Assembly: GCA_965205425.1 (NCBI GenBank)
Contig: CBDBGZ010000009.1
Location: forward strand, 1,088,001 to 1,152,000
Direction: 5' to 3'
DNA: 64,000 bases
Origin: Nitrosopumilus sp.
GTDB taxonomy: Archaea > Thermoproteota > Nitrososphaeria > Nitrososphaerales > Nitrosopumilaceae
Shown: in pieces, positions 1 through 64,000 of the stretch
How the letters are laid out: each line of letters opens with the position of its first letter
Position numbering within the stretch: position 1 is the first letter of the stretch
Position numbers and translations under genes: made by a program
The notes under the pieces: model-generated
The model's input: the letters and a program-made list of their open reading frames with translations, nothing else
What the model was told of the DNA's origin: nothing
Databases searched by the model: none

Positions 1-222
1 CAAAGACTAAATTTGGACAATTTAATTTTTAATGGTGGAGAAGAATACGAATTTATCTTTACAATACATCCAAAATATAAAAAAATAATTAAAAGAAATG
101 CAATATTAATGAAAATACCAATTATAGAAATTGGCTATGTTACTTTAGGTAAAGGGGTGTTTATTGAAAAAAATTCTAAACTTGTTCGTTTGAAAGATTT
201 AGGATGGAAACATTTCAAATAG
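1..222 (+). CDS. thiL: Thiamine-monophosphate kinase, C-terminal part (runs off window start)
   Basis: GGEEYEFIFT ... IG.V ... GWKHF C-terminal motifs typical of ThiL. Confidence 0.8.
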   Translation, partial: QRLNLDNLIFNGGEEYEFIFTIHPKYKKIIKRNAILMKIPIIEIGYVTLGKGVFIEKNSKLVRLKDLGWKHFK

Positions 223-540
223 TTATTCTCCATGAGAAATATCTCGTTCAACATTATTTACAATACTAAAAATTGAATCTGTAGGTAAAACAGCAACACA
301 TTCTGTCATCCATAAATTATCTAGATATGTTATACGTTTAAAATCATCATTTGGAAGTTCATCAGGATTTGAGTTAGGATACATTGCATGAATTCTATAT
401 CCTTCATTTGCAATTTGTTGACAATTTTGTTCTAAGGGAGATAAACCTGAATCATTCGGGGTTAAGAAATGAATTGCCACTGAGGCCATCAAAGCGACTG
501 CTATCGCTATACCAATTGCTAAAAAGAAAATGGATGCCAT
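223..540 (-). CDS. Hypothetical membrane-anchored protein
   Basis: 105-aa ORF, N-terminal hydrophobic helix, two Cys. Confidence 0.7.
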   Translation of the reverse strand: MASIFFLAIGIAIAVALMASVAIHFLTPNDSGLSPLEQNCQQIANEGYRIHAMYPNSNPDELPNDDFKRITYLDNLWMTECVAVLPTDSIFSIVNNVERDISHGE

Positions 541-657
541 TTAATCCAAACAAATGGAAATAGTATATGAATAGTCATTGATTCCTAGCCAATTATCAAA
601 AATAAGACAAGTTTGGAAAATCAATGTATTTTAAACCCTTTAAGGCCTGAGTAGACA

Positions 658-1191
658 TTGTCAGAAGTTGAAGCTGAGGTAAAGATAGAGGAAACTGAAG
701 CAGTAGTTGAGGAAACTGAAGCAGTAGTTGAGGAAACTGAAGCAGTAGTTGAGGAAACTGAAGCAGTAGTTGAATCAAAATCTCAACCAGAAACAAAAAA
801 AGAAGGCCCAGAGAAATGGGGAATTGCTCATATTTACAGTAGTTACAATAATACAATTATTCACATGACCGACCTTACAGGCGGAGAAACAGTGGCCATC
901 AGTTCTGGTGGAATTCATGTTAATGCAGATAGATACGAATCATCACCATTTGCTGCAATGAAAGCTGCAAATGCAGTAGTTGAATCTGCAAGAACCAAAG
1001 GATTTACTGGATTTCACATAAGAGTTCGTGCTGTTGGTGGAGTTGGTTCCAGAGTTCCGGGTCCAGGTGCACAAGCAGCAATTAGAGCATTAGCAAGAGG
1101 CGGATTCAAAATTGGAAGAATTGATGACGTTACACCAATTCCTCATGACACCACCAGAAAGAAAGGTGGTAAAAGAGGAAGAAGAGTCTAG
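658..1191 (+). CDS. rps11: 30S ribosomal protein S11 with acidic repeat N-extension
   Basis: [49 protein letters not shown]. Confidence 0.97.
688..771 (+). repeat. 4 x 21-bp perfect tandem repeat encoding EETEAVV
   Basis: GAGGAAACTGAAGCAGTAGTT x4 read directly. Confidence 0.97.
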
Positions 1192-1502
1192 TCAGAAATT
1201 TTTATTTTAAGTTCACAGCCTCTAGAAATAAAATAATCAGTCATAAATTTTACAAATTTTTCTGCAGGATAATTTGCTTGATATTTTTCAATCATATCAG
1301 AAAATTTTTCTTCTATTCCATTTTGTAAATCAGGTTTAAATGCAATTTTAAAAAATGTCCAACCAAATTTTGGAGAGGGTTCACTTAGAGCATACCCATT
1401 ATAGCCATTGACTAAACTTTCCATATGAGATAATGCTTTTTTAATCGATAGTAAATCATCTGTATAATTTTTTGTTCCAACTTCCAATACAATATTCATC
1501 AT
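1188..1502 (-). CDS. Hypothetical protein
   Basis: 104-aa ORF, 4-bp overlap with upstream gene in rtcB cluster. Confidence 0.75.
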
Positions 1503-1903
1503 TCATCACCAGATGATTTATTGCTGAATTTGTCACTCAATGAAACAAATTTTCCATCTTGTTCAACATTAATTTTTGTAGCCATCCTAACATTCAATCC
1601 TACTGATCTAAACAAATTCAATAGTTTTCCTCCATCAAGACTTTCATTAATTTCACCAGTTTTAATTAATTCAAATAATTTATCTACAATCATTTTAGTT
1701 TCAGTAGGGAATTGGGATTCAGCGTTTTCTAAAACTTCTAATCCTCTAAATCCAAGAATTTTGATTAGAGAATCTCTAGGATTTTCAGTAACATTTTCTT
1801 TTGTAGTTTGAGTTGGCTCAGGTTCTTGTTTTGTAGAAATATTTTTCTGCATTTCTGCAAGTCTCTTTGCCTTTAATCTTTCAAGTTCAGAATCTTCGCT
1901 CAA
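1499..1903 (-). CDS. PDCD5-like dsDNA-binding protein
   Basis: D.ELERLKAKRLAEMQ N-terminus and LIKTGEI...LD...L..L pattern. Confidence 0.65.
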   Translation of the reverse strand: MSEDSELERLKAKRLAEMQKNISTKQEPEPTQTTKENVTENPRDSLIKILGFRGLEVLENAESQFPTETKMIVDKLFELIKTGEINESLDGGKLLNLFRSVGLNVRMATKINVEQDGKFVSLSDKFSNKSSGDE

Positions 1904-3348
1904 CCTTTAATCACACCAATAGGCACTAATTTTGCAACTTTTGTGGCAATTCCCAGATTATGAGATACATCAACTACAGAATCAACATCTTTGTAAGCTT
2001 GAGGGGTTTCTTCCACAACCCCATCTCGGGTTAATGCTTTGATAAATATGCCCTTGTCATTGAGGGATTTTTTGACATCATCCTCAGTAAAATTTCTTCT
2101 AGCCTTGGATCTTGACATGGTTCTACCTGCCCCGTGTGCAGTTGAACCAAAACTCAAATCCATAGAATTTGGCTGACCAAGTAAAATCCAGCTTGCAGTT
2201 CCCATTGAACCTGGAACCAGAACAGGTTGTCCCAAATCTCGATATTTTGAGGGTATTTCATTTCTATTTGCAGGAAATGCTCTAGTTGCACCCTTTCTAT
2301 GAACAACCAAATTTCGATCATGACCATCAACCTTGTGTTTTTCTACTTTAGCAATATTGTGTGCTACATCATAAACTAATTTCATATCAAGATCAGATTC
2401 AGATTGATTGAAAACACGTTGAAATGAATTTCTAGTCCAATGAGTTAACATTTGTCTATTGCTCCATGCAAAATTTAATGCTGAAAACATTGCTTTTCTA
2501 TAAGACTCACCTTCTTCAGAATTATTTGGAACACATGCTAGTTCTCTGTCGGGCAAATTAATATCATATTTTTCCATAGCTTGTTCAGAGACTCTAAGAT
2601 AATCACTACATACTTGATGACCAAATCCTCTAGAACCACAATGAATTAAAATAGTGATAGTTCCTTCTTCAATTCCCATTCTTTTTGCTGCTTCTTCATC
2701 ATGAATTTCTGCAACTTTTTGAACCTCAAGAAAATGATTCCCAGAACCTAAACTTCCGAGTTGAGGTGCACCTCTTTTTCTAGCTTTATCAGAAACTTTG
2801 TTCGGATCAGCATTTTGTATTTGTCCATTTTCTTCACAAACATCTGCATCATCGGATGTACCATATCCATGATCAATTGCCCAATTAACTCCTTTAACTA
2901 AAACTTCATCAAGTTCTGAATGTGTAAGTTTTACTGCGCCTTTAGATCCAACACCAGAAGGAATAGAGCTAAATAGATCAGTAACTAGTTCTTTTAATTT
3001 TGAACGAACTGTTTGTTCTGTTAAATTTGAACGGAGTAATCTAACGCCACAGTTGATATCATAACCAACGCCACCAGGACTAATCATTCCTTCTTCAGCA
3101 TCCATTGCTGCAACTCCACCAACAGGAAAACCATATCCTTCATGTCCATCTGGCAATACAACACTATGTCCTACAATACCAGGAATTGAAGCAACATTTC
3201 GTGCCTGCATAATTGTTCTATCAGATAACATTTTCTGCATTAATGATTCATTAGCATAAATCCTTACAGGGACTTTCATCCCAAGGTTTGAATCAGCATC
3301 AATTTGATATTGATTTTCTCCAATTTTTCTCGGATTAGTAGAGGACAT
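1900..3348 (-). CDS. rtcB: RNA-splicing ligase RtcB
   Basis: PDGHEGYGFPVGG, GYDINCGVRL, GSLGSGNHFLEVQ, VHRKGAT, STAHGAGR. Confidence 0.97.
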   Translation of the reverse strand: MSSTNPRKIGENQYQIDADSNLGMKVPVRIYANESLMQKMLSDRTIMQARNVASIPGIVGHSVVLPDGHEGYGFPVGGVAAMDAEEGMISPGGVGYDINCGVRLLRSNLTEQTVRSKLKELVTDLFSSIPSGVGSKGAVKLTHSELDEVLVKGVNWAIDHGYGTSDDADVCEENGQIQNADPNKVSDKARKRGAPQLGSLGSGNHFLEVQKVAEIHDEEAAKRMGIEEGTITILIHCGSRGFGHQVCSDYLRVSEQAMEKYDINLPDRELACVPNNSEEGESYRKAMFSALNFAWSNRQMLTHWTRNSFQRVFNQSESDLDMKLVYDVAHNIAKVEKHKVDGHDRNLVVHRKGATRAFPANRNEIPSKYRDLGQPVLVPGSMGTASWILLGQPNSMDLSFGSTAHGAGRTMSRSKARRNFTEDDVKKSLNDKGIFIKALTRDGVVEETPQAYKDVDSVVDVSHNLGIATKVAKLVPIGVIKG

Positions 3349-3408
3349 GAGTATGGGTAAAAATTCCTTTCAATCCAATTTAAATTATTCAAAGTTAGTT
3401 CAAAAAGT

Positions 3409-3564
3409 ATGTTAGATGAAACAATAATCACACAAAAAGCAAATCAATTACTTGCAGAATTCAGATCAAATCCAGATTGGGCAATTGACGAAAAAAATTT
3501 CAAACAAGGATATTTCAAAGCTTTAGAGTGGGTTTTGCAAGATACTGGGATTATAGAAAGGTAA
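3409..3564 (+). CDS. Small hypothetical protein (51 aa), below ORF-track cut-off
   Basis: ATG..TAA, MLDETIITQKANQLLAEFRSNPDWAIDEKNFKQGYFKALEWVLQDTGIIER fills the intergenic gap. Confidence 0.6.
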   Translation: MLDETIITQKANQLLAEFRSNPDWAIDEKNFKQGYFKALEWVLQDTGIIER

Positions 3565-3633
3565 TTTTGATAATTATTGCCAAATACTGGATTAATGATC
3601 TAATTTATCTATGATAAAATAGTTTCATTATTC

Positions 3634-3834
3634 ATGGTAAGAAAAAAACTAACTGAAAAAGAAGTAGCGAAACAAAAAGAAGAACAAAAAGTTAGAGCTA
3701 AAGCTTCTCGTGCAGCTAGAAGAAGTGGAAAAAGTGTCAAAACAGAAGGAAAGGTTAGTAAATCAACTGCAAAGACAAAAGAAGTTAGATCATCAAAGAA
3801 AGTTGCAGCTGTAAAAAAGAGAACAAGAAGTTAG
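3634..3834 (+). CDS. Small highly basic protein (Lys/Arg-rich)
   Basis: 66-aa ORF dominated by K/R/S/A. Confidence 0.65.
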   Translation: MVRKKLTEKEVAKQKEEQKVRAKASRAARRSGKSVKTEGKVSKSTAKTKEVRSSKKVAAVKKRTRS

Positions 3835-3865
3835 ATTTATGTACAAAGTATAAACAATAGATACA

Positions 3866-5227
3866 TTGGCAATCCTACCTATTGATAATGGTCGTTATGG
3901 CACCAAAGAAATGATGGTAATTTTCAGTGAGCAAAAGAAAATAGATTATCAATTAGAGATCGAAGGAGCAGCTGCTATTTCTCAAAGTGAGATAGGAATG
4001 ATCTCAAAGGGTGTAGGTAAAGAAATTCACAAGGCTGCAATGTCAGGGAAAATCACTGTAAAAAGAATCAAACAGTTAGAAGCAAAAAGTGATCACGATA
4101 CTGCCGCTTTAGTAGAATCACTTAGTGAGAAATGTTCTAAAAATGCAAGACCTTGGATTCATTATGGTTTGACAAGTAATGATTTAGTTGATACAAGTAA
4201 TTCTATGCAAATGAGAGATGCATTGCAAATTATTGAACCCAAAGTTGCAAAGATGGCATCTATTCTTGCAAAAAAATCTGTAAAATATTCAAAGATTCCA
4301 GCAGTAGGTAGAACTCACGGACAACATGCCAGCATTATATCATTTGGATTAAAATTTGCTAACTGGGCTGCAGAGATGGCAAAACATGTAGAGCGAATTG
4401 AAGAAATTAAGAAAAGAATTTTGATTTGTAAAACATTAGGTGTCGTAGGTACGGGTTCCCTAATGGGGGCAAAATCACTTGAAGTACAAAAAAGAGCTGC
4501 AAAGCGACTAAAATTATTCCCAGCAGAAGTTACAACACAAATTGTACCTAGAGAAAGATATGCAGAATATGTATTTGAATTGGCATTGATTGGTGCTACT
4601 TTAGAAAAAATTGCAATAGAGATTAGAAATTTACAAAGAACTGAAATAGGCGAAGTTGCAGAACAATTTAAGAAAGGACAAATGGGAAGCAGTGCAGTTC
4701 CAGTGAAAAGGAATCCAATAAAGAGTGAACGAGTATCATCATTGTCAAAATTAGTAAGAAGTCAAGTAGCATTATCTTTTGAAAATATTCCATTATGGCA
4801 TGAACGAGATTTATCAAATTCAGCCAATGAGAGATTTGTAATTCCAACAGTATCAATTCTTGTTGATGAAATGCTTGAAACCATGACTAGAATTGTTTCA
4901 AACTTGATGGTAAACGAGAAAAGAATTGTAGATAATCTATACATTACAAAAGGCCAAATATTTGCAGAGTTTGTTTTAGAGGCATTAATCAAAAAAGGTA
5001 TTCCAAGATTTGTTGCATATAGAGATGTCCAGAGAGTGGCATTTGAGGCAAATGACAAAGGAATGTTTTACAAAGATGCAATCAAAAACGATAAAGCATT
5101 TTCTTCAAAGCTCACTGACAAAGAAATTGATGCAATATTCTCACCAGAAAAACACCTTGGTGCATCACCAGCAATCATTAGTAATGTAGAGAAATCAGTT
5201 AAGAAAACAGTTCAAAAATTCCTCTAA
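3866..5227 (+). CDS. purB: Adenylosuccinate lyase
   Basis: HYGLTSND, GRTHGQHA, GSSAVPVKRNP signature. Confidence 0.96.
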   Translation: MAILPIDNGRYGTKEMMVIFSEQKKIDYQLEIEGAAAISQSEIGMISKGVGKEIHKAAMSGKITVKRIKQLEAKSDHDTAALVESLSEKCSKNARPWIHYGLTSNDLVDTSNSMQMRDALQIIEPKVAKMASILAKKSVKYSKIPAVGRTHGQHASIISFGLKFANWAAEMAKHVERIEEIKKRILICKTLGVVGTGSLMGAKSLEVQKRAAKRLKLFPAEVTTQIVPRERYAEYVFELALIGATLEKIAIEIRNLQRTEIGEVAEQFKKGQMGSSAVPVKRNPIKSERVSSLSKLVRSQVALSFENIPLWHERDLSNSANERFVIPTVSILVDEMLETMTRIVSNLMVNEKRIVDNLYITKGQIFAEFVLEALIKKGIPRFVAYRDVQRVAFEANDKGMFYKDAIKNDKAFSSKLTDKEIDAIFSPEKHLGASPAIISNVEKSVKKTVQKFL

Positions 5228-5315
5228 AACATTTTAGAACAATCATACCTTAAGTGTTGAATCATGGGGATTCAGCCACTATTTTGGAAATGAGAATGGA
5301 CGCAAATACGCCTAA

Positions 5316-5975
5316 TTAAGAAGATTTAGTGTGAGATGCAATTCTCTTTTCACTTGGTTTGTGTTTTCCTGTAACGATATAGTTGATGGCATCACTCATG
5401 AACACTGCATGATCTCCAATTCTTTCAAGATAACGTAAGAGTAAGGCTTCAGCTAGAGCACATTTGGTATTGTTTGATTTTATCAACTGTGGCAATCGTT
5501 CGTTGTAGATTTTATCTATGAATGCTTCATCTTCTTGTATTTTTACAGCTTTTCTTACATCAAGTTCTGCAAAGGACAAAACAGCTTCCTTTATCATGTG
5601 TTTTACTTTTTTTGTAATTTCAACAAGAGATTCATTTGGACATTCAGAAATATCTCCAAATAGATCTCTTACCTGAGTTATATCATAAGCATATCTTCCA
5701 AATCTTGAAAATGCGTAAGATATTTCAGTTGACGAACGAATCATTCTAAAATCATCTGCTACTGGTTGATATTTTAATAACATATCAAAAATCAAATCTT
5801 CAACTTCGAAATACTTGTTACGAATTGAATCAGATAGTTCGTAAACCTGCTCAGTGGTATTTTTTCCATCAAGATATGAATCGACAGCTAGTGAAACACA
5901 TTCACTTGCCATATCTCCCATCTGAGACATTATCGCACTTAATCTTTCAAGAGATGGATCAATTAATCTAGTCAT
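5316..5975 (-). CDS. phoU: Phosphate transport accessory protein PhoU
   Basis: YQPVADDFR, LERIGDHA motifs; downstream of pstB. Confidence 0.92.
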   Translation of the reverse strand: MTRLIDPSLERLSAIMSQMGDMASECVSLAVDSYLDGKNTTEQVYELSDSIRNKYFEVEDLIFDMLLKYQPVADDFRMIRSSTEISYAFSRFGRYAYDITQVRDLFGDISECPNESLVEITKKVKHMIKEAVLSFAELDVRKAVKIQEDEAFIDKIYNERLPQLIKSNNTKCALAEALLLRYLERIGDHAVFMSDAINYIVTGKHKPSEKRIASHTKSS

Positions 5976-6811
5976 TATCCAAATTGCCCCTGAACATATT
6001 TTGCCGTCAAATCATTTTTTGGATCAGTAAATAATTTCTTTGTTTCTCTAAACTCAATTAATTCTCCAAGATACATAAATCCGGTATAATCTGAAACTCT
6101 AACTGCTTGTTGCATGTTATGAGTTACTATAATTATCGTATAGTCTTTTTTTAATTCTGTAATTGTTTCTTCAATTTTTTGTGTTGCAATAGGATCTAAT
6201 GCAGATGCAGGCTCATCCATTAGTAATACCTCAGGTTGAATTGCCAATGCTCTTGCAATGCAAAGCCTTTGTTGTTGACCACCAGATAATTCAATTGCAG
6301 ATTTTTTCAAATCATTTTTTACTTCATCCCAAAGATATGCCATTTTGAGCGTATCCTCTACAATTTCATCTAGAATTCTCTTGTCTTTTACTCCATTTAG
6401 TTTTAGACCCGCAGTAACGTTATCATAAATTGACATTGTTGGGAACGGATTTGGTTTTTGAAAAACCATCCCCACTTTTCTTCTATGATAGATTGGGTCT
6501 ATTGATTTATCATAGAGATCAATATCATCAATCATTACTTTACCTTCAACTTTAGCGTTTTTTGTCATATCATGCATCCGGTTAAGACATCTAAGAAAAG
6601 TGGTCTTTCCACATCCAGATGGACCAATTAAAGCAGTGACAGATTTTTCTGGAAATTTCATTGTAACGTTTTTCACACCCATTGTATCGCCATAATGAAT
6701 AGTTACATTTTCTGCAATCATTTTGAATTTTTTTTCTACACGAGATACAGAGTCAGGAATTTTTGAATTAGTAGAATTAGTAATGTTTTGTTCAGGTGTA
6801 CTCATAGTCAT
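5975..6811 (-). CDS. pstB: Phosphate ABC transporter ATPase
   Basis: [39 protein letters not shown]. Confidence 0.97.
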
Positions 6812-7731
6812 TGCTTAACTGATCCTCCATGTTTAATCAACTTCCTTATCATTCCAGTTCCATTTCCAAAATAATAACGAACAGCTAAATTGATTCCAAT
6901 GATGATAAATATCAAAACTAATGCAGCCCCCCATCCCTGTAACTGTGAACTCTCATAAGGTAACAAAGATAATCTCCAAATTCTCAAAGGTAAGGCATCC
7001 ATTGGAACATCCATGCTACTGAAAAATTGACTGCTTCCAAGAATGGTCATTATCAAAGGAGCAGTTTCTCCACCTATTCTTGAAACGGAAAGTAAAATTC
7101 CAGTAATCATTCCGCCTTTAGCAGCAGAAATTACAATTCTAAAACTAATAACCCATTTTTTCAAACCTAGGGCAGTTCCTGCTTCACGATAAGTTACAGG
7201 AACCATCTTTAGAGATTCCTCAGTAGTTCTTGCAACAATTGGAAACATGATTAATGCCAATGCAAATGCACCAGCCCATACTGAAAAATGTCCAAGAATC
7301 AATACAATTACTAAAAATGCAAAAATTCCAAGAACTATAGATGGAAATTCCATAAACACATCATTGAAAAATCGAACATTTCTTGCAAGTCTATTATCAC
7401 CGTATTCTGAGAGAAATATACCGGACATAACTCCAATAGGAACTCCAATCAGGCTGGCAAGCCCAATTATTATCAAGGTACCCTGAATTGCAGGTCCAAT
7501 ACCACCTTCACCCGAACCGATTGATCCAGGAGTTGCAGTTAAAAACTCATAATTTATTGCAGTAATACCATTTTTGAAAACTTCTACAAGTATACTTCCA
7601 AGAGGAATAATTGCAATTATGACAAATGCGAAAATTATGATATGAACTATTTTATCAACAAGTAATCTCTTTTTTACATTATTTTTGAATAATGCACGAT
7701 ACTCTTGTCTTTTTTCGTTAGTTGTAGTCAA
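6808..7731 (-). CDS. pstA: Phosphate ABC transporter permease PstA
   Basis: [25 protein letters not shown]. Confidence 0.95.
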
Positions 7732-8699
7732 TTGTTAATGGCCCCCTCCTTTACTTTCATCATTCTAGTTACTAGAAGATGTGCGACAACATTAATCACA
7801 ATTGCAATAAGTAAAAGAATCAAAGCAACACCAATTAAAGCAGGAAGATGTAAAGATGCAGGAGATGCTTCAACAAACTCATTTGCAATAATACTAGACA
7901 TTGTTTGACTTGGTTTGAAGAAAGAGGAGGGGAATGCAGAGATGCCTGTTGCATTACCAATTAACATTGTAACTGCCATTGTTTCGCCAACAGCTCTGCC
8001 AAGTCCTAGAATTGAAGCCCCAATTAATCCCGTCTTAGAATATGGGAATACTGCAAGCTTGAACATTTCCCATTTCGTTGCACCTAACATGTATGCAGCT
8101 TCTCTTTGTTGTTGAGGAACTGCTTTCATTATTTCACGTGAAACTGATGAAACTGTGGGGATAATCATAATAGCTAAAATTACACTTGCTGTAATGAGAT
8201 CAAGACCAAATGGAGTTCCTGAAAATAAAAATATTGAATCTCCAAACAAATCATGTAAGGGTTTCTCCACCCAATCTTGAAAATAAAGTCTAAAAACTAA
8301 AAGACCCCATAGACCATAAATTATGCTTGGAACTGCTGCTAAAAGTTCAACTAGAAATCCTAATGGGCCACCAATTTTTGCAGGAGCGTCTGAAATGAAC
8401 ATTGCAATTCCAATACTGAGAGGTACGCCAATTGCCATTGCTAAAGCAGCAGTAGCAAGCGTGCCTGCAATATAGGGCAATGCCCCAAATGACTCTCTCC
8501 CCTCAACTGCATTCCAATCAGTACCAATGATAAATCCAAGACCTTCAGATTCCCAAATAGGGTAAGATTCAGAAATTAACTGAAATATCATCAGGACTAT
8601 TATTACTAAAACAAACGCTCCGGCAATAGTTGCACCTAATTTGAAAATTTGATCAGAATTAATTTTTCGCTTATGTGGTGTGAGTATATTTTTCTCCAC
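7728..8699 (-). CDS. pstC: Phosphate ABC transporter permease PstC
   Basis: ELLAAVPSIIYGLWG, GLGRAVGETMAV. Confidence 0.95.
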   Translation of the reverse strand: MEKNILTPHKRKINSDQIFKLGATIAGAFVLVIIVLMIFQLISESYPIWESEGLGFIIGTDWNAVEGRESFGALPYIAGTLATAALAMAIGVPLSIGIAMFISDAPAKIGGPLGFLVELLAAVPSIIYGLWGLLVFRLYFQDWVEKPLHDLFGDSIFLFSGTPFGLDLITASVILAIMIIPTVSSVSREIMKAVPQQQREAAYMLGATKWEMFKLAVFPYSKTGLIGASILGLGRAVGETMAVTMLIGNATGISAFPSSFFKPSQTMSSIIANEFVEASPASLHLPALIGVALILLLIAIVINVVAHLLVTRMMKVKEGAINN

Positions 8700-8771
8700 A
8701 CAGTTTCAACATGAATTACGGGTTATCTAAAAAATGATCATAAATTATGTAGAGTATGATATCAATTGAGA

Positions 8772-8781
8772 TCTATATAGA
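8772..8781. promoter_or_regulatory. Palindrome TCTATATAGA between divergent pstC and regulator (candidate operator)
   Basis: Perfect 10-bp palindrome; near-identical copy upstream of pstS. Confidence 0.4.
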
Positions 8782-8837
8782 CTATGTTCAGAAGCAGTAT
8801 AACAACTAAAACGCATTAAACATCATAGTTACAAACC

Positions 8838-9860
8838 ATGTCAGAAATTAAACAAATGAGAAGACTGCAATTAACTGGCGGTTCTACATACACTGTTTCA
8901 TTACCAAAAACATGGGTTGATGAATTGCAATTAAAGAAAAATTCCAATGTTACTTTAGTAAAGAATCGCAATAATTCAATAATATTATTTCAAGAAGAAC
9001 AAAGTAAAAAGACTAATGCCATTGCGCTAATTGGAAAAAAGGATTCAAAGGAATCCATAAGAAGAAAAATTATTGCAATGTATCTTTCAGGTTACAAAAC
9101 TATTGAAATCAAAACTAAAGGAATAGAAATTACTAGTATGCATAGAGGAGCAATTAGAGATTTAGTTAGAACCACACTAATGGGCACTGAAATAGTTGAG
9201 GCAAGTTCAGAAAAAATAATATTACAAGTTCTTACACAACTTGCACAATTATCATTTGCTGTTGCATTAAAGAGAATGTACATTACTGCTACAAACATGC
9301 ATCAAGAAGCTATGGAATCATTAAATGAAAGAAATTCAGATCATGCCGAAGAAGTTCTCAAAATGGATGATGAGGTTGACAGATTCAGTCTCTATTTACT
9401 GAGAAATCTAAATTTATCATTAGAAAATGTACAGGTTTTGTTAGATTCTGGGCTCGAAAAACCATCCGATTGCCTTGGCTATAGAACAGTAGTAAAATGT
9501 GTAGAAAGAATTGCAGATCATGCAGGACTAATTGCAAAAAAAGTAAAATATCTAGATTCTCCAATAGACAAAAAAATTCTAAAAGAAATAGATCAAATTA
9601 GCAAAGAATCCCTTATTGTTTTTGAAAATTCAATCACAGCGCTAACCAAAAGAGATTATGATATGGCAGAAAAAGTGGCATCAAGTGTAACCAAAGTAAT
9701 TGAAAAAGAGAAAAAACTGATGGATTCTCTCAAACCAGATGACAATATAGCCATAATAAAATTAATTTTAGAAGACATTAGAAGAACTGCTGAATATTCT
9801 AGAGATATATCTGAAATTGCAATAGATGAAACAGTACAAAGTGTAATAGAAGAATCTTAA
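8838..9860 (+). CDS. Phosphate uptake regulator (AbrB-type N-terminus + PhoU domains)
   Basis: RRLQLTGGSTYTVSLPKTW; DDEVDRF; ERIADHA. Confidence 0.9.
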   Translation: MSEIKQMRRLQLTGGSTYTVSLPKTWVDELQLKKNSNVTLVKNRNNSIILFQEEQSKKTNAIALIGKKDSKESIRRKIIAMYLSGYKTIEIKTKGIEITSMHRGAIRDLVRTTLMGTEIVEASSEKIILQVLTQLAQLSFAVALKRMYITATNMHQEAMESLNERNSDHAEEVLKMDDEVDRFSLYLLRNLNLSLENVQVLLDSGLEKPSDCLGYRTVVKCVERIADHAGLIAKKVKYLDSPIDKKILKEIDQISKESLIVFENSITALTKRDYDMAEKVASSVTKVIEKEKKLMDSLKPDDNIAIIKLILEDIRRTAEYSRDISEIAIDETVQSVIEES

Positions 9861-9887
9861 AAAAAGAAAAAAATAACTTTGGATAAT

Positions 9888-11444
9888 TTATCCGCGGTAT
9901 TTTTTAGTTAATCCATAGAACATCATAGCTGGTGCTCCCACATACATTCCAAGATTCATCAGGATTACACCTATACCATATCCCAATATTTCAGAGTCAG
10001 ACTCTGCATATTCCATTATGGATAAAGATGATAACAGTGGAGTAATTCCAATTTTTACCATTTCTTTGAATACAGGATTTGCTCTTTCCATATCAGCAAT
10101 GTATGGTGAGAATGAATAATACAATTGGTTGAATCCAGTCATGAAGGACATGCCTGAAGCACTATTCATTAATTGATTATCTCTGATTTCCCTTAACAAC
10201 TGAACTTGAGGTGCCATCTCTGAGCCATATGTTGCAGTTGCAATTAGACAACCACCACCTTCTTTCTCGTCAAATGACTTCATTTCAGTTTGTTGTTTAA
10301 TATCTTGTGTAATTTCTGATTGTGTAGATGTATTTTCATCCCAAAGAATTTCTCCATCATATGTTATTTGTTTTAGTCCTTGCTGTCCAAGTTTTGTTAC
10401 TTTATCAGCTAGTGGAACATACAATAAACTTGATGAGTATTCTTGACCATCAGTAATCATCCAATTAATTAAATGGATTACAGCTTTTGCTTGTTCTTTG
10501 TTTTTAGTTACTGGTTTTAGATCATCATATACTAGCAAGTATGTGAAACTTGCAATAGGGTATGAGTTAGATCCGGGTGCATTTACAAGGGATACGCCTA
10601 CCCAACTATCTTTTGCAGCAGGTAAAGTATCAGCAACACCACTAGATGCAGCAGAAATGCTGTCTAGAGAGGGTTCAATGAATGCAGATTTCTCAGCATT
10701 TTGAATTGATGCATAAGTCATTCCAGTTTGAAACGCATAAGCAAGTTCAACATAACCGATAGAGTATTCTGTAGATTTTACAATTGTTGCAACGCCTTCA
10801 TTGCCAGCAGCAGCCAAGCCTAAAGGCCATGGAACAGATTTTCCTTTACCTACTAGTTCATCCCAAGTTGGACTAACTACTGAAAGATAATCCGTAAAGA
10901 TGAAAGTAGTTCCAGAGCCATCTGATCTGTGTGCTGTAACAATTGTTTTGTCAGGTAGTTTTAATCCTGGATTTTCTGCAACAATAGCAGGATCATTCCA
11001 TTTTGTGATTTCTCCCAAAAAGATTCCTGCAACTACATCAGCAGTTAACTTTAATCCTGTATTTGGAATTTCAGGAATGTTATACACTAAAACGACACCT
11101 CCAATAGACTCAGGGATGTGAAATGTTCCAGTAGCCAAATCTCTTTCTGCTTCACTCATAGGTTTATCAGATGCTGCAAAATTCACAGTTTTTTCGATAT
11201 GTTGTTTGATTCCACCACCACTTCCAATTGATTGATAATTGAGGTTGACATTGTCATAGACATTGTTGTATTCAACTCTCCACAAATCAATGAGGGGGAA
11301 TGGAAATGTTGCACCTGCTCCTGTCAAAGTAAATTCTACGTTTGGATCAGGTATATCAGGTGTTGTTGCTGCGTCTGCATACAGAGGAGTAATGATCGCT
11401 CCAAGTGCAGTCAATAAAATCAGTAACGATGTTTTTGTTTTCAT
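9888..11444 (-). CDS. pstS: Phosphate-binding protein PstS with C-terminal CFI-box-CTERM-type anchor
   Basis: GAGATFP, IGSGGG, HRSDGSGTT, IGYVE; C-terminal GGGCLIATATYGSE...TM helix. Confidence 0.93.
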   Translation of the reverse strand: MKTKTSLLILLTALGAIITPLYADAATTPDIPDPNVEFTLTGAGATFPFPLIDLWRVEYNNVYDNVNLNYQSIGSGGGIKQHIEKTVNFAASDKPMSEAERDLATGTFHIPESIGGVVLVYNIPEIPNTGLKLTADVVAGIFLGEITKWNDPAIVAENPGLKLPDKTIVTAHRSDGSGTTFIFTDYLSVVSPTWDELVGKGKSVPWPLGLAAAGNEGVATIVKSTEYSIGYVELAYAFQTGMTYASIQNAEKSAFIEPSLDSISAASSGVADTLPAAKDSWVGVSLVNAPGSNSYPIASFTYLLVYDDLKPVTKNKEQAKAVIHLINWMITDGQEYSSSLLYVPLADKVTKLGQQGLKQITYDGEILWDENTSTQSEITQDIKQQTEMKSFDEKEGGGCLIATATYGSEMAPQVQLLREIRDNQLMNSASGMSFMTGFNQLYYSFSPYIADMERANPVFKEMVKIGITPLLSSLSIMEYAESDSEILGYGIGVILMNLGMYVGAPAMMFYGLTKKYRG

Positions 11445-11760
11445 TGATTGATAACTTTGAAAAATCTATTTACAAATACTAGGCATAGATTATAGTAGTT
11501 CCATATACTATATAGAAAATTAATTCCAAACAAACAAAATGTAATGAATGAAAATCTAATATGATATAGATTCTATATTGGTTAGTCTTTTGAGATATTT
11601 TACAATACCACTTGTAATGACATCACAATCTTCCTTGAGCAACAAACCTGCCACAACTGAATTGCAGACAATCAACTATATTTTTAAACTTCTTGTTCAT
11701 CTTACTGCAATCAACACAAGTCTAAGCAATGATAGGAAGAAAAAACAGGAGGAATTTTAG

Positions 11761-11922
11761 TTGCCTGATGAATCATGTAGAAATTGTGGGAATATATTAC
11801 AAATTTTTTCAAAGTGTAATGAATGTAGAATAGTTGAACAGGAGATATGCTTCAAATGTAACAATAAAACAATGATGAAACATCATAATTGCTTAGTATT
11901 AAAAACATCTATGACTTGCTAA
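11761..11922 (+). CDS. Small Cys-rich zinc-finger-like protein (53 aa)
   Basis: TTG start after GGAGG; MPDESCRNCG...CNEC...CFKC...HHNC. Confidence 0.65.
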   Translation: MPDESCRNCGNILQIFSKCNECRIVEQEICFKCNNKTMMKHHNCLVLKTSMTC

Positions 11923-11974
11923 TACTAGATTTAATTCCGTAAAGAGTTGAACCATTTTTGAGAATTCTATTTTA

Positions 11975-12730
11975 TTATCTAGTTTTCAGTAAAGATTTGT
12001 GAATTTTAGTACCATATTGTAATGCTTTTTTTCGTTTCGTACATGATAGTTCTGGAACGTTCACCTCACTTGCTAATTTTCGTATAATATGTTTACGATA
12101 TAGATCTTCTGAATCATGAATTTTTTCAGAAATAGGAACAGTTTTTGCATATTCAATAAATTTTGGAGAAAGTAGTGGTTGTAGTATTTTAATTCCAAAT
12201 TCAGATGCTACTAAATTTACAGCCTTCATCATTTTCAATTCATTATATAATTTCGTAAGCATTACTTCATTGATTTGTGATTCTCCGCCAGAAAATGCTT
12301 CTCTATATGCATTATATCCGCAAAATAATTCATCGATCCCATTTGCAGTAATTACAGTATCAAGATCCAGAGAATTTGCCAGTTTTGAAACATAATGAAA
12401 AGCAATACAATTTTCATTCCAAGATAAATTGTCAGTCTTTATTGTTTGATTAATTTTTGAAGAAATAGATGCAAATGTATTTGGATCAATTTCTAAAATA
12501 TGGTGAGGGTATTTTAGAAATTCATTAACATGTTTTGCAAACAAAATATCATGTGATTCAGGAAATCCAATTGTAAGTAATGTAACATCAAAATCCATGT
12601 CTGAGCAAATTTTTGAAATTAATGTACTGTCAACTCCGCCGGAATAAGCAATTCCAATTTTCTTTACTTTGACAGTTTCAGAAATAGAAGTTTTGATATT
12701 TTCAAGTAATTTTGTGTTTATCTCATCCAT
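11975..12730 (-). CDS. Asparagine-synthase-like PP-loop ATPase (no glutaminase domain)
   Basis: IAYSGGVDS, GIDELFCGY, RKKKALQYG. Confidence 0.85.
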   Translation of the reverse strand: MDEINTKLLENIKTSISETVKVKKIGIAYSGGVDSTLISKICSDMDFDVTLLTIGFPESHDILFAKHVNEFLKYPHHILEIDPNTFASISSKINQTIKTDNLSWNENCIAFHYVSKLANSLDLDTVITANGIDELFCGYNAYREAFSGGESQINEVMLTKLYNELKMMKAVNLVASEFGIKILQPLLSPKFIEYAKTVPISEKIHDSEDLYRKHIIRKLASEVNVPELSCTKRKKALQYGTKIHKSLLKTR

Positions 12731-12802
12731 TTTTACTCACTCTTTACAATCCATAATGGGTAATGAATCAATCTTTTAATTTAACAATAAATCTAAAACA
12801 GT

Positions 12803-13081
12803 ATGATACGATTATCTCAACTAGACATTGAAGAGCAGTTAAAGGATCTTTCAGGATGGAGTGTTGTTAATGAAAAACTACACAAAGAATTTCAATTTGA
12901 TAGTTTCAATCAAGCTTTTGGGTTTATGACCAGAGCAGCTATGGAAATTGAAAAAATGAATCATCATCCAGAGTGGTTTAACGTATACAACAGACTCACA
13001 ATAGATTTGACAACTCATGATGCGGGCGGTATCACAAAAAATGATGTCAATCTAGCCAAAATTCTAAATTCTTTAGTATAG
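12803..13081 (+). CDS. Pterin-4a-carbinolamine dehydratase
   Basis: [24 protein letters not shown]. Confidence 0.93.
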
Positions 13082-13149
13082 TAATTTAATAAGATTTTAG
13101 GCACGTTCATTACAGAATTTATATTATATCCATAGTCAGTTGACTTCAC

Positions 13150-13965
13150 ATGTCTTCAAGTCCTACAATTTTAGATTCAGATTTTAGATATATCGATAAA
13201 AAGGGAAATTTACTCAAAACTAGAACAGAATTAACAGTAGCTCAAATGCTTACATTTCTTGAACAGGGTTATGAATACAACCACAAAGTTACCCTAAAAA
13301 ATGGAACTGAAGTAACAATTGATTTCAAAACCGAAAAGGGATTGATTGAGGTTATTGATACAGATGAAGACATAGAGAAATACAAACAGGTCAAAGAAGA
13401 TTTTCCTGAAAATAAAGTAATGGCAATAGGACATGCAAAATATGTTGCACAAATTAAAGAATTACAAGATGTTGTATTTTATGATAAAACTCCACAAACA
13501 GGATCTATATTTTTAGAGGATGCATCATTCTCATTTGATTATGCACATATTCTTCCATTAGTTGAAAAATGTTCTATACTTCATGGACATACATCTTCTG
13601 TAATGGTTGAACTTGTAGGACAGATGAAAGATAATCTTCTTTTAGATTTTGGAGAGGCTAAAAAAATTATCAAAGAAGTAGTCAATGTGTTTGATCATAA
13701 ATTTTTCATCAATAAAAAATATTTACAGAAAGAAGATGATTCTCATTATCAAATACAATTTGAAGGTCCAAAAGGAATGTTTGAGTTACAAGTTCCAAAA
13801 AATACAACATATCTATTAGAAGGTGAAGCTACAGTTGAAAATCTTTCAAGTGAAATTATCAAATTATTAGTAACAAAAATGCCATCAAATGTAGAGGCAG
13901 TGGGTGTGTACATCTATGAAGGTTACAATAAAGGATCTCATATTATTTCAAACATAGAAAGATAA
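13150..13965 (+). CDS. 6-carboxy/6-pyruvoyl-tetrahydropterin synthase (QueD/PTPS) with extra N-terminal domain
   Basis: FDYAH...C..LHGH, LDFGE, FDHKF, TVENL in the C-terminal 150 aa. Confidence 0.88.
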   Translation: MSSSPTILDSDFRYIDKKGNLLKTRTELTVAQMLTFLEQGYEYNHKVTLKNGTEVTIDFKTEKGLIEVIDTDEDIEKYKQVKEDFPENKVMAIGHAKYVAQIKELQDVVFYDKTPQTGSIFLEDASFSFDYAHILPLVEKCSILHGHTSSVMVELVGQMKDNLLLDFGEAKKIIKEVVNVFDHKFFINKKYLQKEDDSHYQIQFEGPKGMFELQVPKNTTYLLEGEATVENLSSEIIKLLVTKMPSNVEAVGVYIYEGYNKGSHIISNIER

Positions 13966-13972
13966 TTAGAAA

Positions 13973-16291
13973 ATGGACCCTAAAATATCAGAAAAAGCAT
14001 GGAACCCAGAATTAGAAAAAGAAATTCTGAAACAATGGGATGAAGAAAAAATTTATGATTTTACACCACAAGATGACAATTATACAATAGATACACCTCC
14101 TCCATATCCATCAGGTAGACCTTGGCATATTGGTGCTGCAGCACATTATTCACAAATTGATATGATAGCAAGAACTGCAAGAATGGCAGGCAAAAATGTC
14201 TATTTCCCAATAGGAATTGACAGGAATGGACTTCCAGTAGAACTCTACACTGAAAAAAAACACAAAATTCGAATGAGAGAAACAGAAAGAGGTGAATTTC
14301 TAAATCTATGTAGAGACGCACTAGATGATTTAGAAGCTGAGATGATTCTCATTATGAAAAGTTTGGGTCTGAGTGGGGATTTTGCAAATTACTATAGAAC
14401 AGATTCAGAAGAATACAGAACTCTTACTCAATCAACATTCATTGATTTGTGGAAGAAAGGACAAGTGTATCTTGCAAATAGACCAAATAATTATGATTGG
14501 GTATCAGGTACAACAATAGCTGATGCAGAAATAATCTATGAAGATTTACCTACAAAACTGACTTACATGAAATTTAAAATTAAAGATACAGACAAAGAAA
14601 TAATCATTGCAAGTACAAGACCAGAATTGCTTTGTGCATGTAGAACAATTATTGTGAATCCTGAAGATGAAAGATATACACAATATATTGGAAAGAAAAT
14701 CATTGTTCCAATTACTAATGTAGAAGTTGAATTAAGAACACATCATTCTGCTCAACAAGAATTTGGTTCAGGAGTTGTAATGGTGTGTAGTTATGGTGAT
14801 CAAAATGATGTTGCATTATTTAGAGAGTTAGAATTAGAAGAGATTGTTGCAATCGGATTAGATGGAAGAATGACTGAAGTTGCAGGTGAATATACAGGAT
14901 TAAAACCAAAACAAGCAAGAACAAAAATCATAGAAGATTTAGAAACAAACGGATTTTTGGATAAAGTTGAAGATATTGTTCATAGAACACCAGTTTCAGA
15001 GAGAAGTAAAACACCAATAGAAATTATTCCAATGGAAGAATACTATCTAAAACAAAAAGAGGCCGTTGGGAAAATCAAAAAATTAGGAAAAGAAATCACA
15101 TTTCATCCATCAATGCATAAACAGATTCTAATGAATTGGTTGGAATCAATCAATATCGACTGGCCAATATCAAGAAGAAGGTATTATGGTACTGAAATCC
15201 CGATTTGGTACTGTAAAAATTGCTCAGAACCACATCTTCCTGAGCCTGGAAAATACTATAGACCATGGGAGGAAAAGTGTCCAATTAGTAATTGTACTAA
15301 ATGTGATTCCACTGAATTTGTTGGAGAAGAACGAACATTTGATACATGGATGGATTCGAGTGTATCTCCGCTTTTCATAAGTAAATTTAACAGAGATGAT
15401 GAATTTTTCAAAAAAGTATATCCTGCATCAATAAGACCTCAAGCAAAAGATATTGTTAGAACTTGGTTATACTATACCCTTCTAAGATGTGAACAACTTA
15501 CTGGAGAAAAACCATGGTCTGAAGCTTGGGTAATGGGATACGGTCTAGATGAAAAAGGGATGAAAATGAGTAAAAGTAAAGGAAATGCAATAGATCCATT
15601 ACCTGTAATTGAAAAATTAGGTGCGGATACTTTTAGATTTTGGAGTGCAAGTGAGATTAATCATGGGTATGATTTCAGATGTAATGAACAAAAAATTGAA
15701 TCTACAAAAAAATTCCTTAGTAAATTATGGAATGTATCAAGATTTTTGTCTAGCTTTCCAGTAATTGAATCAGGAAAACTTTCTTCATCGGATGAATGGA
15801 TTTTATCTGAATTAGATAAATTAGTCAAAGAATGTAAAAAAGGATATAAAGATTATAATTTCTTCATTCCTGCAATTGCAATTAGGGAATTTACATGGAA
15901 TGTTTTTGCAGCACATTATATTGAAATGGTAAAAGCAAGAGCATATGGAATTGATTTTTCTGATGAAGAAAGAGATGGTGCAATATTTACTCTACACAAA
16001 ACTCTATCAACAATTTTAAAATTATTAGCACCAATTACTCCATTTATTACAGAACATCTTTGGAAAGAATTGTATTCAAAAGACAGTATTCATAAAGAAA
16101 AACATGTCGAACCTGAAAATATTGAGGAACAAAGTAATGTTACAAAAGAAATTTCAGAGTTTAATTCAAAAGTTTGGAATGAGAAAAAATCTCAAAACTT
16201 ATCATTAAAAGATTCAATCAAAATAGAAATTCCTGAATCATTAGAACCATTCAGAAAAGATTTAAAATCCATGCATAATTTGTTGGATTGA
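13973..16291 (+). CDS. valS: Valine--tRNA ligase
   Basis: DTPPPYPSG..HIG, TRPELL, DWPISR, KMSKSKGN. Confidence 0.95.
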   Translation: MDPKISEKAWNPELEKEILKQWDEEKIYDFTPQDDNYTIDTPPPYPSGRPWHIGAAAHYSQIDMIARTARMAGKNVYFPIGIDRNGLPVELYTEKKHKIRMRETERGEFLNLCRDALDDLEAEMILIMKSLGLSGDFANYYRTDSEEYRTLTQSTFIDLWKKGQVYLANRPNNYDWVSGTTIADAEIIYEDLPTKLTYMKFKIKDTDKEIIIASTRPELLCACRTIIVNPEDERYTQYIGKKIIVPITNVEVELRTHHSAQQEFGSGVVMVCSYGDQNDVALFRELELEEIVAIGLDGRMTEVAGEYTGLKPKQARTKIIEDLETNGFLDKVEDIVHRTPVSERSKTPIEIIPMEEYYLKQKEAVGKIKKLGKEITFHPSMHKQILMNWLESINIDWPISRRRYYGTEIPIWYCKNCSEPHLPEPGKYYRPWEEKCPISNCTKCDSTEFVGEERTFDTWMDSSVSPLFISKFNRDDEFFKKVYPASIRPQAKDIVRTWLYYTLLRCEQLTGEKPWSEAWVMGYGLDEKGMKMSKSKGNAIDPLPVIEKLGADTFRFWSASEINHGYDFRCNEQKIESTKKFLSKLWNVSRFLSSFPVIESGKLSSSDEWILSELDKLVKECKKGYKDYNFFIPAIAIREFTWNVFAAHYIEMVKARAYGIDFSDEERDGAIFTLHKTLSTILKLLAPITPFITEHLWKELYSKDSIHKEKHVEPENIEEQSNVTKEISEFNSKVWNEKKSQNLSLKDSIKIEIPESLEPFRKDLKSMHNLLD

Positions 16292-16329
16292 GCCTGATTA
16301 CACTTACTTAGAATTCATTGTTTTGTAGT

Positions 16330-16947
16330 TTAATTTTTTGATGTATTTACAAGATTGATAAAATATTTGTGAATTGCGGTGTCTTCAGTTAGTTCAGGAT
16401 GAAATGAAGTTCCAATCACATTGCCTTTTTTGATTGCAACAATACGATCATTGAATTTTGATAATATTTCTACATCTGAACCAACATCAGAAACAGATGG
16501 TGCTCTAATGAAAACTCCATTGAATTTTGGAATATTGATTGAATCTAATGTTATATCTGATTCAAATGATTCTTTTTGTCTTCCAAATGAATTTCTCTCT
16601 AATTTAATGTCAAAAATATCCAATAGTGGTTGATCAATTTTACCTACAACACGATCATCTGCTGTATTTGACAACATAATCATACCAGCACATATTCCAA
16701 GTACAGGCATACCATTTTGGATTTTTTCTTTTAGAATCTTAAGGGAACCATTTACCAGAGATAATTGACCAATAGTAGTACTCTCGCCTCCAGGAATAAT
16801 CAAACCATCTATTTGTGAAATTTCTTCAGGAGTTCTTACATCAATTACCTGTCCATCAATTCCTAATTCATCAACAGCAGCTTTTGCGGAGATAAGGTTT
16901 TCTTGAACATCTCCTTGAATAGACAATACACCAACAGTGAGACTCAT
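16330..16947 (-). CDS. pdxT: PLP synthase glutaminase subunit
   Basis: [25 protein letters not shown]. Confidence 0.96.
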
Positions 16948-17912
16948 GCTGAACCACCACGATCTTGCATACGTAATTCTAAAGTGTTAACATCTAATCC
17001 AATCATAGATTGTCTTTCATCAATCATTTTTTGGGCTTCTTTGACTTTATCAGATTCATTCCAAAAAGTAGTAGCTAAAACAATTGCTCTTGCTCTCTCT
17101 TTTGCATCATCTGAATTGAAAATTCCAGAGCCAACAAAAATACCATCACAGCCTAGAGACATCAAATATGCTGCATCAGCAGGTGTTGCAATTCCACCAG
17201 CTGCAAAATTAACAACAGGTAATCTGCCTAGTTTAGCAGTTTGTTCAACAATATCATATGATACTTTGAATTCTCTTGCCATTCTAACTAAATCTTGATT
17301 ATCTCCAGAATCATAAATTGATTTTATTGTTCTTAATTCATCATTTACTTTTTTGATATGTTTGATAGCTTCGGCAACATTTCCAGTTCCAGGTTCTCCT
17401 TTTGTTCTAATCATTGAAGCTCCTTCTTCAATTCTTCGCAAAGCTTCTGCCAAAGATCTTGCACCATTTACAACAGGAGTAGTAAAATCCCATTTCCAAA
17501 TGTGTCGAAGTTCATCAGCAGGTGTTAAAACTTCAGATTCATCAATCATATCAACATCAGTTTCTTGTAATACTAGTGCTTCATTGACATGTCCAATTCT
17601 ACATTTAGCCATTACCGGAATTGTTACAGAATCCATAATTTCTTCAATAATTCTAATACTTGCAGTTCGTGCAACGCCACCAGCTTTTCTAACTTCAGAT
17701 GGAAGTTTATCTAAAACCATTACAGAAACTGCACCAGCTTCTTCTGCAATTTGAGCTTGTTCCACAGTTGTTACATCCATTACAACTCCATTCTTCAGCA
17801 TATGTGCAAAACCTCGTTTTACAGTAGAAGAACCACGTAAAGTATCAATAGAATTTAGTTTATCTGGAGTTATTCCTTTTGCATCTTTTCGTTCACCAGA
17901 TAATGGAAGCAT
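16944..17912 (-). CDS. pdxS: PLP synthase lyase subunit
   Basis: [38 protein letters not shown]. Confidence 0.97.
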
Positions 17913-17942
17913 GTTCTAATTTTTCTTAAAGACTATTTGTAT

Positions 17943-18503
17943 CTATTCACTAAATTCAGACATAATCAAATCGAGTTCTAATTCAACCATAGTAATTATT
18001 GGCGGAATAAAATCTTCTGTGACATTTTGTTGGGGCCAATGAATTTGATTGACTTTCCCATTAAGAGTAACTTTGACATTTGATTTTTGGTACTCAGTTG
18101 CATTATCCATTACTACAAAAGATTCAGAAGGAATTGCAATAAAACCAGTTTCTTTAATCAATGCTTTAATTTTGTTAAGTTTTGCTTCATCTAATTGAGA
18201 ACGTATATCAGGACTGAGATATCCATTTTCAGTGACTGAATATTTTAATTCTCCATCATTTTTGATGTATAGAATTTCAGTTTTTTGCGCTCCAACTCTT
18301 TCTGTAACACCATAAGAAATTTTCTTTAACTGGTGTTTAGTATACTCAATTTCAAGTCTATCAGTATAATTTGAAGCAGATGTTGGAATTTCATTTTTTA
18401 ATATTAATGGAGTTACAAGTAGCAGAGCTGCAATTACAGGAATAGCACCTAAAACTAAGTAAACTGTTTTTACCATTTTACTGCAAATACTGTCAATTTG
18501 CAA
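17943..18503 (-). CDS. Hypothetical membrane-anchored protein (start may be the ATG at 18476)
   Basis: Open frame with N-terminal TM helix. Confidence 0.7.
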   Translation of the reverse strand: MQIDSICSKMVKTVYLVLGAIPVIAALLLVTPLILKNEIPTSASNYTDRLEIEYTKHQLKKISYGVTERVGAQKTEILYIKNDGELKYSVTENGYLSPDIRSQLDEAKLNKIKALIKETGFIAIPSESFVVMDNATEYQKSNVKVTLNGKVNQIHWPQQNVTEDFIPPIITMVELELDLIMSEFSE

Positions 18504-18552
18504 ATAAATCTTAGTAATAGTTAAAATTCAAGCAGAATATTTCGATTCTTGT

Positions 18553-18629
18553 GGGTCTATAGCCTAGCCTGGTAGGGCGATGGTCTCCAAAACCATCGAT
18601 CGTCGGTTCAAATCCGATTGGGCCCACCA
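18553..18629 (+). tRNA. tRNA-Trp(CCA), intronless, 3' CCA encoded
   Basis: GGGTCTA/TGGGCCC acceptor; ATGGT-CTCCAAA-ACCAT anticodon arm; GTCGG-TTCAAAT-CCGAT T arm. Confidence 0.95.
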
Positions 18630-18637
18630 TTATTTTA

Positions 18638-20902
18638 TTATCTATTTCTCAAAACATTGAGTGCAGAGCCAGACTTGAACCATTCAATTTGTGAATTATT
18701 GTATGAATGATTTAGCATAATTTCATCTTTGCTTCCATCATAATGTGAGATGATACATTTGACTTGTTTGTCGGGTTGAATATCATTTAGACCAAGTAAA
18801 CTAATTTTATCATCTTCTAAAATTTTTTCATAATCATCAGGATTACTAAATGTTAAAGCTAAGATGCCTTGCTTTTTCAAATTTGTTTCATGAATTCTTG
18901 CCAAACTTTTTGTAATTACTGCTGCACATCCTAAATAACGAGGAGACATTGCAGCATGTTCTCTACTACTACCCTCTCCATAATTTTTGTCACCAATTAT
19001 TACCCATCTCATTTGATTTTCTTTGTATTGTCTTGCAATGCTTGAAAAAGATTCAATGTTATTATTTAGAAAGTTCTTGCCTTCTCCTACTTTATCATTA
19101 AATGCATTTACTGCTCCTAACAGCATATTATCACTTAGATTATCCAAGTGACCACGTAACGATAGCCATGCGCCGGCTGGAGAAATGTGATCAGTAGTAC
19201 ATTTACCTTTAGCTTTTACCATAATTGGAATTTCTTCAAAATCTTTACCATCCCACTTTGAAAATGGCTCTAAACGTTGTAGTCTCTTACTATTTGGATC
19301 AATTAAGACTTCAACATCATCAGAATTGGAAGGAGGGGTAACAAAGATACCTTCAGGTCTCATGAAACCTTCTTCAGGTACTTCTGGTGCAGATTTTGGA
19401 GGTTCAAGTTTGAATTTTGTTCCATCAGATGCAATTAGATCATCCTTTAATGGATTAAATGATAGTTTTCCACCTAATGCTAATGCAATAATCATTTCAG
19501 GACTGCCAATAAAATTAAGGGTATTTCTACGTCCATCATTTCGTCCTGGGAAATTTCTGTTAAATGTTGTAACAATAGTATTTTGTTGATCATTTTCTAG
19601 TTCTGGTCTATTCCATTGTCCAATACAAGGACCACATGCATTTGCTAATACTGTTGCACCAATATCTTTTAGAGAATCCATTTGTCCATCCCGCTCTATA
19701 GTTCCACGAATTTGTTCAGAGCCAGGAGTAACAAGTAAAGGAATTTTTGCTTTAATACCCTTGGCTTTTGCTTGTTCAGCTATACTTGCTGCTCTTGACA
19801 TGTCTTCATATGATGAATTGGTACAGCTCCCCATCAAAGCAACAGAAATTGGATCAACATAGTCTTTTGATACTACATCATCAGATAATTCTGAAATGGT
19901 TCTTGCCAAATCAGGAGTATGAGGCCCAACAATATGTGGTTCTAATGTTGAAAGATTAATTTCAATTACTCTATCAAAGAATTTTTCAGGGTTAGATTCA
20001 ACTTCAGAATCTGCAACAAGTGATTCTTTATTTTGATTTGCTAATTCAGCAATGTTCTCTCTGTTTGTATATTTTAGATAGGTTTCCATTCGTTCATCAT
20101 ATGGAAAGATAGAACATGTTGCTCCAATTTCAGCTCCCATGTTAGTTATTGTTGCTTTTCCTGTACAACTGATATATTTTGTTCCAGATCCAAAGTATTC
20201 AACAATTGCATTTGTACCCCCAGATACTGTTAATTCATCAGCAACTTTCAAAATGATATCTTTAGGTGCTGTCCATCCATTAAGTTCTCCAGTAAGTTTA
20301 ACACCTATTCTTTTAGGATAAAGTAATTCCCAAGGCATACCAGCCATAGTTTCAGCAGCATCTAATCCACCAACACCAATAGCAATCATGCCAAGACCTC
20401 CAGCATTTGGAGTATGAGAATCTGTACCAATCATTAATCCACCAGGGAATGCATAATTTTCAAGAACAACTTGATGAATAATTCCTGCACCAGGTTTCCA
20501 AAATCCACATCCATATTTTGCGCAAGCTGATTGAAGGAATTTGAAAACTTCACTATTTTCATCAAGAGAAACTTTCATGTCAATGTCTCCTTGAACTTCT
20601 GCTCTAATGAGATGATCACAATGTACAGTTGTAGGTAAAGATGTTTGTTTGAGTCCTGCTTGCATAAATTGAAGCATCACCATTTGACCTGTAACATCTT
20701 GTAATGCAACTCTATCTGGTTTTAAAAATACATAATCTTTACCACCTGAATATTCAGTCTCATCAATATTGTTAAAATGACCAGATAAGATTTTCTCAGT
20801 TAAAGTTAATGGTCTTCCTACAACATTTCGATATTTTACAATATTTTCTTTTAATTTTAAATAAACATTAGAAACAAGTTCAGAAGTTGTATCAGTTTCC
20901 AC
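18638..20902 (-). CDS. Aconitate hydratase
   Basis: HCDHLI, GTDSHT, GSCTNSS, ANACGPCIGQW, TTDHISPAG, YGEGSSREHAA. Confidence 0.96.
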   Translation of the reverse strand: METDTTSELVSNVYLKLKENIVKYRNVVGRPLTLTEKILSGHFNNIDETEYSGGKDYVFLKPDRVALQDVTGQMVMLQFMQAGLKQTSLPTTVHCDHLIRAEVQGDIDMKVSLDENSEVFKFLQSACAKYGCGFWKPGAGIIHQVVLENYAFPGGLMIGTDSHTPNAGGLGMIAIGVGGLDAAETMAGMPWELLYPKRIGVKLTGELNGWTAPKDIILKVADELTVSGGTNAIVEYFGSGTKYISCTGKATITNMGAEIGATCSIFPYDERMETYLKYTNRENIAELANQNKESLVADSEVESNPEKFFDRVIEINLSTLEPHIVGPHTPDLARTISELSDDVVSKDYVDPISVALMGSCTNSSYEDMSRAASIAEQAKAKGIKAKIPLLVTPGSEQIRGTIERDGQMDSLKDIGATVLANACGPCIGQWNRPELENDQQNTIVTTFNRNFPGRNDGRRNTLNFIGSPEMIIALALGGKLSFNPLKDDLIASDGTKFKLEPPKSAPEVPEEGFMRPEGIFVTPPSNSDDVEVLIDPNSKRLQRLEPFSKWDGKDFEEIPIMVKAKGKCTTDHISPAGAWLSLRGHLDNLSDNMLLGAVNAFNDKVGEGKNFLNNNIESFSSIARQYKENQMRWVIIGDKNYGEGSSREHAAMSPRYLGCAAVITKSLARIHETNLKKQGILALTFSNPDDYEKILEDDKISLLGLNDIQPDKQVKCIISHYDGSKDEIMLNHSYNNSQIEWFKSGSALNVLRNR

Positions 20903-21057
20903 AATATGCGAAGAATTAATCCCGAATTTAATATTTACAATTAAAAAATTAAAGAAATTCTTTCAACAGGCATGTTAATTCTCAACAATTATAAGCCAAA
21001 AGCAGCTTTTTAATGCAGTGTTGGGGAGTTGCAAATTTTCTAAATTGAGGTATAATT

Positions 21058-21690
21058 ATGGTCAATAAGGGATTTCCAAAGTTTGGCATGTCACAAGCAG
21101 GAGCATTTGTTGCTGCTCTTAAAAATTACAATTTACCAGATTTTATTTTAGTATTAGTTGCAAAAGAATGCAAATCAGAACTTCTTGAAAGAGGAAGAAT
21201 TGATGATAGATTACAAAGTATGAATGATGATGCCTTAGAATTGCTGCATAAAGTTTTTGTCGGATGTGAAGAAGATGCTGCAGGAAAATATGCTCAATAC
21301 AGATTCTTTGCATATGTATCTAGCATGTATCACAAATGTGAAGTAATTGTTAATGATACAATTCCTGGTGCAACTGGTAAAAATCACAAAGTTCCAGTTG
21401 CAGTAAAAAATAATGGTATGTATATTGCAGTTGCATATAACAAAGCAACTGGAAATCCTGTAAATAAAAAAGAGACAACTAGATTTTATGATATGGTAGA
21501 TGATATCAAAAAAGGTGATCATGGAACAATGTTAACTGATGGAATTTATGGTTCTTCAGTTGGATTTAGAGGAGATGCACTAGTAGAACTTGAAACATTA
21601 AGTAAATCAAGAAATGATGATCCTGAAAATAAATTAGATTTCAAAACTGCAAATTTTGAAAATAATATTTACTCAGTTACAAAATGTTAA
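21058..21690 (+). CDS. Hypothetical protein
   Basis: 210-aa ORF with host-like composition. Confidence 0.8.
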   Translation: MVNKGFPKFGMSQAGAFVAALKNYNLPDFILVLVAKECKSELLERGRIDDRLQSMNDDALELLHKVFVGCEEDAAGKYAQYRFFAYVSSMYHKCEVIVNDTIPGATGKNHKVPVAVKNNGMYIAVAYNKATGNPVNKKETTRFYDMVDDIKKGDHGTMLTDGIYGSSVGFRGDALVELETLSKSRNDDPENKLDFKTANFENNIYSVTKC

Positions 21691-21846
21691 CTGTAAAAAT
21701 TTTAGGTGATTATCAATTATTCACCACCAACACATAATCTAACAATAATGAGAAAGTATCTTCCATCTCTGTTGTTGTATCTCCACTCCATCTCTTTGAT
21801 GTATAACAAGAAGTTATCTGGACTTACACCATGATGCTTTGCCATG

Positions 21847-22817
21847 GGCCTTGTAGAAACCATCTGATTTTAACCCAATTGTGATACATTTTAGCTAATT
21901 TAGATCCATTAGGATTGTATTTGCAGATTACAGTATGGTCTCATCATACGTCAAAATGTGCAAAACACTACTCAATATAATCACCAGATGCAGAATTCCC
22001 AGGTTCTTACATCCAAAATCAAATCATATCTATTCTGTTTGGACACATCTCATACTCTTGGCAATACGACAGTACGAATCAAAGAGTTATAGAAGATTTA
22101 CAGAATTTTTAGAAGAATGTGTAGGAATTCAGGAATATCTTGGTTTGTCTACCATTCCACATTACACCACACTACAAAAGGCAGCTGCAAGACTGGAAGG
22201 AAATCTGTTACATAAAATGTTGCAGGAATTCATTTTGTACAAAAAAGTCAGACTGGTTCTAGCTGGAATTGATGGTAGCGGATTCAGTTACAGTACAGCA
22301 TCATACTATTATACAAAAAGAGTACAGTTACGCAGGAATTTCCTAAAAGTTGTTGTTTGTGCTGACATGAATACACAGCTTGTTTGCTGTGTCATGACAC
22401 ACCACAACATGCAACATGATAATCCTGATTTTCTGCCATTGTTGTACAAAACCAACAATATTGTTCCAGTTGATATTGTGTTAGGTGACATGGGTTTTGA
22501 TGATGAGAATAACCATGTTGGTGCAGAACAGATCAACACAGCTGCAATGATTCCAACTCGATATAGAACAGTTCCAATTTACAGAACCAGTGGAATTCAC
22601 AGAAAGGAGATGAAGAGGAACTTTCCTGTACAATTGTACCATCAGAGAAACAAATCTGAAACAATCTTTTTTGTGATCAAACAGATAATGTCAGGAGATG
22701 TCACATCAAGAAATGTTACAACTCAGGACAATGAGATGTTGTACAGGTTAATTGCATACAATGCTTACAGGATTAGAAAATTAGATTTTGTTATTTTATT
22801 ATGGTTTCTACAAGGCC
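21847..22817 (+). mobile_element. IS5-family element (971 bp)
   Basis: Perfect 17-bp TIR GGCCTTGTAGAAACCAT; 9-bp TSD TTTGCCATG (21838-46, 22818-26). Confidence 0.93.
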
Positions 22818-22909
22818 TTTGCCATGTTCTCTTTTGCAAAACTCCAAAACCCTTCGATTCCATTTATGTACACATCACCACTCCCAAACATCTTGCTGTG
22901 GTCTATTGA
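21935..22909 (+). CDS. IS5-family DDE transposase, reads through right TIR
   Basis: PHYTTL, GIDGSGF, LGDMGFD, YHQRNKSETIF..IK. Confidence 0.9.
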   Translation: MVSSYVKMCKTLLNIITRCRIPRFLHPKSNHIYSVWTHLILLAIRQYESKSYRRFTEFLEECVGIQEYLGLSTIPHYTTLQKAAARLEGNLLHKMLQEFILYKKVRLVLAGIDGSGFSYSTASYYYTKRVQLRRNFLKVVVCADMNTQLVCCVMTHHNMQHDNPDFLPLLYKTNNIVPVDIVLGDMGFDDENNHVGAEQINTAAMIPTRYRTVPIYRTSGIHRKEMKRNFPVQLYHQRNKSETIFFVIKQIMSGDVTSRNVTTQDNEMLYRLIAYNAYRIRKLDFVILLWFLQGLCHVLFCKTPKPFDSIYVHITTPKHLAVVY

Positions 22910-23311
22910 GAGATGTTTGTAGGCGTTGAAAACTAGCGAATCATATCCTCTCCACTTGTCCGTATACACAATGCTTCCTTTCTTTACTTTCTTGATGGTG
23001 CTTGCAAGAAGAGTTTTAGCTTTGACATTGTTTACAATCTCAACGTGAACTTTTCCCTTTCTTTCCAGTATGCCAAATACGATGGTCTTGTTCTTGGCAC
23101 CTCTGCCACGATTTCCCTTTCTTTTTCCTCCAAAATAGTCGCCTCGTCAGCCTCAATTTCCCCTTTTAATTTCTTGTCTGATTCTGCCAAGTGATACAGT
23201 ATTGAATATCTGATACAATCAAATGCATTTAGTGCAAGTTGGATAACTGACATCTGCTTCTCTAACTGCACATCTTGCACTAATCCCAATATCAAATAAT
23301 TTGACTAGGGC

Positions 23312-24337
23312 GGGTGTGTCCTAAAAGTAGACAAATATAACAATTTTATTCAATTCTGTAACATATTGATCGCATGGAATCACAACAACTATGCAAAACA
23401 AATCAAAAAGAGACTGGCAAGTATATGGCACATATCGCAAGGATGAGGAGATTCTATTCTTGGAAAAAGTAAAGAAGACAGTTTGGAGTATGGATACACC
23501 ATGGGAACCAAAGACAGGCGGACGTCCTGCATTTCCAACAAAAGCAAAGATAATGTGTGCAATGCTAAAGGTAAAGTTTGGATTGGATTATCGTTCCATG
23601 GAGTCCCACTTGAGATCAAGGCCGGATCTGTTGGAAATAATGGAGCTCAAAAAAGCACCAAGCAAGACTGTCATTAATGACAGTCTAAAAAGAATTCCAA
23701 TGCCTTATTTGAAAAAGGTAAACGCAAAACTCACAGAACCAATCAAAAAAAAGACATAGCTCCTGACAGTTCAGGATTTGGTACCAAAAGATGTGAGGCT
23801 TGGTTTGACATCAAGACAAACACGCACAAATCCAAGAAATTATATCTAAAACTGCACATCCTAATTGCAATACAGTCCATGGCAATAGTATCTTTTGACA
23901 TTACTAAAGGAACTCGTGGTGATGCACCAATTCTCAAAAAATTAATCAAAGACATTCCAAAGGGAATTGGTGATTTTTGTGCAGATCCTGCATATTTGTC
24001 ACGAGACATTTGCAATATGGTAGCTACTCTGCAAAAGATACCATACATCAAACCAAAGAAGAACACAGTTAGAAATCCCAAAGGCTCTGCATCATGGAAA
24101 AAAATGATAACATTATTCCAGGACAATCAAGATGAATTTGACAGACATTATCACAAGAGGTCACTTGTTGAATCAGTATTTGCAGTACTCAAAAGAATCT
24201 TTGGAAATAGCTTGTCATCAAAAAACAAGTTGGTTCAAAGAAAAGAGTTGGCGTTGCGTGTAATTTGTTACAACATACGAGTTGTTAATTTGATGGGGGT
24301 TACAAAACATGTTAGAGGATAGTTTTAGGACACACCC
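23312..24337 (+). mobile_element. IS5-family element (1026 bp), split transposase
   Basis: 15-bp TIR GGGTGTGTCCTAAAA; 9-bp TSD GACTAGGGC (23303-11, 24338-46). Confidence 0.93.
23391..24322 (+). CDS. IS5-family transposase joined by -1 frameshift at A8G (23745-23753)
   Basis: ORF1 ends ATC AAA AAA AAG ACA TAG; -1 frame continues DIAPDSSGF...ADPAY...YHKRSLVESVF..LK. Confidence 0.85.
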
Positions 24338-24637
24338 GACTAGGGCCAACCATTTTGTAAAATTAATGTTGATGATATCAAACCATGTTCCAGCAAACGG
24401 TCTATAATCTGTCTTGCAATCTTTGCATCTTAGTTTCCCTCTTGAAATAATATAGTAATTCTCAGAGTTACATGATGAACAATGAATTGTGTTTTTCTTT
24501 TTGAATTGGTTGCAGAGAAATTCCAATGCAGTTGATTTGTTGTGAATTATTTTAGATAACTCAATTATGTTGATTGTTTTTTCCAATAATTACTCAAAAA
24601 TAGTTGGTGGTAATAGGTTTACAATCACCAAATTTTA

Positions 24638-25204
24638 TTATAGATTAAATTGTGAGGTATCCATTGTTAAAAACATGGGTTTGCCATCAGTTTTTTTAAA
24701 ATTTTCCCCATATTGTTCAAATTCTAATTGTTCAAAAAGATGTTTTGTCCACACATCATGAACTTCCTGAATGAATTTCTTATGTCCTTTAATTCTCAAC
24801 ATTTCGTGTAGTAATTCATGGGATACAGTAGTACAATTTTTTTCTGCAAGATACAAAGTATCATTAGATTCTTCTGGAGTTTGCCAAAATACCATTCCAA
24901 AGTTTTCAGCATGATATCCTTCACACGTACAATCAGTCCACCAAGGTTTGAAATGAGTTAGATAGAAATGAAAAGTGTCTTTTCCACGTTGTTCATGATC
25001 GCGTACAAGTGTGTGAGTATCAAGACGTTGAAGAATACTTCTAGGTGTTGTTATCATCTCATCACATTGAATTTCATATTCTTGGCCAAACTTTTCCTTT
25101 AGCCAAATTTGATAAAATTTACTCATTTTTTTAATATATTCAAATTCAAATTGTCGTTTTTCACGATCTTCTTCGGGTACTACAAAAATAAAATGTAGAA
25201 TCAT
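24638..25204 (-). CDS. Hypothetical protein with HExxH motif
   Basis: TVSHELLHEML. Confidence 0.75.
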   Translation of the reverse strand: MILHFIFVVPEEDREKRQFEFEYIKKMSKFYQIWLKEKFGQEYEIQCDEMITTPRSILQRLDTHTLVRDHEQRGKDTFHFYLTHFKPWWTDCTCEGYHAENFGMVFWQTPEESNDTLYLAEKNCTTVSHELLHEMLRIKGHKKFIQEVHDVWTKHLFEQLEFEQYGENFKKTDGKPMFLTMDTSQFNL

Positions 25205-25222
25205 AATAAGAAAAAAGGGTGT

Positions 25223-25462
25223 TTATGTTTGACCTTCAATACCCATTAAGGTTAGAGTTGAACGAATCTTTTCAATTTTTCTGATTTTCCAAGTAATTGT
25301 TTCTCTAAGTTTTTCAACAGTATCAGATTCGATCTTGGCCAAAATATCGTATGCACCAAAAGTTCCATGAACTTCCTTAACACCTTCCAAGCCCTTTAGT
25401 TGCTGAATAATAGCTTCTTCAGAACCCAATTCACAGTTTATTAAAACATAAGCTGTTGCCAT
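25223..25462 (-). CDS. Lrp/AsnC ligand-binding (RAM) domain protein
   Basis: AYVLINCELG, GAYDILAKI, IRSTLTL. Confidence 0.9.
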   Translation of the reverse strand: MATAYVLINCELGSEEAIIQQLKGLEGVKEVHGTFGAYDILAKIESDTVEKLRETITWKIRKIEKIRSTLTLMGIEGQT

Positions 25463-25505
25463 ACAGAAATTAAATAAATCGACTATATCAATAAACCGAT
25501 TATTC

Positions 25506-25925
25506 TTAGTTTTGAGACATCTTTAGGATTGTATCCCAAATTGACTTAGGTACAGGCATTACAGATAATCTTGAAATTCTGATCAGTTCCCAATCTTTGA
25601 ATTTTTTCTCTTTTTTCATTTCATCAAGAGTTACTGGACGTTTTAATGATTTTTTGTATTTTACATCTACAACTATGAAACGTTCAACATCTTCTTTGGG
25701 ATTCGAATAAGGTTTTGAAGTTACTTGCATAATTCCTACGGCTTGTCTTTCATCACCTGTATGATAAAATAATACCAGATCTCCAGATTTCATTTCTCGC
25801 ATATGCTTTAGTGCAAGATTATTGTGAACACCATCCCAAACAGTTGTTTTTTCTTTTTTTAGTTGTTCAAAATTATAGCCTCGTGGACCACTTGGTTCTT
25901 GTTTTGCTAACCAATAATTTGTCAT
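25506..25925 (-). CDS. EVE domain protein
   Basis: YWLAKQEP, WDGVHN..A, GDLVLFYH, RLSVMPV. Confidence 0.92.
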   Translation of the reverse strand: MTNYWLAKQEPSGPRGYNFEQLKKEKTTVWDGVHNNLALKHMREMKSGDLVLFYHTGDERQAVGIMQVTSKPYSNPKEDVERFIVVDVKYKKSLKRPVTLDEMKKEKKFKDWELIRISRLSVMPVPKSIWDTILKMSQN

Positions 25926-25970
25926 TTCATTTTCTGTATAATTATCTGGGTTTAATGGTTTTGAAAATAG

Positions 25971-26140
25971 ATATGTTCCCCGGTTCTGACTCGCACAAAA
26001 TCATTGGTCATAGCCATACGCCTCCTCGCGTTCTAAAACCGGGGTTGCCCATAATGTAGCACACCTGGGTGAATTAGAAATCACTGGTATCATTACGATC
26101 GACTCATCCTAATCCGTCTGCATGCCTGCTCTTGGGCGAT
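25971..26140 (-). ncRNA. Candidate structured RNA, two hairpins each followed by ACA (H/ACA-like)
   Basis: GC-rich island in AT-rich gap; stems GGATTAGGA/TTCTAATTC and CCCCGG/CCGGGG; ACA at 26055-57 and 25974-76. Confidence 0.5.
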
Positions 26141-26213
26141 TAATTATGGAATTACTCCTACTAAAAACCATTAAGGGAATTATTTATCAAAAATGAATTT
26201 AGGATAAATGATT

Positions 26214-27854
26214 TTAATTTTTAAGAATAGAGTCAGATAATGATATTTCAAATCCTACTACAGGAACTCGAATTTTATAATTTTCTATAATTTTGGAATC
26301 AATTTTTCCAATAATTCCAATAGGTACATTATTCAAAAGAATTGATGCACAATGACCTTGTTCAAAAGTAGGATTAGTGGAAGTTTTTGTTTCAATTTTA
26401 ATTCCAAATCCAATATTCAATGCAGATTGAATAATAGATTTTATCTCAGTAAAATTTGCATCTTTATGAGCACTAATACCAGAAAAATTAATTTTTTCAC
26501 TAATTGGATTTTCAGTAGCAAAAACAGTTCCTGTTTCAAATATTTTTTGAGGATAAGATTCATGAATATTTTTTGAAAGATTTTCTAATAATCCAGGAAG
26601 TATAGTGTCACGTAAAATTGTATGTTCCTGACTTTTTGAATCTAATACAGAGATAATTTTTGTTGAATCTCTATTCGTCATATCATATAATACTCGTTTA
26701 CTAGTCAAACTTGAATTAACGGCTTCAAGATAACCTAATCCAATCATAGTTTTGTCTAATGATTTTATTTGTAGTGAGACAGGATTTATTTTTCCTATAG
26801 TTTGTGATGGAGACATAGTAGGTTCAAGATTTTGAATTCCATATCCCAAAGCAACTTCTTCTACTAAATCCATAGGTCCAAAAATATCAAATCTATATGC
26901 AGGAACTGTACAAATTATACTAAGTCCTTTAGATGTTGCATCTAAACGAGATTTTTTCAAACATGAAATAATTTTAGATGTTTTAAGATCCAATCCAAGT
27001 GTTTGATTGATTAATGAAGAATTAACAATAAGTTTTTTAGAATCAAGTTTTGGTGATGAATTTTTTGAGCCAGATATTTTTACTGATTCTAATGTAAATC
27101 CAGCACTTTGTAAAATTGTGGCTACAACTGCAAGCATGTCTTCAGCGTCTTCTTTATTGATTCCAGTTACCTCAACAAAGAGATTCTTTGTTTTAGTTGT
27201 AACAGTTGTGACTGCTGCATTGATAATTGGTGGGAAAGATACAGTATTTTGATCATTATCAACAATTAGAGGTACTTGAGATGATTGTCCAAGTAACGAA
27301 CCATAATCTTGCCCCACATCAGTATTTGTCAAAATTTTAGAAATAGAGATTTCTTCTTCAGAATTTAGAGGTACAAATTTGTGATTTCTATTTGTCGTAG
27401 TGTAGATTAGAGGAAATGAAACCTTATCCAAATCATGAATGCCAATTGAAGATTTTTTTCTTTTTCTTCCGATTCCGAAATGAAGATCTTCTTGCATGGT
27501 CATCAATTGCTTGATAGTTTTATCATCAATTTTTCCATTCTTTGCAACAATTCCAGTTACAAAAGGACGTATCTTAGAAACTCCAGACTTTACAGAAATT
27601 GAATATTTGTTTGATTTTTTTATATTGAATTTTACAGTTCCAGTTTTAATTCCAAGTAATCCTTGTAATCCAAGTGCAATTCCAAAATCAGTCGAGTAAT
27701 CAGGTCTATTTGGACTATATTCAATTCTAACTTGATCTTTATCTTCAGATTCTATGTCTAAACCGAGAAATGGTAAAGAATCAGAAATTTGTTTTTTTGA
27801 TACTTTGCCTACTAATTTTTGAAGGCGGGAATAAGATAATTCAACTACTGGCAT
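26214..27854 (-). CDS. pheT: Phenylalanine--tRNA ligase beta subunit
   Basis: MPVVEL start, PNRPD, IGIHDLD, SFPPIIN, DLVEEVA. Confidence 0.94.
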   Translation of the reverse strand: MPVVELSYSRLQKLVGKVSKKQISDSLPFLGLDIESEDKDQVRIEYSPNRPDYSTDFGIALGLQGLLGIKTGTVKFNIKKSNKYSISVKSGVSKIRPFVTGIVAKNGKIDDKTIKQLMTMQEDLHFGIGRKRKKSSIGIHDLDKVSFPLIYTTTNRNHKFVPLNSEEEISISKILTNTDVGQDYGSLLGQSSQVPLIVDNDQNTVSFPPIINAAVTTVTTKTKNLFVEVTGINKEDAEDMLAVVATILQSAGFTLESVKISGSKNSSPKLDSKKLIVNSSLINQTLGLDLKTSKIISCLKKSRLDATSKGLSIICTVPAYRFDIFGPMDLVEEVALGYGIQNLEPTMSPSQTIGKINPVSLQIKSLDKTMIGLGYLEAVNSSLTSKRVLYDMTNRDSTKIISVLDSKSQEHTILRDTILPGLLENLSKNIHESYPQKIFETGTVFATENPISEKINFSGISAHKDANFTEIKSIIQSALNIGFGIKIETKTSTNPTFEQGHCASILLNNVPIGIIGKIDSKIIENYKIRVPVVGFEISLSDSILKN

Positions 27855-29239
27855 TTTGTGGCACTCCTTAACCATCCTAAATTATTATTGTAAAATTCTC
27901 TTACATCATCTAGATCATATTTTAGCATAGCAATTCGTTCGATTCCTCCACCCCAAGCTAAAACAGGTTTGGTAATTCCTAGAGGTTTTGTTACTTCAGG
28001 TCTAAAAATACCCATTCCAAATAATTCAATCCATTTTCCCAATTTTTCATTGTACACCATCGTTTGAAGGGATGGTTCGGTATATGGAAAAAATGTTGGC
28101 CAAAATTTAATTTTCGTAATTCCTATTCGTTTGTAAAATTCACGTTGAATTCCCATTAAATTTCTTAGATTAGCATCTTTTCCAACAACTACTCCTTCAA
28201 TTTGATTAAATTCAACAAGATGTTTGTAACTAACCTTTTCGTTACGGAATACTCTACCCAATGAGAAAATTTGTGCCTCATCAGGTTTCTGTTCAGCTAA
28301 ATGTTTGATAGTAACACAAGTCGTATGTGTTCTTAGAACCATTTTTCTTGCTTCGTTAATATCCCATTGATATCTCCAATTCTTTTTGTGAGATTCAGAA
28401 ACTTTTCTAATTTGTTCGGGTGTGCCAATTTTTTTTGCATTAATTCTATCTAGATAAAACGTATCTTGTAATTCTCTTGCAGGATGATCTTGTGGAGTGA
28501 ATAGAGCATCAAAATTCCAAAAGCTTGATTGTGTCATGTTACCAAGAATTTCGGAGAAACCAAGTGTAACAAATATTTCTCGAATTTCATCTATTGTATC
28601 TTTAAGAGGATGAGTTCTTGCAACAAAAACTTCTGGAACTTTAGCTTCTACATCAATTCCACCAGTTGAATCAGAAAGAATGATAGATTTTGCAGAATCT
28701 GATAAAATAATTTCCTGAGTCTTTAATACATCTTCAATAATAAAATCAGGTCGTTTCAAAAGCGAAGATAAATCATCTACATCAATTTTATTTTTGGGTA
28801 ATTTTTCATTTCCAATAAGTTTGAGAGTTTTTTCTCCAGGAAGTTCTGATGGGGAATTTTTAAGGATGATTTGATCATTTGATGCTACAACCCAATTATT
28901 TTTTCTAGCTAAACCCATTGATGGTCCAAAGACAAAACCTAATTCTTTTTGTAAATCAGATAATTTTTTGGGTCCATTCTTTAGTAAATTTAACAATCTT
29001 CTTTCAGGTAATCCTTTTTCAAAAGATTCAATTCCATTCTTACCTAAGCTAATGACACTTGATTTAGATTCATTTACAATTGCCAATTCTTTCAATCTGA
29101 GCCATTCAATTCCTCGTCTAATTTGATCAGGTGAAAGTTGTGTAGATTTTTCAAGGGAATCAGGAGTTTGTTTTTGAATATCTCGTAGAGAGGTAATAAT
29201 TTTTTTTTCAATTTCATGAAAAACTTGCGACAACAGCAA
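27845..29239 (-). CDS. pheS: Phenylalanine--tRNA ligase alpha subunit
   Basis: FWNFDALFTPQDHPARELQDTFY, LRTHTT, FPYTEPS. Confidence 0.96.
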   Translation of the reverse strand: MLLSQVFHEIEKKIITSLRDIQKQTPDSLEKSTQLSPDQIRRGIEWLRLKELAIVNESKSSVISLGKNGIESFEKGLPERRLLNLLKNGPKKLSDLQKELGFVFGPSMGLARKNNWVVASNDQIILKNSPSELPGEKTLKLIGNEKLPKNKIDVDDLSSLLKRPDFIIEDVLKTQEIILSDSAKSIILSDSTGGIDVEAKVPEVFVARTHPLKDTIDEIREIFVTLGFSEILGNMTQSSFWNFDALFTPQDHPARELQDTFYLDRINAKKIGTPEQIRKVSESHKKNWRYQWDINEARKMVLRTHTTCVTIKHLAEQKPDEAQIFSLGRVFRNEKVSYKHLVEFNQIEGVVVGKDANLRNLMGIQREFYKRIGITKIKFWPTFFPYTEPSLQTMVYNEKLGKWIELFGMGIFRPEVTKPLGITKPVLAWGGGIERIAMLKYDLDDVREFYNNNLGWLRSATKCQ

Positions 29240-29284
29240 AGAATCCGAAAAAGACTTTTTAAACCTTAACCTAAGTCAAGATGA

Positions 29285-30397
29285 ATGTCAGCTGATGACT
29301 TTATTGTAACTCCTTGGCATGTCGAGGGGGATATTGACTATGATAAATTAATCAAGCAATTTGGCACAGAAAAAATTTCTACAGACTTACTGGAGAGGAT
29401 TAAACAAATTACTGGAGAGGACAATTTCATGCTTAGAAGAGGTATTTTCTTCTCTCATAGAGAAATGATCAGAATATTAGATGAATATGAAAAAGGTAAC
29501 AAATTCTTTCTATACACTGGAAGAGGACCATCTGGACATACCCATATTGGACATTTGGTACCTTGGATGTTTGCTAAATGGTTACAAGAAAAATTTGATG
29601 TCAATATGTATTTCCAACTTACAGATGATGAGAAATTCTTCTCAAAGCCAAATTTAACTTTGGAAGAAACAAGAAAATTTGCATATGAGAATGCATTGGA
29701 TTTTATTGCTTTAGGATTCAAACCAGAAAAAACTAAGATTATTATCAATACAAAAAATATTCAAACACTTTATCCAATTGCAGCTCAAGTAGCAAAAAAA
29801 ATTAATTTTTCAAACACAAAAGCAACATTTGGATTTACTAATGAAACAAATATTGGAATGATTTTTTACACATCATTACAATCTGCGCCGTGTTTTATTG
29901 AAGACAAACCAGTTTTAATTCCATTAGGAGTTGATCAAGATCCTCATTTTAGACTAACACGTGACATAGCACAAAAAATTGGAAAACAAAAACCTGCATT
30001 AATTCACAACATAATGATTCCAGCTTTAGAAGGTCCAGGAGGAAAAATGTCAGCATCAGATGATAAAGGTACAGTTTACACAACAGATTCTCCAGAGGTA
30101 GTGAAAAAGAAAATTAACAAACATGCATTTTCAGGTGGACAGCCAGATATTGAGCAACACAGAAAACTTGGTGGGAATCCAGACATTGATGTTTCATATC
30201 AATATCTTAGAATATTTTTTGAACCAGATGATGAGAAATTAAAAACGATTTATGAAGATTACAAATCAGGAAAATTACTTTCAGGAGAATTAAAAGCAAT
30301 TTTAATTGAGAAAATTAATGCATTTCTTACAGTTCATCAAGAAAATAGAGAAAAAGCAAAAAACCAGATAGACCAGTTCCTATTTGAGGATAAATGA
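29285..30397 (+). CDS. trpS: Tryptophan--tRNA ligase
   Basis: YTGRGPSG..HIGH, DQDPHFR, KMSAS. Confidence 0.96.
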   Translation: MSADDFIVTPWHVEGDIDYDKLIKQFGTEKISTDLLERIKQITGEDNFMLRRGIFFSHREMIRILDEYEKGNKFFLYTGRGPSGHTHIGHLVPWMFAKWLQEKFDVNMYFQLTDDEKFFSKPNLTLEETRKFAYENALDFIALGFKPEKTKIIINTKNIQTLYPIAAQVAKKINFSNTKATFGFTNETNIGMIFYTSLQSAPCFIEDKPVLIPLGVDQDPHFRLTRDIAQKIGKQKPALIHNIMIPALEGPGGKMSASDDKGTVYTTDSPEVVKKKINKHAFSGGQPDIEQHRKLGGNPDIDVSYQYLRIFFEPDDEKLKTIYEDYKSGKLLSGELKAILIEKINAFLTVHQENREKAKNQIDQFLFEDK

Positions 30398-30675
30398 AAA
30401 TCCAAATTACATGTGAGGATAAATACGAGGCTCAAAAATTAGCCAGTCTTATTTTCATCAAAGAAGGAAAAGAGACATACATTACAGGAATTTTAAATAT
30501 TGTCAAAAATGAGTTGGTAATTTCATTGAAAGATAAATCTGCTCACAGCATATTACTCAAAAATGAAGAGGACGTCGAAAGTTTTGCAGATTTTATTCAA
30601 TCAGTTATCGATAAAGAACATACCTTGATTTCAACTAAAATTAACGAGTATGTTGTAGAAATAGTCAAAGAGTAA
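30394..30675 (+). CDS. Hypothetical protein
   Basis: 93-aa ORF overlapping trpS stop. Confidence 0.75.
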   Translation: MKIQITCEDKYEAQKLASLIFIKEGKETYITGILNIVKNELVISLKDKSAHSILLKNEEDVESFADFIQSVIDKEHTLISTKINEYVVEIVKE

Positions 30676-30677
30676 TT

Positions 30678-30761
30678 TTATAGGCCATAGAAGGCATACG
30701 CAGTTACAATTCCAACAACAACAATTAGAGATATTCCTAATGCTTTGAAATCACTATTCAT
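30678..30761 (-). CDS. Possible 27-aa single-TM microprotein
   Basis: MNSDFKALGISLIVVVGIVTAYAFYGL*. Confidence 0.4.
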   Translation of the reverse strand: MNSDFKALGISLIVVVGIVTAYAFYGL

Positions 30762-30823
30762 GAATTTATTTTGAAATAATTATAATTAAAGTGTTAACAA
30801 ATTCTCAAAGATGGTTTTACTAT

Positions 30824-31933
30824 CTATCTAGGAAAATATTTACTCTTTTTCGATTTTGGTCTTGATCTGTCTTCGGATTGTTTTGGCGTAGGTTCTCTAA
30901 TTTGGTTACAGTTTAAACAAAATACCTTTAATTCTTCTCTAGCAAGATCTGGTGACGAAATATATTTTCCCCAGGAGGCAGCATCACCACCACGACCAGA
31001 ATTATCAGAAGTGACATTTTCAGAAATTGGACTTATTCCTAATGCTCTTTCATCGTTAAAACCACAATTGGAACAGGTTTTTCCACCTAAAATTTCATAT
31101 AATTTTTCTTTAATCGTTTCAAAAAATTTGTCTGAACCACCTGAAAAGAAACTTTCTCGTTTTCTCAAAAATTTATCATTTCGTGGCTTTCTAGATCTTG
31201 AATTATCTCTACTAGATTCTCGTCTAGGCGAAGAACGTGAACCTCTATCATCTCTGGAATATCTATCATTTCCTGAATCTTGTGGTTTGTTTTGTCTGAA
31301 ACAATCACTACAGTAAACAGGTTTGTTACTTCTTGGAACAAATGGCACTGTACATTCAGTACCGCAATCAGAGCAAGTTACAGTTGTAGATTCATCTCTA
31401 CGATCGTTTCGTGAACCTCTATCATCTCTGGAATATCTATCATTTCCTGAATCTTGTGGTTTGTTTTGTCTGAAACAATCACTACAGTAAAGTGGTTTAT
31501 TATTTCTTGGAACAAATGGCACTGTACATTCAGTACCGCAATCAGAGCAAGTTACAGTTGTAGATTCATCTCTACGATCGTTTCGTGAACCTCTATCATC
31601 TCTGGAATATCGTGAACCTCTATCATCTCTGGAATATCGTGAACCTCTATCATCTCTGGAATATCTATCATTTCCTGAATCTTGTGGTTTGTTTTGTCTG
31701 AAACAATCACTACAGTAAAGTGGTTTATTATTTCTTGGAACAAATGGCACTGTACATTCAGTACCGCAATCAGAGCAAGTTACAGTTGTAGATTCATCTC
31801 TACGATCGTTTCGTGAATATCTTGAACCTCTATCATCCCCAGAATTTCTAAAAGAACGAGATGTATTATTATCACGTCTTGAATTTCTTCCATCTGTTTT
31901 TCCATCTGAATACTTTGATTTGTAGAGTTCCAT
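30824..31933 (-). CDS. CxxC-x17-CxxC zinc-ribbon repeat protein with R/D/S-rich linkers and HNH-like tail
   Basis: 3 x VTCSDCG..CTVPFVPR...PLYCSDCF; C-terminal LGGKTCSNCG...FCLNCN. Confidence 0.85.
   Translation of the reverse strand: MELYKSKYSDGKTDGRNSRRDNNTSRSFRNSGDDRGSRYSRNDRRDESTTVTCSDCGTECTVPFVPRNNKPLYCSDCFRQNKPQDSGNDRYSRDDRGSRYSRDDRGSRYSRDDRGSRNDRRDESTTVTCSDCGTECTVPFVPRNNKPLYCSDCFRQNKPQDSGNDRYSRDDRGSRNDRRDESTTVTCSDCGTECTVPFVPRSNKPVYCSDCFRQNKPQDSGNDRYSRDDRGSRSSPRRESSRDNSRSRKPRNDKFLRKRESFFSGGSDKFFETIKEKLYEILGGKTCSNCGFNDERALGISPISENVTSDNSGRGGDAASWGKYISSPDLAREELKVFCLNCNQIREPTPKQSEDRSRPKSKKSKYFPR
31236..31835 (-). repeat. Three 174-bp units with nested 27-bp tandem triplet
   Basis: CGTGAACCTCTATCATCTCTGGAATAT at 31236, 31410, 31584, 31611, 31638. 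Confidence 0.93.
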
Positions 31934-32006
31934 TGATAGAGAATTTGAGATCAATTGGTTATAGATACTTAGAGCTTTGATTTGTGCCTAGAATAAAAAA
32001 ATCACA

Positions 32007-32345
32007 TCAAACGAGAGATTTATCCATTTCAATAGACATTATTTCTTGTACTTTTAGAAAATAGAGTTTTGTTGAATATGGCATATCATCCAAATTGTTG
32101 TCAACTACAATCATAAAATATCTAACAGCTCGTTTTGAAATATCTAGATTAAATTTCATGTGAAGAACAGGATCTTGATGAACTTTGATTTTATCCTGAA
32201 GCCAAGGAGGAGCCATTTCAATTGTTTCTTTTATAATTTTATCATACCAATATGATAGATTTTGAGGATGTAAGCCCTGCTTAAGATTTGCAACATCAGT
32301 ATCAATTTTTTTCATCATGTGGTTTATGATTGCCATGAGGCTCAA
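32007..32345 (-). CDS. Hypothetical protein
   Basis: 112-aa ORF. Confidence 0.75.
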   Translation of the reverse strand: MSLMAIINHMMKKIDTDVANLKQGLHPQNLSYWYDKIIKETIEMAPPWLQDKIKVHQDPVLHMKFNLDISKRAVRYFMIVVDNNLDDMPYSTKLYFLKVQEIMSIEMDKSLV

Positions 32346-32388
32346 TCCAAGAATTTTGTTTTATTCCAATTACTCAAAGTTAGACAAG

Positions 32389-32865
32389 CTATTTGTCAAT
32401 TGATAGCAAGTTTCCATCAATATCCATTTCTGAATTTTTGATTCTAGTAGTAGATATTCTTGAACCATCTTGTGCCAAAAACATTGGAACTACTACAATT
32501 TGGACAGGTGGAAGATTCTTTTTTTCTCTTAATTTATTGAGATTATCACCTTGATTGCTAGTTTCATCACTTACAACTAGAGCTTGAACTTCTTTTTTTA
32601 AAACAGCAGGTCCAAAATCATTTTCTAATTTACTGATTTCAAAAATTGTATTTGAGAATTCTTTTGAAATAACAGATTTTAAATTTTCAAGTCGTTGGAC
32701 ATATTTGTTTGTCGGAACTTTGCCTTTTGTTGCAGCAAATTCATCGCTGGTTATTCCGATAATTACTTTATCAGCAATATCAAATGCATTTGAAAGTAAA
32801 GTTAGATGACCTCTATGAATGATATCAAAAGTTCCACCCATTGCAACAAGAGAATACTCAGACAT
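32389..32865 (-). CDS. coaD: Phosphopantetheine adenylyltransferase (archaeal type)
   Basis: GGTFDIIHRGH, GITSD, ALVVSDET, RISTTRI. Confidence 0.88.
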   Translation of the reverse strand: MSEYSLVAMGGTFDIIHRGHLTLLSNAFDIADKVIIGITSDEFAATKGKVPTNKYVQRLENLKSVISKEFSNTIFEISKLENDFGPAVLKKEVQALVVSDETSNQGDNLNKLREKKNLPPVQIVVVPMFLAQDGSRISTTRIKNSEMDIDGNLLSIDK

Positions 32866-32945
32866 GCAATATGATTATTTTCTTTGAAAATAAATCTACT
32901 AGTTTTATTGTATATTTTGGGTCTAATTTATTCAAAAAATTTGGT

Positions 32946-33656
32946 TTATTTGGATAATTTCATGAATCCTTCTTTAATTAAGAATTGAATTCCTTCAACA
33001 AATGAGTTATCATCTATTTGACCATCTGCCCACCATCCAGCATTGTTCTTAATCCAATCAGGGATTTTACTATCTTGAGAAACAGAGCCTTGTTCTGTAA
33101 TTGGAATATTCATGAATCCTTCTTTAATTAAGAATTGAATTCCTTCAACAAATGAGTTATCATCTATTTGACCATCTGCCCACCATCCAGCATTGTTCTT
33201 AATCCAATCAGGGATTTTACTATCTTGAGAAACAGATTCTACATCATTAGGAGTTATTTCAAATGAAATAATTGCAATTGTTGCTTTTGAATTTCCATAT
33301 TGGGCTTTAACTATGAATTTACCATCAGTAAATTTCTCACCAAGTTCTACAGTATGTAAGAAAGTGCCATCAATATCAACTGGAGTTTTTTGAGTAATAA
33401 CTAGATTATTTCCAGAGCTAAAAATTGAAATTCGTAAATTTCTTTCTTCATCATATTTGTTAACATTACCAGAAAATATTACAGATTCTCCTAGAAGATA
33501 TGATTCATTATCAGATTTTATATCTACAGTAAAATTGTTAGTACTACTTTGTTCAGGGGGACCACCATAACCCAAAACCATCTGGCCAGAAGAAGATACA
33601 ACAAGTATTGAGATTATGGAAATAACAAAAAATTTGTAAGATATCATTCTAAACAA
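32946..33656 (-). CDS. Secreted/surface protein with two IPDWIKNNAGWW domains
   Basis: Signal peptide; duplicated C-terminal domain typical of thaumarchaeal exported proteins. Confidence 0.85.
   Translation of the reverse strand: MFRMISYKFFVISIISILVVSSSGQMVLGYGGPPEQSSTNNFTVDIKSDNESYLLGESVIFSGNVNKYDEERNLRISIFSSGNNLVITQKTPVDIDGTFLHTVELGEKFTDGKFIVKAQYGNSKATIAIISFEITPNDVESVSQDSKIPDWIKNNAGWWADGQIDDNSFVEGIQFLIKEGFMNIPITEQGSVSQDSKIPDWIKNNAGWWADGQIDDNSFVEGIQFLIKEGFMKLSK
32959..33236. repeat. 128-bp identical direct repeat, period 150 bp
   Basis: 32959-33086 = 33109-33236. Confidence 0.93.
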
Positions 33657-33711
33657 TACATCTTTCTTTCTGCATTTAAACGGTGAGAAGATAGTCAGAT
33701 AGAAGGTAATT

Positions 33712-34800
33712 CTAGCTTACAATTATGAGAGTATATGGACCCTGTTCAGCAATTGGAACATTATTTCTATCCCAAACAAATGTTTCAATAAAGAAGAATC
33801 CTGATTCTTCTGGAATCCAATCAATGGTTTGAGTTTCTAATCCTGTTCCAATAAATCGACCGTCAAATTTTCCTACAAACACAGTAGTTGGAGGATCATT
33901 TCTATTGTCAGGGGATTTTTTTACTTGAACGTAGTAAGTATAGGGTGTTTCATCAGTTGCTTGTTCTGCTGCAAATTCAATTTGGGTTTTACTTTTAATA
34001 TAAAATTTTGAATCAATTTTGAGTTCAGATGATTTGTTTCCATCAGAATCTTCTACAAATACTTTGGAAATTGTAATTAATTTATCAGGAACTTGAGATA
34101 GAGGTATTTCTATATCTACTAAATCAGAAATAAAAATATCAGATTCAGCAAATAAGAAAAATCCTTTGGCATTAAAATCCAAAATATCATTAAACTCAAA
34201 AGAAACTTCAGTGTTAGGGTCTACATTGCCTAGTTCAATTGTGGATACTCCTAGAATTCGTGGAGGTTCAAAATGATCATAAAAAGCAAGATAGACATTA
34301 GTGTCTATATTTGGAGCGCCTCCATTTTGTAAAACTCCTGAAAATCTAAATGAACTGTCCAAAAATATATCAGTTGAATACACATTAAGCCCTTTTTGTT
34401 TTTCTACTGAAGAGTCAAATCCCAATAGAGAAACAGATGCTTCAGTAATCTCAGAATTTGCAGTTCCTGAACGAATGGCAAATGGGGATTTTCCATTTGG
34501 AGCGATAACTTCAAGGGTTGTATTTCCTTGAGTTACTTCTAATGGCTCAACTCCATATTGAGAGAAAAAGTTTGCCTGAATTTTTACATTAGTTACAGGA
34601 GTTAGCGGATTATTATTTTCAACCAGTCCAACTACAACTGTAAATCCTTCAGAATCCTGATATACATGAATATTTTCTTCGTTAAGAGTTACAGTTAGCG
34701 TGGGTGCATTATCAGTAGTCTCTGCTGAGAAAGCCTGTGAAAATGGAACCAGTAATAAAATCATGAATGTGCATAAAATTGCCTTCATCATAATTTCCAT
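33712..34800 (-). CDS. Secreted hypothetical protein, beta-rich
   Basis: Signal peptide ..SQAFSA; 362-aa ORF. Confidence 0.8.
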   Translation of the reverse strand: MEIMMKAILCTFMILLLVPFSQAFSAETTDNAPTLTVTLNEENIHVYQDSEGFTVVVGLVENNNPLTPVTNVKIQANFFSQYGVEPLEVTQGNTTLEVIAPNGKSPFAIRSGTANSEITEASVSLLGFDSSVEKQKGLNVYSTDIFLDSSFRFSGVLQNGGAPNIDTNVYLAFYDHFEPPRILGVSTIELGNVDPNTEVSFEFNDILDFNAKGFFLFAESDIFISDLVDIEIPLSQVPDKLITISKVFVEDSDGNKSSELKIDSKFYIKSKTQIEFAAEQATDETPYTYYVQVKKSPDNRNDPPTTVFVGKFDGRFIGTGLETQTIDWIPEESGFFFIETFVWDRNNVPIAEQGPYTLIIVS

Positions 34801-34922
34801 TAAGATTGGAGATTAATTTCATGTAGCATATCAAATAGTGAACAAGAAAGGTAACAACGTTAAACCCAGTTTACACTAAAAGTTAGAAGAATAAAAAGAA
34901 ATTAAAAATAGATGTAATTATT

Positions 34923-35024
34923 TTATTTTCTCTTTGCGGTAATTGCTAACCAGTAAATTAAACCTGGAGCTAAACCAACAATGAGTGGAATCCATACAGG
35001 CCATCCATCGACTACACTTGCCAT
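34923..35024 (-). CDS. 33-aa single-TM microprotein
   Basis: MASVVDGWPVWIPLIVGLAPGLIYWLAITAKRK*; TTTAAATA TATA-like box ~25 nt upstream. Confidence 0.65.
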   Translation of the reverse strand: MASVVDGWPVWIPLIVGLAPGLIYWLAITAKRK

Positions 35025-35101
35025 AAGAGAAAACCGAAACTTATCCTATTTAAATCCATCCAGCAGTCTGAATTTCAGCATAGATCGGAGGAGTTGAAAA
35101 G

Positions 35102-35175
35102 TGGACCGGACGGAATTTGAATCCGTGACCCCCCGCGTGCAAGGCGGGTATACTACCAGGCTATACTACCGGCCC
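35102..35175 (-). tRNA. tRNA-Ala(TGC)
   Basis: GGGCCGG/CCGGTCC acceptor with G3:U70; CCCGC-CTTGCAC-GCGGG. Confidence 0.95.
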
Positions 35176-35254
35176 ACATGAAGAATCAATTATCTGTGGA
35201 TTTTAATTGTTACTTCTTGGCAAGAATTTTATTTGAAAACACGATCGTTTTATC

Positions 35255-35809
35255 ATGGTACTTTTAGAATCACAAATCAAGCTAAAAGCAGGTGATATCG
35301 CACCAGATTTTGAATTAGTTGGAATTGACGATAAAAAACATTCATTGAATGATTACAGTAACTATAAGGGAATTTTAGTAATTTTCATGTGCAATCATTG
35401 TCCATATGTAAAAGCAAAAGTAGATGCACTCAATGAATTATATGAAAAATGTGGAAAGGACATAGCAATTATTGGGATTAACAGTAATGATTCCACTGAT
35501 TATCCAGAAGATAGTTTTGATGCCATGAAACAAACTGCAAAAGAAAAAGGATTTGAATTTGATTATCTAGTAGATGAAACACAAGAGATTGCAAAGAAAT
35601 ATGGTGCAATGTGTACTCCAGATCCCTTCTTGTTTAATGCACAAAAAGAGTTAGTTTTCCATGGAAAAATAGATAATGCCATGAAACCAGATGATGAGGC
35701 AACTGAAAAAACAATGATCCTCAATATGGAAAAATTAATTGCTGGAGAAAAAATCGAAAATGATTTTGACCCCTCAATTGGCTGTTCTATCAAGTGGAAA
35801 GAAAATTAA
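35255..35809 (+). CDS. Thioredoxin-fold redoxin (AhpC/TSA-like)
   Basis: APDFEL, CNHCPYV, INSND...YPEDS, GCSIKW. Confidence 0.92.
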   Translation: MVLLESQIKLKAGDIAPDFELVGIDDKKHSLNDYSNYKGILVIFMCNHCPYVKAKVDALNELYEKCGKDIAIIGINSNDSTDYPEDSFDAMKQTAKEKGFEFDYLVDETQEIAKKYGAMCTPDPFLFNAQKELVFHGKIDNAMKPDDEATEKTMILNMEKLIAGEKIENDFDPSIGCSIKWKEN

Positions 35810-35842
35810 ACTTAAATGACTCTAGCCTAGAGATTTGTTCGT

Positions 35843-35917
35843 GGGCTCGTAGCTCAGCTTGGCTGGAGCGTTCGACTGATAATCGAAAGGTCATGTGTTC
35901 GAATCACATCGGGCCCA
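35843..35917 (+). tRNA. tRNA-Ile(GAT)
   Basis: GGGCTCG/CGGGCCC; TTCGA-CTGATAA-TCGAA. Confidence 0.96.
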
Positions 35918-35923
35918 TTTTTG

Positions 35924-36817
35924 TTATTTTAAGTTTTGAGATATAGTTTGAGACCATTGTAGAATGTCCTCAATTTTTTCAGATATTAAATCTGAACTGG
36001 TTTTAGTTTTTTTAGATGCCTTACCACAAAGTGCTAATTTCATCTGTTTTCCAGATTTTTCTTTAATAGGGTTTATGGAATCTGCAAAAAAGTTTAGACC
36101 TTCCTCAGTTTGGGAAAATACCACTACAACCAAAATACCAGGTTTTTGTTTCCATATTTTTCCAATTAGTTTTTGAAAATCAAGATCAAATAACACATTG
36201 ATTGCAGAGGACATATCTCCTAAATGAGAAACCTTCCAACCATCAGAATGGTAAACTGCTGATGCTGTCTCAGAATACAATCTGCTTTGGGTATCAGCTG
36301 CAATGACAACTATGTTCTTTTTTGGATCAGAAACTTCTTGAATTTGATTGAATATTTGAAGAGATTTTGATATTGTATTGATTAGAAGATTTTGTTCAGA
36401 TGTTCCAATTTTCCCATCATCAAATAATTTCTTTACATGATCAATTGATGGGAAAATTACCTCTAAAATCAAACGATTCACAGTTCCACCAGAATGTATG
36501 CAATTTCGAATCAGAGAATAGACTTGATCTTCATTTCCTTTGATTAGATATTCAAGATATTGTGGACCTACTTTGAAATAATCATCAGGGAAATTAAAAG
36601 ACTCTTGCCCTGGTTCTAAAAACCATAAAGTAACGTTTCCAATATTTTTTTGGTGTAGTAATCCTTCAGCTGCAAAAACTTTGAGATATTTTGACATGGT
36701 GATTCTATTAACACTAATTTTTTCAGCAATCTCAACTCCAGACATTCCAGAAACAGCATCATCTAAAATTAAAATTAATTTTTGTCTTATTTCCTCAGTA
36801 GAATATCCTTTTCCCAT
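35924..36817 (-). CDS. HTH regulator with cobalamin-binding-like domain
   Basis: SGVEIAEKISVNRITMSKYL HTH; EVIFPSI..V..LFDDGKI..EQ cap; GWKVSHLG. Confidence 0.7.
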   Translation of the reverse strand: MGKGYSTEEIRQKLILILDDAVSGMSGVEIAEKISVNRITMSKYLKVFAAEGLLHQKNIGNVTLWFLEPGQESFNFPDDYFKVGPQYLEYLIKGNEDQVYSLIRNCIHSGGTVNRLILEVIFPSIDHVKKLFDDGKIGTSEQNLLINTISKSLQIFNQIQEVSDPKKNIVVIAADTQSRLYSETASAVYHSDGWKVSHLGDMSSAINVLFDLDFQKLIGKIWKQKPGILVVVVFSQTEEGLNFFADSINPIKEKSGKQMKLALCGKASKKTKTSSDLISEKIEDILQWSQTISQNLK

Positions 36818-37055
36818 AGTGCTTTTGGACTATGGTATTCTATAAAGACTAATTTTCATTTTGAAAATAGAGGCACAGATTTAGACGATGTTGACGCGTG
36901 TATAGGATATTTTATTCATATTTTTAATTGAGATATAACTAATCAGAATGCCTTATGAATAACTACTCTTATTTCCTAATATGGTAGAAGACGAGTCAAT
37001 TAATCTATCCAAATCTAAAAGCCATCTTGGAAAAATAGGGCTTGTGATTATGGTA

Positions 37056-38201
37056 TAGTTTAGGCATATAAATTCTGAATAAACTGTCAAGTATTTTAAC
37101 CCAAAAGATCTAGATCGTAGAATCAATTCATGAAACCATGTCAAAGAGTACAAGACAATCCAAGGTTTCCTCTGGGAATCAATTCATGAAAGGTACAAGC
37201 ATTAATTTTTTAAGAAAAACATGCAAGAATGAAAAAAATGCAAAAGCAAAGATAAGACTAAAGGCTGCAATTTTACGCAAACAAGACATGAGATATTCTC
37301 AAATATGCATCAGTCTTGATATCATACCATCAACTCTTAGTAATTGGTTAAACCAAATGAACCGAGAAGGAATATCTGCATCACGCCGCAAGAAATATTC
37401 TGGTTCTAGATGTTTCTTAGATAAAAAACAGCTAGTGTCATTAAGGAATGATCTAATTTCAGGTCCAGAAAAGTTTGGATTTAACCAATTCATGTGGAGT
37501 ACAAGAATGGTAATTACACATGTGAATAAAAAATACAACACCCTATACTCTGCAAGAGGAATGCGTGAATTACTACACCGTATCGGATTCTCATCTAAAA
37601 AACCAAGACAGACTCATCACAAATCAGCCTCAAAAGAGGAACAAACCCGTTTTAAAAAAACGCAAAAAGGAGTATCAAAAAATATTCCAAATTGGGATAC
37701 ACCACATTATGTCTGGATGAGTCAACAAACAAGATAGCTCCAAATATCAAAAAAGGCTGGTATCTAAAAGGAAAAAATACACAAACCAAAATCAACTATA
37801 CTCGAGAAAAGTTTCAATCATTTGGTGCATTGGGGGATGACGGTGTATTTTTTTGTAGGTTCTATGATAAATCAAACACAGACTCATTTCTTGATTTCTT
37901 AAAATCCTTGCAGAAACAATTTGGTAAGAAACTGTTATTGTTTGCAGATAATGCATCATACCACAAAAGTCTCAGAGTAAAAGAATTTCTCAAAGCACCA
38001 AAAAATAAAGTAATCATCAGATATTTTCCTGCATACACTCCAGAACTCAATCCAATTGAGATACAGTGGAGAGAAGAGAAAAATGGTAATGCCAATACAT
38101 TTTTTGCAAATGGAACTGAGATGAGAAAACACATGCAGAAGAGACTAGATAATGGTGATGTTAGAGTTGTTAAAATATTCAAATATTTAATGCCTTAACT
38201 A
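37056..38201 (+). mobile_element. IS630-family element
   Basis: TA duplication (37054-55, 38202-03); imperfect TIR TAGTT(T/A)AGGCAT...TGAAT. Confidence 0.9.
37138..38198 (+). CDS. IS630 transposase, two ORFs joined by -1 shift at T4A7 (37650-37660)
   Basis: HTH ORF ends RFKKT; -1 frame gives CLDES, DNASYH, PAYTPELNPIE. Confidence 0.87.
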
Positions 38202-38713
38202 TAATAGGCATGATTATTCTATATGCAGACGGAATCAGGCTGACTCAGATAGTTTCAGTAGGTTATCAGTTTTATGAACATCCCGAAATCCATATCCCAA
38301 TAATTGGAATTGTAATTGCATTTTTTGGAACAGGAATTTTCATTTACAATTTCAGCAAAGGAAGAAATGTAATTTAGTTATCATTCTTATTTTGTATTTT
38401 AATAATCATAATGAGTAAAACAAGAGAAAGAAACATCAAACTAAAGTATTATTTTTAATTAAATGCTATATGTTTCAATGTTCTATATGCGGTTTAAAAT
38501 TTACCGAAGAAAGACGTCTAAAGATACATTTCAAAACTCATGAAAAACGAGAGGAGAAAAATAAGATGGAAAAAAGAACAAAAATGCCTGATTTTGAGAA
38601 ACCTGATTTTTCACAGGTGAACATTTGAACTTCATGTCCAATTAACGCACCAATACCTTTAGAATAAAACATTATATACTTGGGTACTTTATTGTACGGT
38701 AAGGAAAAGTAAA

Positions 38714-39100
38714 TTGCCAAAAGCTGGATTCAAATCAATCACTGTCTCGGAAACTGTTTATGATAAATTCCACGAAGTTTATCAAAAGAGTAAAGACGAC
38801 CTAACAATGAAAGGTGTCAACAGTTTTGCCGGCTATGTAACTTACATGTTAGAGGAGATGATGCAAAAGGACAAAACCTTTGCAAGATATGCTCCAAAGA
38901 TTGAAAAAATTTCAGTTGATGATGATCGTGTTATTCTAAAAGATAATATCAAAAATAGAATTGCAGAAGTTGCAATTCAGAAAGGAGAATTGTTTTGTCA
39001 GCTCTGTGATGAGAAAGATTGTGTCCACGTTGGATTTGTATTCTCGCTACCAGATGTTTACGAAGTTCTAAACGCTAGAGGAATCAAAAATCCAAGATAA
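38714..39100 (+). CDS. Hypothetical protein, possible RHH N-terminus and C-terminal Zn site
   Basis: FKSITVSETVYDK; CQLC...C.H. Confidence 0.75.
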   Translation: MPKAGFKSITVSETVYDKFHEVYQKSKDDLTMKGVNSFAGYVTYMLEEMMQKDKTFARYAPKIEKISVDDDRVILKDNIKNRIAEVAIQKGELFCQLCDEKDCVHVGFVFSLPDVYEVLNARGIKNPR

Positions 39101-39101
39101 G

Positions 39102-39223
39102 TGGAGGAGGTGGGATTTGAACCCACGAACTCCTGAGAGACAGGATCACCCATTATTTGATCTTAAGTCCTGCATGTCCAAAAGCACATAGTGCTTACTT
39201 TGGCCAGGCTTGATTACTCCTCC
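39102..39223 (-). tRNA. tRNA-Leu(TAA) with two introns (22 nt in D arm, 39176-39197; 15 nt at 37/38, 39147-39161)
   Basis: GGAGGAG/CTCCTCC acceptor, long variable arm; BHB helices CCAA/TTGG and CTTA/TGGG. Confidence 0.9.
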
Positions 39224-39314
39224 AAAAGGAATAAAATCTGAGTGAAATTTAACAGTTTAGAGTAAATTGGCCCAGAATGAAGAATTATAAGGATTTTCTA
39301 CAGGGTGAATTTGT

Positions 39315-39388
39315 GCTTCGGTAGCTCAGTCTGGTAGAGCGTTACATTGGTAATGTAAAGGTCACGGGTTCAGATCCCGTTCGAAGCT
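39315..39388 (+). tRNA. tRNA-Thr(GGT)
   Basis: GCTTCGG/TCGAAGC; TTACA-TTGGTAA-TGTAA. Confidence 0.95.
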
Positions 39389-39526
39389 TCTTATTTTCTA
39401 ATTTAATCAAGATTTTGACCAATTTACGAAATTTGTATTTAAGCTATTCTGAGACTAGGAAAAAGTTAGTTCAAGATCAAATTATTTTATCCATAGTACG
39501 GTTAATGATTTTTGCAATAGCAATCA

Positions 39527-40387
39527 TTGAAACAAGTTTACCGACAAATTGCAACTACTCCAAAACCATTCGTCAAATGGGCAGGTGGCAAACGTCAACT
39601 AATTCCTATTCTAACTGAAAATCTTCCAAAATCCTTTGGCACTTATTATGAGCCATTTATCGGAGGAGGGGCATTATTATTCCACATACTTACTGAGAGA
39701 AAGGGACAAAAATGCAGTATCTCGGATTTGAATTCAGATCTAGTTTTAACATATACTACAATTCGAGACAAAATTGATGGACTAATTTCATCTCTAAAAA
39801 ATCATGAAAAAAATTATCAAAAAGACTCCAAGACATATTATTATTCAGTCAGAGAATCCAATCCAAGAAGCGAAATTGAAAAGACATCAAGATTACTCTT
39901 CATGAATAGGACCTGTTTTAATGGATTATACCGAGTTAACAGTAAAGGAAAATTCAATGTTCCTCTAGGCAGATATACAAATCCCAACATCGTAAATGAG
40001 GATAATCTACGCTCAGTAAATGCCATTTTGAACACAAGTAAAATTGCAATCAAATGTAGAGATTTTGAATCAGTTCTACGAGATGCCAAAAAAGGAGATC
40101 TAGTTTACTTTGATCCTCCATACCAACCAGTAAGTGATACGGCCAACTTTACAAGTTATACAAATAAGAGCTTCACATATGATGATCTTAATAGATTAGC
40201 AGAATTATGTTTGAAATTAGATTCCAAAGGATGTAAAGTTCTTTTATCAAATTCGGATTCAAAAGAAGTTGCAAAAATTTTCTCAGACAAACCTTGGAAA
40301 ATAAATAAAATTCAAGCAAATCGGTCTATCAATTCAAATTCCAAAAAACGTACTGGACACTTTGAATTACTAATTAAAAATTATTAG
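39527..40387 (+). CDS. dam: DNA adenine methylase, Dam/D12 class (orphan here)
   Basis: KWAGGK, EPFIGGG, FNGLYRVN..GKFNVP, DPPY. Confidence 0.92.
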   Translation: MKQVYRQIATTPKPFVKWAGGKRQLIPILTENLPKSFGTYYEPFIGGGALLFHILTERKGQKCSISDLNSDLVLTYTTIRDKIDGLISSLKNHEKNYQKDSKTYYYSVRESNPRSEIEKTSRLLFMNRTCFNGLYRVNSKGKFNVPLGRYTNPNIVNEDNLRSVNAILNTSKIAIKCRDFESVLRDAKKGDLVYFDPPYQPVSDTANFTSYTNKSFTYDDLNRLAELCLKLDSKGCKVLLSNSDSKEVAKIFSDKPWKINKIQANRSINSNSKKRTGHFELLIKNY

Positions 40388-40461
40388 AAAAATTCAAACA
40401 AGATTTTTCAAATTTTCATTATCAAAAATTTTTGTAGAGAATACTCTAAGATAAGATAATA

Positions 40462-40477
40462 AAATGAAAAGGAAAAG
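40462..40477 (-). terminator. Pyrimidine/oligo-T tract after amoA
   Basis: CTTTTCCTTTTCATTT on - strand, identical to tract after amoB. Confidence 0.55.
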
Positions 40478-40486
40478 GTTGGATTT

Positions 40487-41137
40487 TTAGTCCCACTTTG
40501 ACCAAGCGGCCATCCATCGGTATGTCCAAGTGTTCAATTTACAACCTAAAGCTGCAAATGTACATGCCAATACTGCACCTGCACCTGCACCGAGAGCAAC
40601 TGGGCTGTTATAGAATTTACCTACTTGCGGTTCGATTGGTGTCATATATGGTGGCAATGTTGGTCTTGGATATTTGAATGCCGTTTCTAGTGGGTCTGCT
40701 ACTGTTATCAGGTTTACCATGTTGAACAATGGTAATGACATTCCTACCAGTACGCCGCCAAACAGTATCAAGGAGTGCTTGTTCTTCTTTGTTGCCCAAT
40801 AGACCAAGTCCAACAGCATTGCTGAGGGTAGCCAAACTGGAGTTACAATGAAGTCATATGGATATCCGAGTGCAAACCATGCACCTTTTGCTATCCATGT
40901 GTATACTGTCATAATTAGAGCGTAGTACGTTGCTGTGCCTGGAACGCCTGTAAATGTAAGATAGTATGTAGCACCTACAATAAGCATCAACGTTTGCGAT
41001 ATTGAGAATACCGTGTACGAAGTCCAAGCCCAGTCAGTGTAGAAGATGTAGTCTCCTGCATTAATTGTTAACAGTGTTGAGTTAACTGCAACTACTACTA
41101 TGAATAAGTAGTGTGTACATCGTCTTAACCAGACCAT
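40487..41137 (-). CDS. amoA: Archaeal ammonia monooxygenase subunit A
   Basis: MVWLRRCTHYLF, AGDYIFYTDWAWTS, WMAAWSKWD. Confidence 0.99.
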   Translation of the reverse strand: MVWLRRCTHYLFIVVVAVNSTLLTINAGDYIFYTDWAWTSYTVFSISQTLMLIVGATYYLTFTGVPGTATYYALIMTVYTWIAKGAWFALGYPYDFIVTPVWLPSAMLLDLVYWATKKNKHSLILFGGVLVGMSLPLFNMVNLITVADPLETAFKYPRPTLPPYMTPIEPQVGKFYNSPVALGAGAGAVLACTFAALGCKLNTWTYRWMAAWSKWD

Positions 41138-41243
41138 ATGAAGGTGAAGAAACGGTCAGTATATAAAATTTTAGAGTGTGATGAAGATCGTTAATCTGAA
41201 CTAAAAAGGAAAATGAAAAAGAAGTGTCTGAAGGGGTTGCCTT

Positions 41244-41603
41244 CTAGTTACCAACGTACATTGATATGAATATAGTACCTGCTGTAACTGCAGCAATACT
41301 ACCTGCTACAATACCATTACTATTCTTGTTGGAACCTTCTTCCATGACTTTAACACAGAAGATGTAACCTATTGCCTCAATGATTGTTAATACGATGAAT
41401 GCAAAGTGACCACTTGGAGTTGGATATGCCCATGGATAATAAAAGTATCCTGCTGCAGTACCACCAAAGGTTGCAAGCCATGCTGCCCAGAATGAAACAG
41501 TTATCATTCCAGTCATGTTTTCAACGCGTCTACCAATCATTCGTTCTACGTCAGCGCTTGATGATCCGCCGCCGCCAGAACCGAATCCTTTAGGAAGAGT
41601 CAT
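41244..41603 (-). CDS. amoX: AMO subunit X
   Basis: 3-TM 119-aa protein between amoC and amoA; LPKGFG start. Confidence 0.85.
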   Translation of the reverse strand: MTLPKGFGSGGGGSSSADVERMIGRRVENMTGMITVSFWAAWLATFGGTAAGYFYYPWAYPTPSGHFAFIVLTIIEAIGYIFCVKVMEEGSNKNSNGIVAGSIAAVTAGTIFISMYVGN

Positions 41604-41718
41604 TATGGAATTATTCTAATTCAGAATCCTTTTAAGTCTTTCTTAAACTGCAGGACCTAGTACGATCTACGGCTTTAAGAAAAATAATAAAAATAAAAAA
41701 TGTGCTAATGCACTTTTT

Positions 41719-42282
41719 CTAAGGAATTGCTCTGCTGTACAATTTGCCTTCTAAGGCCATCTTGTACATCTCTGCAACGTATGGATTCTCTCCTGGAGTT
41801 TCTGCACCTAGTTCTACGAGTCGAGCATATACTCTAACTACGTATGCGAGTGCACCCATGAAAGCCACTACGACTCCCATGTTAAACATCCAGTGATTTG
41901 GAACTGCAAAGATTTCTTCTACAAACCAGAAATGCCACATCTCATTGACACCAATAGTAAACATGGTTGCAAGGTAACCTAGAATGGTCATCTTCAATCC
42001 AGTGTTCATTGAATTATTTGGGCCTCTAAGAACTGGAATTTTTCTATCATAGATTGCTGCTGCTCCCCATCCAAGTGGTAATGTGATGAAGTGGGAATAT
42101 AGCCACCAGTGAGCTGGTGTGAAAGCACTATCTCTGATAGAGGTTTGATGCAAAGAACCATCAACGAAGTTATCAACTTCGACTGATGCTGCAGTAGAAC
42201 CCATAGCAATAACGATGAGCCAGATTTTCTTTAGTCTCTGGATCTCAACTTCTTTTGGGATTAATGCGGGCATCTGTGCCAT
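41719..42282 (-). CDS. amoC: Archaeal ammonia monooxygenase subunit C
   Basis: MAQMPALIPKEVEIQRL, DGSLHQTSIRDSAFTPAH, NEMWHFWFVEEIF. Confidence 0.98.
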   Translation of the reverse strand: MAQMPALIPKEVEIQRLKKIWLIVIAMGSTAASVEVDNFVDGSLHQTSIRDSAFTPAHWWLYSHFITLPLGWGAAAIYDRKIPVLRGPNNSMNTGLKMTILGYLATMFTIGVNEMWHFWFVEEIFAVPNHWMFNMGVVVAFMGALAYVVRVYARLVELGAETPGENPYVAEMYKMALEGKLYSRAIP

Positions 42283-42535
42283 GTATATCATCATGTGAAT
42301 TCGGAATATAAAGTAAGAGTTTCAGATTAGATGTATTTTATCCAAAAAATTATAATAATATAGAAATAAAACCAAAATATTACATATTAATATGCTTAAA
42401 ATAATTTAAATTTGGTTATTTTTTCATCAATTTTAATGTTATACATCAATGATAAACATTGAACATAGTATCGATCCTCGCTGTTAAGGTAAAACATATA
42501 ACGACGTGTTTTGTTTCCTGACTTTAGGGATAACT

Positions 42536-43105
42536 ATGGTCGAAAAAAGAATTTTCGTATTTGGACTAGCTGTCGTACTCGCACTAGGAACTTTAGGTTT
42601 CAACTGGGTTGAATCCGTACTTCCAACTGCAGAGGCACACGGTGTCCAAGCACAACTCCAGAGTCGTTTCATCAGAATTGAGGATGAAACCTTCAACAGA
42701 CAATCCCTACAAACTGGCGAAACCTTGACACTTCAAGGAACTTTAGTTAGTTTAGTAGAAAGAGACCTTAGAGGATGGCTATCCATTTTCTCAGAGTCAA
42801 CCAACGCAGGTAACAGATGGGAGATGTTGGCAAGAGACCCACCAGGAAACGTCTTTGACATTCCAGGTAACGCTGTAGTCGATTACTCACTATCTGCCAA
42901 AGCACTTGAAGCAGGTGTATACCACGTACACACCCAACTCAACGTAGCAAAAGTTGGTCCAGGACTCGGTCCAGGTCAAACAGTAGTAGTTGAAGGCGAA
43001 CCAATTATCAAACCAATCCCATATACTAACATCGCATATCAATCAATTATTATCGGTGTAGGATATGTCATTACGTTTGCAACACGACCCTGGCAAGTAA
43101 TCTAA
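42536..43105 (+). CDS. amoB: Archaeal ammonia monooxygenase subunit B
   Basis: Signal peptide then AHGVQAQ; YHVHTQ Cu ligands; TRPWQVI. Confidence 0.98.
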   Translation: MVEKRIFVFGLAVVLALGTLGFNWVESVLPTAEAHGVQAQLQSRFIRIEDETFNRQSLQTGETLTLQGTLVSLVERDLRGWLSIFSESTNAGNRWEMLARDPPGNVFDIPGNAVVDYSLSAKALEAGVYHVHTQLNVAKVGPGLGPGQTVVVEGEPIIKPIPYTNIAYQSIIIGVGYVITFATRPWQVI

Positions 43106-43114
43106 ACAAACCCA

Positions 43115-43130
43115 CTTTTCCTTTTCATTT
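43115..43130 (+). terminator. Pyrimidine/oligo-T tract after amoB
   Basis: CTTTTCCTTTTCATTT. Confidence 0.55.
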
Positions 43131-43198
43131 ATTAGATTCTTCTTTACGGTTTCCGTAAGACAGCCAAGTTTTATCTTCTAGAAAACAATAATGAAAAT

Positions 43199-43513
43199 GT
43201 GCTAAGTTTCAAGATAACAAAATTAGATATTTTTCAAAGTTATTTTTTTGGAGAAACTGAATTTCGTTCTGACAAATACAAAGTGAATATACAAAATCAA
43301 AGAAGAGGAAAAGTTCTGAAGTTACCTTTTGAGATAAAACCAAAAAGTGAAAAAATTGTTGTGAGAGTATCGGGAGAAGGAGGTTTATTCATGGAAGACT
43401 ATCTACCTTACAAAGGAGAATCAGAATGGCTTGAAATTGATTCTGATGAAATAACATATTTTCTTGCAGACCATCAAGACCAATGCGATACCATTGAAAT
43501 TATGTATGAATAA
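43199..43513 (+). CDS. Hypothetical protein
   Basis: 104-aa ORF after amoB. Confidence 0.7.
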   Translation: MLSFKITKLDIFQSYFFGETEFRSDKYKVNIQNQRRGKVLKLPFEIKPKSEKIVVRVSGEGGLFMEDYLPYKGESEWLEIDSDEITYFLADHQDQCDTIEIMYE

Positions 43514-43551
43514 GAGAAAGGACTTTAAGGAATCTGGTCAAAGTCATCACG

Positions 43552-44085
43552 ATGAAATATCCTGGAATGGGGGATCCATACAAGAAAAAGAAAACTATTA
43601 GATTTCTCATCATATCTGCAATCATTGCAGTATCAATAGGATTAGGTAGTACCGTCATTCAAAGTCAATTAAATCAAGACAATCCACTCAAAGTCTGTAT
43701 TGATGATAGAGAAACCCCATACAAAATGAAGGTCAGTTTGGAATTAATCATAGATGGTCTTCCAACAGAAATTCCTGCAAACATTAACGCCGGATTAAAT
43801 GATGGAGAATGTAAAAGGACCATGTATACTTTGACTGATGATGGAACCATCTATGTTGAATGGGAAGAGGATTATCCATGGGAAATTGGTCACTTTTTGT
43901 GGATGTGGGAATTTCCTTTACGAGATATGGATCAGGACAAATCAACATTCTATGTAAATGATAAAGAGTCATCAAAATTCATCAATACTCCATTACAAGA
44001 TGGATATCACTACAAGGGAGTATTTACTACAAAGGATTATGATTCATCCAAAGACAAAGACTTCCTACCAGAACTAGAAAATTAG
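43552..44085 (+). CDS. Membrane-anchored hypothetical protein
   Basis: N-terminal TM; IPANI..C...YT..DGTIYVE. Confidence 0.75.
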   Translation: MKYPGMGDPYKKKKTIRFLIISAIIAVSIGLGSTVIQSQLNQDNPLKVCIDDRETPYKMKVSLELIIDGLPTEIPANINAGLNDGECKRTMYTLTDDGTIYVEWEEDYPWEIGHFLWMWEFPLRDMDQDKSTFYVNDKESSKFINTPLQDGYHYKGVFTTKDYDSSKDKDFLPELEN

Positions 44086-44189
44086 TATTGTGGACTTTGT
44101 AAAAATTTCTAATAATTAGAACTTTATAAAAATGGCATAGTTTTCACTGAAGGATATTAAAAATAATGAAAAGATGAAAGTTGGTAATT

Positions 44190-44459
44190 TTACCAGTATT
44201 TACCGTTGTCTGGAATAAGACCGATACCTTCTCTTTCAAAGTGTCTGTCTAATTCATCAACCCATCTTTCACGGTTGTCTTTGTAAGCCCAGCCGTGTAC
44301 ACGTAACCAGAATGAGATAATTCCAAGAAGGAATATTGTGAACATAATGGTTCCGAAGATGTAAATCATTACATCGTAAAATAATGGATCATAGTTTGGT
44401 CCTAGTTGTCCTGTAATTGAAGACAGGATGCTTAGGAAAGTACCTACGATAGGAATCAT
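44190..44459 (-). CDS. Probable AMO accessory subunit AmoY
   Basis: 89-aa TM protein with amo-like codon usage between amoB and rps15; name recalled from synteny, not verified. Confidence 0.55.
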   Translation of the reverse strand: MIPIVGTFLSILSSITGQLGPNYDPLFYDVMIYIFGTIMFTIFLLGIISFWLRVHGWAYKDNRERWVDELDRHFEREGIGLIPDNGKYW

Positions 44460-44601
44460 AATAATTTGGCTCTATTTGTGCGATATATACATTTCTTTTA
44501 TTATCATAAAATACGAGATCAGTATTACACTAGAAGAGAGAAATTTTATCTTTAGTATCCACTAAGAATAGATAATAAAATAAGAGAAAATTGAGGTTTG
44601 T

Positions 44602-44934
44602 TTATCCTCTTCCCATTGCTGCGTATTTGCCTGATCTTCCTCTAATGAAGAAGGCTCCTGCAATACCACCGAACACTGCACCTGCAATAACGGCTGCACC
44701 AACTACACCACCTGCATCAAGATATGGAGTTCCTGAACCAGAAGATGGATTTGCTTCAGCTGCTGCGATTCTTCTTGTTTGAATCTCAAGTATTTCTTCT
44801 AATGTGTATGATCCGGTTTGACCTTCGCTACCGATATTACCCATGTATTGTGCGAATGCTACTGCTGAACTTGCAGACATTCCGATAGTGAAGACAGCGA
44901 TTAAGGATGCTGTTAATAGTATTGTTGTATTCAT
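44602..44934 (-). CDS. Probable AMO accessory subunit AmoZ
   Basis: Signal peptide + C-terminal TM; amo-like codon usage; name recalled from synteny, not verified. Confidence 0.55.
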   Translation of the reverse strand: MNTTILLTASLIAVFTIGMSASSAVAFAQYMGNIGSEGQTGSYTLEEILEIQTRRIAAAEANPSSGSGTPYLDAGGVVGAAVIAGAVFGGIAGAFFIRGRSGKYAAMGRG

Positions 44935-45058
44935 ACCGTTTACCTGCTTGTTTTGGGGCCAGAGACTTATTTAACTTTTATTCTGAACCCCAAATTCGGG
45001 TATAATGTACGAGATCAGTATAAGTAACGTTTAATTCTGTTCTATAATGAGCCAAATC

Positions 45059-45508
45059 ATGGGACGAATGCACACACACAGACATGGAAAATCACATTCT
45101 ATTAGACCAGCTACACTTCGTGCACCTTCATGGATTACTCAAAGTCCTGCAGAAATTGAAGAATTAGTAATTAAATACACTAAAGATGGTTTGACCCCTA
45201 GTCAAATCGGAATTAAATTAAGAGATCAACATTCAATTCCTCTAATCAAACCAATTACCAAAAAAAGTATGGGACAGATTCTAGAAGAGAATGATTTGAA
45301 AGCAGAGATGCCAGAAGATCTTGAAAACATTGTTAGAAAAGCAGTGGGTCTTCAAAAACACCTCAAAGCAAACAAAGGAGACAATAGAAATGTCAGATCT
45401 TTGGAATTAATTGAAGCCAAAGTTCACAGACTATCAGTCTATTACAAAAGAATTGGAAGAATTTCCAAAACATGGAAGTATAAATCCGTGGTTGCTCAAT
45501 TAGAGTAA
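45059..45508 (+). CDS. rps15: 30S ribosomal protein S15/S13e
   Basis: MGRMH...GKSHS, PSQIGIKLRD, PEDL, LIEAKVHRL. Confidence 0.96.
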   Translation: MGRMHTHRHGKSHSIRPATLRAPSWITQSPAEIEELVIKYTKDGLTPSQIGIKLRDQHSIPLIKPITKKSMGQILEENDLKAEMPEDLENIVRKAVGLQKHLKANKGDNRNVRSLELIEAKVHRLSVYYKRIGRISKTWKYKSVVAQLE

Positions 45509-46929
45509 TGACAAATTCACTTGATGAATCACTTTCATTTTTCAAAGATAAAATTTCAGATTGTATAAAATCAAAAAAATCAATTTCAGTAACAACCCAT
45601 ATTGATTGTGATGGACTCACATCTGGGAGTATAGTCACTAAAGCTCTAATTAGAGCAGGATCTAATTGTACAGTTAGAACATCAAAAGAATTTAGCAAAA
45701 ATGTTCTAGAGTCATTCAAAACAGATTCTCGAGACTTTCACATAGTTACAGATTTGGGAGGAGGCTTTGCAAGTGAATTAGACAAAACACTTGGAGATAA
45801 TTGGATAGTTTTAGATCATCATCAAATATCAGATGAAGAAAAAGATAATCAAAATGTCATAAATTCATGGAAATATGGAATTGATGGAGGAGCAGATATT
45901 TGTGCAGGAGGAATGGCATATCTAGCCTCAGTAGCCTTAGATGAAAGAAATTCAGATTTATCAGCAATTGCAGTTGTTTCAGCATTAGGAGATAGGCAAG
46001 ATCAAGGAGAAAGAAAGTCATTTACTGGTAAAAATTTTGAAATTGCCAATATTGCAAAAGAGCAAGGTTTAGTCGATATTGATTTAGATTTGTTATTGGC
46101 AGGGAGAGAAACAAGACCACTTGCAGATGCCTTGGCATTTACCTCACAGCCATTTATCGAGGGATTAACTTGGAATAGAGATGCATGTTTTTCAATCCTA
46201 AATTCCTCAGGAGTCAATCTAAAAGAAGAAGGTAGATGGAGAGTTCCAGCTGAATTGAATGAAGATGAAAAAAGACAAGTGATTAAAGCAATTACAAAAT
46301 TTGCTTCTGGTAAAAATGCGACTGAAATTATGACAGAACTGATTGGGTATACCTATACATTTCCACAAGAAGATAATCGAAGTTTCTTACGCGATGGAAG
46401 AGAATTTTCAACCATGCTAAATTCATGTGGAAGAATTAATCGTTCAGGTGTAGGGATGGCAGTATGTATGGGAGATAGAAATAAAATTCTAAGAGAAGCT
46501 GAAACTATTCTAACAAATTATAGAAAAATGATTAGAGAATATATGAATATTTTATCTAATGAAAGATGGAGAATTTCAGAAAGTGATACATGTGTCATGG
46601 TAAACGGTGAAGACATAGTTCCAGAAACCATGACAGGTACAATTTCATCACTTATCGCAGGTTCTCCTAAAAATTCAGGAAAAATTGTGATCTTGAGAAC
46701 AAAGGCTGAAGAAAATACAATAAAATTCTCATCTAGGAAATCATTTGGGTGTACATCTGACATTAATCTGAGTGAAATAATGAGAACAGGCGCCGAAAAA
46801 TTTGATGGTATTGGAGGAGGTCATAATGCAGCAGCAGGAGCAAAAATAACTAAAGACAAATTGGATGAATTTCTCAAATATTTGGAAGTAAATGTCGTTA
46901 ACGTGTCAAGTTCAAGTAATTCTCAATAA
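45508..46929 (+). CDS. RecJ/Cdc45-like DHH family protein
   Basis: HIDCDG, TDLG, LDHH, GGGHNAAAGA. Confidence 0.9.
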   Translation: MTNSLDESLSFFKDKISDCIKSKKSISVTTHIDCDGLTSGSIVTKALIRAGSNCTVRTSKEFSKNVLESFKTDSRDFHIVTDLGGGFASELDKTLGDNWIVLDHHQISDEEKDNQNVINSWKYGIDGGADICAGGMAYLASVALDERNSDLSAIAVVSALGDRQDQGERKSFTGKNFEIANIAKEQGLVDIDLDLLLAGRETRPLADALAFTSQPFIEGLTWNRDACFSILNSSGVNLKEEGRWRVPAELNEDEKRQVIKAITKFASGKNATEIMTELIGYTYTFPQEDNRSFLRDGREFSTMLNSCGRINRSGVGMAVCMGDRNKILREAETILTNYRKMIREYMNILSNERWRISESDTCVMVNGEDIVPETMTGTISSLIAGSPKNSGKIVILRTKAEENTIKFSSRKSFGCTSDINLSEIMRTGAEKFDGIGGGHNAAAGAKITKDKLDEFLKYLEVNVVNVSSSSNSQ

Positions 46930-47134
46930 CATATCTAAAGAAAAAGCCGAAACGGTGAAAAAAGCCTTAGAACCAGACAATGTAGATTTTCCAGAAGGAT
47001 TGAGTCTTTATGTTGAAAATATTGATAACAAACTAGTTTTTAATTTTGAAAGTAAAAAGAATATGAAGCAGCTTACCAGTACAGTTGATGAAGTTATGGA
47101 GCATATCCAAGTTGCATTAAAGGTGATAGAATAA
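46892..47134 (+). CDS. KEOPS subunit Pcc1-like
   Basis: ALEPDN, L.STVDE; position after DHH gene. Confidence 0.75.
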   Translation: MSLTCQVQVILNNISKEKAETVKKALEPDNVDFPEGLSLYVENIDNKLVFNFESKKNMKQLTSTVDEVMEHIQVALKVIE

Positions 47135-48399
47135 TGTTAGATCCAAAAATTGTAAAAGAAAAATCTCAAGTAATTCGAGATATGCTCAAAGCTAGATCAG
47201 TAGATTTTGATTTGGATGCATTAATTGAATCAGATCAAAAAAGACGAGAATTTATCCTCAAAACAGACGAATTACGAAAAAAGAAAAACCAAGTTGCATT
47301 AGAAATTTCACAGAAAAAAAAGGCAGGAGAAGATACTTCATCAATTTTGTCAGAAATGAAAAATGTGTCAGCTGATCTTGCAAAATTAGAATCAGAACAA
47401 GAATCTATTGAAAATACTTATTCTAAATTAGCATTAACTATTCCAAATCTTATTCATGAATCAGTTCCTACAGGTACTGATGAAAGCGCCAATCAAGAAG
47501 TTCGGAAATGGGGAAATATTCCAACTTTTGATTTCAAAATTAATGATCATATTGATATTTCAGAAAATTTAGATTTAGTAGATCTTGAAAGAGCTGCAAA
47601 AGTTGCTGGTGCTAGATTTTATTATTTGAAAAATGATCTTGTAAGATTAAATCAATCACTAATTCATTATGGATTAGATTTCCTGGCAAAAAAAGAATAT
47701 TCTTTGGTTCAACCTCCTTACATGATTAATAGAGAATCAATGGAGGGGGCAGTTATTGCGGATGACTTTGAAGAAGTCATCTACAAAGTAGAAGAAGAAG
47801 ATCTGTACATGATTGGAACATCTGAACATGCCATGGCTGCAATGAGGGCAAAAGAAATTCTTGAAGGGAAAGATTTGCCTTTAAGATATGCAGGTGTTAG
47901 TCCTTGTTTTAGAAAAGAAGCAGGTGCACATGGAAGAGATCAGAAGGGAATTTTTAGAGTTCATCAATTTGATAAAATTGAACAATTTGTATTTTCAAGA
48001 CCTGAAGATTCTTGGAAGGAACATGAGAAAATGCTAGCAGTTGCTGAAGAATTTTATCAAAACTTGGAAATCCCACATAGAGTAATGTTGTTATCATCTG
48101 GAGACATGGGGAAGGTTTCAGTAAAAACATATGACATTGAGGCTTGGATGGCAGGACAGAATGCATATAGAGAAATTGTTTCATGTTCAAATTGTTTAGA
48201 TTATCAAGCAAGACGTTTGAAGATTAGATTTAGAGATAAAACAAATGAAGACACACAATATGTTCATACACTAAATAGTACTTTGATAGCCACAACCAGA
48301 ATCATGGTTTCCATTATGGAGAACTTCCAAACTAAAGATGGACACATTAGAATTCCTAGTGTTTTACAGAGTTACATGGGAAATCAAAAAGAGATTTAG
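47134..48399 (+). CDS. serS: Serine--tRNA ligase
   Basis: GTSEH, FRKEAG, FRVHQFDKIE, EIVSCSNC.DYQARR. Confidence 0.97.
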   Translation: MLDPKIVKEKSQVIRDMLKARSVDFDLDALIESDQKRREFILKTDELRKKKNQVALEISQKKKAGEDTSSILSEMKNVSADLAKLESEQESIENTYSKLALTIPNLIHESVPTGTDESANQEVRKWGNIPTFDFKINDHIDISENLDLVDLERAAKVAGARFYYLKNDLVRLNQSLIHYGLDFLAKKEYSLVQPPYMINRESMEGAVIADDFEEVIYKVEEEDLYMIGTSEHAMAAMRAKEILEGKDLPLRYAGVSPCFRKEAGAHGRDQKGIFRVHQFDKIEQFVFSRPEDSWKEHEKMLAVAEEFYQNLEIPHRVMLLSSGDMGKVSVKTYDIEAWMAGQNAYREIVSCSNCLDYQARRLKIRFRDKTNEDTQYVHTLNSTLIATTRIMVSIMENFQTKDGHIRIPSVLQSYMGNQKEI

Positions 48400-48439
48400 T
48401 GACATACCCTTATATTTTGGCTTCAAAGGTCGTTAATAA

Positions 48440-49051
48440 TTGGCACGTAGAAAAGGTCGAGTAAAGGACAAGTGGCGAGAAAAACGCTGGGTTACAGTAT
48501 ATGCACCAGATTCATTTAACAACGTACCAATTGCATATGTTCCAATCACTGATGATGAAAACGCAGTAGGTAGAGTTTTAGAAGTTACATTGTATGATAT
48601 TCTAAAAGGAGATCCTTCACAACATCAATACAAAATCTATTTTCAAATTCATAAGATTGAAGGTGATAAAGCAACAACAATTTTCAAGAGATATGAGTAT
48701 TCAAAAGAGTTTTTGCGTAGTTTAGTTAGACGTGGCTCATCAAAAATTAATTTCAGTATTGATATCAAAACTAAAGACGGTTATATCTTCAGAATTAAAT
48801 TATTAGCTCTAACACATAGACAACTTAACACATCTAGACAACATGCCCTTAGATTAATTGCTCAAGAAGTGATTAACAAAACAATTCCAGAAATGACAAT
48901 TGATCAATTTGTTCAAGCAACATGTTACAGTAAAATTAATTCAGATATCATGGCAGCATTCAAGAGAGTAATCAGAGTAAGACATGTAGGTCTAGAAAAA
49001 GTAAAACTCATCAGAACTGCAGACAAAGAAACAAAATTACTAGAAGCATAA
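48440..49051 (+). CDS. rps3ae: 30S ribosomal protein S3Ae
   Basis: KDKWREKRW...AP..F, GRVLEVTL.D, LRSLVRR. Confidence 0.95.
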   Translation: MARRKGRVKDKWREKRWVTVYAPDSFNNVPIAYVPITDDENAVGRVLEVTLYDILKGDPSQHQYKIYFQIHKIEGDKATTIFKRYEYSKEFLRSLVRRGSSKINFSIDIKTKDGYIFRIKLLALTHRQLNTSRQHALRLIAQEVINKTIPEMTIDQFVQATCYSKINSDIMAAFKRVIRVRHVGLEKVKLIRTADKETKLLEA

Positions 49052-49077
49052 CTGTCTAGAATTATTCTTCAATAATC

Positions 49078-49506
49078 ATGGTTCATAAGATTGAAATCAC
49101 AATTGATGTAATTGTTCATGCAACAGAAGATAATTCAAAAATTTTTCAATCGTTTGAAGATATTATGGATATCAAAGAAGATGAATTTACAATTGATGAA
49201 ACAGAAGGTCATTATGAAAATCCAATAATAATGTTAAATGCAAAAATTGTAAAAAAACAGGCTCAAAATTTAATGAATAAACTCCTTGAAACATTACCTG
49301 AAAAGCAAATAAAAGAATTGATTGAAGAGGTTGAAGAAAGAACAATAGATTCAAAATTTCACATGAGATTAGACAAACAAGAATTAATCAAGGGAAATCT
49401 AGTAAGTAATGAAAAAGGCACTATAAAATTAAAAATACACACACCGATTTACAACAAAAAAGATACTATCAAAATATTTTCTGAGATTTTTCAAATTGTC
49501 AACTAG
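49078..49506 (+). CDS. Predicted RNA-binding protein (DUF54-like)
   Basis: VHATED, EGHYENPI, MRLDKQ. Confidence 0.82.
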   Translation: MVHKIEITIDVIVHATEDNSKIFQSFEDIMDIKEDEFTIDETEGHYENPIIMLNAKIVKKQAQNLMNKLLETLPEKQIKELIEEVEERTIDSKFHMRLDKQELIKGNLVSNEKGTIKLKIHTPIYNKKDTIKIFSEIFQIVN

Positions 49507-49536
49507 ATTAAATAGGAATAAAACAACTATCCAATT

Positions 49537-49606
49537 TGGGAATGAGGAAATAACAGCCGCTCCAGTCTGAGCGAAAGCCTTGAAGACGCCGCGACGAACC
49601 GACCCA
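49537..49606 (+). ncRNA. Box C/D methylation-guide sRNA
   Basis: TGGG/CCCA terminal stem; C ATGAGGA 49542-48, D' CTGA 49567-70, C' TTGAAGA 49580-86, D CCGA 49599-602. Confidence 0.8.
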
Positions 49607-49692
49607 TATTATCGATCAACCATTTTCACACATTGATTTTGTAGACTATTTCATGGTATTATTTTAAATACGGATAGACAAAACTCAATATC

Positions 49693-51150
49693 GTGACAGA
49701 CTATGATGTTATAATCGCAGGAGGAGGTCTTGCTGGAACCATTACAGCACAAGCTATTGCTCACTATTCAAATCAAAATTTGAAAATTTTAATCGTTGAT
49801 AGAAATACAGAATTTCTACCGGGTAGAAAATCATTAGCTGGATGGGTATGTGGAGATGCATGTTCTAAAGAAGCAGTTGATTTTATGACAGAGAGAATCA
49901 AAGTTGAATGGACTAAACCAGAAATTGAACATGATGTAAAGGGAGTCATGGCATTCTCACCAGATAAAGAAACTTCAATTCCTTTTGACGGAGATGGATT
50001 TATGTTAAATCGTCAAAAATTACCAGAAATTCAAAATGAAAGATGTAAAAAAATGGGTATTGAATTTGAATATGAAATTAATCTAACAGGTCTAATTTAT
50101 GAAGGTCAACAAGCAGTTGGAGTTCAAGGAGTAGATAATAAAACAAAACAACCATTCAAAAAAACATCAAAAATTGTAATTGACGCAACAGGAGTTACAT
50201 CTATGCTTAGAAATGGCCTTCAGAACTCTACCAAAGTAGAAAAACGAATTGATAGACGGGATTTAGAATCAACTGGAAGATACATCATGCATTTTGAAAA
50301 AGGTCAAAATGATCTTGCTGAATTTGATCCAGATTATTGTATCATTCATTTAGATCAAGACATTGCACCTGGAGGGTATGGATGGGTATTTCCAAAAGGA
50401 GATACTAAAGTTAACATTGGTTTAGGGGTTGAAAAATCTCTTTTAGATAAAAGAAACAAGAGATTGGGTAAAAAAGACAATGTTGAATCATTAATGAAAG
50501 AATATCTTTACAGAAATACTGCAATTAAAAATGCAAAGCTATCAGAAGAACCACAAGATATTAACAATAATTCAGGAGTATTCCAAGTTTCAGTTAGAAG
50601 ACAAAATGATTGTATGGTGTCAGGTGGATACGTAATGGTTGGTGATTCAGCATGGATGCCAAAACCAATTGATGCTGGAGGTATAGGACCAGCTTTGATT
50701 GCAGGTACAATTCTAGGAAATAACGTAGCTCAAGCATTAGAAGCAAATGATGTTTCTGAAGCAGGTTTGTGGCAATACAATTTAGATTACATCAAAGAGT
50801 ATGGATACAAAACTGCAGGTCTTGAGCTCTTTAGACGATTAATTCAACAAATGTCTAATGAACAAATCAGTTATGGAATGAAGCACTTTTTGGGAAAACT
50901 TGATGCTGAATCAATTAGTAAAGGTGAACATCCAGACTTTTCAGGATTAGGAAAAATTGGAATGATAATTAGAGGTGCAATGAATAAAACAGTTGCAGAC
51001 GGACTCAGATATACTTCTAAAGAAAATCAATGGTTAGTTGAACATTATAATAATTACCCAAAAGACCCATCAGGATTTGATGATTGGAATAAAACACTTC
51101 ATCAAAGACTAGAAGAAGCATTTACAAAAATAGAATCGTTTGATTCCTAG
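49693..51150 (+). CDS. Geranylgeranyl reductase family flavoprotein
   Basis: GGGLAG, VCGDA, IDATG, PGGYGWVFPK, VGDSA...P...GGI. Confidence 0.85.
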   Translation: MTDYDVIIAGGGLAGTITAQAIAHYSNQNLKILIVDRNTEFLPGRKSLAGWVCGDACSKEAVDFMTERIKVEWTKPEIEHDVKGVMAFSPDKETSIPFDGDGFMLNRQKLPEIQNERCKKMGIEFEYEINLTGLIYEGQQAVGVQGVDNKTKQPFKKTSKIVIDATGVTSMLRNGLQNSTKVEKRIDRRDLESTGRYIMHFEKGQNDLAEFDPDYCIIHLDQDIAPGGYGWVFPKGDTKVNIGLGVEKSLLDKRNKRLGKKDNVESLMKEYLYRNTAIKNAKLSEEPQDINNNSGVFQVSVRRQNDCMVSGGYVMVGDSAWMPKPIDAGGIGPALIAGTILGNNVAQALEANDVSEAGLWQYNLDYIKEYGYKTAGLELFRRLIQQMSNEQISYGMKHFLGKLDAESISKGEHPDFSGLGKIGMIIRGAMNKTVADGLRYTSKENQWLVEHYNNYPKDPSGFDDWNKTLHQRLEEAFTKIESFDS

Positions 51151-51190
51151 ATCTAATATTAAATATTGTTTAAATTAATGAAAACATACT

Positions 51191-51985
51191 TTGGAAGAAG
51201 CTCAATATCTTGATTGGAATAATTCAACTCAAATTCTAAACAAAGCGCATGAAGCAGGTCTTTTTGTGCTTATTATTGGTCCAAAGGGAACTGGTAAAAC
51301 ATCACTAGTCAGAGATTTTGCTAAAAACAAGAATATCAATCAAGAATCAATCAATTTTAGTCTTAGAACTAGAGAAAGTCATTTGGTTGGAACTAAGACC
51401 TTGAAAGATGGAACTGTTAGTTTTGATGAAGGGTTACTGATAAAATCCATGAAGAGTGGAGATATGCTATATCTAGATGAAATTAATTCAGCAGAAGCAG
51501 ATGTTTTACTTAGATTAGATGAGGCATTAGATGATAGACGTCAAATTGTATTAAAAGAATCAACAGGAGAAGTTGTCAAAGCAAAAGAAGGATGGTTTGT
51601 AGTTGCCACAATTAATCCATTATCACATAGTGGAACAAAAGAATTACCACCACAATTACTAAGTAGATTTCCAGTACGGATTAGATTAGAATATCCACCA
51701 GAAAATATAGAATTAGAAATTGTAAAAAAATATGTTTCAGGAAATCATGAAGCAAAAATTATTCAAGCAATTAAACTAGCAAATACACTTAGACAAGCTG
51801 CTGCTGTTGAAGAATTATTTTATTCGCCTAGCTTAAGAGAGACCATTGCTTTTGGAAAATTGTTAGATAAGGGAATGTCACCAAAGGAAGTTGCAGATAT
51901 TGTTTTTGGAAATGTCTATACACAATGGGGCAATATTGAATATCAAAAGGTTAGTGACATTATCACTTCAATGTTTGGAAATTAA
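51191..51985 (+). CDS. CbbQ/NirQ/NorQ-type MoxR AAA+ ATPase
   Basis: GPKGTGKT, LYLDEIN, LLSRF, PSLRE. Confidence 0.88.
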   Translation: MEEAQYLDWNNSTQILNKAHEAGLFVLIIGPKGTGKTSLVRDFAKNKNINQESINFSLRTRESHLVGTKTLKDGTVSFDEGLLIKSMKSGDMLYLDEINSAEADVLLRLDEALDDRRQIVLKESTGEVVKAKEGWFVVATINPLSHSGTKELPPQLLSRFPVRIRLEYPPENIELEIVKKYVSGNHEAKIIQAIKLANTLRQAAAVEELFYSPSLRETIAFGKLLDKGMSPKEVADIVFGNVYTQWGNIEYQKVSDIITSMFGN

Positions 51986-53548
51986 ATGCAATTAAGTGAG
52001 CTCCAAAACGATTCATTAGTGGAAATAGCAACTTTTCTTGTTAGAAGATGGTCTGAGAAAGACAACATCACAATAGAAATTTCAGATAAGACAGAAACTA
52101 AAGCACGATTAAAAGAAAATAAAGTAATCTTAACCCCATTAGAAAAAAGAATTGGGGATGATTTCCAAAAATATCGTCAATTTAGAACATCGCTATGGTA
52201 CGAAGCTATGAGAATAAAGTATTGTAAAAAAATTCTCAGCAATGATCATGCATTTGGATTTATTCTCAATACCATGGAAACTCAAAGGATTGAGCAGTTA
52301 GGTAGAGAGGTTTGGAAGGGTATGGATAATGAGATTCTTTTCAATTATACCTACATGCTTGTTTCAAGACCACAATTACACACAGTTTACGGAAAAGCAA
52401 GGGTTGTAGAAGCATTTTATCAATATTTCATGTTTGGCGTAATCAAAGGAGAAATGCAATTAAGTGATTTTGAGAAAATAAAAAAAGCAACAATATTTGC
52501 AAAAAAAATTGTTAATCAAGCAATTGATGAAAAACAAGATACTGATTGGGTAGAGAAAAATGTTAGTGAAATTATCAAAATATTAGATATTGATTCTCTT
52601 CTAACCATTCCAATATCACTACCATTTATGAAAGCTGGAATGGCATTATCTGAAGAAGAATTACTAAAGGTCTTAAAAATAATTTCAAAAAATAAAGAAG
52701 GGGATGTAGGAACTGTTGATCCCTCATCAATTCTTCGAGGAGATGATGTGTATGATGAATACAAAGTGTTGTTAGATGAAAATAAAAAAACTGAAAACAA
52801 AGGATTATCATCTGAAACTATTGGAATACAAATTCCATCTACAAGAAATGTAGATGAATCAACAATCTACGACATGCGATTGATTAATGGATTAAAAATC
52901 AAATTTAAAGAATGGAAATCAGGTTGGAAGGAACAACATCTTAGATCTGGAGATGAATTTGATGAGGAAAATTATATCGAAGAGCATGAGCCATTTTTTA
53001 CAGATGTAAAAAAATCAATAAAAACAAAAATTGTGATATTATTAGATCATTCATCTAGTATTGCATCTGATGCTATTGAATACAAAAAAGCAACTTTGGC
53101 GCTTTGTGAAGTTTTGGCTTTTCTTAAAGTAAAATTTGCAGTTTATGCCTTTAGTACAGAAAACAGAGCAATGGTATGTTGGTCAATTAAGCAAGATAAT
53201 GTCAAATGGAACAACATAACTGCAAAAAGACTAGCACAAATTGTTGCAAATGGTTCAACACCGTTGGCAGAGGTCTACGACAAAATGTTTCCAACACTTC
53301 AATCAAAAAGACCAGATATTTTTTTGACATTAACTGATGGCGAACCATCAGATCCAGATGCAGTTAGAAATATGACAAAATCATTCAAAGGATTGGGAAT
53401 AAACATGGTTGCTTTAGGATTAGGCCCAAATATTGTCAGAGCCACCACAATAGCTAACAATCTAAAACATTTAGGATATGAAAAAACTATGGCAGTAAGT
53501 AGACTAAATGATATTCCAAATAAGGTAATGAGTATTTTAGAAGGTTAA
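51986..53548 (+). CDS. VWA-domain partner (CbbO/NorD-like)
   Basis: MIDAS DHSSS, GSTPL, LTDGEP. Confidence 0.85.
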   Translation: MQLSELQNDSLVEIATFLVRRWSEKDNITIEISDKTETKARLKENKVILTPLEKRIGDDFQKYRQFRTSLWYEAMRIKYCKKILSNDHAFGFILNTMETQRIEQLGREVWKGMDNEILFNYTYMLVSRPQLHTVYGKARVVEAFYQYFMFGVIKGEMQLSDFEKIKKATIFAKKIVNQAIDEKQDTDWVEKNVSEIIKILDIDSLLTIPISLPFMKAGMALSEEELLKVLKIISKNKEGDVGTVDPSSILRGDDVYDEYKVLLDENKKTENKGLSSETIGIQIPSTRNVDESTIYDMRLINGLKIKFKEWKSGWKEQHLRSGDEFDEENYIEEHEPFFTDVKKSIKTKIVILLDHSSSIASDAIEYKKATLALCEVLAFLKVKFAVYAFSTENRAMVCWSIKQDNVKWNNITAKRLAQIVANGSTPLAEVYDKMFPTLQSKRPDIFLTLTDGEPSDPDAVRNMTKSFKGLGINMVALGLGPNIVRATTIANNLKHLGYEKTMAVSRLNDIPNKVMSILEG

Positions 53549-53594
53549 TTTTTCAAAATTATATCAGGATGTTATATATGAAGCAAAAAATCGA

Positions 53595-55154
53595 ATGGTT
53601 CTAGAGAAAAATATGTCTGAAAACGATTTTGATAAACCATTACTTGAAAAATTCGAGCAAGAAATTTGGAATAAAATTCCACATTTAGAAGGAGAAAAAG
53701 TAGTTAATGCAACACCGTTAATTGATCTCACTAATGATCTTAAAGAATGTGCAAAAAGTGTGTACAAATTAGATATTTCAAATTTAGATTTGAAAGTATA
53801 TGGGAAATTTGATGCCAATTTGTTATCAGGTTCAATCAAAGTTAGACCTGCAATTCACATTATGCATGATGCCATTAAAACAGGTAAATTGAAAAGTGAT
53901 CAAACAATCATTGAGGCAACATCAGGAAACTTTGGAATTGCCTTAGGACAAATGTCAAAGCTTGGATTAACTGTAGTATCACTTGTTTCAAGAAAATTAC
54001 AAGAAGGAGTGTTTAAGGAATTAAAAAATGAAGATATTCGAATAATGGATCTTGATATGGATATTTGTCCAGCACCAGGTATGAAAGATAGTGATGCTGA
54101 TGCATTAAAAGCAAAAGCAACTGCAGGTAATGTTCGTTCTCAATTAACAGAGTTAGGTTTTGATCCTACCATTTTTGATAATTCAATTTCTGAAATTGAA
54201 GCATTGTTAGCTGCACAAGACATTATCAATTTAGCAAAATTACTTGCAAAAATTTATGGATTTTTCTGTCCTGAACAATATGATAATGAATTAAACATTA
54301 ATGCTCATCAAACTATTACAGCAGTAGAAATTGAACAACAATTAAAAGAAAATTCAGATTCTTTAGAAGATTATAGAATTTGGTGTTCTTTTGGAACCGG
54401 TGGCACATCTGGAGGATTAAGCAGATATATGAATGAGAAATATGGTAAAAAAGCAATTCATGTTGTATTCCCAATTCCAGGTCAAGATGTAGCAGGTATT
54501 AGAACAAAGGCCAAAGCTGATGGTTTAAAATTATACAACTCAGATGCATATGAAGCTGAACACGAAGTAGATTTTGGACAAGCAAAACATTTGCTAAAAT
54601 TCTTTGTAGATAAAGGTCACAATATCGGTGAAAGTACTGCACTTGCGCTATACTCTATCCTAGAAAAGCTTAGTGACGGAGATAAAGGTAAATTCATAGT
54701 TGTAGTTGCAGATGGTATTGAAAAATATAGGAAGAATCTAGAAGCAATGTCAAGCAATAAGCGTATGCAAGTCTCATTAGATGAAGCATCATCAAGTGTC
54801 CAAGAATATGATAAAATAGTATGGGTTCATACATCATACACTCCAAAAGAAGAAGGAATTGAAATGATTGCTAAATCATTAGGAGTTGATAAAGAAAAAA
54901 TTGCAATACCTAAGGCCAGTACCATTAATCAATTATTATCTACACAACAAATTCCTGAAGAATTGAGTAAAGAACTAGATGGATCCAAAGGTAAATCATT
55001 GTTAATTTGTATGGCTGGAAATACATCATTAATGACGGCTCAAGTACTTGCAAGCAAAGGCATAGTAACTGAGAGTTTAAATGGAGGTATAACAAATTTG
55101 CCAGAAGGACAAGGTAAAAACCCAGGCCAATATATCAAAGCAGCTACTGAATAA
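53595..55154 (+). CDS. PLP-dependent cysteine-synthase-like enzyme with C-terminal rhodanese-like domain
   Basis: SGSIKVR, EATSGNFG, GTGGTSGG; C-terminal LICMAGNTS...SLNGGI. Confidence 0.8.
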   Translation: MVLEKNMSENDFDKPLLEKFEQEIWNKIPHLEGEKVVNATPLIDLTNDLKECAKSVYKLDISNLDLKVYGKFDANLLSGSIKVRPAIHIMHDAIKTGKLKSDQTIIEATSGNFGIALGQMSKLGLTVVSLVSRKLQEGVFKELKNEDIRIMDLDMDICPAPGMKDSDADALKAKATAGNVRSQLTELGFDPTIFDNSISEIEALLAAQDIINLAKLLAKIYGFFCPEQYDNELNINAHQTITAVEIEQQLKENSDSLEDYRIWCSFGTGGTSGGLSRYMNEKYGKKAIHVVFPIPGQDVAGIRTKAKADGLKLYNSDAYEAEHEVDFGQAKHLLKFFVDKGHNIGESTALALYSILEKLSDGDKGKFIVVVADGIEKYRKNLEAMSSNKRMQVSLDEASSSVQEYDKIVWVHTSYTPKEEGIEMIAKSLGVDKEKIAIPKASTINQLLSTQQIPEELSKELDGSKGKSLLICMAGNTSLMTAQVLASKGIVTESLNGGITNLPEGQGKNPGQYIKAATE

Positions 55155-55159
55155 CAGCG

Positions 55160-55615
55160 TTGAAATGTCTTTCAGTTTCACAACCATTTGCGGATTTAAT
55201 TATTTTAGGAAAAAAGACCATTGAATTAAGGAATTGGAATACAAATTTTCGTGGAGAATTCTTGATTCATTCTCCACTAAAAATTAGAGTGGAAGATTCT
55301 AAAAGACTAAAAATTAAAAAGGAATTTGTTACAGGTGTAATTATTGGTAAAGTACAATTGTATGACGTTAAACAATATCATTCAATTAAAGAAATAAAAT
55401 CAGATCAAAAATTTCATTATGCATCAAAAAAATTTCAAAACAAAACTTTTGGATTTATGTTAAAAAATGTAAAACCATTTAGAATTCCAATCCCATGGAA
55501 AGGTCAACTAGGATTCTTTGATGTAGATATTCCAAAAACTAAAATCAAAAACAAAGAGATTGTGTCAGATATCATTGATGAAGAATTTAGATATCAATGG
55601 ATTGGACATCATTAG
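55160..55615 (+). CDS. ASCH domain protein
   Basis: LSVSQPFA..I..GKKTIELR.W, GQLGFF. Confidence 0.9.
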   Translation: MKCLSVSQPFADLIILGKKTIELRNWNTNFRGEFLIHSPLKIRVEDSKRLKIKKEFVTGVIIGKVQLYDVKQYHSIKEIKSDQKFHYASKKFQNKTFGFMLKNVKPFRIPIPWKGQLGFFDVDIPKTKIKNKEIVSDIIDEEFRYQWIGHH

Positions 55616-55681
55616 AAAAATCTAAAAATTGAAAAAAATTCTTACTAGTATATATAAAGGGCCTATTTAAAGTCCCTCGTT

Positions 55682-56245
55682 ATGCCTCAAACTAAGCCAA
55701 TTGTTAGTGTTGAAAATGTTGTTGCATCTGCATCAGTAGACCAAAAAATTGATCTAATTGAAATTACTGAAAAATTTCCAGATACTGAATATCATCCAGA
55801 ACAATTTCCAGGACTTGTATTTAGATTAACAAATCCAAGAACTGCAACATTGATTTTTAGAACTGGTAAAATGGTGTGTACAGGGGCTAAATCAGAAGAG
55901 ATGGCAATCAAAGCAGTCAATACAGTTGTTCAAAAATTAAGAAAGGGTAAAATCAAGATCAAGAAAGATGCAGTTATTACAGTTCAGAATATTGTAGCAG
56001 CAATTAACCTTGGTGGAAAAATCCATTTAGAAAAAGCAGCAAGAACATTACCAAGAAGTATGTATGAACCAGAGCAATTCCCAGGGCTAATTCATAGAAT
56101 GTTAGATCCTAAAACAGTTATTCTATTATTTGCATCAGGTAAATTGGTGTGTACAGGGGCTAAAAAAGAATCAGATGTTTATCGTTCAGTTCACAATTTG
56201 CATGCATTATTAGAAGAAAAAACTCTAATGATATATGATCAATAA
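55682..56245 (+). CDS. tbp: TATA-box binding protein
   Basis: Two repeats of NVVAS/NIVAA, Y.PEQFPGL, GK.VCTGAK. Confidence 0.97.
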   Translation: MPQTKPIVSVENVVASASVDQKIDLIEITEKFPDTEYHPEQFPGLVFRLTNPRTATLIFRTGKMVCTGAKSEEMAIKAVNTVVQKLRKGKIKIKKDAVITVQNIVAAINLGGKIHLEKAARTLPRSMYEPEQFPGLIHRMLDPKTVILLFASGKLVCTGAKKESDVYRSVHNLHALLEEKTLMIYDQ

Positions 56246-56265
56246 TTTTTAGAAGATTTTAAAAA

Positions 56266-56487
56266 TTGACTAAAGATATTTTTGAAGATGAAAAAATTAA
56301 GCTAACTCCTAAAACAGGTTTTGATTTGATTGGCATAGATTATTTTGCAGAGCCTGGAAACCAATTATATTTAATAGAACATTTTGAAATGTATCAAGAT
56401 GCTTTGAATGCAAAAAAAGATAGAAAAAATCAAGACGAATATTTTGTGCTCTATAAAGGAACTGGAAATGAATTTTTCTGCAGATAG
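56266..56487 (+). CDS. Small hypothetical protein
   Basis: 73-aa ORF directly after tbp. Confidence 0.6.
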   Translation: MTKDIFEDEKIKLTPKTGFDLIGIDYFAEPGNQLYLIEHFEMYQDALNAKKDRKNQDEYFVLYKGTGNEFFCR

Positions 56488-56558
56488 ATTAGAAAAATCA
56501 TAAAACTTTACTAAATTTTACAATCTCTCTTATCATTCAGTTAAAAATTAAAAAAACC

Positions 56559-56809
56559 ATGCCTAGCGAAACAAGTGATTTGATTGATACATTATATGAA
56601 AAAGAAAATCCAGTTCAATCTAAACAAATTTCTAAACAAATTATTCGTAAAAGTCCAAAAGCAAAATATCAGATTTTTGATGAAATAGAGTTTACACGTG
56701 GAAGAGAAGTTCTTGGAGATCTAATTGTTCATGGAATGATAGCTTCGGGTGGAACTGACATAGATTGGCTGATTGAACACAAAGGGAGTTTCATCGTTCT
56801 AGAATTCAA
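56559..56809 (+). pseudogene. 5' fragment of a putative PD-(D/E)xK nuclease-like gene cut by IS110
   Basis: TDIDWLIEH...FIVLEF then abrupt change of character; no continuation at the other IS110 end. Confidence 0.5.
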
Positions 56810-58197
56810 CAGTACTTGGGAAAGTAACTACCTGACATCTTCCAAATAGTATTGAGATTTTATTCTCCTAAAGAAATCAACAATAATAACTATAACCATA
56901 TGTGCCAAAATCAGCTAGGAAATTAGATGGTACTTGCATTCGTATCAAGAAAGTAAGAAATGCAAACAAACACACTACCCTTCCTGAAAAAAAATATTTG
57001 ATGTTTGTAGGATTGGATGTTCACAAGAACTCTGTACAGGTGGCAGCAGTAGATGAGATTGGCAAATTGTTATTTAACAAAAAGATTTCCAGTGATTTTT
57101 CTGCTATTAGCAAAATTACATCCAAAATTCCAAAGAACGCAAAATATGTTTTAGAGTCATCATCTGTCTGGTATGGCCTTTATAGACACATGACAGACAA
57201 ATTACATCTTGATGTTATACTATCTAATCCATACAACACAAAGATAATAGCATCATCACTCAAAAAGACTGATAAAATTGATGCGTACCATCTTGCAAAT
57301 TTGCTACGAGGAGGATACATTGCAGAATCATTCGTGCCAGATCACACAATTGTGCAATACAGACAGCTTGTAAGACATCGACACAAGATTGTGCGCATCA
57401 TTGTAAAGATGAAGAATTCCATACATGGTATTACACTACAGGAGGGAATCCATATCAAAGCAACACCATTTTCCTCAGAACACATACGTGCACTTGGAAA
57501 ATTGGAGAGTTATAGAATAGATTCGTACCTACAAAGCATAAAATTTCACAAAAAGGAGGTTGCAAAAATAGATTCCATGATACGTCGCATGGTAAATGAT
57601 AATCCTGATGTGTGTATTTTGACATCAATACCTGGAGTTGGACCATACACTGCATTGAGCATATTCTCAGAAATTGCAGAGATTAGTAGATTTTCAAATT
57701 CTCACAAGTTATGTGCATATGCAGGGATTGTTCCATCGGTGAGAAATTCTGCAGATACAATACATCACGGAAGAATTACAAAGAGAGGAAGCACCATGCT
57801 AAGATGGTTGCTAGTGGAGGCAATTCATGCACATGTTAGATACGCACCAGATAGCGACATTACAAAATTTTACAATCGCATTAAGAAAAAGAGAGGAACC
57901 TCAAAGGCAGCAGTTGCTGCTGCATCAAAGTTATTGCGTGTCATATATTGGATGCTAAAAGAGAGGAGAGAATTTGTGCAAAATTACAGTTAGGACTGCA
58001 AGTCGCGTTAGAGTTTTTGAGGGACAAGGCCTCGTCTGATAACTGCGAACAATCCTAACTAGGATGAAGATAGCATTGAGAGAATAGTCTCGTATGGATA
58101 CATGTCCGCATCTTTTGATTGAAACCATTCTCTAGCGAAAGCCATGCCCTGATGTATGGAAAGAGAAGAAATGTATAAAAACAATTCACATGGATAA
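56808..58197 (+). mobile_element. IS110-family element with ~200-nt 3' non-coding region (ends approximate)
   Basis: DEDD recombinase; no TIR or TSD seen; ends inferred from flanking gene breaks. Confidence 0.75.
56902..57993 (+). CDS. IS110 recombinase/transposase (start may be ATG 57001)
   Basis: VGLDVHK, LESS, KTDKIDA, IPGVG, YAGIVPSVRNSA, ITKRGS..LR. Confidence 0.95.
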   Translation: MPKSARKLDGTCIRIKKVRNANKHTTLPEKKYLMFVGLDVHKNSVQVAAVDEIGKLLFNKKISSDFSAISKITSKIPKNAKYVLESSSVWYGLYRHMTDKLHLDVILSNPYNTKIIASSLKKTDKIDAYHLANLLRGGYIAESFVPDHTIVQYRQLVRHRHKIVRIIVKMKNSIHGITLQEGIHIKATPFSSEHIRALGKLESYRIDSYLQSIKFHKKEVAKIDSMIRRMVNDNPDVCILTSIPGVGPYTALSIFSEIAEISRFSNSHKLCAYAGIVPSVRNSADTIHHGRITKRGSTMLRWLLVEAIHAHVRYAPDSDITKFYNRIKKKRGTSKAAVAAASKLLRVIYWMLKERREFVQNYS

Positions 58198-59165
58198 CTC
58201 TTGTTCCCTTCTCTGGCATCTTTCTTGCATATGCCTTTGCAGGGGTCTCAAGATTATCCCAGTCAAGTGACATGTGTGGCTTTATGTGATTGTACCAGTG
58301 GACCAGCTCATCAATGGTGCCAAACCATTTCTGCTTTCTCTGAATCTCGCCGTGAAATCTTTCGAGCTTGCCATTGGTTTGAGGATGGTTCACTCTTGCC
58401 ATGATATGCTTTATCTCTAATTTTACCAGTTCTTGCTCAAACTGGGATGCTCCTTTTCTCTTGTATTCTGATTGGTTTGCATAAAACTGGGAGCCATGAT
58501 CAGTTAGAATTGATGCAGGCCTACCGTGCTTTGCAATTGCCTCATGTAATACTACAAGTGCGTTATCTGTTGTTGCCTCTGCAAACACTCCATGAGAAAC
58601 GATAAACCTTGATGCGTCATCCTGGTAGCATAAGAACCATCTGCCATCATCTAGCTTCTTCCAGTCAGTATGCCACATGGAGTTTGAATATGTCCTTTCA
58701 TATCGAACCCACTTTCGTCTTCTCCTCTTCTTTGGCTGAGCTTCTGCCAACCCTTCATCTCTCATAATTTTGTGTATGGTATTGTGAGGTATGTGTGTTC
58801 CAGTAGTATCAATTATTTTCTCCAAGAATACTGCAGAACACCTGAACTTTTCAAATGTAGACTGGACAGTCTGCACCATCTGCTCTGTGATTATTCCCTT
58901 TGGCCTTCCAGACTTGCCTAGGATTGGAACTGCACCAGTACGGCGATACCGTGAGTAGAGTTTCTGCACCCACCGAACAGATATCTTCATGGATGAGGCA
59001 ACGTCTGCGTTCTTGGCACCGTCCTCTTTTGACTTGATTATCCAGGATATCTGGATTGGATCTAACTTTTGCATAATCTTGTGATTCTTTCCTCTTTTCC
59101 AAACGTATCTTGACTTTAGTCTGGAAATAATGGGGTGAACTAATTTGAGGATAATAGACTCTACA
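58198..59165 (-). mobile_element. IS481-family element, 3' end truncated by IS110
   Basis: Transposase from ATG 59074: HTH, MWHTDWK, QDDASR, LTDHGSQF, PQTNGKLERFH; left end ~59156-59165. Confidence 0.85.
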
Positions 59166-59431
59166 ATTTCCTTGACATTTTCTTTTGCATCTTTAATTTT
59201 GAAAGTGTAATCAAACAGTTGCCTTCCTTCAGGCCAGGATATTTTGATGTGTTTTTTGTCAGTTACCTCAACTGATGCAATCTGAGAATGCAACCTCTCA
59301 AAGAATATTCCTTTTGATTTCTGCTCCAATACAATTGCATTTGTGGTAACATACATGATTCCTTTACCATGTGGAGAATCGATTTCAAGCTCTTTTTCGA
59401 TTTTTTCATCATTTCTTAATACTAGTGTCAT
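59160..59431 (-). pseudogene. 5' fragment of PH-like-domain protein fused in frame to IS481
   Basis: GKGIMYVTTNAIVLE...IASVE beta pattern; composition changes at IS end. Confidence 0.55.
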
Positions 59432-59567
59432 ACTCTAAATGCCTCCATTTTTGATAAAAGCCATATTTTCATCTGTATTATTATATGGATAAGTATTATA
59501 TTAATATTGAGTACAGTTTTTTATAAAAATTATAAAGTTTATAAAATATACCATACTCAATGATATT

Positions 59568-60449
59568 ATGGTTACTGTTGTTCCTGAGAAAAAGGGAAAT
59601 CTAACATATTATTTTCTACGACACAGCTCAGGCACTGATCAACTAAAGCGATATCTGGGAAAAACGATTCCCAAAAATATTGAACAACTAAAAGCAGATT
59701 TTCTTTTGGAATTTTATCAGAAACAATGGAATCCTAATTTTGAATCTATTTACAAAAACTATCAAAATGAAACAAAATCAATTCCATCTACCATAAAACT
59801 ACAAAATTTTGAGAGTTTTGGAATTACATTTACTTACAATACGCAAAGGATTGAAGGATCAACACTAACTCAAGAAGATACCAAAGATTTGTTAATTCAT
59901 GGTATCACTCCAAACAAAAAATCAAAAATTGACACTATTGAGACTCAGAGACATTATGATTTGTTTGTAAAACTAGTATCTTCAAAAAAACCAGATAAAA
60001 TAATATTTGATACAATTCTTTCATGGCATGGAAATATTTTTGAGCAAACACAAATTGGAGAAGCAGGTTCAGTCAGAACATATGTAGTGGGAATTAAAGG
60101 CAATCCAAAAATTCAGTTTGCAACAGTTCCAGAAATCAAACCTAGATTATCTAAGTTATTTACATGGCTTAACAGTTCTAAAAAAGATATGTCTCCAGTA
60201 GAGATTGCATGCAAAGCTCACTATGATTTTGTAGGAATTCACCCTTTTGGAGATGGTAATGGAAGAATATCTAGACTGTTAATGAATTACATTCTCTTCA
60301 AATATGATTATCCACTGATGACAATTTTTAACAAAAACAGAAAACCCTATTTCAAATCATTAGAAAGATCACAGCTAGAAGATAATTCTATACATTTCCA
60401 AAAATGGTTTATGAAAAATTATTTCAAAGAAAATAAAAAATATTTGTAA
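59568..60449 (+). CDS. Fic family protein
   Basis: YNTQRIEGSTLT, HPFGDGNGRISR. Confidence 0.93.
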   Translation: MVTVVPEKKGNLTYYFLRHSSGTDQLKRYLGKTIPKNIEQLKADFLLEFYQKQWNPNFESIYKNYQNETKSIPSTIKLQNFESFGITFTYNTQRIEGSTLTQEDTKDLLIHGITPNKKSKIDTIETQRHYDLFVKLVSSKKPDKIIFDTILSWHGNIFEQTQIGEAGSVRTYVVGIKGNPKIQFATVPEIKPRLSKLFTWLNSSKKDMSPVEIACKAHYDFVGIHPFGDGNGRISRLLMNYILFKYDYPLMTIFNKNRKPYFKSLERSQLEDNSIHFQKWFMKNYFKENKKYL

Positions 60450-60517
60450 CTTGGGTTTGTAATTTATTAATTAGTCACTTTTACTGCCTAATTTTAGCAG
60501 ATTTCAGGATGATTATA

Positions 60518-61350
60518 TTAGAGTGTAATTTGGCCTACTCTTTTCTTTTGAACTTCATGCATTAAACATATCTCTGCAAACGCTGTTTCGTCAAAATAGA
60601 TTTTCTTTAATGAATTTCTTTTTTTAATTTCAGGATATTCACTATATTTCCTTCTGTTGATTGTTCTTCCTCCTGCTTTAGGTCTAAATCCTCCCCACTG
60701 CTTGAAAAATACTGCCACTTCTTGTTCTTTACACTGTTCTATTATTTCCTCAATCCATTTTTTTCAACTTGATGATAATGATGTCCACTTTCGCCTCCGA
60801 TAATTGCCCAATTAATTCCACGTAGGTTTACTTTTCCTACAGAATCAAGCAATGGCTCAAAACTGATAAATCTTGTATGGCATTTTACTTTCCGTAAATC
60901 GTTAATTCTTGAAACATAATTTTTATTTTCAACACTGACTCCCATCCACATAAAATTTGGAATTTTATGACCAAAATATTTGAAAAATAATTCTGAAAAT
61001 TCAGCCATTCTTTTTGGACGTTTAGTGAGAATTTGGTAATCGTGTTGATCTGCTTGAATCATAGTTGAGAAACATTTTCCTGTAAATTCAAATGTTGATT
61101 TCTCATGGAATAAATCCGACATGCTGTTTACAAAAATCTTTTTTGGTTTTTTCCATGTCAATGGTAATTCAACATCTGATGGATGTTCAATATACTGAAA
61201 TCCTTTTTTGTATTTTTGTTGTCCCATAGATTTCAATCTTTTTGTTAAAGTTTCAGCATAACAATTTTTACAACCTGGCGATATTTTTGTACATCCACTT
61301 GTGGGGTTCCATGTAGCTTCTGTCCATTCAATTTCAGAACCTATTGCCAT
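60518..61350 (-). pseudogene. DUF5131 (phage Gp37/Gp68-like, three-Cys) protein, frameshifted at A7 run (60758-64)
   Basis: IEWT..TWNP..GC...S.GC.NCYA, NSMSDLFH, SFEPLL, GGESG; WIEEI...FFKQWGG continues in -1 frame. Confidence 0.85.
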
Positions 61351-62020
61351 TATTCGTACCTGTCTAGAGTTTTGAAGTACTTTCTTTAATATTTTTTATC
61401 TATATCTTTTCTGATCAGTGTTAAATCACAATAGATAGTTGTCAACAGGTGAAGAGTTGGAATATTATCGTAACAGATATGATTCGTTGAAGAAGGAAAA
61501 CCAGCAGTTACGCAAAGAGATTGCAGAGTTAAAGCAGACAGTATCTGCACTTGCTGCAAGAAACATCAAGGCAAAACCAAACAAAATAAAACCAAGCAAG
61601 AAGAAGAACATCTCAAAACACGCTAGAAAAAGCAGAAACAGGCCCAACTAATATTGATTGTACCATAACAATTGACCAAAAAGAGTGCAACATATGCCAA
61701 ACCAAACTATCAAGCCCAACTGATTCATACACACGAATAGTAGAGGATATTATTCCTGCAAAGGCAATTGCAACAAAGTACACGATACTTAGACGATACT
61801 GCACCAATTGCAAAAAACAAATCTCAGGCAACATACACACTGCGCTACCCAATGAGAGATTTGGGATTAGACTCATGGTGCTAATCATATCACTGAAAAC
61901 CATCGGATTATCATATGGTAAAATATCTCATTTACTATCGATGCTCTTCTCATTACACATTACAGAATCTGCAATTAACCATGCAGTATTAATCACAGCA
62001 AAAATGTTTGGGAGAAGATA

Positions 62021-63105
62021 TAGCGACGATCAAAAGTTCGCAAACATCTTTGCAGGATTTCTAAAGATATAATTTGCAACATCAAGCTTGAATTTTGTCA
62101 CTCTGAAATATTCGGACACTGCCTTGTTCATTATTGTAAACATTGCATAATACTCTGAAACCAACAATGCATATTTGCTTATCTTCCAGCACTGCTCTAT
62201 CATGTTCTTCAAGTATGGTGATCCCTTTGGCAACCAGATTAGTTTGGCATCTCTATTGTTTGCAAGGTATTCCTTTACCTTCTTTGATTTGTGAACTGAT
62301 GCTCTATCTAAAATGATTGCAATCTTGCCGTATTTCCAGTGTAACTCCTTTAGGTACTCTACAAATGTTACAGCGTTGAATTTGTCATAAACTCTGAATA
62401 GTTGATTACCATTTTCTGTAATTGTACCATACACTGCCAGACTCTCATGTCGTCCTGTATATGGAAGAAATATTCTCTTTGCAACTGGTGACCAGTACTT
62501 TTTTCCTGTTTTTGTATCCCTTACAAAGAATGCTTCATCAGCCATTGCAATGACAAATCCTTTCTTTTTTAGGCGTGAAATTCTCTTTTTGGTGCGTTGT
62601 TGCCAGCTTCTCACAGCAGATATACTTGCATGGTTGATGTGATATTTTTGTGCAGTTTTTGCAGACATGCCGTATTGGTGCATTATCTTTCTGATGTGGG
62701 TTATGTGAAATTTTACTCCAGTGGAATAAAAGATACTTTGTTGCAACATTATGGGGGTAAACAAAGTTAGCATTGCTTTTGACATGATAGCATCCATTCG
62801 AGTCTGGGAGATTATTCTTGGCCTGCCACTTCTTGGGTGGTCGTAGAGGCCATCTATCTCAAAACGACTCGTCCATTTTCTCACCCAGCTTGTGCAGTGG
62901 TGTAATGTCTTTGCAGTGCACTGTATGTCCTTTCCATCCTTTAGAATCATCAACACTGCAAGCATCCTTACTGCAACCTTGGAGTTTTCTTTTTTGTATG
63001 CTGCTTCAAGTGATTCTAACTTGTTCATCAAATTTTACCATACATAGTGATCAAAAAGTTTTTTGTTTTGGAATAATTTAGTTCACGAACTTTATCTTTT
63101 CGCTA
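62021..63105 (-). mobile_element. IS630-family element nested in IS66
   Basis: TA duplication (62019-20, 63106-07); TIR TAGCGA....AAAGTTCG..AAC; removal restores RRY-HTMIAE. Confidence 0.92.
62030..63031 (-). CDS. IS630 transposase (single ORF)
   Basis: RSGRP, MADEAFF, LDRASVH, LPKGSPYLKNMIE. Confidence 0.9.
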   Translation of the reverse strand: MMNKLESLEAAYKKENSKVAVRMLAVLMILKDGKDIQCTAKTLHHCTSWVRKWTSRFEIDGLYDHPRSGRPRIISQTRMDAIMSKAMLTLFTPIMLQQSIFYSTGVKFHITHIRKIMHQYGMSAKTAQKYHINHASISAVRSWQQRTKKRISRLKKKGFVIAMADEAFFVRDTKTGKKYWSPVAKRIFLPYTGRHESLAVYGTITENGNQLFRVYDKFNAVTFVEYLKELHWKYGKIAIILDRASVHKSKKVKEYLANNRDAKLIWLPKGSPYLKNMIEQCWKISKYALLVSEYYAMFTIMNKAVSEYFRVTKFKLDVANYIFRNPAKMFANF

Positions 63106-63859
63106 TATCATACCATGATTGCAGAACTGAAAAAAGAACTCAACATACACGGCGATGAGACAGTCTGGAGAGTCAATGGTGAGACACATTGGCTGTGGGC
63201 ATTTGTTGGAAAGTGGACTATGATTTATGAGATTGACAAATCACGTAGTGTTACTGTTCCAAAAAGAATTCTCAAGGGGTATGATGGTAACATTACAAGT
63301 GACTCGTACTCTGCATGGAACCACGTTGGAGAAACTCACCAGAAATGCCACATCCATTATCTTAGAGAAATTGATGATATTATTCAACACAAGAATCCGG
63401 GACCAGAATTTGAATCGTTTGCAAAACAACTCAAAAGAATGATCCATGATTCTCATGGCATAGCAAGAATAAAATCTGAATCAAAGAGAATCCATGCAAA
63501 GAAGAATCTTGAGCGCAGAATATCTCATCTGATATCAAGGCATTACACTGAAAAAAATTGCATTAGGTTTGTCAAAAGAATCAGACGTGAAAGAAAAATG
63601 CTCTTCATATTTTTGATTACGGGAACTGATTCTCACAATAATACAGCAGAACGGGCAATCAGACCAAACGTAGTAATTAGAAAAATCACAAACGGACACC
63701 GTTCAGAGAATGGTGCATATTCTCACAAGGTGTTGATGAGTATAAAGGAGATAAAGAAAAAGCATTAAAAAGTATGATTAAAGCAGTAGAGACAAATGAT
63801 TTGATAGACAAAAGTAAAAAATCAGAATTTAAGAAAATGAAACTAGATGAATTAGATTT

Positions 63860-64000
63860 TCATGGAATAACATTTTGTAAGTAAAATACTGAAATCAGGC
63901 TCAAAATAGCATTATTTTTTCGATTTATCTTTTAGAAGTGAATCAACTGCTTGCCTCAATCTTGTAATTTCATCTTTTTGTAATTTTGAATCTTCTGTTA
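63860..64000 (-). CDS. C-terminal end of an ORF entering from beyond the window
   Basis: Open frame TEDSKLQKDEITRLRQAVDSLL...VIP*. Confidence 0.35.

Follow-up and report, generated by a model that had tools for sequence, protein, structure and literature searches.

A probable bridge/seek RNA in the 3' non-coding end of an IS110-family element from a Nitrosopumilus archaeon

The DNA analysed here, a stretch of 64,000 nt from Nitrosopumilus sp. that we call the window, contains an IS110-family element, of IS1111 type by its layout, whose 3' non-coding end very probably encodes a bridge/seek RNA on the + strand (Table 1). Bridge/seek RNAs are a recently found RNA means of aiming a recombinase, and to our knowledge the cases tested at the bench are all bacterial. 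The earlier note on this DNA had proposed a thaumarchaeal RNA-guided recombinase with a 3'-encoded guide. Both parts of this proposal hold up well: the relatives that we recovered are named Nitrosopumilus, Cenarchaeum, Nitrososphaera and Nitrososphaerota MAGs, and a guide function is supported by covariation in the RNA, by matches of its first loop to flanking DNA, including in a held-out genus and held-out families, and by the agreement of its second loop with the element's ends. The RNA family occurs in 21 of 151 sampled Nitrososphaeria genomes, spread over 14 of 48 genera. Judged from sequence comparison, the element is almost certainly an archaeal addition to the known RNA-guided bridge/seek RNA recombinases.

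Table 1. Features of the element and its flanks, in window coordinates
Feature	Position	Strand	Description
Left flank (site X)	56850..56887	.	Lies in another repeat, whose 3 intact copies have AATCAACAATAATAATTTCAAAGATG
Whole IS110-family element	56886..58197	+	1312 bp; shared identity bounded here, flanks differ among copies
Left end	56888..56904	+	AACTATAACCATATGTG; AAC (56888-90) is the element's first three bases
Left subterminal inverted repeat	56896-56904	+	CCATATGTG, within left end
Recombinase gene	57001..57993	+	330 aa from ATG 57001; frame open from GTG 56902
Bridge/seek RNA core (predicted)	57989..58107	+	~120 nt; five helices P1-P5 round two internal loops
Helix P1	57989-94/58054-59	+	TAGGA/TCCTA
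Helix P2	58003-07/58044-48	+	TCGCG/TGCGA
Loop 1, 5' strand (right-target guide)	58008..58017	+	TTAGAGTTTT; reverse complement of right-flank DNA
Helix P3	58018-22/58030-34	+	GAGG/CCTC
Loop 1, 3' strand (left-target guide)	58035..58043	+	TCTGAT then AAC; same sense as left flank
Helix P4	58062-66/58103-07	+	GGATG/TGTCC; 99.2 % of cells paired
Loop 2, 5' strand (right-donor guide)	58067..58076	+	AAGATAGCAT; ATAG, reverse complement CTAT = left-end bases 3-6
Helix P5	58077-81/58088-92	+	TGAGA/TCTCG; 98.8 % of cells paired
Loop 2, 3' strand (left-donor guide)	58093..58102	+	ATGGAT = last 6 nt of right end; then 3-nt spacer ACA
TTTT run	58113..58116	+	Just 3' of P4; CATCTTTTG kept in most of the close relatives
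Conserved tail motif	58132..58147	+	CTAGCGAAAGCCATGC; contains GC[T/C]AT 58141-58145
TATA-like box	58174..58181	+	TATAAAAA; outward-facing, 20-22 nt before the element's last base
Right end	58187..58195	+	CACATGGAT; right subterminal inverted repeat CACATGG (58187-58193)
Right flank (site Y)	58196..58250	.	Interior of IS481-like element; 17 intact copies read ...CTCATCAATAACTCTTGTTCC...

The recombinase had been described as an intact DEDD enzyme with a catalytic Ser, and the open reading frame, domain searches and alignments all bear this out. Pfam domains PF01548 (8.9e-22) and PF02371 (1e-22) are present, and the NCBIfam model NF033542, 'IS110 family RNA-guided transposase', matches at 244 bits (cut-off 140). 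Alignment with IS621 (8wt6) and ISCro4 (9t56) gives D6, E52, D91 and D94 as the DEDD candidates, together with the Ser in G-I-V-P-S-V-R-N-S-A; in IS621/ISCro4 the counterpart of KTDKIDA is KTDAVDA, and that of VRNSA is YESGS. The protein has the two domains that define the IS110 family, namely an N-terminal RuvC-like DEDD domain and a C-terminal Tnp domain with a conserved Ser. Its stop codon, TAG (57991-57993), sits within helix P1 of the RNA.

The genome holds at least five full copies of the element, 95-100 % identical and with unrelated flanks, and the window copy is 95-98 % identical to the four others. Comparison among copies, which the earlier note had recommended for fixing the ends, sets the bounds given in Table 1, and empty sites place the cut at a conserved T|A step (the bar marks the cut). 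In public DNA runs, unitig breaks at 56884-56889 and 58194-58197 match these boundaries. Contigs of four DNA runs over 56600-58500 show loose ends at the boundaries and branch points at 57975 and 58017; among these contigs, in which rare forms are invisible, neither a circle junction nor an empty site was found as a joint. Sequence of the element occurs in six public DNA runs, from four studies, and in zero RNA runs.

Empty sites were recovered in the genomes of two relatives. In one, a looser pattern gave 84 matches, of which TTGCT|TGATTCATAC is the most frequent form; in the other, GAAGGTTGAT|ACATACC occurs 8 times. These sites assign AAC to the element, and in them the two halves of the guide meet at the cut. 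Empty and occupied sites differ by no target duplication, and just 1-3 bases are common to the target and the element end. We initially took ATAA for a 4-nt core common to element and target, and dropped this reading when the empty sites of two other families assigned AAC to the element. Under the cut-site model the element spans 56888-58195, the crossover position being ambiguous by about 2 nt because AT/AA is common to element and targets.

The layout of the element is asymmetric: non-coding DNA is longer 3' of tnp (204 nt, 57994-58197) than 5' of it (115 nt, 56886-57000). The claim of about 200 nt of GC-richer non-coding DNA at the 3' end was accurate, with a G+C of 0.407 in these 204 nt and 0.445 in the RNA core versus 0.333 in the window. 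The subterminal repeats CCATATGTG and CACATGG match over 7 bp, broken by 2 extra bases; in related families, whose left ends read AAC|TATATGTG or AAC|CATATGTG, the repeat is ATGTG/CACAT, 5 bp. Once joined, the element ends would read …CACATGGAT|AACTATAACC…, the second half beginning AACTAT. A motif T[AT][AT]A[AT]A lies 20-22 nt from the element end in 35 of 42 distinct right-end tails, and in the window copy this outward TATA-like box may be a promoter. It had also been noted that both junctions carry AAC. This is correct for the window copy (56888-90 and 58196-98), but the right-hand AAC is peculiar to that copy.

The RNA core consists of two modules built alike, each with an internal loop between an outer stem and a cap hairpin, UGAGG...CCUCG. 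We compared it in two alignments, one of 49 close relatives (A1) and one of 29 distant matches (A3). In A1, 98.9 % of helix cells are paired, with compensatory changes at 12 of 26 pairs, whereas slid controls reach at most 45.8 %; in A3 the corresponding values are 95.7 %, 18 of 26 pairs, and at most 44.9 %. A conserved, covarying 3' structure, which the earlier note had proposed to look for, is therefore present at both distances, and all five helices are backed in close and distant relatives. The first unit of the fold given there (TAGGA/TCCTA, TCGCG/TGCGA, GAGG/CCTC) corresponds to P1, P2 and P3, each of which has compensatory changes. The second unit is mostly supplanted by P4 and the local hairpin P5, and its loop assignments were wrong in detail. 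Its GGATA/TGTCC pairing conflicts with P4 and covaries no better than shuffles (412 of 500 reached its value), and its long-range set GCAT/ATGC, AGAGAAT/ATTCTCT and GC-GAAA-GC has 80.2 % of cells paired, with just 54 % in the AAT/ATT part.

Pairing also gives the strand. G.U pairs make up 277 of 1274 helix cells in A1, and both loops are closed by conserved U.G and G.U pairs, where the opposite strand would give A.C. Since G.U pairs suit the + strand alone, the RNA strand is +. Folding energy on this strand is ordinary against shuffles (z = -0.41 over 216 nt and -1.58 over the 131-nt core), so that the case for the RNA stands on sequence comparison. An Rfam scan of 56000-59000, with E up to 10, returned no match in 57994-58197 and two chance matches inside the ORF.

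Beyond P4, the TTTT run may act as an archaeal termination signal for a short form of the RNA, and the core of about 120 nt may have an extension into the tail. The tail's GC[T/C]AT could form a helix with ATAGC in the 5' strand of loop 2 (58070-58074): 93.8 % of cells are paired, slid controls reach at most 37.7 %, and an A-U to G-C change is seen in 10 sequences. In the window copy this helix contains an A.C mismatch. RNAalifold found no consensus fold 3' of P4 (A1 columns 174-281).

Evidence for a guide comes from loop 1, whose two strands track the right and left flanks, which is the loop/target covariation that the earlier note had wished to see examined. An alignment of 12 3' ends shows a near-constant RNA region apart from a 9-nt patch (58010-58018), and sibling copies differ almost solely in the target loop. 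The 5' strand is variable at 6 of 10 sites versus 14 of 108 elsewhere (Fisher p = 0.0016); among the 11 closest RNAs, differences per site reach 0.333 in this strand versus 0.033 elsewhere. In 57 unique guide/flank pairs belonging to 27 guide classes, the mean right-flank score was 4.88, versus 2.04 +/- 0.28 when classes were shuffled, a value reached in 0 of 20,000 shuffles. At least 6 contiguous bases are complementary from the junction in 33 of these 57 pairs, and 24 match poorly. Examples are a match of 11 nt in L063 (10 in the scored 10-nt window) and matches of 8-9 nt in 10 of the 11 L052-type copies; eleven copies sharing one guide occupy a single 15-nt target motif that recurs in their genome. 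The 3' strand, whose closing AAC repeats the three bases that open the left end of the element, scored 3.55 against left flanks versus 1.58 +/- 0.25 (0 of 20,000 shuffles). Here at least 4 of 6-7 variable positions match in 23 of 39 unique pairs (14 classes), and 16 match poorly. Where an element had two candidate sites, its left junction was picked by the rule under test, which is partly circular for such elements.

Guide-flank complementarity recurs in sequences kept outside model building. In G137, a genome from another genus, one guide has the reverse complement TATACTGCG and meets the flank ATACTGCGG, and a guide variant GAG has CTC as its flank in all four copies. In other families of the class, L131 and L135 each match at 10 of 10 nt. 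In the distant set, at least 7 contiguous bases match in 7 of the 23 RNAs with a right end called, some of these end calls being wrong. The empty site that was found eight times forms a natural pair with the L043-type RNA. The resulting specificity map covers about 6-7 nt to the left and 7-10 nt to the right of the T|A step.

Loop 2 agrees with the element's own ends. In 67 of 69 copies, six bases of its 3' strand are identical to the right end, through three states (ATGGAT, ATAGAT, ATGGGT). The recurrence of ATGGATA (58094-58100) at 58190-58196, reported in the earlier note, is confirmed, the motif having 12 occurrences in the 64-kb window. The 5' strand is concordant with the left end over 4-5 nt in 49 of 49 copies, in two states: ..AGCAT goes with TATA (28 copies), and ..GGTAC, GGCAC or GGTAG with CATA (21 copies). 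As a single position covaries, support for this second correspondence is weak. We also considered a handshake, in which the right flank would begin with the same 3 nt that follow the left-donor guide. The match, seen in 18 of 50 unique cases, is suggestive, but it is confounded by relatedness and fails in several distant members, and we do not claim it.

Two other explanations of the 3' end can be weighed against these results. The region could be a mere structured 3' UTR or terminator next to protein-binding ends, with the protein picking the target and the variable patch being a mutational hot spot. The subterminal inverted repeats and the T-run 3' of P4 would fit such a role, folding energy is ordinary, and the element's sequence turned up in zero RNA runs. 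We nevertheless regard this explanation as highly improbable: it leaves unexplained that the patch reads as the right flank's reverse complement and the opposite strand as the left flank, a correspondence that no shuffle reached on either side, that recurs in genomes outside model building, and that is accompanied by eleven one-guide copies in one repeated target motif. Alternatively, the guide could be a folded single-stranded DNA, as in IS200/IS605, or a functional RNA from the minus strand, where the fold of 57985-58200 is better than most shuffles (z = -3.0; 1 of 200 as good) and an ORF runs over 58055-58197. To this we attach still less credence, because the G.U cells, including the near-invariant loop-closing pairs, would become mismatches on that strand or in DNA. 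Moreover, the long minus-strand helix, AGAGAAT.../...ATTCTCT, is poorly kept in relatives (54-85 % paired), the minus-strand ORF belongs to an IS481-like gene cut by the insertion, and the recombinase is a DEDD enzyme, not HUH. A + strand guide RNA remains our reading.

The position of the window copy itself calls for a separate assessment. Its right flank is the interior of an IS481-like element (NF033577 at 191.7 bits, below the cut-off of 224, with rve domains present), and the minus-strand ORF 58055..59431 enters the IS110 end because the insertion cut the IS481-like gene. Its left flank comes from a different repeated sequence, and the reciprocal junctions of sites X and Y have 0 and 0 matches in the genome; with flanks from two repeats, this copy is not a simple insertion. 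Its guide matches the right flank over 6 nt (AACTCT, pairing with 58196-58201) and the left flank over 2 nt. The target that would fit is TCTGAT|AAAACTCTAA, for which the genome holds 0 perfect 14-nt matches, and 2-4 when one mismatch is allowed. Copy B, with the same RNA, matches its flank over 2 nt, and copies D and E over 1 nt. The RNA family could thus be real and the window copy a rearranged, possibly inactive relic whose position was not set by its own guide, a view that draws on the missing reciprocal junctions, the short matches and the lack of a perfect target. We consider it rather unlikely: the ORF is open, the five helices are intact, the identity to the four other copies is high, and a second right-end fragment lies at the identical place in site Y (C7:83036). 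Relocation after insertion, by inter-copy recombination, would give the same picture with function kept.

Under the guide-RNA reading, and by analogy with IS621 and ISEc11 for the reaction chemistry, we infer the following sequence of events. The RNA would be transcribed, processed and held by the recombinase, an enzyme with a DEDD and a Ser-bearing domain, which would bring the element's joined ends, carried on a circular intermediate, together with the target. Module 1 would recognise the target, its 3' loop strand ending in the AAC of the left end. Module 2 would recognise the donor, its 3' loop strand reproducing the right end's final six bases, ATGGAT, before a 3-nt spacer and its 5' loop strand being complementary to left-end bases 3-6 (CTAT). 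Strand exchange would occur at the conserved T|A step, without target duplication.

A broader reading, which we offer tentatively and rate as a whole at a little under an even chance, is that these archaeal genomes share a pool of guides and that the window element is of hybrid origin. A guide may serve in trans any copy whose ends are the same, and inter-copy recombination may reshuffle loops and flanks, which would account for an element's own guide often fitting a sibling's site better. An I-type sub-family seems programmed to enter related elements at their left end. The window element would then have arisen by deletion from such a nested pair, as a hybrid that keeps its mobility because donor recognition needs only about the first 6 old left-end bases (AACTAT). 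Three further features may accompany this: 3-nt handshake bases following the left guides; a left-end mimic in the tail, which may pair with the donor guide; and the outward TATA box, which may serve as a promoter only once the ends are joined.

The closest known systems are the IS1111 seekRNA elements ISEc11, ISPa11 and ISKpn4, for which expression and protein binding have been shown (Siddiquee et al., 10.1101/2024.04.26.591405). In these, the RNA lies downstream of tnp, and the match to the top strand lies 5' of that to the bottom strand (10.1101/2024.04.26.591405). By layout the present element is alike in its DEDD recombinase, its long non-coding region downstream of tnp and its subterminal inverted repeats; it also shares a guide that matches both target strands, the top-strand match being 5', and the absence of target duplication. 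Unlike them, its host is a Nitrososphaeria archaeon and its inverted repeat is short, 5-7 bp, towards the lower end of the 7-17 bp stated for IS1111 (PMC11208160). With the IS621 bridge RNA it shares two internal loops, one for target and one for donor (PMC11208160, PMC11208158), each with one strand for the top and one for the bottom DNA strand, as the IS621 guide pairs with both DNA strands (Durrant et al., PMC11208160). The catalytic residues, four acidic and one Ser, align as well, although the proteins are weakly similar (E = 3.6e-7, C-terminal half). The RNA, however, lies at the opposite end of the element with the order of guide strands reversed, and its core is about 120 nt compared with 177 nt in IS621 (PMC11208160). 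Target guides abut at the T|A step here, with no clear overlap on a CT core. In IS621, extra guide-adjacent bases match the partner DNA after exchange, the 'handshake' (Hiraizumi et al., PMC11208158; PMC11208160); here the candidate handshake bases come after the left guides (AAC, and ACA/ATG). Recombinases of the same protein family have been reported from archaea, 662 of them in 2,835 archaeal genomes, in a study whose sections on the proteins and their link to Nop5 do not describe guide RNAs of the archaeal elements (10.1101/2024.06.21.599552).

Natural guide diversity is unusually clear in this family: 27 right-guide classes over 57 insertions, plus empty targets, amount to a ready-made specificity map. 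We know of no genetic system for ammonia-oxidising archaea, for which a compact native recombinase that is probably programmable (330 aa and about 120 nt of RNA) would be an obvious start for a genetic tool. The elements also rearrange the genomes of their hosts, as seen in chimeric flanks, nested elements and hybrids.

Searching 56850-58250 against the window's own genome (2.2 Mb in nine contigs) gave 49 matches. The genome holds five full copies of 95-100 % identity, which start ATAAC[T/C]ATAACCATATGTG and finish ...TTCACATGGATAA between unrelated flanks; these common limits define the element as 56886-58197 and confirm the right end proposed in the earlier note. Further forms comprise one interrupted copy, two diverged copies (G and H), three identical copies of a family, M, that is 59 % identical to the element, and three copies of an I type, whose gene is 99 % identical and whose 3' end is merely ~70 % identical. 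The recombinase frame is open over 56902-57993, with an ATG at 57001, and encodes an IS110-type protein of 330 aa with PF01548 and PF02371 domains, scoring 244 bits against the NCBIfam model NF033542, 'IS110 family RNA-guided transposase' (cut-off 140). Its C-terminal half aligns to the solved IS621 (E = 3.6e-7) and ISCro4 (E = 5.6e-8), the stretch KTDKIDA and the Ser of G-I-V-P-S-V-R-N-S-A falling on the acidic and Ser motifs of these recombinases. A scan using one genome per species identified 66 loci encoding relatives, all in records titled Nitrosopumilus, Cenarchaeum, Nitrososphaera or Nitrososphaerota, and the regions downstream share a single architecture in which the loop strands vary.

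Five helices were obtained with RNAalifold from an alignment (A1) of 49 distinct 3' ends and then tested as a fixed structure. Of 1274 helix cells, 98.9 % can pair, and both sides have changed in 12 of 26 pairs; no shuffle out of 500 reached the observed pairing and compensation values, and sliding one side by 1-3 columns reduced pairing to 31-46 %. Among 29 more distant matches (A3), 95.7 % of cells are paired, 18 of 26 pairs are compensatory and slid controls reach at most 45 %, in an alignment that was fitted to the model and is thus biased in favour of the structure. The TAG stop codon (57991-57993) and the final sense codon both lie within P1, so the RNA must either start within the gene or be cut from the recombinase mRNA. 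The last ~25 coding bases display DNA-level conservation across families at ~60 % protein identity.

Helices of the candidate guide RNA (window positions)
Helix	5' side	3' side	Strand	Remark
P1	57989-94	58054-59	+	includes stop codon
P2	58003-07	58044-48	+	
P3	58018-22	58030-34	+	
P4	58062-66	58103-07	+	
P5	58077-81	58088-92	+	

The strand from which this RNA is read has two conflicting indications. When the whole 3' end is folded as a single sequence, the minus strand is the more stable (z = -3.0 vs -0.41 for the + strand), owing to a helix in the region AGAGAAT/ATTCTCT. G.U pairs, which on the opposite strand become A.C mismatches, occupy 277 of the 1274 A1 cells (about one fifth), among them the closing pairs of the two internal loops, which hardly vary; they indicate that the RNA is read from the + strand, as is the recombinase gene. 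The G.U evidence outweighs the better minus-strand fold, whose helix is only 54-85 % kept in relatives. Both modules of the + strand RNA follow a common plan: a stem, a guide strand, a UGAGG-loop-CCUCG cap, a second guide strand ending in T-A-N-N, and the closing stem. The first of the two structural units drawn in the earlier note holds, while the second, which contained the AGAGAAT/ATTCTCT helix, needs redrawing.

We parsed 76 RNA copies from the relatives' loci and the window's genome, with a callable right end in 69. The six bases following P5 on the 3' strand of loop 2 (ATGGAT in the window, 58094-58099) take three states, ATGGAT, ATAGAT and ATGGGT, and equal the element's last six bases in 67 of these 69 copies, the two exceptions being single copies with one substitution. 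The ATGGATA repeat reported earlier holds, and corresponds to this match between the loop 2 3' strand and the right end. The 5' strand of loop 2 complements bases 3-6 at the left end: ..ATAG.. occurs with AAC/TAT.. in 28 copies and ..ATGG.. with AAC/CAT.. in 21, with no discordant case, an agreement that rests on one covarying position.

Past the stop codon the aligned 3' ends are nearly invariant except for a 9-nt patch, 58010-58018, whose variants are AGAGTTTTT, GTAATTTAT, AAAATGCTT and GTAATTATT; the opposite side of loop 1 has a single variable base, 58036. Among the 11 closest RNAs, 6 of 10 sites vary in the loop 1 5' strand vs 14 of 108 elsewhere (Fisher p = 0.0016), with 0.333 vs 0.033 pairwise differences per site. 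This strand was compared with the right flank in 57 unique guide/flank pairs belonging to 27 guide classes. Counted from the junction, 33 pairs have at least 6 contiguous complementary bases and the other 24 have 5 or fewer; the class-averaged mean, 4.88, compares with 2.04 +/- 0.28 when guide classes are shuffled and was reached in none of 20,000 shuffles. The 3' strand runs in the sense of the left flank and matches it at no fewer than 4 of 6-7 variable positions in 23 of 39 unique pairs (14 classes). Here the mean is 3.55 vs 1.58 +/- 0.25 shuffled (0/20,000), with possible circularity restricted to elements having two candidate left junctions, for which the junction was picked by the loop-2 rule.

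Some individual loci stand out. At L063 the right-flank match covers 11 nt (10 in the scored 10-nt window) and the left-flank match 5 variable positions, continuing through AAC; at L043 the left guide GTTGATAAC lies inside the left junction GGTTGATAAC (9 nt) and the right match is 7 nt. A genome of another genus (G137), outside the data used for model building, contains 20 copies of two types. In the first, the guide variant ...GAG... accompanies the flank ...CTC... in 4/4 copies, and ...GAC... accompanies ...GTC... in 6/10 and ...CTC... in 4/10; in the second, the guide has the reverse complement TATACTGCG, which lines up with the flank ATACTGCGG. The left guide GCTGCATAAC in this genome meets the left flank ...TTATGCATAAC. 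For other families of the class, where the right end could be called in 23 of 29 RNAs and some calls are plainly wrong, 7 of 23 show at least 7 contiguous matches, two loci (L131 and L135) match at 10/10, and several further RNAs match with one or two mismatches. Judged from these sequence correspondences, loop 1 is the predicted reader of the target and loop 2 that of the element's ends, and the natural evidence for target-loop reprogramming is unusually clear.

Empty sites locate the cut. Of 11 L052-type copies, ten are inserted in one shared motif; in their Nitrosopumilus genome (G001, loci L052-L062) the loose pattern TTGCT N2-8 ATTCATAC has 84 matches, and a control pattern none. The commonest form, TTGCTTGATTCATAC, is a 15-nt motif targeted by an IS110 sub-family. 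Occupied sites read TTTGCT-AAC TATATGTG ... CACATAGAT-TGATTCATAC. In the L043 genome the empty site GAAGGTTGATACATACC occurs eight times and the occupied site reads GGTTGAT-AAC TATATGTG ... CACATGGAT-ACATACC. Comparison of empty and occupied sites implies that the element starts with AAC and finishes ...GAT, that insertion causes no duplication, and that the two target guides abut at the step between T and A. With AAC at its end, the left guide strand extends across the product junction, covering left flank and the element's first 3 nt.

These features can be set against known systems. In IS621 each loop takes one DNA, the left guides binding its bottom strand and the right guides its top strand (PMC11208160); once strands have been exchanged, two 'handshake' bases beside a guide are reported to base-pair with the partner DNA (PMC11208158). 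The AAC that follows the left target guide resembles these, as do the three bases that follow the left donor guide. The latter three are identical to the start of the right flank in 18 of 50 unique cases, and we suggest that both sets may be handshake bases. IS1111-type elements are described with the RNA downstream of tnp and the top-strand match first (preprint 10.1101/2024.04.26.591405; review PMC13604230), exactly the order of the archaeal RNA. Bridge RNAs have been predicted for most ISfinder IS110 and IS1111 entries (Durrant et al., PMC11208160). Our literature search found no description of guide RNAs for IS110 elements of Nitrosopumilus or other thaumarchaea; the supplementary tables of Durrant et al. 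may include archaeal elements. A covariance model of the RNA core (R1) matches 16 places in the window's genome. Of 151 genomes sampled from the class, 21 have matches when this genome is counted, and these represent 14 of 48 genera and 5 of 12 families. The comparisons support the RNA as a probable archaeal, class-wide addition to the known bridge/seek RNAs, with IS1111 layout. The earlier observations were largely right (first unit, repeat and ends, not the second unit), and their interpretation as an RNA-guided recombinase with a 3'-encoded guide is supported by the matches of loop 1 to flanks and loop 2 to ends.

RNAalifold gave no consensus fold for the tail, 58108-58197. A T-run after P4 and a motif, CTAGCG...GC[T/C]AT, are conserved. 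The GC[T/C]AT part (58141-58145) is identical in sequence to the left end expected to be read by the donor guide. Its pairing with ATAGC in the donor guide strand (58070-58074) is possible in 93.8 % of cells, with an A-U to G-C change in 10 sequences, slid controls of at most 38 % and an A.C mismatch in the window copy. The motif may be a built-in decoy or the closed form of a longer RNA. Of 42 distinct tails, 35 have an outward-facing TATA-like box (58174-58181 in the window) that starts 20-22 nt ahead of the element's final base; the box is conserved. The usual archaeal promoter spacing would put a start just past the element's end, which would fall in the left end once the ends are joined. 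The box may thus be a promoter working across joined ends, and would then be the archaeal counterpart of a junction promoter that a review reports for bacterial elements (PMC13604230). None of the public runs listed as containing this sequence is an RNA run, and no joints were found in the DNA contigs matched to the window.

In the window's own copy, 6 nt of right flank (AACTCT, 58196-58201) are complementary to the right guide, and the left guide matches only 2 nt. The right flank (58196-58250) lies inside an IS481-like element that has 17 intact copies reading ...CTCATCAATAACTCTTGTTCC...; the left flank belongs to a different repeat, with three intact copies reading ...AATCAACAATAATAATTTCAAAGATG. 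Neither reciprocal junction was found in the window's genome. With flanks from two repeats and no reciprocal junctions, we conclude that this copy has undergone rearrangement, the simplest route being recombination or deletion between two copies. About 20 copies of the IS481-like element (rve domains) occur in the genome; its gene is cut at the 3' end by the IS110 element, so that the minus-strand ORF 58055-59431 enters the IS110 end by accident. The left-flank repeat (56810-56887; also G000, the window's genome, C8:23592, C8:63354, C9:260078 and C5:230391) begins CAGTACTTGGGAAAGTAACTACC, runs ~80 nt to ...AACAATAATAA, and overlaps the end of a 96-aa ORF (56559-56849); it is a candidate element end or MITE.

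Guides and flanks also correspond between copies. The flank of copy B is matched by the guide that copies D, E and F carry; that of copy G fits the copy C guide over 9 nt, and vice versa. Copy D and L033, a locus in a related genome, have different left flanks and a common right flank, which fits the L033 guide and not that of D. Either guides act in trans on copies that share their ends, or copies have exchanged loops and flanks; both may occur.

In the I-type RNA, the left guide AAACTATAAC and the complement of the right guide, ATGTGAAAA, jointly spell a left end found in related elements (...AACTAT/ATGTGAATAAG...). Such left ends do carry I-type copies in the window's genome (I beside G, K beside H, J in a left-end fragment) and in one related genome. 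Nested pairs, I-type within the left end of a related IS110, lie at G000 C9:245988-248658 and C8:46854-49520 and at L032, L034-L036 and L038, recurring at several places with differing outer flanks, as if mobile as a unit. The window's element combines an I-type 5' part (99 % identical) with a G-type 3' part, and it opens with AACTAT, after which comes the I-type left end (AACCATATGTG); we infer from this mosaic that it is probably a deletion hybrid of a nested I-type pair. Both insertion sequences are adjoined by a gene for a Fic/DOC-domain protein at 59568-60449 (PF02661, E = 2.1e-17).
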